From: Nitrosococcus oceani ATCC 19707
GTDB lineage: Bacteria > Pseudomonadota > Gammaproteobacteria > Nitrosococcales > Nitrosococcaceae
Direction: 5' to 3'
NCBI RefSeq assembly: GCF_000012805.1
Contig: NC_007484.1
Location: 1,770,001 to 1,802,000, forward strand
Length of the DNA: 32,000 nt
Below, piece by piece: positions 1 to 32,000 of this stretch (positions within the stretch are counted from its first letter, which is position 1; each line of letters opens with the position of its first letter). The position numbers and the translations under genes are program-made. The notes below the pieces were generated by a model that searched no databases, was not told the origin of the DNA, and saw only the letters and a program-made list of their open reading frames with translations.

Positions 1-242
1 GACAGTTTCTGCAGGAGACGATGCGCAGTGAACGGGTAACGGAAGCGGATATACTGCTAGCCCTTCGTCAGCGGGGGCATTCCTCAGTTAAGGATGTGGA
101 AGCGGTGATCCTAGAACCTGATGGAAGCTTCAATGCCGTAATAAATGAAACGCTTCCAGCTTCTGAATCGGCGCTTAGAAATGTGCATAATTATCGTCCT
201 CAAGATCATGAAGTGACCTCTGAATCTTTCTCACAATATTAG
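1..242 (+). CDS. DUF421/YetF-like membrane protein, C-terminal fragment (5' end lies outside the window)
   Basis: The frame is open from the window edge (base 3) to TAG at 240-242. The translated tail, RVTEADILLALRQRGHSSVKDVEAVILEPDGSFNAVI, resembles the conserved C-terminal module of DUF421/YetF-family proteins. This assignment is from memory, not from a search. Confidence 0.5.
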   Translation, partial: QFLQETMRSERVTEADILLALRQRGHSSVKDVEAVILEPDGSFNAVINETLPASESALRNVHNYRPQDHEVTSESFSQY

Positions 243-602
243 CGGGTAGAATTTATATAATTATTTCAGCAATTAAATATCCTCATGATTTATGAAAAAC
301 AGGATATAGAAATTATACTTTAAATTAATATCTAATGATGTTTGATGGGCAGCGTTGCAGCCCAACTCTGCGTAATTGTAAAAATTACAAAATTTCCCCT
401 CTTTTTGCATCCCCTTCTTTTTTCGTTTTGTAAATATAAATGAGTTGAGTTTTAAGTATTTCTGCGAAATAAATATTTCGGTATGAGTAGTGCTAGATTT
501 TTAAAATATCTTAACTATATTTAATTCTAAATAACGAACAAATTAGGATTGATGGCTTTGTTCTATATTTCAAATTTTAAGAAGTAATGAAGGAGATCCA
601 CG
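243..602 (+). promoter_or_regulatory. AT-rich promoter/leader region of the 603-2672 operon
   Basis: A 360-bp, visibly AT-rich spacer. AGGAG at 591-595 lies 7 nt before ATG 603. It contains the palindromes CGAAATA-AA-TATTTCG (465-480) and GTAATT-N5-AATTAC (372-388). I did not assign -35/-10 boxes. Confidence 0.3.
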
Positions 603-1247
603 ATGGATAAAACTTACTCAAACTCAAGCGGCCATTCCCCCGAGACGGGGATTAAGGACCAAGCACGGCAAGAAGCACACCGTCTTGCAGATAAAGCCAA
701 GGAGCAGGGCCGGGATCTATTGGCTGATCGTAAAAGGGCCACAGCGGATGAAATCGGAAGCGTAGCGGAAGCTCTGAGTAAAACGGCCCAAGAAATGTAT
801 CAGCAAGAGCACCCCCCCCTGATCACGCCCTATGCTGAGCAGGCAGCTAATAGTCTTAAGAGATTCTCTAATACACTGCGGGAGCGTGATCTTAGCGTTT
901 TGGCTAGGCAAACGGAAAATTTTGCTCGCCGCCAGCCGGGAGTCTTCCTAGGGGGTGCAGTGGTAGCCGGTTTCCTGTTAGCCCGCTTTTTTAAAAGCTC
1001 GGAGCTTCATAGCGAGTATGATTACGCTCAGCCTTCTAGCGGTGGCCTATCTACAAGCAATTCGGGGGCCACGGAGAGCTCTTTTGCTTCATCCAGTACT
1101 GGCTCCACCACAGTTCCCCCGGCAACACCACCACCTTACAGCACCGCTATGCCTGCATCTTCTGCTGGTGCTAGACCTATGGGCGGTGCGTCCACGTCCA
1201 CTACAGAAACCACTCCCGCCAACACTCAACCTAAAGGAGAGCTCTGA
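603..1247 (+). CDS. Hypothetical membrane-anchored protein: charged helical N-terminal region, one TM segment, Ser/Thr/Pro-rich tail
   Basis: 214-aa ORF with a strong SD. It has one hydrophobic segment (GVFLGGAVVAGFLLARFF) followed by a low-complexity S/T/P tail. Its stop overlaps the next start (TGATG at 1245-1249). Confidence 0.7.
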   Translation: MDKTYSNSSGHSPETGIKDQARQEAHRLADKAKEQGRDLLADRKRATADEIGSVAEALSKTAQEMYQQEHPPLITPYAEQAANSLKRFSNTLRERDLSVLARQTENFARRQPGVFLGGAVVAGFLLARFFKSSELHSEYDYAQPSSGGLSTSNSGATESSFASSSTGSTTVPPATPPPYSTAMPASSAGARPMGGASTSTTETTPANTQPKGEL

Positions 1248-1702
1248 TGTCAGCCTATGATCCCCATACCCCGCCGGAAAACCGCTCTATTATCTCGCTT
1301 CTCTCAGAGTTAACTCAGGAAGTGACCACGTTAGTTCGGCAAGAGCTGGAGCTCGCCAAGGCCGAGGCATCTGAAAAGGTATCCCAGGTCGGTTCAGGGA
1401 TAGGCGCTGTGGTGGCGGGTGGCGCGGTTGCGTTTGGCGGCTTTCTGGTGCTTCTGCAAGCCCTGGTTTACGGCCTTGCCGATATTCTAGGTGAAGGCAA
1501 CATCTCTCCGCTGTGGATAGCTTCCCTGATTGTGGGGGTAGTAGTCCTGCTTATTGGCTATGGTTTACTTAAAAAGGGGCAAAGCGATCTTAAGGCTAAA
1601 CATTTAGTGCCTCGTCGGACGACCCGATCCCTGCGGAAGGATAAAAATATGGTGAAAGAAGAAGTTCGTGGAAACAGGAGCAGATACGATGAAACATACT
1701 GA
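1247..1702 (+). CDS. Small two-TM membrane protein, holin-X/DUF1469-like (Pfam Phage_holin_3_6 type, YqjE-like)
   Basis: 151-aa ORF, translationally coupled to the upstream gene. It has the characteristic N-terminal amphipathic motif SLLSELTQEVTTLVRQELELAKAE followed by two glycine- and alanine-rich TM helices. Confidence 0.7.
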   Translation: MSAYDPHTPPENRSIISLLSELTQEVTTLVRQELELAKAEASEKVSQVGSGIGAVVAGGAVAFGGFLVLLQALVYGLADILGEGNISPLWIASLIVGVVVLLIGYGLLKKGQSDLKAKHLVPRRTTRSLRKDKNMVKEEVRGNRSRYDETY

Positions 1703-2672
1703 GTATCCCTATCAGGAAAAATCTTATGAAGATAAATCTCCCGCTGAAATTGAGGCGGAGATAGAGCAAACGCGCGCTGACATGAATAACACGTTGCATG
1801 CGCTTGAGCGGAGATTTTCTCCTGGCCAGTTAATGGATCAAACCCTAAGTTATTTTCGTGGGGCGGGGGAGGAAACCAATGAGTTTGCCACTAACCTAGG
1901 CCGGAATATTAAGGACAACCCTATACCTGTGGCTTTGCTGGGTATTGGTCTGGGATGGCTAATGATGGGCGGTTCCGAGAGATCGGACCATCGCTACAGT
2001 CGAATCTACCGCCATTCCACTGATAGGCCGGCGAGAAGACCCATTGTAACCCCTTCCGGGGAGCCGGCAACGGCTACCGCTACCTCGCAATCGGCCGGTA
2101 GTTATAGGGATCAGGCACGCCAAACCGCCCATGAGGCGCGAGAGCGGGCTGGAGGTATGGCCCACGCGGCGAAAGAGAAAATTTCAGAGACCGCTCAGCG
2201 GACTCGGGAGCAAACAAAGCATGCTGCCGATGAGGCTAGGGAAAAAATGGGAGACGTTACCGAGGCAGCCCGTTACCAAGCTCAACGGGCCAAGCGCGGG
2301 TTTACCTACCTGCTCCAGGAGCATCCATTGGTGTTGGGTAGTATCGGGATTGCCCTAGGAGCGGCCTTAGGCGCTGGTTTGCCCCCGACTCGGAAAGAAG
2401 ATGAGTGGATGGGCCGAGAACGGGATGAACTGCTGGCACGTGCTGAAGCTACAGGTAGGGAGCAGCTTCATAAAGTCGAACAGGTGGCTGAAACAGCCCA
2501 GGCGGCGGCCCGGGAAGAGGCTAAGCGGCAAAATCTGACCCCCGAAGCAGGTAAGGAGGAGTTGGAGAAAGTAAAGCACAAAGCGGAGCGGGTAGCTGAA
2601 GCAGCTCGGGGCGCTGCTAAAAAGGAGGTTAAACGGCAGGATCTGGGTTCCTCGCCGCATTCTCAGTCTTAA
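1689..2672 (+). CDS. DUF3618 domain-containing membrane protein
   Basis: The ORF is open from 1668. ATG 1689 is preferred because AGGAG at 1676-1680 lies 8 nt upstream. The N-terminal motif EIEAEIEQTRADMNNTLHALERRFSP is typical of DUF3618. There are two hydrophobic segments and Lys/Glu/Ala-rich repeats. The gene overlaps the upstream gene's end. Confidence 0.7.
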   Translation: MKHTEYPYQEKSYEDKSPAEIEAEIEQTRADMNNTLHALERRFSPGQLMDQTLSYFRGAGEETNEFATNLGRNIKDNPIPVALLGIGLGWLMMGGSERSDHRYSRIYRHSTDRPARRPIVTPSGEPATATATSQSAGSYRDQARQTAHEARERAGGMAHAAKEKISETAQRTREQTKHAADEAREKMGDVTEAARYQAQRAKRGFTYLLQEHPLVLGSIGIALGAALGAGLPPTRKEDEWMGRERDELLARAEATGREQLHKVEQVAETAQAAAREEAKRQNLTPEAGKEELEKVKHKAERVAEAARGAAKKEVKRQDLGSSPHSQS

Positions 2673-2690
2673 CAGTCTGTTTCAATAAGG

Positions 2691-2737
2691 TCCGCCGCTC
2701 TTAAAATTTACAGATGGGCGGCGGATCGATTTTTATT
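2691..2737 (+). terminator. Rho-independent terminator candidate for the 603-2672 operon
   Basis: TCCGCCGC (2691-2698) pairs with GCGGCGGA (2718-2725) across a 19-nt loop. It is followed by TCGATTTTTATT and starts 19 nt after the stop codon. Confidence 0.5.
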
Positions 2738-2839
2738 CCGCAATGTTTTAATAGGACATTTTCATCTTAGCCTCTCAGGAGAAAGTAGGGTGGTTGGAGC
2801 GAGCACCGCATATGCTGAGCAACATGCCCACCGGGGCGG

Positions 2840-2867
2840 TTCAGCCACGCGCCCCCGGGAAATCCCC
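2840..2867 (+). repeat. 28-bp direct repeat, copy 1 (TTCAGCCACGCGCCCCCGGGAAATCCCC)
   Basis: Identical at 28/28 positions to 3782-3809. It is followed by a short complement of its TCCCC end (GGGGA at 2881-2885), which could form a hairpin. Confidence 0.8.
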
Positions 2868-2889
2868 TGTGATTGATCGTGGGGAACTA

Positions 2890-3768
2890 TAGTCATTTGA
2901 ATTAAGAATCGATCATGTTATAGTTTTGGGATGACTTATTCCTTAGACCTTCGTCATCGTGTTGTGTCCTTCATCGAAGAAGGCGGAAGCCAGAGAGAGG
3001 CGCAACGCTTGTTTAAAATATCCCGCAATACGATTTACCGCTGGCGCACGAGCGAAGACCTTCGCCCGAAAGTTCATGGTTCGCGTCAACGCAAGCTGGA
3101 CAAGTCTGCATTGAAACGCCACGTGCAAGATCACCCTGATGCAAAGCTTTGTGAACGAGCCGTTCATTTTGGAGTCCACACAAGCGCCATTTGGTACGCA
3201 CTTCGTTCCATGAACATCGTAAAAAAAAGCGCGTAGATATTCCCAGAGATGTAATAGGCAAAGGGCTGCGTATCTTGCCCGCTTGCGCGGCTTCTTTAAA
3301 AGCCACGGCAAAGAAAACATCGTTTACTTTGATGAGAGCGGGTTTGAGAAATACGCCTATTGTCCGCATGGCTGGGCGCCGCGCGGGCAAAAAGTATAGG
3401 GCGATGTATCGGGCAATAACCGAAAAGATGTTAATCTGATTATGGCGCAGCGCCGGGATGAATGGCTCGCGCCTGTTGTTTTTAACGGCTCGTGCAACAC
3501 GGCTTTGGTCAATACATGGATTAAGGATTTTTTGCTTAAAGAGCTGAAAAATCCCAGTGTGATCGTGATGGATAATGCGCGGTTCCACAAAAAATCAGAC
3601 ATACGGAATATCCTTGAGAAAGCAGGCCACCTCTTGCTTCCGCTACCCAAATACTCCCCTGATTTTAATCCCATTGAGCACTCCTTTGCCCTTCTCAAAA
3701 AACGAAGGCAATTCTCCGGTAAAAATATCGAAAAACTTCTAATGTCACAAAATTATTTAGAATGACTA
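2890..3768 (+). mobile_element. IS630-family insertion sequence (879 bp), decayed copy
   Basis: Terminal inverted repeats TAGTCATT (2890-2897) and AATGACTA (3761-3768). They are flanked by TA/TA (2888-2889 and 3769-3770), the target duplication typical of IS630/Tc1-mariner elements. The interior encodes an HTH plus DDE transposase. Confidence 0.85.
2931..3765 (+). pseudogene. IS630-family transposase, disrupted (frame change at an A8 run plus an in-frame TAG)
   Basis: - The N-terminal HTH part is 2931-3236.
- The catalytic part continues in the +1 frame after the A8 run at 3221-3228, reading KKARRYSQRCNRQRAAYLARLRGFFKSHGKENIVYFDESGFEKYAYCPHGWAPRGQKV.
- It then hits TAG at 3397-3399, where the other copy has Tyr (RVYG).
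- It resumes as GDVSGNNRKDVNLIMAQRRDEW...VIVMDNARFHKK...YSPDFNPIEHSF. Confidence 0.8.
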
Positions 3769-3781
3769 TAGATGTAGCCGA

Positions 3782-3809
3782 TTCAGCCACGCGCCCCCGG
3801 GAAATCCCC
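3782..3809 (+). repeat. 28-bp direct repeat, copy 2
   Basis: Identical to 2840-2867. It is followed by ATCCC/GGGAT hairpin potential (3804-3819). It lies 31 nt upstream of the left end of the tnpB element. Confidence 0.8.
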
Positions 3810-3913
3810 GCCAAGGGATGGGGCGATGTGCTGCTTCGCGTTGAAGGAATACAGGGATGTATGACGACCCCCTAGCCGAATTGCGAAGCGCAGCGGCGCA
3901 TCGAGCGCGAGGG

Positions 3914-4081
3914 CTAAGTGGCTTTGCGTTTCGCCATGAATTCGCGTTTCACGGCTTCCAAAAGCAACGTTTCTACTAAATTCGATAGCGGTCTGTTTTG
4001 CTTTTTCGCTAGCTCCACAAGGGTTGCTCGAAGCTCGGCGTTGATTCGTAAACTGAGTACTTGCTTGCGCATTGCTGTCAT
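3914..4081 (-). CDS. Ribbon-helix-helix (CopG/Arc/MetJ-like) DNA-binding protein, 55 aa
   Basis: This ORF is below the ORF-track size cutoff. The sequence is MTAMRKQVLSLRINAELRATLVELAKKQNRPLSNLVETLLLEAVKREFMAKRKAT. GAGG lies 5 nt upstream of the ATG. It has the classic beta-strand (VLSLRI), helix (ELRATLVELAKK), helix (LSNLVETLLLEAV) pattern. It lies inside the IS boundaries. Confidence 0.65.
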   Translation of the reverse strand: MTAMRKQVLSLRINAELRATLVELAKKQNRPLSNLVETLLLEAVKREFMAKRKAT

Positions 4082-4109
4082 GTATACCTCGTTGTATCAT
4101 GTATACATG
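4078..4109. promoter_or_regulatory. Repeated/palindromic putative operator between the RHH and tnpB start codons
   Basis: TCATGTATAC occurs twice (4078-4087 and 4097-4106), 19 bp apart start to start. The second copy extends to the perfect 12-bp palindrome CATGTATACATG (4098-4109). The first copy covers the RHH start codon and the second abuts the tnpB ATG. Confidence 0.4.
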
Positions 4110-5261
4110 ATAACGCAACGCGCTTACAAATTCAGGTTCTACCCAACACCTACGCAGAAGCGGCAATTGGCCCTTGAGTTTGGCCATGCCCGCTTTGTGT
4201 GGAATTGGGCCTTGGAAACCCGAACGAAGGCGTATCAAGAGCGCGGCGAGCGGCTGAATAATATCGGGCTTAGCCGCCAACTGACGGCGCTGAAAAAGGC
4301 CGAGTATCCCTGGCTGAGCGAAGCGACCGCCGGTTGCCATACCCAAAAGCTGCGGGACCAGGACACGGCCTTTAAAAACTTCTTTGCGGGCCGGGCGAAA
4401 TATCCCCGCTTTAAGCGCCGCCACCACACCCAATCGGTACGCTATCAACTCGATCAACGCCATGTGGCCAGGAATTTCAACGCCGAAAGCCAACGGCTGA
4501 GACTGCCTAAGCTCGAAGCGTTGAAACTCAAGTGGTCCCGTGATATCGAGGGTATTCCCAAAATGGTGACGGTGAGTAAAGACCCCGCTGGGCACTATTT
4601 TGTCAGCATGGCCTGTGAGGTGACTATCGTTCCCTTGCCTGCCAGAAGGAATGCCCTTGGCGTGGATGTGGGCGTGAAGGATATCGCCATCACCTCCGAG
4701 GGTTGGAAGTCCGGCGCGCCTAAATACACTGACCGCTATGCTCGGCAATTGAAAAGGGCGCAGCGCCGTCTGAGCAAGCGGCAAAAGGGATCGGGCAGGC
4801 GCTATCAACAACGCCAGCGCGTGGCCCGTATACATGCTCGGATCAAGGATAGCCGCCGGGATTTTCTGCACCAAATCTCCTCCAAGCTCATCAACGAGAA
4901 CCAAGTGATTTGCCTGGAGGATTTGCATATCAAAGGAATGTTGAGAAATCGCCGCTTGAGCAAAGCCATCGCCGATTGCGGCCTGTATGAACTGCGGCGG
5001 CAAATTGAATATAAAGCGGCGTGGACTGGCCGTGATGTGTTGATCGTGGATAGATGGGCGCCGACGAGTAAAACCTGCTCGGCCTGTGGCACGGTGCAAG
5101 AGTCCATGGCGCTGAAAGTGCGCGCATGGACTTGTGGCTGTGGCGCTAGCCACGATAGGGACATCAACGCGGCCAAAAATGTGTTGTTTTTCGGTACGGC
5201 GGGGAGCGCCGGAACCTCGAAAGCGCGTGGAGCGGTAAAACCCCCAAGGGCCGTGGCCTAG
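4107..5261 (+). CDS. tnpB: TnpB (IS605 OrfB family) RNA-guided endonuclease, apparently intact
   Basis: 384 aa from ATG 4107. The N-terminus MITQRAYKFRFYPTPTQ is typical. RuvC-like motifs are LGVDVGV, ICLEDL and HDRDINAAKN. The zinc-finger cysteines are CSACG...CGCG. The track ORF start at 3918 is an upstream extension that overlaps the RHH gene antisense. Confidence 0.9.
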   Translation: MITQRAYKFRFYPTPTQKRQLALEFGHARFVWNWALETRTKAYQERGERLNNIGLSRQLTALKKAEYPWLSEATAGCHTQKLRDQDTAFKNFFAGRAKYPRFKRRHHTQSVRYQLDQRHVARNFNAESQRLRLPKLEALKLKWSRDIEGIPKMVTVSKDPAGHYFVSMACEVTIVPLPARRNALGVDVGVKDIAITSEGWKSGAPKYTDRYARQLKRAQRRLSKRQKGSGRRYQQRQRVARIHARIKDSRRDFLHQISSKLINENQVICLEDLHIKGMLRNRRLSKAIADCGLYELRRQIEYKAAWTGRDVLIVDRWAPTSKTCSACGTVQESMALKVRAWTCGCGASHDRDINAAKNVLFFGTAGSAGTSKARGAVKPPRAVA

Positions 5262-5367
5262 CCACCGTCCGAGGACCGCGAGGAAACGCGAATTAGTCAG
5301 GCTAGCCAGGTGAGGATGGACCGAACCGCAGCTAGTCATGGCGAAACTCCAATACCGATGAAAAGTG
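5200..5367 (+). ncRNA. Putative omega RNA (reRNA) of TnpB: scaffold over the tnpB 3' end and right end, plus a flanking guide
   Basis: In characterised TnpB systems the omega RNA is encoded by the 3' end of tnpB plus the right end, and the guide is the ~16 nt beyond the right-end boundary. Here the segment 5250-5351 is the part conserved in the cargo-less copy. The 5' limit is a guess. The predicted guide starts at 5352 (ATACCGATGAAAAGTG). Confidence 0.3.
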
Positions 5368-5754
5368 ACTTAAGATTAGCAGATCCTAATTTAAAAAAGA
5401 TGATTAAAGCAGGGTGTATCCATAAACTCATTCACGGGAAGAGGACTGCCGACTTTAGACGGCAGGGGAATTCGCCTCCTCCCGTAAGTTGCGTTAGAAT
5501 GATGAGTGTTTCCGGAAGAAGACACCCCGCCGCACTAGAAGACGGGCAAGCCGTCCATTTAAGCTGACGGTTTATGACAGATATGATTCTCCCCGGCAGA
5601 AAATGGACGAGGGTTTTTCTTTTCTCAAGCATGTGAGGAGAAGGGAGATCGTTTTGCTAATTGAGAGCCAAGAATTATTCAATAGCGGCGTGTTCTGGTA
5701 GTATATTACCCTATAAAAATATCAGAGCAGCTCCCTCACTCATTTAAAGGCAGA

Positions 5755-6279
5755 GTGGCTCGGATTATGGTCCCCCCTTTCGGATCGATCCCCGTAATTA
5801 TCCCTTCCCTGATTTTAATTTTATTCCCTATGTTTTTTAAGCCTTTCAGAATTATTTTTTTTGCCACGGGTATTATTTTATGCTTTTACCCGGTAATTGC
5901 AGGATCGGGCGAAGGAAATACGATTGTGATAAAAGTTACGGGAATTGAACCAGTGGAAGGACAGGTGCAAATAGCCCTCTATAATGCTCCAGAGCGATGG
6001 CTAGAGGAATCCTTTGCCCATGCCACCATAGAAGTGAAAGGCCGGGAAGCCGAGTGGAGAGTAGAGGGCATTCCTGATGGAGCGTATGCAGTTGCGACTT
6101 TTCATGATCGCAATGGAAATGGCAAAGCGGATCGTAATTGGCTCGGCATACCTAAAGAAGCCTATGGCTTTTCAAATAATGTGAAGGCGGTTTTTAAGCC
6201 GCCTCAATGGAATAGGGTTAAATTTATCGTGGCGCGCCCGGTTACAGCAATTAGCATTGAGCTCGGTTACTGGAATTAA
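5755..6279 (+). CDS. DUF2141 domain-containing secreted protein
   Basis: The mature part, IVIKVTGIEPVEGQVQIALYN...YAVATFHDRNGNGKADRNWLGIPKEAYGFSNN, matches the DUF2141 signature. The start is uncertain: GTG 5755, ATG 5767, or ATG 5830. ATG 5830 gives a signal-peptide-like MFFKPFRIIFFATGIILCFYPVIAGS. Confidence 0.75.
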   Translation: MARIMVPPFGSIPVIIPSLILILFPMFFKPFRIIFFATGIILCFYPVIAGSGEGNTIVIKVTGIEPVEGQVQIALYNAPERWLEESFAHATIEVKGREAEWRVEGIPDGAYAVATFHDRNGNGKADRNWLGIPKEAYGFSNNVKAVFKPPQWNRVKFIVARPVTAISIELGYWN

Positions 6280-6323
6280 GAAATAGGAGCAGGGGATAAT
6301 TTCTTTAGAAGGATAGCCAGGCC

Positions 6324-7241
6324 CTACTTAAATTGCAGTACCCGTATTTTGCTTCCATGGAACGGCGGAGATTTCTCTTGGGATTCCAAAAAAACTTCCT
6401 CATCAAAAGCTTTATCGCCCTCTGGAAAAGGTGACTCCTGCTTTTGCAGCCCTTGGAAATTATAGAGGGTAGAGTCGGCCAGATGGGAAGGTTTGACATT
6501 TTGTAAAGCCCGGAACATCGTCTCCAAGCGACCAGGAAATTGTTTGTCCCAGGCTTTCATCATTGCTTTGATGGCTTGGCGTTGGAGGTTGGCTTGGGAG
6601 CCGCAGAGATTGCAAGGGATAATAGGAAAAGCTTTCAGGTGAGCGTAGGTTTCCAGATCTTTTTCCCGGCAATAGGCCAGAGGGCGGATCACGATATGTC
6701 TGCCATTATCGCTAAGCAATTTTGGTGGCATCCCCTTAAGGGTTCCCCCATGGAACATATTCAGAAAAAAAGTTTCGAGGATATCATCCCGGTGATGGCC
6801 CAAGGCAATTTTAGTGGCCCCCAACTCCTCGGCCGTTCCATATAAGATACCCCGCCGCAGGCGGGAGCAGAGAGAACAGGTTGTTTTACCCTCTGGAATG
6901 ACCCGCTTAACGACGCTATAGGTATCCTGCTCTACAATCCGGTAAGACACTCCTAGCGATTCCAGGTAGTGGGGAAGCACATGCTCGGGAAATCCCGGTT
7001 GTTTTTGGTCAAGATTAACGGCTATCAGATCAAACTTGACGGGGGCATGTTTTTGCAGGCTGAGTAGTATATCTAGCAGAGCATAGCTATCCTTTCCCCC
7101 GGATAGGCAGACCATGAGCCGATCTCCATCTTCGATCATATTGAAAGTCTCAATGGCCTGGCCCACCAGACGGCGCAGTCTTTTCTGGAGTTTGTTAGCG
7201 TTATATTGCGCTTTGCGGGACTGTTTGTTCACCAGCATCAC
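6324..7241 (-). CDS. ttcA: tRNA 2-thiocytidine(32) synthetase TtcA
   Basis: 305 aa. It has the PP-loop SGGKDS, the Cys motifs [10 protein letters not shown] and CNLCGSQ, and overall TtcA-like sequence ([42 protein letters not shown]). Confidence 0.9.
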
Positions 7242-7336
7242 CTTATTTTATTTCGAGGATGAGAGATTGTGTGCAAATTGGGGCAGGCATTTTATCTTGC
7301 TACTATGGAGAGAGTCACCAACTAAAGCTAAAACAG

Positions 7337-7483
7337 CTAGCTTAAACGTAGATAACCGGTGACTTCCTCCCGATCATGGTAGAGCTGCTTGAAGGTAAGC
7401 TCACAGGAAATTCCCGCCGTCTCTAGTTTCTCGGTTATCAAAAGCGCACATTGCTGCACTTCTTGATAACGCTTTTTCATAGG
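7337..7483 (-). pseudogene. rlmM: rlmM 3' fragment (last 48 codons), separated from the rest by an IS630 insertion
   Basis: The minus-strand translation is PMKKRYQEVQQCALLITEKLETAGISCELTFKQLYHDREEVTGYLRLS*. It continues the RlmM C-terminus directly after ...IFNLKL (E. coli RlmM has NLKLPMKKRYEEV...QLYHDREEVT). Confidence 0.85.
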
Positions 7484-7485
7484 TA

Positions 7486-8387
7486 TAGCTAAATCTATAA
7501 TTACTGATACGCTGCAACGATATTCTCAAGGGTTTCATGTTCGTTGTATTCTCTGATTTTTTTGATATTTCCGAAGTCTTTTTCTATGGGGTTAAAGTCA
7601 GGGGAATAAGGGGGGAGGAATAAAATTCCCGCCCCTGTTTTTTTGATGATTTCACGTGAAGAAACGGCTTTGTGGAACGGAGCATTATCCATGATGACAA
7701 TGTGGTTGCTGTTGAGCAAGGGGCAAAGCTCTTTTTCCAGCCATGCATTGAACACAGCCGTGTTACAGGTTCCCTCAAATAGAAACGGCGCTTCAAAGCC
7801 TTCATCCATACGGGCGGCCAATAAAGAGGTTCGCGGTCTGCGATGACCGGAGATCAGACCATAAACACGCCGCCCCTTTGGAGCGTAAGCGTAACGACGG
7901 GAAACCTCCGGCTCAAAACCGCTTTCATCAAGATAGACAAATCTTTTGCCGCGGCGGCGATAGCGTTCACGAAGGCGAAGAAAGCTCTTTCTTTTCATAT
8001 TACAGCGCTGCGTGTACCCCGTCATTTTTTTTACGGGTTAACCCCATTTTGTGCATCGCATGCCAAATACAGTAATACGAAACGCCAAAATGCCGGGCGC
8101 GTTCTTTATAGGTGAGAGCAGCCTTGTCTTCCACATGGACCCGTAAAGCCTCCCAGTCCAGCTTGTGTGAACGGCGAGGGCCGGGACGCTCGTAACACAG
8201 CGCATCATCCTGCGACAACCAGCGATAAATGCTCGCGCGGCCTACCTGAAATCTCCGGGCCGCTTCCGCCTTGCTTCCACCGCCCCTTACAAAATCGATT
8301 ACTCGTTTGCGCAAATCAATTGAACATCTCATCACAACAGTATGAATGAATATAACACAAATGTCTCAATATTTATAAATTTAGATA
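7486..8387 (-). mobile_element. IS630-family insertion sequence (902 bp), apparently intact, inserted in rlmM
   Basis: The imperfect terminal inverted repeats are TAGCTAAATCTATAATTACTG (from 7486) and the reverse complement of the 8387 end, TATCTAAATTTATAAATATTG. They match at 17/21 positions. The element is flanked by TA/TA (7484-7485 and 8388-8389). Removing the element and one TA restores the rlmM reading frame. Confidence 0.9.
7501..8335 (-). CDS. IS630-family DDE transposase encoded in two frames (HTH ORF 8000-8335, catalytic ORF 7501-8025), joined at an A8 run
   Basis: - ORF1 ends ...HKMGLTRKK, then runs out of frame.
- ORF2, in the +1 frame, reads MTGYTQRCNMKRKSFL...VYLDESGF...IVIMDNAPFH...YSPDFNPIE, a DD35E triad.
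- Dropping one A from the A8 run (+ strand T8 at 8026-8033) fuses both into a single ~280-aa protein.
- There are no internal stops. Confidence 0.85.
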
Positions 8388-9305
8388 TAGTTTCAGGTTA
8401 AAGATACATTGCCGGCACCACTTGTTAGCAAGCCATTTAGCCGCAAGTTGGGCTACCCGGCGCGGTTTTTCTACTATATCGCAGACCATCCAGTCTGCAA
8501 AATGTCGGGGTGTGTAATGGAACGCATCCGTTTGCCGGTGGTCCACGAGGCCGGATTCCAATAATGAAGGCGCGATTGCTCCATTGTCCACTGCCGTGAC
8601 GCGGATTCCCCGGCGCACCATCTGCCAGGTCCAGCCTCCTGGGGCCGCTCCCAAGTCCACCGCCTTCATGCCGGGCTGGAGCCATTTTCGCCGCTGGTCC
8701 GGTGTTAAAAAGACCTGCCAGGCTTCCTCTAATTTCAGGGTGGCGCGGCTTGGGGCGTTGGCTGGATGCTTCAAGCGGGGAATGCCCATGAACCAAGGCG
8801 ATGAATGGTGAGGGAAGGAAATGCCAGGATAGGCGGCAACCGAGCTTAGGAAAAAAATATGTGCCCGGGGGGCGGACAGATTTTTGCCATTCAATTTTCC
8901 CCGTTGCTCCAGGGTTTTGCGCAAAGGCTTGGAAAATTTGCGGCAAAAAGTTAATAATGCTTTGGCTTCATTGGTATCGGCGGTTTCTACCCAGAGTTCG
9001 GAGAACCGGTTAGCCTGGCTTTCCAGGGCAGCCATAAGGGGGGTGATCCGATCGGTCACGGGTAAATCCTTCAACAGGCCAGGGGAAATGAAAAGCTGGC
9101 GAGGGAAAATCAAATCAAGGGATCCTATCTGTTGGGCGAATCGCTCCGCTATATCCGCTTCATAGAGGGTAAATGCAATATAGCCGCTGCCGGGTTTAGC
9201 TCGGGCATGGCCCGCTAAGCCCTGTTGAATCACCCGCTCCTGCAGTTCAGCCGCGCATTCCCCTTCAAAACCAGCCCGGCAATAGGCGATCAGGCACTCT
9301 TCCAT
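8373..9305 (-). pseudogene. rlmM: rlmM 5' portion (23S rRNA C2498 2'-O-methyltransferase), truncated by IS630
   Basis: The N-terminus MEECLIAYCRAGFEGECAAELQERV, the SAM-binding region AVDLGAAPGGWTW, and WMVCDIVEKPRRVAQLAAKWLANKWCRQCIFNLKL all match RlmM. Native sequence ends at 8388. The last 4 codons (YLNL) and the stop come from the IS end. Confidence 0.85.
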
Positions 9306-9334
9306 TTTCCTACATAAATAGTTGCTTTCAGTCT

Positions 9335-10756
9335 CTATGATCTTACCAAGCTTCTAGCGACTTTTCCGAACAGTCGCAGCATGCCAAAAGCCAGTAGGCC
9401 CGCCAGAATGCCGGGCATCCCTTCGTAGAGGGCGTGATGGAAGCCCAGCCAGCGCCAGACTATGGCCACGCCGAGGCCCGCTCCTAAAATGATTAAGGCC
9501 TGCCGGTCCGTGGGCTGGCCGCCGAGAGTGTAAATCAATAATAAAGGCACAAAAGCTGATGCCAGGAAGGAGAGAGACAAAATCACCAACGTAAACACGC
9601 TTTCGTTGCTGCTCAAAGCAATGGCTAAGGCTAGGGCCGTTACCACGACCGTGGCCAGCTTTATCTTGCCCATATTCTCAAATTGGTGGGGCAGTAAATC
9701 ATGGGTAAGGGCCGCTGAACAAGATAATATCAAGGAATCCGCCGTGGACATGGTGGCTGCAAAAATACCGGCCAGGATCAATCCTACCAGCATATCAGGT
9801 AATAGTTGCAGGGCCATGGTGGGCAGGGCCAGTTCCGGGTCAAAGTTCTGTGCTTCTGGTAAATACACCCGGGAGAGCATGCCCACGCCTGTGGCCAACA
9901 GGTAGAATAGGGTATACCAGAGATAATAATAGAGCCGCGCCCGGGCCATATGGCTAGGATTATCCAGGGCCATAAAACGGATCATGATGTGGGGCTGGCC
10001 CACCACGGAAAAACCACCAAAAAACCAGCCCAGAGCAAAAAAGGCAAGCCCCGCCATCCCTGGAATCAGCGTATCTGCGGGGGACCAGTCCAGAAAGCCT
10101 TTGATTTTACCCATTTCTCCCCAGGCGCCTTGCGGGCCCCCCAAAGCCATGACGGCCGCGTAAAGCAAGGTCAGCATGGCGCCGAACATGACAAAGGATT
10201 GGGCGGCATCCGTCCAGATGGAAGCACGGATGCCGCCGGCAAAGCAATAACCCACTACTAGCACCGCGCCGATCACTGCGCCCGCGTAGAAAGGCCAGTC
10301 GAATAATACATGCAGGGCCTTACTGCCAGCATTTAGCTGAGCTGCCGCGTAGATACCCAGAAAAATGACCGTGAGAAGGCCTGCTATTCGCCGCAGTCCC
10401 GCCAATTCGGCGCCATACCACTGACTCAGCACGCCCCCATAGGTGACCTCGCCGGTGCGAACCGTGGCTTCCCGCAGATGCCGATGCACCAATTGGGAGG
10501 CGATAAAGTCCCCCAGAATCCAGCCGATCACCAGCCATAGCGACGCCAAACCGGTCAGATAGGTGTAACCGATAACCCCGATAAACATGTAGCCGCTGTT
10601 GTTAGTGGCGACCGCCGATAAACCCACTAGCCAAGGTTTTACCGAATTGTTGGCCATATAGTAATCATGGCGGGTGCCTTGGGACTTGCGTGCCGACAAC
10701 AAACCAACTCCCGCAAAAATCGCTAAAAAGAATAAAAAATTGAGGACGATGATCAT
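9335..10756 (-). CDS. Sodium:solute symporter family (SSF, PutP-like) transporter
   Basis: 473 aa from ATG 10756 (MIIVLNFLFFLAIFAGVGLL...). It is polytopic and hydrophobic throughout, with SSF-like motifs (ATNNSGYMFIG, GGIRASIWTDAAQ). The track ORF start at 10864 reads through the miniature IS and was rejected. Confidence 0.8.
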   Translation of the reverse strand: MIIVLNFLFFLAIFAGVGLLSARKSQGTRHDYYMANNSVKPWLVGLSAVATNNSGYMFIGVIGYTYLTGLASLWLVIGWILGDFIASQLVHRHLREATVRTGEVTYGGVLSQWYGAELAGLRRIAGLLTVIFLGIYAAAQLNAGSKALHVLFDWPFYAGAVIGAVLVVGYCFAGGIRASIWTDAAQSFVMFGAMLTLLYAAVMALGGPQGAWGEMGKIKGFLDWSPADTLIPGMAGLAFFALGWFFGGFSVVGQPHIMIRFMALDNPSHMARARLYYYLWYTLFYLLATGVGMLSRVYLPEAQNFDPELALPTMALQLLPDMLVGLILAGIFAATMSTADSLILSCSAALTHDLLPHQFENMGKIKLATVVVTALALAIALSSNESVFTLVILSLSFLASAFVPLLLIYTLGGQPTDRQALIILGAGLGVAIVWRWLGFHHALYEGMPGILAGLLAFGMLRLFGKVARSLVRS

Positions 10757-10787
10757 GGGGCTATTCCTAAAATTAAAATAATTAACC

Positions 10788-10961
10788 TTGAAGGAGTACA
10801 GGGATATACGAGGAGCCCCTAGCGAGAATGCGAAATGAAGTGGTGCATCGAGCGCGAGGGCCAAGTGTCATGCCTTCGTCGAGGATCGCTGAGAACTGCG
10901 AATTCTCCAGGCGGATGAAGTTTTGTAGGAATAACATTGAAATCAGTCATGGCGAAATCCA
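10788..10961 (+). mobile_element. Miniature cargo-less derivative (left end + right end) of the tnpB element (PATE/MITE-like)
   Basis: 10788-10867 is 65/80 identical, ungapped, to the left end at 3841-3920. 10868-10961 aligns to 5250-5351. Shared blocks there are CGTC(C)GAGGA, GCGAATT and AGTCATGGCGAAA, ending in TCCA. There is no ORF. It is in the same orientation as the full element. Confidence 0.7.
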
Positions 10962-10972
10962 TCTTCCTTCAT

Positions 10973-10998
10973 GGCGGGATGCGCTTCTCTTTCCCGCC
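10973..10998 (-). terminator. Hairpin downstream of the hybrid kinase gene (terminator candidate)
   Basis: GGCGGGA (10973-10979) pairs with TCCCGCC (10992-10998) across a 12-nt loop, 8 nt after the stop of the 11006-14674 gene. There is no clear U-tract. Confidence 0.3.
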
Positions 10999-11005
10999 CT
11001 ACGGA

Positions 11006-14000
11006 TCAAAGTTCCCGCAAGACTTCTTGTAAGGTTTCTATGGTGACTGGTTTGAGGAGATGACGATTAAAGCCGGCCGCCTTGGCCCGTTGCACGTCAT
11101 TATCCTGGCCGTAGCCGGTCAGGGCCACCAGAGGAAGAGTTTCCAGGCCCGGTTCCTGGCGCAGCCGCTGGGCGACCTGATAGCCATCCATATCTGGTAG
11201 ACCAATATCCAGAAGCACCACCTCCGGGTAGAACTTGAGCACCGCGTTAAAGGTCTGGTTGCCCCGGCAGATAGTCTGCACCTCATGGCCTTGGAGCCGC
11301 AGCAACATCGCCAGGGAATCGGCCACCGCTTCGTCGTCCTCAACCAGCAGGATGCGGCGGGGCGGGGTTGTGGTTTCAGCCTCCGGGAGGACCTCCTGTG
11401 GGGTCGGCGGGCCGGTTTGTTCCCCCGGCAGGGCCGGTAAACGCAACGTGAATTCACTGCCCTGACCAGGGCCGGCACTGAATCCCTCCAAGCTGCCCTG
11501 GTGGAGTTCCGCCAGCCTGCGGGCCAGGTTCAGGCCCAGGCCCAGGCCCGAGCGGTGATGAGCGACAGCGGATGGCAAGCGGTCGAAGGGTTGGAACAGT
11601 TGCGGCAACTGCTCTGGGGCGAATCCGATCCCGGTATCCCGCACCTGGATAAGGATTTGTTCCTCCACCTGGCGCGCCGTGACCGTAATGTTGCCTTCTG
11701 GCTTGGTGTAGTGGGCCGCGTTGCTCAATAAATTGGCTATGATTTGGGTCAGTCGCTCCGAGTCCGCCTCTAGGTAGAGGGGGGAGGCGGGCAAATCCAC
11801 TGCCAGTTGATGGCGGCCCCACTCGATCTGCGGGCGCGTCTGGTCAATGGCGTCCGTGATGCTGTCCCGCAATTCCAGGGTCGTTTTATTTAGTTTAATT
11901 TGGCCGCTATTGACGCGGGTCAGATTTAACAGATCATCCACCAAGCGCCCCAGGTGTTTTGCCTGACGGCCGATAAGGGCGATCCCATGCTGGGCATCGC
12001 GGGTTGCCCCGCTCTCCCGGATGAGTAGTTCGGTTGTATTGAAAATGACTGCTAAGGGATTGCGCAGTTCGTGCCCTAATAGGGCGAGAAACTCGTCTTT
12101 TTGTCGGTCTTGTGCTTGCAACCGCTTGGTTTGTTGGCTCAATTTCTGGGTGAGGTGCTGTTGCCTCTCCTCGTTTTCCTTGCGGTGGGAAATATCCACG
12201 AAGGTGACGATCAGGCCAATAACATCCTCCTCCGGGTTTCGATAGGGATGGATGCGTACCAGGTACCAGGGTCCTTGCTGGTGTCTGAGTTCCCGCTCGA
12301 TGGGCATAAGAGTATGCAGCACGCGGCGAGTGTCCGCTTCGAACTGGTTGTAGGTAAGGCGATCAGTGAAATCGGTAATGGGCCGGCCGTAATCGTGGGT
12401 AGTGATGGGGAACAGCTTGGTGACCGGCGGCGTGAAGCGGTGGATATTCAATTGGCGGTCGAGAAACAGGGTGCCGATTCCCGTGGAGGCCAGGAGGTTT
12501 TCCATATCACTGCGGGCCCGGGAGGTTTCCTCAAGTTTGGTCTTGAGCTCGTTATTGACCGTATGGAGCTCCTCATTGATACTTTGAAGTTCCTCTTTAC
12601 TGGTTTCTAGCTCCTCGGCGGTGGAGCGGTATTCCTCGTTGAGGCTTTGGAGTTCTTCGTTGGCCGCCCGGAGATTTTCGCTGTCCGTTTCGGCCTGCTT
12701 CTGTCTCGCGTGGAGTTGCATGCGTGCTTGCTGCAACTCCTCCTGGAGATGGTGCGCCAGGGGGAACGATGCGGTCTCCTCGGATAGGGCTTGTTCCACG
12801 GAAGACGACTCCTCATCCCCCTCCAGGAATATCACCAGGGCGATTTTTTCCTGGTCCGCCGCCGCCCGTCGGGGCTGCGCTAGGACCGCCACCTGCCGGG
12901 GTGTTCCGTTGAAGGGGATGGGCGTGAAGGGGGAGAGGCTGGGCTTGTTCTTTTCGAAGGCATGGTAGAGGGCCATGCTTAGGGCGGCTTGCAGGGCCGG
13001 GCGCACCAGCGTCATGATCTCCTGGCTAGGAGATCCGCCAGCGGGCTGGAGGAAACGCCCCACGTTATTCGAGAGATGGAGCACCTGGTGGCGCTCGTTC
13101 ACCAGGAGACTGGGGGGGGCGAATTCTTCCAGGAGTTGGCGGTGGACATGGGCGGAGGTAGGGACCGGAGACTCGGACAATGGAATAAGTGTCCGAGTCC
13201 GGTCAGGCACGGCAAATAGAGAGGGGATCGGCGGCCTTTGGCCCAGAGTTTGCTGCGCTTGGAAGAGATAATGGGATGGCTCGATGGTCCGAAAGTTTTC
13301 CCCCTCGGCGCTCTCGGCGTTGCCGAGAAAGAGGTAGCCCCCTCGGCGCAGCCCGTAGTGCATGATATCAAAGGCCTGGTCCTGCAAGTCCTGGTCGAGA
13401 TAGATCAGCAGATTACGGCAAGAGATGAGGTCGAGACGGGAGAAGGGGGGGGCCTGCAACAGGCTGTGGACGGCAAAGAGAACACAGTCACGGACTTCCC
13501 CTATGAGGCGGTAGTGGTTGCCTTCCGCCCGGAAGTACCGGCGCAGGCGTGCATCGGTGAGATCGGCCTTGATGGCGGAGGGGTAGTAACCTGCTCGAGC
13601 TGTGGCCAGGGCCCCTTTGTCCAAGTCGGTGGCAAAGATTTGGATATCGGTGGGCGGCACCCCCCGCCGCCCGGCTTCTTCCAGCAGCAGAATCGCCAGG
13701 GTGTAGGCTTCCTCGCCTGTGGCGCAACCGGGCACCCAGGCCCGCAGCGGGGTGTCCGCCGCTTTTTCCTCGAATAGCCGGGGGATGATCTGCTTGCTGA
13801 GCGTTTCCCACGCTTCCGGGTCCCGGAAGAAGGCGGTGACCGAGACTAGGAATTCTTCAAAGAGGGCCTGGGACTCTTCCGGAGTTTGGCGGAGAAAATT
13901 AAGGTAGTCGTTCAGGGTCCGCTGGTGCTGGATTTGCATCCGGCGGGCCAAGCGGCGCAGTATGGTGGGGCGTTTATACTTAGAAAAATCATAGCCTTGC

Positions 14001-14674
14001 TTCCTTTGCAGATGGGCAAAGATGCTCTTGAGTAGAGAATCCTTGTTCTGAATCTGCGTCTCGTCCGCGAGTTTTTCGTAAATATGGCGCTTACCTTCAA
14101 TCAGCTCGGGCAGACGCTGGGCCAATTGCCGCGTGGGAAGCACGAAGTCGACTATCCCGGTGGCCATGGCGGCCCGGGGCATGCCGTCGAAGCGGGCCTC
14201 GGTGGGGAGTTGCACCAGGATAAGGCCCCCTTGCTCCTTGATGGCCTTGACGCCGACAGCGCCGTCCGAGCCGCTGCCGGAGAGAATAATAGCGAAGCCG
14301 TCGCCGTATTGCTTGGCCAGTGAACGGAAGAACGTATCAATAGGCGCTCGTTGTCCCTGCGGTTGCTCGAAGGGGAAGGCGCCTATATGGCTGTCCGTAA
14401 GCTCGAGTTGTTGGTTGGGAGAAATGACATAGACATGGTTCGGCTCAAGCGCGCAGTTGCCCTGCACTTCCTCCACCGGCATGGGGGTCTTCCGGGCGAG
14501 GATGGACGCTAGCTCGCTGCGGTACTCCGGGTCAAGGTGAATAATGACTACAAAGGCGACTCCCATCTTCTCGGGCAGGGCTTCAAAGAATGTCTCTAAG
14601 GCTTCGATGCCGCCGGCGGAGGCGCCGATGCCCACAATGGAGAATGGTGGAGAATCCGGCTTTTTAAGCCTCAT
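11006..14674 (-). CDS. CheB-methylesterase / CheR-methyltransferase / PAS / coiled-coil / PAS / HisKA-HATPase / receiver hybrid sensor kinase
   Basis: 1222 aa. The domains read by eye are:
- CheB-like: IVGIGASAGGIEALETFF...GSGSDGAVG.
- CheR SAM site: LRAWVPGCATGEEAYTLAILL.
- A long Glu/Leu coiled coil.
- H-box: FLALLGHELRNPL.
- ATPase G-boxes: DTGIGF and GLGLGL.
- C-terminal receiver: ILLVEDDEAVA...LLDIGLPDMDGY...K. Confidence 0.9.
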   Translation of the reverse strand: MRLKKPDSPPFSIVGIGASAGGIEALETFFEALPEKMGVAFVVIIHLDPEYRSELASILARKTPMPVEEVQGNCALEPNHVYVISPNQQLELTDSHIGAFPFEQPQGQRAPIDTFFRSLAKQYGDGFAIILSGSGSDGAVGVKAIKEQGGLILVQLPTEARFDGMPRAAMATGIVDFVLPTRQLAQRLPELIEGKRHIYEKLADETQIQNKDSLLKSIFAHLQRKQGYDFSKYKRPTILRRLARRMQIQHQRTLNDYLNFLRQTPEESQALFEEFLVSVTAFFRDPEAWETLSKQIIPRLFEEKAADTPLRAWVPGCATGEEAYTLAILLLEEAGRRGVPPTDIQIFATDLDKGALATARAGYYPSAIKADLTDARLRRYFRAEGNHYRLIGEVRDCVLFAVHSLLQAPPFSRLDLISCRNLLIYLDQDLQDQAFDIMHYGLRRGGYLFLGNAESAEGENFRTIEPSHYLFQAQQTLGQRPPIPSLFAVPDRTRTLIPLSESPVPTSAHVHRQLLEEFAPPSLLVNERHQVLHLSNNVGRFLQPAGGSPSQEIMTLVRPALQAALSMALYHAFEKNKPSLSPFTPIPFNGTPRQVAVLAQPRRAAADQEKIALVIFLEGDEESSSVEQALSEETASFPLAHHLQEELQQARMQLHARQKQAETDSENLRAANEELQSLNEEYRSTAEELETSKEELQSINEELHTVNNELKTKLEETSRARSDMENLLASTGIGTLFLDRQLNIHRFTPPVTKLFPITTHDYGRPITDFTDRLTYNQFEADTRRVLHTLMPIERELRHQQGPWYLVRIHPYRNPEEDVIGLIVTFVDISHRKENEERQQHLTQKLSQQTKRLQAQDRQKDEFLALLGHELRNPLAVIFNTTELLIRESGATRDAQHGIALIGRQAKHLGRLVDDLLNLTRVNSGQIKLNKTTLELRDSITDAIDQTRPQIEWGRHQLAVDLPASPLYLEADSERLTQIIANLLSNAAHYTKPEGNITVTARQVEEQILIQVRDTGIGFAPEQLPQLFQPFDRLPSAVAHHRSGLGLGLNLARRLAELHQGSLEGFSAGPGQGSEFTLRLPALPGEQTGPPTPQEVLPEAETTTPPRRILLVEDDEAVADSLAMLLRLQGHEVQTICRGNQTFNAVLKFYPEVVLLDIGLPDMDGYQVAQRLRQEPGLETLPLVALTGYGQDNDVQRAKAAGFNRHLLKPVTIETLQEVLREL

Positions 14675-14931
14675 AGATAAAATTCCTTGCCTTACTTCTG
14701 GATGGGCCCATTAAAGTAAAGGACTGAGCGTTTAAAATTCTGCTCTGTGACGCAAAAAAGCGCAGGTCCCGCGTTGAAAACAGTATAGTCGGCTCTTGGG
14801 GGACATGCCGGAGAGCCAGAAGAGCCATTCTTTTGCCTTGCATTATTGCGCCCAGAAATCGGCTTATAGGCGGGTCATTAAGGAAGGCGCTGCTTAGCGC
14901 GTAGGTAGTAGGCGGGAAAGCGAGAGCGCAT

Positions 14932-14973
14932 CTCGCCTTCAGGGGCGAGCAGGGGCCTATTCCATAGGCCCCT
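14932..14973 (-). terminator. Tandem hairpins downstream of the STAS gene
   Basis: AGGGGCCTAT-TCC-ATAGGCCCCT is a perfect 10-bp stem at 14951-14973. CTCGCC-N6-GGCGAG lies next to it at 14932-14949. Both follow the 15017 stop on the minus strand. There is no U-tract, so function as a terminator is uncertain. Confidence 0.3.
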
Positions 14974-15016
14974 AGCAAACCCTCAGTACAGCTGGCGAGG
15001 GCCCTGCTTCCTTGAG

Positions 15017-15346
15017 TTACAAGAGGGTGAAATAGGATTCAAACCCCCGTGAGCGTAATGCTTTTTTCAAATGGGATGGGCAATGGAGAAGCAAAAGCTC
15101 CGCCCGCCCCTTGGCAACGCTATCTTTCAGCATCTTCAGCAACAGATAGCCCGAGTCGTGAATGGAGACGGTTGCTTGTAGGTCAATGACCACCTTTATT
15201 TCCGATCCCCGGACTCGTTGCGCGGTTTCCCAAAGTTCCCGGCACATAGAACTGTCGAACACAGGGGGAGAAGTTAAAGTCACGGTGGGACTTTTAACTC
15301 TGGCTAGAGGGGGATGACTCCTGGCAAGTTGAGCGGTTGATGGCAT
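15017..15346 (-). CDS. STAS domain protein (anti-sigma-factor-antagonist-like)
   Basis: 109 aa. It shows the STAS-like pattern VVIDLQATVSIHDSGYLLLKML...LLLLHCPSHLKKALRSRGFESYF. The family call is by eye. Confidence 0.6.
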   Translation of the reverse strand: MPSTAQLARSHPPLARVKSPTVTLTSPPVFDSSMCRELWETAQRVRGSEIKVVIDLQATVSIHDSGYLLLKMLKDSVAKGRAELLLLHCPSHLKKALRSRGFESYFTLL

Positions 15347-15449
15347 AGTCGTTTCCTTTTAATTAAGGCATTAATCGGAGAGACTAAACTAAAATCACTG
15401 CCTGGAAAATCAGGGTTTTTCCCTATGTGGCCAGCACGTAGGGGGGAAA

Positions 15450-15502
15450 GCGGGACGTAGTATCAATCCCGCCTTTAGCTAAATCTCCGCCCAAGGGGGC
15501 GG
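15450..15502 (-). terminator. Hairpins downstream of gltD (terminator candidates)
   Basis: CCGCCC/GGGCGG (15487-15502) starts 11 nt after the gltD stop. GCGGGA/TCCCGC (15450-15472) is followed on the minus strand by TTTCCCCCC. Confidence 0.3.
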
Positions 15503-15512
15503 TAGGGAGCTG

Positions 15513-16955
15513 TCACCGGGGCAGGTCCGAGTAACCCATGAGAAATTCATCCACGGCCTGGGCCGCCTGGCGGCCTTCGCGAATGGCCCATACCACGAGG
15601 GATTGACCGCGGCGCATATCGCCGGCGGCAAAGACCTTCGGGATTGAAGTCTGGTAGCGTTCAGTGTCGGCTTCCACGTTACCCCGTCCATCGAGGGCAA
15701 CGCCGAGTTCCTCCAATAGACCTGCATGCACCGGATGGACAAAGCCCATAGCCAGCAGCACTAAATCCGCAGGCAGTTCGAATTCGCTGTTAGGCACCTC
15801 CTCCATTTTCCAATGCCCTTGCTGATTTTGATGCCACTTAAGACGCACTAGCTGGAGGGCGGTGACTTGCCCGTTTTCGCCCCGGAAGGTTTTGGTGGCC
15901 ACGGCCCAATCCCGGGAGGCCCCTTCTGCCTGGGAACTGGAGGTGCGAAGCTTATAGGGCCAGTTGGGCCAAGTGAGTAGTTTATTTTCCTTTTCCGGCG
16001 GCTGGGGCATGATTTCTAGTTGGGTGACGGCAAGCGCCCCCTGGCGAAAAGAAGTCCCTATGCAGTCCGAACCGGTGTCGCCGCCACCGATGACAATCAC
16101 ATGCTTGTCCTTGGCGCTGATAGGCGCTTGGTTAGGGAGGCTGATCCCCGCCCCGCGGCGATTTTGCTGGGTCAGGAAATCCATGGCGAAATGAACGCCC
16201 CTGAGTTCCCGTCCTGGAATGGGGAGATCCCGCGGGTCCTCGGAACCGCCCGTGAGGACCAGGGCATCGAAGGTTTCCAGCAGTGAGCGGGCTGGTGTGT
16301 TGACCCCAATATGGCTATTGGGGTGAAAGGCCACGCCTTCCGCCTGCATTTGGGCCATGCGCCGGTCGATAAGGGATTTGGCCATTTTAAAATCCGGGAT
16401 TCCATAGCGCAGCAGGCCACCGATCCGGTCGTTTTTTTCAAAGACTTCGACTTGGTGACCCACCCGGGCCAATTGTTGGGCGCAGGCAAGTCCCGCCGGA
16501 CCCGAGCCGACCACGGCTACCCGCTTTCCCGTTTTATGGGTGGGTATTTGCGGCCTGATCCAGCCTTCTTGCCAGCCCTTGTCGATAATAGCGCATTCGA
16601 TGGTTTTAATGGTGACTGGCTCGTCGGTCAGATTGAGAGTACAGGCTGCTTCGCAAGGTGCAGGGCAGATGCGGCCCGTGAACTCCGGGAAATTGTTGGT
16701 GGACTGGAGCACTTCCAGGGCGCGGCGCCAATCATCCCGGTACACCAGATCGTTCCAGTCGGGGATAATGTTATTAACGGGACAGGCGGGGTGGCAAAAA
16801 GGGATACCGCAATCCATGCAGCGGGCCCCTTGCTCCCTCACTTCCCCTTCGCTGAGGGGAATGGCAAATTCTCGGAAATGTTGTACCCGATCCGCGACCG
16901 GCGCCTCGGTCCGATCGCGGCGGGGAATTTCCATAAATCCAGTGGGTTTACCCAT
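15513..16955 (-). CDS. gltD: Glutamate synthase (NADPH) small subunit
   Basis: 480 aa from ATG 16955 ([15 protein letters not shown]...). It has Fe-S cysteine clusters and the FAD/NAD Rossmann motifs [12 protein letters not shown] and [13 protein letters not shown]. The start overlaps the gltB stop by 8 nt (ATGGGTAA). The track start at 17204 was rejected. Confidence 0.92.
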
Positions 16956-19900
16956 ATTGGTCGAGTGCCTCCTGTTGCATGACAGGGATAGTGTGTCTTG
17001 CTGCTTGGGCGTGCTCCATTTCCTGCAAGGCGCGCCGGTAATCCACCGGCATGACCTTAACGAACCGGGGCAAATACGCGCTCCAGTTCTCCAGTATTTG
17101 GCGGGCCCGCCCGCTGTGGGTGTAGTGTTGGTGTTTTTCAATGAGATTTCTGAGACGCTGCCCATCGAAGCGGCTGATATGGTGACTGATATCCACCCGG
17201 CCATGGGTTTCCAGATCGCCCCCCTGGTGTTCCAAATGTTCTAAAGCCTCATCCTCTTCGGCAATGGGCTCGAGTTCCACCATCGCCAAATTACAACGTT
17301 GCTCAAAGTTTCCTGCTTCATCCAGCACATAGGCGATGCCGCCACTCATGCCGGCGGCAAAATTGCGCCCGGTTCTGCCGAGCACCACCACGACTCCGCC
17401 CGTCATATATTCGCAACCATGGTCTCCCACGCCTTCCACCACGGCAGTCACGCCAGAATTACGGACCGCGAAACGCTCCCCCGCTACGCCCCGGAAGTAG
17501 CACTCGCCGCTGATGGCACCATAAAGTACGGTATTGCCGATGATAATATTCTCCTCGGGCACGATGGGGCATTCTGGAGGAGGCGTAATCACTAACCGGC
17601 CGCCAGAGAGACCTTTGCCCACGTAATCGTTCGCTTCCCCAATAAGCTCCAGGGAAATACCATGGGCAAGAAAAGCGCCAAAGCTTTGTCCGGCCGTACC
17701 CTCGGTTCTAATGTAAATAGTATCTTGCGGAAGACCCTTATGACCGTAACGGCGCGCTACTTCGCCAGAGAGCATGGCCCCTACAGTACGGTCGGTATTG
17801 CCTACCGGAGTCTCGATTTGGACTGCTTCCTGGCGTTCCAAGGCAGGCTGGGCTTGAGCAATAAGCCAACGATCCAAGACCTCATCGAGCCCATGATCCT
17901 GGCGTTCCCTATTGTAAAGGGGCACTTCCGGGTCGGTGGTAGGGTGGTAGAGGATTCGGGAGAAATCCAGGCCCTTGGCCTTCCAGTGATCAAGGGCCTG
18001 GCGGGTATCGAGGACATCCAGGCGTCCGATCATCTCATCAAAACAGCGGAATCCCAACTGGGCCATGATCTGCCTGACTTCTTCGGCAACCAAGAAAAAG
18101 TAGTTGACGATATGCTCGGGCTTGCCGGTAAAAAGTTTCCGTAATACGGGATCTTGGGTGGCTACTCCCGTTGGGCAGGTATTCAAGTGGCATTTGCGCA
18201 TCATGATGCAGCCCGCAACGATAAGGGGCGCGGTGGCGAAGCCAAATTCATCGGCGCCTAGCAGAGCGCCAATCACCACATCCCGTCCGGTGCGTATTCC
18301 TCCGTCCACTTGGACCGCGATACGGCCCCGAAGCCGGTTGAGCACCAGGGTTTGCTGGGTTTCGGCAAGTCCGATTTCCCAGGGCAGACCCGCATGCTTG
18401 ATGGAAGTCAGGGGGCTGGCGCCTGTCCCGCCATCATGACCGGCGATGGTGACATGATCCGCGTGGGCTTTGGAAACCCCCGCAGCCACGGTGCCTACCC
18501 CGACTTCAGAAACCAGTTTGACACTGATTCTGGCTTGGGGATTGACATTTTTGAGATCAAAGATGAGCTGGGCCAGATCCTCGATAGAGTAAATATCGTG
18601 ATGAGGGGGAGGGGAAATCAGTCCTACCCCGGGAGTCGAATGGCGAACCTGGGCAATGGTGGCGTCCACTTTGTGGCCGGGGAGTTGCCCCCCTTCGCCA
18701 GGCTTAGCGCCTTGGGCCATCTTGATCTGAATATCATCCGCGTTCACCAGATATTCGGCGGTGACGCCAAAGCGGCCAGAGGCCACTTGTTTAATAGCCG
18801 AGCGCATGGAATCCCCATTGGGCAGGGGCTTGAAGCGCTCCGCTTCCTCGCCACCTTCTCCTGTATTGGATTTGCCGCCAATACGGTTCATGGCGATGGC
18901 CAGGGTGGTATGGGCTTCGTGGGAGATGGCGCCAAAGGACATGGCGCCGGTGGCGAAGCGCTTGACAATGTCTTTTGCGGGCTCCACATCCTCCAAGGGA
19001 AGAGGATTAGCCGCGAACCGGAACTCCAATAAACCCCGCAGGGTAAGTAGCCGTTTATTTTGTTGGTTGACCAATTGGGCGTATTCTTCATAAGTCTTAG
19101 CCTCGTTGGCCCGGCTGGCATGTTGAAGCTTGGAGATAGTGTCGAAGGTCCACATATGGTCTTCGCCACGCAGGCGGTAGGCATAGTAGCCTCCGGCATC
19201 GAGTCCATGGCGATAGAGGGGAACGTCGCTATAAGCGTTCCGATGCCAGCGGAAGGCTTCTTCGGCAATCTCGCTAAGACCTGCGCCTTCAATGGTGGAA
19301 ACCGTGCCGGTAAAGTATTTTTCTACAAAATTATGGGAGAGTCCTACCCCATCGAAGATCTGCGCGCCGCAATAGGACTGGTAGGTAGAGATGCCCATCT
19401 TGGACATAATTTTTAATAGACCTTTACCCACTGCTTTAATATAGCGTTTTTGGATCTCCTCTTCGTTGAGTTCTTCGGGGAGTTGTTGGCGGAGAGCCGA
19501 GAGGGTTTCGAAAGCCAGATAAGGATTAATTGCCTCGGCGCCATAACCTGCCAGGACAGCAAAGTGGTGGACCTCCCGGGCAGCGCCCGTTTCCACTACC
19601 AGTCCTGTCTCGGTTCGCAGTCCCGTTTGTACCAGGTGATGGTGTACGGCGGAGGTAGCCAGCAGGGCGGGAATGGCGACATGGTCTATATCCACGCCCC
19701 GATCCGACAGGATCAAAATATTGTATCCTTTATGGACGGCCTGCTCTGCGCTCCGGCACAGTTTTCCCAGAGCTGCTTCCATGCCGGCAGCCCCTTCTGT
19801 CACCGGGTAGCAGATAGTCAGCGTATGGGTACGAAAAGCGCCCCCCGTATGGTCTTCGATGCGCCGAATTCGTTCCAGATCGGTATTCGTGAGGACCGGC

Positions 19901-21612
19901 TGACTCACCTCTAAACGCTTATGGGCACCTGCCTGGTGGTGGTGCCCCAGCAAGTTAGGCCGTGGCCCAATTAAGGAAACCAGGGACATGACCAGCTCTT
20001 CCCGGATCGGATCGATGGGTGGATTGGTCACCTGGGCGAAACGCTGTTTGAAATAATTGGATAAGGGAATAGCTCGGTTAGAGAGTACTGCTAGGGGTTC
20101 GTCCGCGCCCATGGAGCCCACGGCTTCCTGCCCGGTGACAGCCATGGGGGTGAGGAGAAATTTAAGATCCTCCTGGGTATAGCCAAAAGCCTGTTGGCGG
20201 TCCAAAAGCGTGGCTGGGTCCGGGGCCATGGGTCCGGTTTCGGCAGGCAGGTGCTCGATCCGGATTTGGGTCTGGTCTAGCCATTGTTGATAGGGTTCGG
20301 CCTCTGCTAACTTTCTTTTTAGTTCGTCATCATCAATGATGCGCCCCGCTTCTAAGTCGATGAGCAGCATCTTGCCGGGTTGCAGCCGCCACTTTTTGAT
20401 GATCCGCTCCTGGGGGATATCCAGAACCCCCATTTCCGAGGCCATGGCCACCAAATCATCATTAGTGATCAGATAGCGGGCCGGACGGAGGCCATTGCGG
20501 TCTAGGGTGGCTCCAATCATGCGACCATCGGTAAAGGCCATGGCTGCCGGCCCATCCCAAGGCTCCATCAGGGCCGCATGATATTCGTAAAAGGCGCGCT
20601 GTTTCGCCTCCATTAACGGGTTGCCGGCCCAAGCCTCGGGAATGAGTAGCATCATGGCATGGGCTAGAGGGTAGCCGCCAGCAACGAGAAGCTCTAGGGC
20701 GTTATCAAAGCAGGCGGAATCGGATTGCCCTTCAGCAATGAGGGGCCAAAGTTTTTTGAGATCATCGCCTAGCAACTTGGAGGTCATGGCGTGGCGGCGG
20801 GCTGCCATCCAATTAATATTACCCCGCAGGGTATTGATTTCTCCATTATGAGCAATCATTCGGAATGGCTGAGCGAGATCCCAGGAAGGGAAGGTATTCG
20901 TGGAGAAGCGCTGATGGACTAGCGACAGAGCGGTAATCATGCGTTCGTCTGTCAAGTCTGTAAAATAGGAAGGCACTTGGCTGGCCAGCAGCATCCCCTT
21001 ATACACTAATATCCGGGAGGACAGGGAAGGAATACTAAAGGTTGCCTGATCCGCCTGGTCCAGCTCCCGGACAGCATTTTCTATTTGTTTGCGGATGACA
21101 AAGAGCTTACGCTCAAAAGGATCGCCTGAGGAGGTATTGTCGCCATGGCCGATAAAAACCTGCCGGATGATCGGCTCTACTGCTTTAACGCTCTCCCCGA
21201 GCTGGGTGTTGTCGGTAGGCACATCTCGCCAGCCCAGTAAAGTCTGCCCTTCGGCATCAATATAATGGCTGATTAGCTCTTCGCAAGTGGCACGGGCTTC
21301 AGCTCCTTGGGGGAGAAAAAGCATACCAACGCCGTATTCGCCCACGGGTGGTAGGTTTATTCCCTGACGGGCGCATTCTTCCTGGAGGAACTGGTCAGGC
21401 ATTTGCAGCAGGATTCCCGCCCCATCTCCAGCTCGCGGGTCTGCACCCACAGCGCCGCGGTGGGTTAGGTTTTTCAGAATTTGCAGACCCTTTCGGATGA
21501 GGTTATGGCTTTTATGGCCCTTGACATTGGCGACAAAACCAACCCCACAAGAGTCGTGTTCATTATGAGGGTCGTACAAGCCTTGCTTACGTGGTAAGGT
21601 TCCGTCACTCAT
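16948..21612 (-). CDS. gltB: Glutamate synthase (NADPH) large subunit
   Basis: 1554 aa. The N-terminal Ntn-amidotransferase site is [17 protein letters not shown] and 3Fe-4S regions and the C-terminal GXGXG domain are recognisable throughout. Confidence 0.95.
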
Positions 21613-22005
21613 ATCCCACCTCTTTATGATGTAGTGGATTCCAAACAGCGGGGTAGACCACTAGAGATTTTAATGAGCTCCATGAAACATGGTCTAATTC
21701 CCCTAGGCGCTTACGACGCATCGGGAACCGGCCAGATGACATGTTTCTTCCCCAATCTTGAAGCTTACCCCGGATAATAGCCAATAAGGGGACTAAATTA
21801 TATAACCTCTAAGCGGGGTTTTGTCTATTTTTATGACAAGACTTTATCAGTACCGAGCCTGCTGATAGGGTAGGGCGTTTTCAATTAGAGACGGGGAATG
21901 GATAACCAAAATCATTTATTATTTTAATAATTTAATAGCTGTGTTTTTCCTGAAATTAGGACCCTAGGTCAAATTTATTTCCCATCAATAAATTTTTATC
22001 TTAAG

Positions 22006-22572
22006 GTGATGCTCTCTCTATATAAATATTTTTTGGGTATTTTGTTACTATTTTTAGGTGCGAGTGCGCTAACTTTTTCCAGAGGAGATGTATTGATGAG
22101 TTTGACTCTTACCTCCCCCGCTTTCAATCATCAGGGAGAAATTCCCCTCGACTATACCTGTGATGGCCAAGATATTTCTCCTGAACTGTCGTGGTCCAAC
22201 CTCCCCGAGGGAACTAAAAGTTTAGTCTTGATCGTTGATGATCCGGATGCGCCAGACCCAGCAGCACCGAAAATGACCTGGGTCCACTGGCTACTTTATA
22301 ATATTCCGCCCTCAGCGGCTGGCTTGCCCCGGGGGGTACTATCCTCAGATCTGCCCACTGGCACTCGGGAGGGCTTAAATGATTGGGATCGCGTCGGCTA
22401 TGGTGGCCCTTGTCCTCCCATAGGACGCCATCGTTATTTTCATAAGCTTTATGCCTTGGCGGTGGAGTTGCCGGATCTAGGAACACCCACTAAAGAAGCT
22501 CTGGAGAAGGCCATGAGCGGCCATATATTGGGGCAGGCAGAGTTGGTAGGTACCTACCAACGGGCGAAGTGA
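22006..22572 (+). CDS. YbhB/YbcL-family PEBP (Raf kinase inhibitor-like) protein
   Basis: Motifs present are SPELSWSNLP, LIVDDPDAPDP, WVHWLLYNIP and GPCPPIGRHRYFHKLYAL. The long form (GTG 22006 or ATG 22009) has a signal-peptide-like N-terminus. The alternative ATG 22096 has GAGGAG 8 nt upstream and would give a cytoplasmic form. Confidence 0.85.
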   Translation: MMLSLYKYFLGILLLFLGASALTFSRGDVLMSLTLTSPAFNHQGEIPLDYTCDGQDISPELSWSNLPEGTKSLVLIVDDPDAPDPAAPKMTWVHWLLYNIPPSAAGLPRGVLSSDLPTGTREGLNDWDRVGYGGPCPPIGRHRYFHKLYALAVELPDLGTPTKEALEKAMSGHILGQAELVGTYQRAK

Positions 22573-22581
22573 AGAATTTTT

Positions 22582-24141
22582 TTAACGTTGCGCAAAATAG
22601 CGGGCCAGATATTCTTTAAAGGGAATATTATCAGCAGCCTCGACCGCCCGCTGCTGTTGCCAAGATTGCTGCGCTAACCCAGCAAAATATTGCAATTGAT
22701 CTTTTTTCAAGGGCAATTGTTTGAAGTATTCAGCATGGTTTTTGGACAGCCGCATGGCGAACTCGTTAAAGGATTCTTGCCTCTGCTTCATCTCGGCGAG
22801 TATCTGGGCAGAGGGGGTTTTTTCCTCCTGGAGAACTTTTTCTTGCTGGATCGCAAGGGCCTTTGCATAGGGACGCTGGGGGTCTCCCTGATCCAATAGT
22901 TCACACACTCCTGTCATTTCATCGCAAATTTCCTGGGCCCAATCTCGCAAAAATCGGGCTTGCCCATGGGTTTGCAATTCAAGGTGAGGGTCTCGCCCGC
23001 AGCAGGCTGCTATCCGCTGATTATGGTCCGCTGTCCGCCGCTGCTCGGCATTCATGGGGAGGCTTTCTTTAAGGAGGCATAAAATAAGCAAAGCTTCGAG
23101 GAAACGCAATTGGGATTCGTTGACTCCTAGGGGATCGTGGGCGCTGACATCCAGGGCTCTCACCTCCACGTATTGCACCCCCCGGCGTTTGAGGGCAAGG
23201 GTGGGTTTTTCTCCGGATCGGGCCACTTGCTTAGGGCGTATGAAGCTATAATATTCGTTTTCAATCTGTAGCCTATTGGTGTTGAGTTGATGGTGTCCCC
23301 CTATACCGATTTTCTCATAGGGCGGGTAAGGGGTTTCAATAGCATGGGTAAGGCCAGCCACATATTCCGAGAGGCTATTGTAAGAGATATCCAAGTTAGT
23401 CTGGTGTTTGTTTTTGTAGCCGATATCGCTCATGCGCAGGGAGGTGGCATAGGGCAGAAAATAGGTTCCTGGGTCGAACTCTGACAACCCCTCCGGTCTT
23501 ACCTTTAAAAAGGACTTACAAACGGCTGGGGAAGCACCAAATAGGTAGGAAACCAGCCAGCCTAGACGTTGGAAATTGCGAAGCAGACAAAAGTAGTGCT
23601 CATTAATAAACTCCTGTAACGGTTGAGTGTTGTTTTCTTGCTCTTTGAAAATTGGCCAGAAGGCTTCGGGTAAGGAATAGTTGAAGTGAACGCCAGCGAT
23701 AGTTTGCATCATGCGCCCATAGCGGTAGCCTAGTCCTCGCCGGTAAATGTGTTTCATTTTCCCAACGTTAGAGCGGCCGTAGCAGGCAATGGGAACACTG
23801 GAGTCATCTTTCACGGCACAGGGCATGCTGGTTGCCCAGAGAAGTTCCCGTTCTAGGTGGTGATAAACAAGTTGGTGGGTAAGGGACAAGAATGCTAAGG
23901 TTTCCGGTATCTCTGAATAGGGGGGCGTGATAAACTCCAGCAAGGATTCGGAATAATCAGTAGTCAGATAGGGATGGGTAAGGGCTGATCCCAAGGATCT
24001 TGGATGGGGGGTGTGAGCCAATTTCCCTTCAAGCGTAATCCGGAGACTCTCTTTTTCTATGCCTTTTTTGCCTCCCTTCAGTATTTCTTTCTGGGAGGTG
24101 TTCATGAGTCGTCGCAGGCGGTCTTGTAAGCGCTTGTCCAA
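22582..24141 (-). CDS. gshA: Glutamate--cysteine ligase
   Basis: 519 aa. It is colinear with proteobacterial GshA (GIEKESLRITLEGKLAHTPHPRSLGSALTHPYLTTDYSESLLEFITPP...). Confidence 0.92.
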   Translation of the reverse strand: MDKRLQDRLRRLMNTSQKEILKGGKKGIEKESLRITLEGKLAHTPHPRSLGSALTHPYLTTDYSESLLEFITPPYSEIPETLAFLSLTHQLVYHHLERELLWATSMPCAVKDDSSVPIACYGRSNVGKMKHIYRRGLGYRYGRMMQTIAGVHFNYSLPEAFWPIFKEQENNTQPLQEFINEHYFCLLRNFQRLGWLVSYLFGASPAVCKSFLKVRPEGLSEFDPGTYFLPYATSLRMSDIGYKNKHQTNLDISYNSLSEYVAGLTHAIETPYPPYEKIGIGGHHQLNTNRLQIENEYYSFIRPKQVARSGEKPTLALKRRGVQYVEVRALDVSAHDPLGVNESQLRFLEALLILCLLKESLPMNAEQRRTADHNQRIAACCGRDPHLELQTHGQARFLRDWAQEICDEMTGVCELLDQGDPQRPYAKALAIQQEKVLQEEKTPSAQILAEMKQRQESFNEFAMRLSKNHAEYFKQLPLKKDQLQYFAGLAQQSWQQQRAVEAADNIPFKEYLARYFAQR

Positions 24142-24302
24142 GATTTGATTTTCCTTCTAAATGGTTGTAGCGGTAGTAAGGCTAGCCGCCAGCGGCTACA
24201 ATCTGGGTTTTATTAGCAAGTTAATAACGGAGCTAGATGTGGTGGATGTATGTTATTCACTTTCTGGTGAAAGCAGCTTATTGATATTGCTTCAACATAG
24301 CC

Positions 24303-24815
24303 ATGGCTGAAAATAAAATTTTGCATGCTGTTCATGATGGGGTCCATGTGCTGCGCCTTTTAGGCGATATGCGTTATCCTCTAAGCCCCTCATTAGATCA
24401 TTTTTTGCAACGTTTATTTTCTGAGGTAACGCCCCAGGGTTTTGTGGTCGATCTGACGGACACCCGGAGTATAGATAGTACTAACTTGGGGTTGTTGGTG
24501 CGTATTGCCAAGCTTATGCAGCGCCGTGGCCAGCCTAGGGTTACCATCATTTCCAATCGGGAGGAAATTAACGAAGTATTGACTTGTCTAGGCTTTGATA
24601 AAGTATTTAATATTGTCGCCCATGGCGGTGGCGAACCGTTAGCCGGGAAAGCACTGGCCTTGGAAGAAGCAAATGACGTTGCCATGTTGGATACACTTTT
24701 GAAAGCTCACCAAACCCTAATGAATCTTAATGAGCAGAACAAGGATTTGTTCCGCGATGTGGTCGCGATGTTAGAAAAAGAACAGGCGGATAAATCTTCT
24801 GCTCCCAACGCGTGA
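24303..24815 (+). CDS. STAS domain protein with a C-terminal helical extension
   Basis: 170 aa. It shows the STAS-like pattern GFVVDLTDTRSIDSTNLGLLVRIAKLMQRRGQPRVTIISNREEINEVLTCLGFDKVFNIV. It is divergent from gshA. Confidence 0.6.
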   Translation: MAENKILHAVHDGVHVLRLLGDMRYPLSPSLDHFLQRLFSEVTPQGFVVDLTDTRSIDSTNLGLLVRIAKLMQRRGQPRVTIISNREEINEVLTCLGFDKVFNIVAHGGGEPLAGKALALEEANDVAMLDTLLKAHQTLMNLNEQNKDLFRDVVAMLEKEQADKSSAPNA

Positions 24816-24863
24816 GGATAGAGGGAAAGGAGGACACGATCAATATATCTGGTGAGAGTTTAC

Positions 24864-25220
24864 TTAAGATTGTCTCAGCAGATCAGCAAAAAATGGTCCC
24901 CAGGCTAATAGCAAAATGAAGATCATGGAAAAATCTAGCCACAGGACGCGTCGATAACGAAGGCGGTGAGGGCCTTCAGTGTCGGTCATAAATATACGGT
25001 TCATCATCATATCCAGAGAAAGAACAAAGAACATAATGACCGTCAGCGATGGGGCAACCATACTAACTATCATGTCCCAACCAGAAAGGTTCTCCTGGCT
25101 TGCGATCACGCCCCAGTCAGAAGAGTTCTCCCCGCTTGCAAAGGGAGCCATTCCCATGAGAGCGAGCGTAAATAGGGCCAGTCCAATTCGCATAGGTCCA
25201 ATGTATTTAATAAATTTCAT
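24864..25220 (-). CDS. Hypothetical small membrane protein (signal/anchor plus two TM segments)
   Basis: 118-aa ORF, 37 bp downstream of gor on the same strand. Its hydrophobic segments are IGLALFTLALMGMAPFA, MVAPSLTVIMFFVLSL and FSMIFILLLAWGPFF. I recognised no family. Confidence 0.5.
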   Translation of the reverse strand: MKFIKYIGPMRIGLALFTLALMGMAPFASGENSSDWGVIASQENLSGWDMIVSMVAPSLTVIMFFVLSLDMMMNRIFMTDTEGPHRLRYRRVLWLDFSMIFILLLAWGPFFADLLRQS

Positions 25221-25256
25221 TGCTGATTGTTTTTCCTAGACTTTTGGCTAACTATT

Positions 25257-26615
25257 CTATAGTCCGGTAACAGGTTGCCGCAAGGTAACGAATTCTTCGG
25301 CAGCGGTAGGGTGAATGCCAAGCGTGCTATCGAAGGTAGATTTCGTTGCCCCCGCCTTGATGGCGATGGCAATACCTTGGATAATTTCACCCGCATCGGG
25401 TCCTAACATATGCGCGCCCACTACCCGGTCAGTGGTTTTTTCTACGATAAGCTTAACCATCGTTCGCTCATCCCTGCCGCTCAAGGTGTGTTTTAAGGGG
25501 CGGAAACTAGAACGGTATACGTTAATTTCGCCGCAGTGCTCCCCTGCTTGCTCTTCAGTGAGCCCAACTGTTGCAACATTCGGATGGCTAAAGATACAGG
25601 CAGGAATATTGCTATAGTCTAGTCGGGAATATCCCCCGCCATAGAGGATGCGGGTCAAAACCATTGCTTCAGCGAGCGCAACGGGTGTGAGGTTGAGACG
25701 GTGAGTAACATCGCCGATCCCGTAGATGGAAGGAATAGAACTTTGGTAATGGTCGTTAACGACCACGGCGCCATTCCAACTGAGTTCCACGCCCAGATCT
25801 TCCAACCCCAGTCCTAGAGTATTAGGAGCCCGGCCAGTAGCATACATGAGGGCGTCCACCTCCAGGGTTTTACCATCATGGCACTTGATGGTAAAACCCT
25901 GCCCTCCCTTTTCCACAGCTGCTACTTGGGTATTGAAGCAAAGTTTAACCCCCCGCTTGGACATTTCTTGAGCCAGATTTTGCCGGAGGTCATCATCAAA
26001 ACCACGAAGAAAGAGGGGACCGCGATAGAGCAGGGTAGTGTTGCTGCCCAGTCCGTTAAAGATACTCGCAAATTCTACAGCGATATAACCCCCGCCGACA
26101 ATGGCCACCCGCTCTGGAAGTTTGTCAAGAAAAAAGGCTTCATTTGAGGTGATGACGTGTTCACGGCCGGGAAATTCAGGAACGACAGGCCAACCCCCAG
26201 TCGCCACTAAAATACGTTCCGCAGTGTAACAGTGGTTATTGACCGAAACGGTATGGGGGGTTTCCAAGCGGGCGCGGCCACTGACAAGCGTGACTCCCGC
26301 CTTGCCTAGTAAATTTTCATAAATTTTGTTAAGGCGTTGAATTTCCGTGTTTTTGTTCTGAATGAGAGTGGACCAATCGAATTGGCGCTGCCCCACTGTC
26401 CAGCCAAATCCCGTGGCGTCTTCGAAATCTTCAGAAAAATGGGCGGCATACAGGAATAGCTTTTTAGGGATACAGCCTACATTGACACAGGTACCCCCTA
26501 GGTATCGTTCCTCGGCAATGGCTACCCGGGCGCCAAAGCCCGCGGCCATGCGGGCGGATCGAACCCCGCCAGAGCCGGCGCCAATGACAAAAAGGTCAAA
26601 ATCGTAGGAAGTCAT
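25257..26615 (-). CDS. gor: Glutathione-disulfide reductase
   Basis: 452 aa. It has the FAD motif FVIGAGSGG, the redox-active disulfide [13 protein letters not shown], and a C-terminal [11 protein letters not shown] dimerisation/His-Glu region. Its ATG overlaps the upstream gene's stop (ATGA at 26612-26615). Confidence 0.92.
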
Positions 26616-29446
26616 GATAAGAGGTGAGATTTTTCCCTTAATTTCTGGGTAAGTTCCTCAGCAGGAACCGGGTAACTGATGAAGTAACCTTGTGCTTCAT
26701 CAACTTTGATTTCATTCAAAAAGTTTAGTTGCTCCCGCGTTTCTACCCCTTTTGCAATCACTGCACGTTTTAAACTGTGGGCCATCGTGGTCACAGCAGT
26801 GGTGATGGCGGCGTCATCGGGATCAATACTAATACCTTGCACAAAGGAACGATCAATTTTGACCGTGTCTATTGGGAAACGCTTTAAATAAGCCAAGGGG
26901 GAATACCCTGTTCCAAAATCGTCCAAGGATAACCGACACCCCATTTTTTTTAAGGTATTGAGAGTCTTCAGACTAGACTCCATGCGATTTATGAGCATGC
27001 TTTCCGTCAATTCTAATTCCAGGTGATCAGTGGGAAAAGGCGTCTTCTTAAGGATTTCTGATACTCGTTCTGAAAAATCAGTCTGCTCAAGCTGGCGGGC
27101 AGATAAATTAATGGCGATCCGTACAGGATAAGGATTGGATTGATTCCAGATTTTAGCTTGCGTACAAGCCGTTTGTAATACCCACTCTCCAAGGGGAAGA
27201 ATGAGCCCGTTTTCCTCCGCCAAAGGAATAAATGTATTGGGACTGATTAAGCCTAATTCTGGGTCAACCCACCGTATCAATGCTTCCACTGAAACAATGG
27301 CGCCACTTTCCATATTTATAATTGGTTGATAATACAATTGAAATTCCTTGCGGGCAAGGGCTCTTCGGAGGAGATTTTTAAGCGCAAGCTGTTCCGTGGC
27401 GGCGGTGTTGATTTCAGTGGTGAAAAATTGGCAGCAACTTTTACCCCTTTTTTTGGCCTGATACATGGCCGCATCGGCACGTTGCAGGAGCATACTTGCC
27501 TCATGGCCATCTTCCGGATAAAGGCTAACCCCAATACTGGCAGAGACAAACAATTCATTACCCTTAATGTTGAAGGGTTTCTCGCAAGCGCTAATAATTT
27601 TCTGGGTAATAAGGGAAATAGCCGAGGTATCAGTAAAATTTTCGATAATGACCGTGAACTCATCGCCTCCCAGTCTGGCAATGGTATCTTCGGCGCGAAT
27701 ATTGAGCCGCATGCGTTCCGCGACCTGTTTTAAGAGGATATCCCCGATGGGATGACCGAGGGTATCGTTGATAAATTTAAAACGATCAAGATCGATAAAC
27801 AGGACGGCAATCCGATGATGATGGCGCTGGGCATGATGGATGGCATGTTCGAGGCGATCAAGGAAAAGAGAGCGATTTGGTAATCCCGTTAAAGCATCAT
27901 GGTGAGCGAGATAGTAGAGTCGTTGTTCAGTTTGTTTGCGCAGTGTGATATCGGAAAAGATGGCCACAAAATGGGTAATTTCTTCCTTTGAATTTCTAAC
28001 AGCATTGGCCGTCACCCAAAGTGGGTAAATCTCTCCATTTTTTCTCTGACTCCATAGCTCTCCTTGCCATTGGCCAGTGCTTTTAATGGCGTGCCGTACT
28101 CGCTGAAAAGAGATCGGCTTCTCCTGTTTAGTCTGGAGTGTACTAAGATGTCGGCCCATGATTTCCGATCTTGCAATGCCGGTAATGTGAGTAAAAGCTT
28201 CATTCACATCGACGACGTATGCCTTAGTGTCAGTAATAATGACTCCCTCAACGGTGCTTTCAAAGACTTTAGCCGTGAGGCGAAGACGGCTTTCCGCATT
28301 TTTTCGGCGCTGATCGTTATGGTAGGCATCAAGAATGCTTCCACAAGTGGAAAGTAAGGGATTCAGATAATTAATCAAGCTTTTATCATAGGGTTTATCG
28401 CGATTGGCGATGCCAATGATTCCCAACAGGGAATTATGGTGGTAAAAAGGAAGTGCAAGAAAACGCTTTATTTGAGAATCATGGCTTAACATTCCTGCTG
28501 CCCAGGAATCATGACGAATATCGTTGGCAATAATAACCTTGCCCTGGCTCATAGCCCTGTTAAAAAGCGTTTTTAGTTGGAGAATTTCCGCGCCGCTTGT
28601 GGGGCATGTGGCCCGCAGATAACAGCCGTGCTCGCTGCAGGCAACATGGCCGGCGGCAAGTGTCCTAAGATAGGAGTTGCCAGTCTTTGAGTAGCGAATT
28701 TCACCGAGCAAGCCAAATTCGCTTTTTGAAAGCGTGAGCGCCTCTTGCAGGACTTTGCCAAACAGTACCGAAGGGTTGGCATCCTGAATGAAAAGTGACT
28801 GAATTCGCCCAATCGCGTCAAAAAGCTGGAGGTAGGACCGTTCTCTAGCAAGGAGCTGTTTTAGTTGATGCCGGTTTTTTTCCTGGCTTTCGGCGATGTT
28901 TTTCCAGCTTATTGCAGCGCCAAAAATGCTGGCTAATGTTCTAAGCGCATTTTCTTCTGGGGGGAGAAGAGGGCGTTCATAACGAGTATGATCAAAGCCG
29001 ATAAACCCCCACCAGCCATCCCGGACAAAAATAGGTGCCACAGCGATGGATTGGACAGACTGGCATGATAGAAGTGCTCGTTCCGAGAAAGGAAAATCAT
29101 GGATTCGTCCGCAGATAAGTTGATCTGTACTCAGTAAGTTGATCCAACGCTGGAATCCACCTGCCTTATAGGAAAAATTCTGCAGTTCAGGATTATTGAT
29201 TTGAGGTTTGACGCCTGGCGCTGTCCATTCATAACGTTGGCTGGTTAGAAGTTGGTCTTTGTGAGAACGGTTTTCAAAAATGTAGGTTCGGCAGGCGCCT
29301 ACGGTTTGGCCTAACCGTTCTAAAACATTATTGATGTTTTTTTCCCAAGGGGAAGAATATAAAAGCTGCTCGGCGGCATAGGCCATTACCTCTAGGAAGG
29401 TATCATAACGGTGCGCGATCTCTTGCTCCTGTTTTTTACTTGCCAT
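26612..29446 (-). CDS. GAF-GAF-PAS-GGDEF-EAL c-di-GMP signalling protein
   Basis: 944 aa. The GGDEF site is intact (ARLGGDEF) with an RxxD I-site (RAED) five residues upstream. The EAL site is intact ([17 protein letters not shown]). A PAS segment is present ([13 protein letters not shown]...[10 protein letters not shown]). The N-terminal ~380 aa are GAF-like. Confidence 0.9.
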
Positions 29447-29589
29447 CAGGATTTGCGATTATTATAGACTGTTCCCTCATGCCTCAATAGCGAGGATAGA
29501 GGGTAAGAAGATTTTTCCAATATTTTTTAAAATGTTTGTCCACCGCAGAGTCAAGCCGCGTGAAATTTTATATGGGGGAATTAACAGAA

Positions 29590-31074
29590 CTACAAAGTTT
29601 TTAGATATTCTAAAACCTGGCGCCGCTCTTCTTCTGCTAACTGATCTCCAAACGTATGGCCTCCATTGGCATATCCTCGCAGCGTCGTATCATAGAGGCG
29701 CTTGCGTTGCTCAGCGTCTTTTGCGCCTTCTTTGCCGTAGGTGAGCTCTGTGTAATGCCAGCCCAGGGCTTTATCATTGTAATCCTTGGAATCAAAAGAG
29801 CGGGTCCAATAGGTAGGCCGCAGGTCGCTTTTCAGCAAGGCTTCAATGGTGGGAACGGAACCATTGTGCAGGTAAGGAGCGGTGGCCCAAACTCCATCCA
29901 GGGGCGGGGCAAGATAGCCCCCCGCAGGTAGATTAAAATGGGAATTTTCACCATAAAAAGATTGCGCCAGCCAATGACCGAAACGATCCAGTTGTTTCCC
30001 CATGGTGGATTGGATATATTCTGGGTCCGTGCCAATTTCCTCTAGGGGAATGACCAGGTTAGGGTAACTTTCGTTTTCACCATAGGTGCCATGGCAGCGA
30101 GCACAGTGGGTTTCGAACACGGTTTGGCCCTGTTTAGCCCGTGCCTGGTCAATGGGGAAAGGATAGACAGGGGGTTCAAGAGAAGCAATATAGGCGCGAA
30201 TATCGGGAGCATAGGAGTCAATTACTTTCGCTTCTTCCACTGAGTCCGTGCAGAAGGTAGAGGCCAGAATCATCATCCGGGCATGATCGCCCCGACCCTC
30301 GGCCGAGTAAAACATGGCATGTTTTTTCTCCATCCGCCACCAGGGGGGGACACTTAAGGGGACGGGCTCTTTGGGTGGGGGTTCTATCAGGGGTTCTTGG
30401 GACCAGGCGAGGGTTTCCGGATCCCGGTGGGCAAAAAGGGCCCAGGTCAGGTTAACCGCTGGATTAGCGCCGATGACCTCGGTTTTCATATAGGGGGCAA
30501 TGGCTGCGATTCGATCGGCCCATTTACGCCATGCGGCCGTTTCTTTTTCTCCCTGGACATAAACGCCCATGCGCTCGGCGGAAGCCGCAGGATCGCCGGT
30601 AAAGTCCGCCGCTTCGTTGCCTAGACCCACAATAAGCTCACCATTGAAGACTCCGCCATGACAGGTGAGGCAATTGCCAACCACCAGTTCAGTCCCGTCC
30701 TCTTTTTGGTAGTAGGTTTGGTTGTAGGGCAGTTTGGCATTAGGCTCCTCTCGTCCAGGGAGTGCGTATTCGGGAGGGCGGTCCAGATCGCTTTTCTTAT
30801 AAGCATCATAGGGAATGCCACAGGTCACATAAGCCTTATTGATGATGGCATCGTAGCCCGCTTCCGGATCGCCCTGCCGTTGGGGTTCAGGCGGAACAAA
30901 GCCGGTAGAAGCCGTTTTAATGGTCGAGGATGACTCGGGTTTAGATTCCTCACCTGATCCGCAGGCAGTCAATAAAAAAACCAAACCGACTGTGGCCCAT
31001 GGCCGGTAAATACGATTTTTAAGCTGCACTTGCTTTCCCCCGATGCTGTATGGAAATACATGAGATTTAATCAT
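29590..31074 (-). CDS. Di-haem cytochrome c lipoprotein, CCP/MauG-like
   Basis: 494 aa. It has a lipobox (LLTAC), two CxxCH motifs (CLTCH, CARCH), and a C-terminal GGHTFGDQLAEEERRQVLEYLKTL resembling the end of bacterial di-haem peroxidase family proteins. The subfamily is uncertain. Confidence 0.7.
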   Translation of the reverse strand: MIKSHVFPYSIGGKQVQLKNRIYRPWATVGLVFLLTACGSGEESKPESSSTIKTASTGFVPPEPQRQGDPEAGYDAIINKAYVTCGIPYDAYKKSDLDRPPEYALPGREEPNAKLPYNQTYYQKEDGTELVVGNCLTCHGGVFNGELIVGLGNEAADFTGDPAASAERMGVYVQGEKETAAWRKWADRIAAIAPYMKTEVIGANPAVNLTWALFAHRDPETLAWSQEPLIEPPPKEPVPLSVPPWWRMEKKHAMFYSAEGRGDHARMMILASTFCTDSVEEAKVIDSYAPDIRAYIASLEPPVYPFPIDQARAKQGQTVFETHCARCHGTYGENESYPNLVIPLEEIGTDPEYIQSTMGKQLDRFGHWLAQSFYGENSHFNLPAGGYLAPPLDGVWATAPYLHNGSVPTIEALLKSDLRPTYWTRSFDSKDYNDKALGWHYTELTYGKEGAKDAEQRKRLYDTTLRGYANGGHTFGDQLAEEERRQVLEYLKTL

Positions 31075-31092
31075 AGCAAAAATTTGGCGTTT

Positions 31093-32000
31093 TTATGCTC
31101 CGTAGCCGATCAATTCCACATAACCTTGCCCTTTTATCTTTTTCCCTTTCTCTTGACCTCTGACCTGCACTAACCCGCCCCAGTAGCGGAGTAAAAGATT
31201 GAGTTCCTGATTCGCCACAGCAGGGGTCAGGCGAAGGTCAATACCTTGGGCAGGGAGGTGAAACCGCCAGCGGGCGGGGTATGGGGTCCCATCCTTGGGA
31301 CTTTCCCAGTAGTCTAATATTTCAATGGTGAGCGCTTCGGAGTCGAAGGATTGGATTTTACCTGCTCGATCCACCAAAAATCCGCTATTAATAGGTGTAC
31401 CACTGCCATCCCGCCGACGGAGTCGAAAAATCAGCAGTTCCCGGCCATCATCTAGCTGTAGCAGAAAACGATCCCAAACTACCGGCCCGGCAGGTACGGG
31501 TACCGCTCCCCAAGCCCGATCTAGCCAGGCTAAACCTTTTACGGGGTAGATCTGATTACCTCGCTGGATTGTGCCCTGGGCCCCTAGACGCGTGAATTGA
31601 TAGCTGTAAAAGACACCGGCCTGTCCGGAGGAATCGTTGTTAGGAAGGAGAGGCGGTTTAAGGTTGCGTAAAGTCAAGTCGATACTCGCGCCATCGGCGG
31701 TCGCCCGCAGGCGGAAATTGGCGTTTTCTTCTCCCAGAGCCTGGATGCGCCAATTTTCTACCCATACCTGGGTAGGCGAGGAGTCAGCTCCGCTCAGCCC
31801 TAGGGCAGCCCGGCTGAAACGCTCAAAGGCGCGAAAACGCCCTTGATTGACGTCGGTCAGGGCAAAATGGCCACGATAAATCTCCTTGGCCCCCCAAGCT
31901 GAAGGACGAGGGGGCGCTTCCGGAGGCTTCAGGCCCACCCGGAAAAAACTGAGCTGGAAGCCAAAATGCGCTTCCTGTTCCGAGGCCAGATGACCCGTGA
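31093..32000 (-). CDS. AttH/CrtC-like lipocalin-domain protein (hydroxyneurosporene-synthase-like), 5' end outside the window
   Basis: The frame stays open upstream of the track's GTG 31938 to the window edge (...TGHLASEQEAHFGFQLSFFRVGLKPP...). The motifs GFQLSFFR, YRGHFALTD and WLDRAWG are typical of this family. Confidence 0.7.
   Translation of the reverse strand, partial: TGHLASEQEAHFGFQLSFFRVGLKPPEAPPRPSAWGAKEIYRGHFALTDVNQGRFRAFERFSRAALGLSGADSSPTQVWVENWRIQALGEENANFRLRATADGASIDLTLRNLKPPLLPNNDSSGQAGVFYSYQFTRLGAQGTIQRGNQIYPVKGLAWLDRAWGAVPVPAGPVVWDRFLLQLDDGRELLIFRLRRRDGSGTPINSGFLVDRAGKIQSFDSEALTIEILDYWESPKDGTPYPARWRFHLPAQGIDLRLTPAVANQELNLLLRYWGGLVQVRGQEKGKKIKGQGYVELIGYGA

Follow-up and report, generated by a model that had tools for sequence, protein, structure and literature searches.

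A non-autonomous IS200/IS605-type (IS1341-like) TnpB element occupies positions 3842–5352 of the 32,000-nt stretch of the Nitrosococcus oceani ATCC 19707 genome analyzed here (the window), and it carries a small minus-strand gene for an Arc-like ribbon-helix-helix (RHH) protein, divergent from tnpB. The minus-strand ORF at 3914–4081 is a real gene with an RHH fold and is under purifying selection. Its product probably represses the expression of tnpB and the omega-RNA as well as that of its own gene, acting at back-to-back promoters between the two start codons. This reading is the best supported: synteny is conserved, the gene is under purifying selection, palindromes overlie the predicted −10 elements, and direct experiments have been made on analogous proteins. 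Cas12 descends from TnpB elements, which are under development as compact genome editors; therefore, the means by which TnpB restrains itself are of current interest. With this locus, the Arc-carrying IS605-family elements gain a gammaproteobacterial clade without tnpA. The clade offers clean natural "experiments": one full copy has transposed recently, a mini-element carries no cargo, one copy is missing the repressor, and in a relic the repressor alone survives. In addition, its compact promoter/operator gives clear predictions for the start sites and the binding site. The features of the element are listed in Table 1.

Table 1 Features of the TnpB element and of the related mini-element (window coordinates).
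Feature	Position	Strand	Description and basis
Whole mobile unit, tnpA-less IS200/IS605-type TnpB element with arc-like RHH gene	3842–5352	+	1,511 bp; limits from second copy
Left end (LE)	3842–3913	+	Predicted subterminal hairpin 3849–3853/3858–3862 and second imperfect stem
arc-like RHH gene	3914–4081	−	55 aa from M1, MTAMRKQVLSLRINAELRATLVELAKKQNRPLSNLVETLLLEAVKREFMAKRKAT; 52 aa from M4
Internal inverted repeat (IIR)	3928–3950		RHH codons 44–52 (KREFMAKR), last ~8 codons
Divergent promoter/operator region (predicted)	4072–4112		41 bp; repeats and family-conserved motif
Predicted tnpB promoter	−35 TTGCTG 4072–4077; −10 TATCAT 4095–4100	+	17-nt spacer; 6 nt from −10 to ATG 4107; conservation
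Candidate operator, TCATGTATAC twice	4078–4087, 4097–4106		Repeat search
Candidate operator, 18-bp perfect palindrome TATCATGTATACATGATA	4095–4112		Repeat search
Predicted arc −10 TATCAT	4112–4107	−	Conservation
tnpB, RNA-guided endonuclease	4107–5261	+	384 aa; RuvC D-E-D triad and zinc ribbon intact
Right end (RE) and predicted omega-RNA scaffold	5200–5352	+	5′ limit approximate; fold of copies
RE parts	5283–5294; 5295–5336; 5337–5347; last 5 nt		seg1; predicted terminal hairpin; seg2; TCCAA
Cargo-less mini-element, same family	10788–10961	+	174 nt: LE 80 nt and RE ~94 nt

The mobile unit and its copies

The limits of the element were fixed by a second full copy in N. oceani C-27 (L001), which is 99.87% identical over 1,511 nt and begins and ends exactly at window positions 3842 and 5352. 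Only two substitutions separate the copies, both within tnpB. The two copies are at different loci, and their flanks are unrelated on the left and on the right. The window element is recently mobile. Because the C-27 copy sits at another site with the same limits, the ORF at 3914–4081 lies within the mobile unit. The preliminary description had placed the gene there from a break in homology near the RHH stop codon; the break is real, and the C-27 copy gives stronger proof. The similarity between the element and the mini-element stops at 3920, which is 4 nt inside the RHH ORF (stop codon 3914–3916). The element as such had also been recognized correctly, with limits (3841–5351) that the C-27 copy moves by one position.

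The LE is 81% identical to that of the mini-element, which has neither the RHH gene, tnpB, nor the IIR. Diverged copies are also present in three other Nitrosococcus species, and a right end closing with GGCGAAACTCCAA is common to the copies of N. halophilus, N. wardiae, and N. watsonii. The sequence (T)TGAAGG is found at the left junction in six insertions, and no target duplication was found in the flanks compared. When an empty site was sought via the DUF2141 protein in the flank, the same contig was the only match. Across six LEs, compensatory changes are present at three of the five pairs of the hairpin, and the single-sequence fold of the LE is no better than those of shuffled sequences (z = −0.65).

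No Y1/HUH TnpA and no serine-recombinase or resolvase domain was found in the element or in any substantial ORF of the 32-kb window, in line with the initial observation; the only transposases in the window are two IS630 copies. Y1_Tnp and resolvase domains were also absent beside the tnpB-linked relatives examined. As there is no Y1 TnpA in the element, it is non-autonomous, and a transposase encoded elsewhere must move it in trans.

The RHH gene, tnpB, and the DNA between them

The preliminary description had reported a 55-codon minus-strand ORF with a textbook RHH pattern, preceded by a GAGG and accompanied by spurious long ORFs across the region, and each of these points was confirmed. The GAGG (complement of 4087–4090) is 5 nt 5′ of the ATG, and the long ORFs are at 3783–5339 on the minus strand and 3918–5261 on the plus strand. 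The start codon is ambiguous because a second in-frame ATG (M4, 4070–4072) matches the alignment of the relatives and is the start chosen by NCBI (52 aa). The AF2 model (pLDDT 84.8) consists of an extended N-terminus followed by helices at residues 15–27 and 32–54. The protein ends roughly 10 residues past helix 2, and the model has no toxin-neutralizing extension. Nearly all of the top 50 Foldseek matches in the PDB are RHH proteins, with best TM values of 0.65–0.85. The best matches include Arc (1par), CopG (1ea4), and antitoxin DNA-binding domains (CopA_SO, ParD, TacA, and KacA). In Pfam, the protein matched RHH_5 (E = 5.7e-5) and, more weakly, RHH_1, CcdA, and HicB, with every match below the cut-off. 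Searching the PDB sequences with the RHH profile yielded only insignificant matches (best E = 0.05–0.7), with ArtA weakly among them.

The dN/dS values of the RHH gene are 0.06–0.28 in 13 moderately diverged pairs. In the core (codons 1–42), the amino acids are kept, synonymous sites vary freely, and codon identity is 0.51. A short basic C-terminal tail (PKNRRG / KREFMAKRK) is conserved, and two RHH–tnpB clades are entirely without it. The tail was considered as a protein interaction motif, a candidate that is weakened by the conservation of synonymous sites and by the tail-less clades. Downstream of the RHH gene, there is only the 72-nt LE, followed by the flank.

TnpB, which had been judged to be catalytically intact from its motifs, indeed retains all of them (LGVDVGV, ICLEDL, HDRDINAAKN, and CSAC..CGC). 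D187 (GVDVGV), E271 (LEDL), D352 (HDRDINAA), and the four Cys residues show no variation among 20 aligned homologues. The Pfam domains HTH_OrfB_IS605 (PF12323), OrfB_IS605 (PF01385), and Cas12f1-like_TNB (PF07282) are all far above their cut-offs. The NCBIfam model guided_TnpB scores 340 bits (cut-off 100), and the best specific model, IS200_TnpB, scores 381 bits, which is under its strict cut-off of 425; IS607_TnpB scores 195 bits. TnpB has 6,758 homologues at E ≤ 1e-30.

Synteny with tnpB and purifying selection, which the preliminary description had proposed examining in other copies, are both present among the relatives. The single 55-aa query retrieved two RHH homologues, and a five-sequence profile retrieved 86. 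RHH homologues are divergent from tnpB and located 25–40 nt upstream of it in N. wardiae, N. watsonii, a betaproteobacterial MAG, and a Logan contig. The same arrangement is found in 35 of the 79 metagenomic RHH loci, including those with TnpBs just 33–35% identical to the window TnpB. The clade is distributed among Nitrosococcus, Nitrosoglobus, and many wastewater and soil metagenome contigs. The RHH ORF is intact in 38 tnpB-linked loci (29–100% identity), and a relic with a destroyed tnpB still has an intact RHH ORF. Among the matches listed in a contig search with a TnpB profile (80 loci, at most 58% identity, no Nitrosococcus), RHH was present in L005 only; close Nitrosococcus relatives were retrieved individually, outside this search. 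With the RHH protein as the query, tblastn detected nothing in plasmid or phage collections. The preliminary description had regarded copies without the ORF as evidence against its proposal, and one was found: in copy L085 of N. halophilus, the RHH core is gone and tnpB is intact, an observation against the repressor reading. Intact RHH copies are the rule.

The RHH and tnpB start codons are separated by 25 nt when counted from M1 (25–34 bp). Repeats had been noticed at 4078–4109, where two copies of TCATGTATAC and the 18-bp palindrome were found, placed across the start codons. A 10-bp inverted repeat of the intergenic region was reached in none of 200 shuffles. The consensus of 23 distinct elements of the family is ccaTtGc..tca.......gTTgTgtTA.gaT....gcATG.TAaCACaAC. 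From the motif TTGcnn-17-TAnnnT-6-ATG, which is conserved across the family, two overlapping promoters arranged back to back are predicted, together with a leaderless tnpB. A generic sigma-70 scan of 3700–5500 found no promoter at its thresholds, and the promoter prediction is therefore based on family conservation; three of the six positions of the predicted tnpB −35 match. Inverted repeats are significant in approximately 8 of the 22 unique intergenic regions, and the perfect ones are non-significant in about half of the related regions. The repeat sequence covaries with the predicted base-reading residues: N-R-D is paired with GTGTTA/TAACAC, S-R-N with TCATGTATAC, and T-R-T with ATCGTACTA. 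The predicted DNA-reading residues of the window RHH protein are S10, R12, and N14.

For the window element, we infer DNA binding, repression, transcription start sites, and leaderless translation. RHH dimers would bind the palindrome and repeats in the 25–34-bp stretch between the start codons. One of the two overlapping back-to-back promoters would produce a leaderless tnpB transcript, with the omega-RNA derived from its 3′ end, and the opposite promoter would drive the RHH gene itself. Binding would repress tnpB and the omega-RNA, autoregulate the repressor, and keep nuclease activity low. Transcription is predicted to start at 4107 (tnpB) and, on the minus strand, at approximately 4100, and binding is predicted at TATCATGTATACATGATA.

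Internal inverted repeat and possible alternative roles of the RHH protein

The consensus RE fold of four Nitrosococcus copies has 41 pairs, two of them with compensatory changes, and informative substitutions are few. The single-sequence fold of the RE has an energy of −59 kcal/mol (z = −1.3). No RNA family was found in the element with Rfam at either the gathering or the E ≤ 1 threshold. The guide is predicted to start at 5353.

The reverse complement of the IIR, GAAACGCGAATT+CATGGCGAAAC, is identical to the two RE/omega-RNA segments flanking the terminal hairpin, so that the plus strand at 3928–3950 is a perfect complement of these segments, ending 5 nt before the guide. The IIR score (z = 10.1) was matched by none of 200 shuffles. 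An ungapped search for LE/RE inverted repeats was marginal; the relation is clear once one long insertion (the RE hairpin) is permitted. The cofold of the plus-strand IIR and RE has a ddG of −19.5 kcal/mol, compared with −7.4 ± 3.1 kcal/mol for shuffles. The synonymous sites of the IIR codons are constrained, indicating constraint at the nucleotide level, and the majority clade has the same IIR architecture with a different sequence. Among 78 relatives without RHH, the median z is 0.5, and the idea that LE and RE of TnpB elements generally share an IIR was rejected on this ground. To judge from the searchable literature, the presence of inverted RE sequences at the 3′ end of arc appears to be undescribed.

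It is possible, albeit doubtful, that the IIR functions in cis to couple arc to the guide RNA, and such coupling could take two forms. As an "anti-omega" insulator acting by read-through fold-back, a transcript entering from the left, outside the RHH-regulated promoter, would pair with the omega-RNA scaffold and disable it. At the level of ssDNA, the same IIR–RE pairing would bring LE and RE together. If true, this would, together with a leaderless tnpB driven from back-to-back promoters, represent a second, RNA-level layer of control of a kind not yet described in TnpB elements. A functional IIR would reveal a way for a transposon to shield the making of its guide RNA from host read-through.

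Of the two roles that the preliminary description had suggested for the RHH protein, the repressor of tnpB/omega-RNA is the better supported, and the antitoxin-like partner is weakly supported. In the latter role, the RHH protein would bind TnpB or the TnpB–omega-RNA complex and block the nuclease, as was proposed for archaeal RHH/MazE–TnpB pairs from AlphaFold co-folding (Altae-Tran et al. 2023, PMC10691335). The antitoxin DNA-binding domains among the best Foldseek matches and the conserved basic tail are consistent with this role. However, the RHH gene and tnpB are divergent and not co-transcribed, and the protein, at only 52–55 aa, has no toxin-binding extension beyond helix 2. The tail is conserved at the nucleotide level, including synonymous sites, and is missing from two RHH–tnpB clades. 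In addition, the TnpB triad is canonical, unlike the rearranged site of the archaeal clade, and the element is recently mobile. We consider the antitoxin role quite unlikely.

The RHH protein may also be imagined as an excisionase-like or architectural transposition cofactor, which would help or restrain the trans TnpA at the ends or subterminal repeats with no control of transcription. The RHH proteins TraY, MobC, and ArtA act at DNA-processing sites, which counts for a cofactor, and RE sequences recur, inverted, in the 3′ end of the RHH gene. However, the strongest palindromes are located between the start codons and not at the element ends, the IIR/RE segments are unlike the intergenic repeats in both clades, and the mini-element has the ends but neither RHH nor IIR. 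In the published ChIP data, the Arc peaks fall at the promoter (bioRxiv 10.64898/2026.09.24.754181). A cofactor role is very unlikely. The remaining alternative, a chance or decaying frame that has no function of its own and is kept only through its overlap with cis-acting DNA, would be compatible with the nucleotide-level constraint on the last ~8 codons and with the loss of the core in L085. The dN/dS and fold data effectively refute it: the core has low dN/dS values, a codon identity of 0.51, and free synonymous sites, and the RHH fold is predicted with confidence. The ORF is also intact in the 38 tnpB-linked loci and in the relic with the destroyed tnpB, leaving a chance frame with almost no probability. 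Autoregulatory repression of tnpB remains our preferred reading.

Comparison with known systems

The preliminary description was aware of no RHH partner in IS200/IS605-family or TnpB systems; such partners have in fact been described (Zedaveinyte et al., Science 2024; bioRxiv 10.64898/2026.09.24.754181; PMC10691335). TnpB elements with "Arc-like" RHH ORFs are known from Zedaveinyte et al. (Science 2024). In September 2026, Moon, Zedaveinyte, Wiegand & Sternberg (bioRxiv 10.64898/2026.09.24.754181) showed that Arc proteins, among them those of arc+tnpB-only elements, bind the divergent promoter (ChIP-seq) and repress a tnpB-promoter reporter. The window RHH–tnpB element is a new example of the Arc-carrying IS605-family elements described in 2024–2026, to which it is likened by fold and arrangement, not by sequence. 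In both, an RHH gene of approximately 50 aa lies within the transposon limits beside tnpB and is divergently transcribed, and the intergenic region is predicted to contain two opposing promoters with repeat motifs over the −10/−35 elements. Arc+tnpB-only elements are known, the gene is often overlooked by annotation, and the proposed role is likewise tnpB repression and autoregulation. The published experimental cases are clostridial (P. xylanilyticum and C. botulinum), often with tnpA co-oriented with arc, whereas the window element is gammaproteobacterial and has no tnpA. The DNA-reading residues of the published P. xylanilyticum Arc are N5/N7/T9 (bioRxiv 10.64898/2026.09.24.754181), in contrast to the predicted S/N-R-N/D of the window family. 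The intergenic region of the window element is just 25–34 bp with a predicted leaderless tnpB, and bioRxiv 10.64898/2026.09.24.754181 makes no mention of an IIR that relates the arc 3′ end to RE.

The archaeal RHH/MazE–TnpB pairing (Altae-Tran et al., PNAS 2023, PMC10691335) also links a small RHH DNA-binding protein to a TnpB with a long 3′ untranslated region. However, the archaeal RHH gene is upstream and co-directional in a putative operon, whereas the window genes are divergent. The RuvC-III of the archaeal TnpB is rearranged (D to H), whereas D352 is canonical. The archaeal pairs are immobile and were interpreted as toxin–antitoxin systems, while the window element is recently mobile in a gammaproteobacterial host. 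The window RHH protein also differs from type II RHH antitoxins (CopG/ParD/CcdA-like), as it lacks a C-terminal toxin-neutralizing extension and a co-transcribed downstream toxin gene.

The classical RHH repressors (P22 Arc, plasmid CopG, omega, and the N-domains of RHH antitoxins) share with the window protein the fold (TM 0.65–0.85 to 1par, 1ea4, 6iya, and 6xrw), the small size, and palindromic or tandem repeat sites over promoter elements. They have no significant sequence similarity to it, and the context of the window gene is an insertion sequence. The solo-tnpB (IS1341-type) IS200/IS605 elements and their MITE-like derivatives (PATEs) resemble the window element, with its predicted subterminal hairpins and its apparent lack of terminal inverted repeats and target duplication, in having tnpB without tnpA, multiple copies, and a cargo-less mini-element in the same genome. 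What sets the window element apart from them is an additional regulatory gene and, in a subterminal position, RE sequences copied in the inverse orientation.

RHH gene and mobile unit

The minus-strand ORF beside tnpB is a genuine ribbon-helix-helix (RHH) gene, and the observation made in the preliminary description is confirmed, the 55-codon ORF and its upstream GAGG being present as reported there. Two public contigs, both from N. oceani (GCA_007990675.1 and strain C-27, GCA_000740735.1), encode the exact protein, and a 52-aa version is named "CopG family transcriptional regulator" by NCBI. The Pfam RHH matches are weak and all below cut-offs (RHH_5, 5.7e-5; CcdA; RHH_1; HicB). An AlphaFold2 model computed from an alignment of 68 sequences (mean pLDDT 84.8) has an extended N-terminus followed by helices 15–27 and 32–54. 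Its Foldseek matches in the PDB are nearly all RHH proteins (TM 0.65–0.85), including CopA_SO, ParD, P22 Arc, ORF56, AmrZ, TacA, and CopG, with E-values of just 0.04–0.5, as expected at 55 residues. Pairwise dN/dS among tnpB-linked homologues is 0.06–0.28 in pairs with informative dS, indicating purifying selection. The RHH start (4070–4081) has two in-frame ATGs three codons apart: M1 has the GAGG, and M4 aligns with relatives and abuts the predicted −35. Many RHH relatives have an analogous MVTTM... doublet, with ATGs four codons apart. The gene may thus yield two isoforms, or the choice of start may be regulated.

The RHH gene had been placed inside the mobile unit because homology to a cargo-less mini-element breaks near its stop codon. 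The break was reproduced: the mini-element and the left end (LE) have 80 nt in common, to 3920, which is 4 nt inside the ORF. Stronger boundary evidence is provided by the C-27 contig, which carries a complete second copy elsewhere in the chromosome, with a GATase_4 gene on one side and an HSP20-Lon pair on the other. This copy contains the RHH gene within identical limits and differs from the window element at two of 1,511 nt, each a substitution within tnpB; the flanks of the two copies are unrelated on both sides. The same unit at two loci with unrelated flanks indicates that it transposed recently, RHH gene included. All copies share the left junction (T)TGAAGG and a right terminus ending in GGCGAAACTCCAA, and no target duplication was found at the element copies. 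The mini-element consists of the LE (80 nt, 81% identity) and approximately 94 nt of the right end (RE), without RHH, tnpB, or internal inverted repeat (IIR), and sits approximately 30 nt upstream of the start of a sodium:solute symporter gene.

The view that tnpB is catalytically intact also holds, as the quoted motifs are present and D187/E271/D352 and four zinc-ribbon cysteines are invariant across 20 homologues. By NCBIfam, the protein is closer to IS200/IS605-type (381 bits) than to IS607-type TnpB (195 bits). As previously described, no Y1 or serine transposase domain was found in any substantial ORF of the 32-kb window, where the sole transposases are two IS630 copies. The first of these adjoins the LE, and the position of the second is a contig break in a public draft assembly.

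Positions of the RHH-TnpB element, its parts, and other features in the window
Feature	Position	Strand	Remark
IS630-family copy 1	2837-3809		31-nt direct repeat at 2837-2867 / 3779-3809, 97% identical
HTH ORF	2931-3236		in IS630 copy 1
DDE_3 ORF	3442-3765		in IS630 copy 1; truncated
TnpB element	3842-5352		1,511 nt
RHH gene	3914-4081	-	55 aa; GAGG 5 nt upstream of start
IIR	3928-3950		RHH codons 44-52 (KREFMAKR)
Repeat TCATGTATAC	4078-4087, 4097-4106		two occurrences in window
Perfect palindrome TATCATGTATACATGATA	4095-4112		18 bp; spans tnpB start codon
Predicted tnpB -10, TATCAT	4095-4100	+	one half of palindrome
Predicted RHH -10, TATCAT	4112-4107	-	other half of palindrome
tnpB	4107-5261	+	384 aa; three TnpB Pfam domains
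RE seg1 GAAACGCGAATT	5283-5294
RE terminal hairpin	5295-5336		42 nt; between seg1 and seg2
RE seg2 CATGGCGAAAC	5337-5347		followed by TCCAA, then element end
IS630-family copy 2	7501-8335	-
Mini-element	10788-10961		174 nt; cargo-less
CheB-CheR fusion	11006-14674	-	1,222 aa; CheB methylesterase, CheR methyltransferase, PAS, HisKA/HATPase, receiver domain

Linkage to tnpB and natural variants

The proposed synteny of RHH homologues with tnpB was observed in several lineages. Homologues are the immediate upstream neighbours of tnpB, in divergent orientation, in N. wardiae, N. watsonii, and a betaproteobacterial MAG, and a Logan contig has the same pair before breaking 69 nt into tnpB. Scanning metagenomes with the RHH profile yielded 80 loci, 79 with a callable ORF, and tnpB is divergent at 25–40 nt in 35 of these 79; some of the linked TnpBs are just 33–35% identical to the window protein. 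Among 80 listed genome TnpB matches (≤58% identity), RHH was seen beside tnpB at the closest locus only, which points to a clade-specific association. None of the tnpB-linked loci examined had a tnpA next to RHH.

Profile search recovered 86 RHH relatives; Nitrosococcus species and Nitrosoglobus have several in each genome. The remaining relatives, some of them close but outside TnpB elements, lie divergent from a parA-parB operon (L095, L175–L182; one protein in 112 index blocks), beside an HNH_3/NUMOD4 homing endonuclease (L096), or with a T5orf172/MUG113 protein (L100) or phage Mu F (L148). The top-scoring profile matches in a library of 1.84 billion (proteins P0207–P0218) are 100–350 aa long with 2–6 tandem RHH units.

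Two natural variants separate the genes. In the N. halophilus Nc 4 copy (L085, 2300–2500), an internal deletion of approximately 100 nt takes out the RHH core and leaves the LE, promoter, tail repeat, and a full-length intact tnpB; this genome also encodes three or more intact RHH paralogues (P0127, P0130, P0145). In other N. oceani strains, a fixed locus holds a repressor-only relic: its 50-aa RHH is intact, and its tnpB is interrupted by a TAA stop at codon 4 and has lost everything between about codon 56 and a point inside the RE hairpin. The relic (L169, 1700–2330, GCA_000740745.1; same protein on nine contigs) is flanked by genes for a peptidyl-prolyl isomerase and a class I aminoacyl-tRNA synthetase (Pfam tRNA-synt_1c); its RHH is 70% identical, and it retains the LE, the promoter region, and the final 45 nt of the RE. 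Thus, RHH and tnpB can decay independently, which is consistent with a trans-acting repressor.

Predicted divergent promoter and internal inverted repeat

When 23 distinct elements were aligned at the tnpB ATG, the consensus was ccaTtGc..tca.......gTTgTgtTA.gaT....gcATG.TAaCACaAC. In it, a −35-like TTGcnn immediately adjoins the start codon of RHH; past a 17-nt spacer comes an extended −10-like TGtTAnnnT, and the ATG follows after exactly 6 nt. With standard sigma-70 geometry, transcription would start on the A of this ATG, and tnpB would be translated from a leaderless mRNA. None of the members has a Shine-Dalgarno sequence ahead of tnpB. A mirror-image TAnCAT on the opposite strand, over tnpB codons 1–2, would drive the RHH gene. 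A generic promoter scan returned nothing at its thresholds. Perfect inverted repeats beat shuffles in approximately 8 of 22 unique intergenic regions, and their sequence varies together with the alternate β-strand residues that should read the bases: N-R-D occurs with GTGTTA/TAACAC, S-R-N (the window element) with TCATGTATAC/GTATACATGA, and T-R-T with ATCGTACTA/TAGTACGAT. In this small sample, the co-change is suggestive.

The reverse complement of the IIR is GAAACGCGAATT joined to CATGGCGAAAC, the two RE segments around the terminal hairpin (z = 10; reached by 0 of 200 shuffles). The repeat is internal, since the LE reaches 72–130 nt past the RHH stop codon. The relation is kept in the other Nitrosococcus copies and recurs in the majority metagenomic clade with a wholly different sequence; there, the tail TEPKNRRG*, encoded by GAACCGAAAAACCGGCGCGGAT, matches RE segments that likewise surround a hairpin and end 5 nt before the RE terminus. 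It was not found in RHH-less TnpB relatives or in two RHH clades without the tail. In N. wardiae, a tail codon has changed synonymously from TTC to TTT and the RE has the matching C-to-T, a single-nucleotide co-variation. Synonymous sites are far more conserved in tail codons than in core codons (0.84 vs 0.51), which places the constraint on the nucleic acid. In cofolding, the plus-strand IIR and the predicted omega-RNA scaffold form a three-way junction (ddG −19.5 vs −7.4 ± 3.1 kcal/mol for shuffles). The absence of the IIR from the mini-element counts against its being needed for mobility and favors a hypothetical expression-level role; it might, for instance, disable omega-RNA in read-through transcripts. 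This complementarity is apparently undescribed in the searched literature.

Comparison with known TnpB-associated RHH proteins

The preliminary description knew of no RHH partner in TnpB systems, but such partners have been described. IStrons were reported by Zedaveinyte et al. (Science 2024) to contain an Arc-like RHH ORF with hundreds of TnpB-associated homologues. Moon et al. (bioRxiv 28 Sept 2026, 10.64898/2026.09.24.754181) found by ChIP-seq that Arc of IS605-family elements binds the intergenic divergent promoter and, with reporters, that it represses the tnpB promoter. Both comparative evidence and experiments on these analogous proteins give good support to the suggestion that the RHH protein represses tnpB or omega-RNA expression, with repression by the N. 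oceani protein itself being predicted. The value of the locus lies mainly in its clean comparative material, the prediction of leaderless back-to-back promoters, and the unexplained complementarity between the RHH tail and omega-RNA. Altae-Tran et al. (PNAS 2023, PMC10691335) described an archaeal RHH/MazE-TnpB pairing, read as toxin-antitoxin; its co-directional genes, rearranged RuvC-III, immobility, and archaeal host are all absent from the N. oceani element. Arc-carrying TnpB elements in the 2024–2026 papers show that the kind is known, and the N. oceani element, compared with the published Arc set by description rather than by sequence, is a new example from a different lineage.
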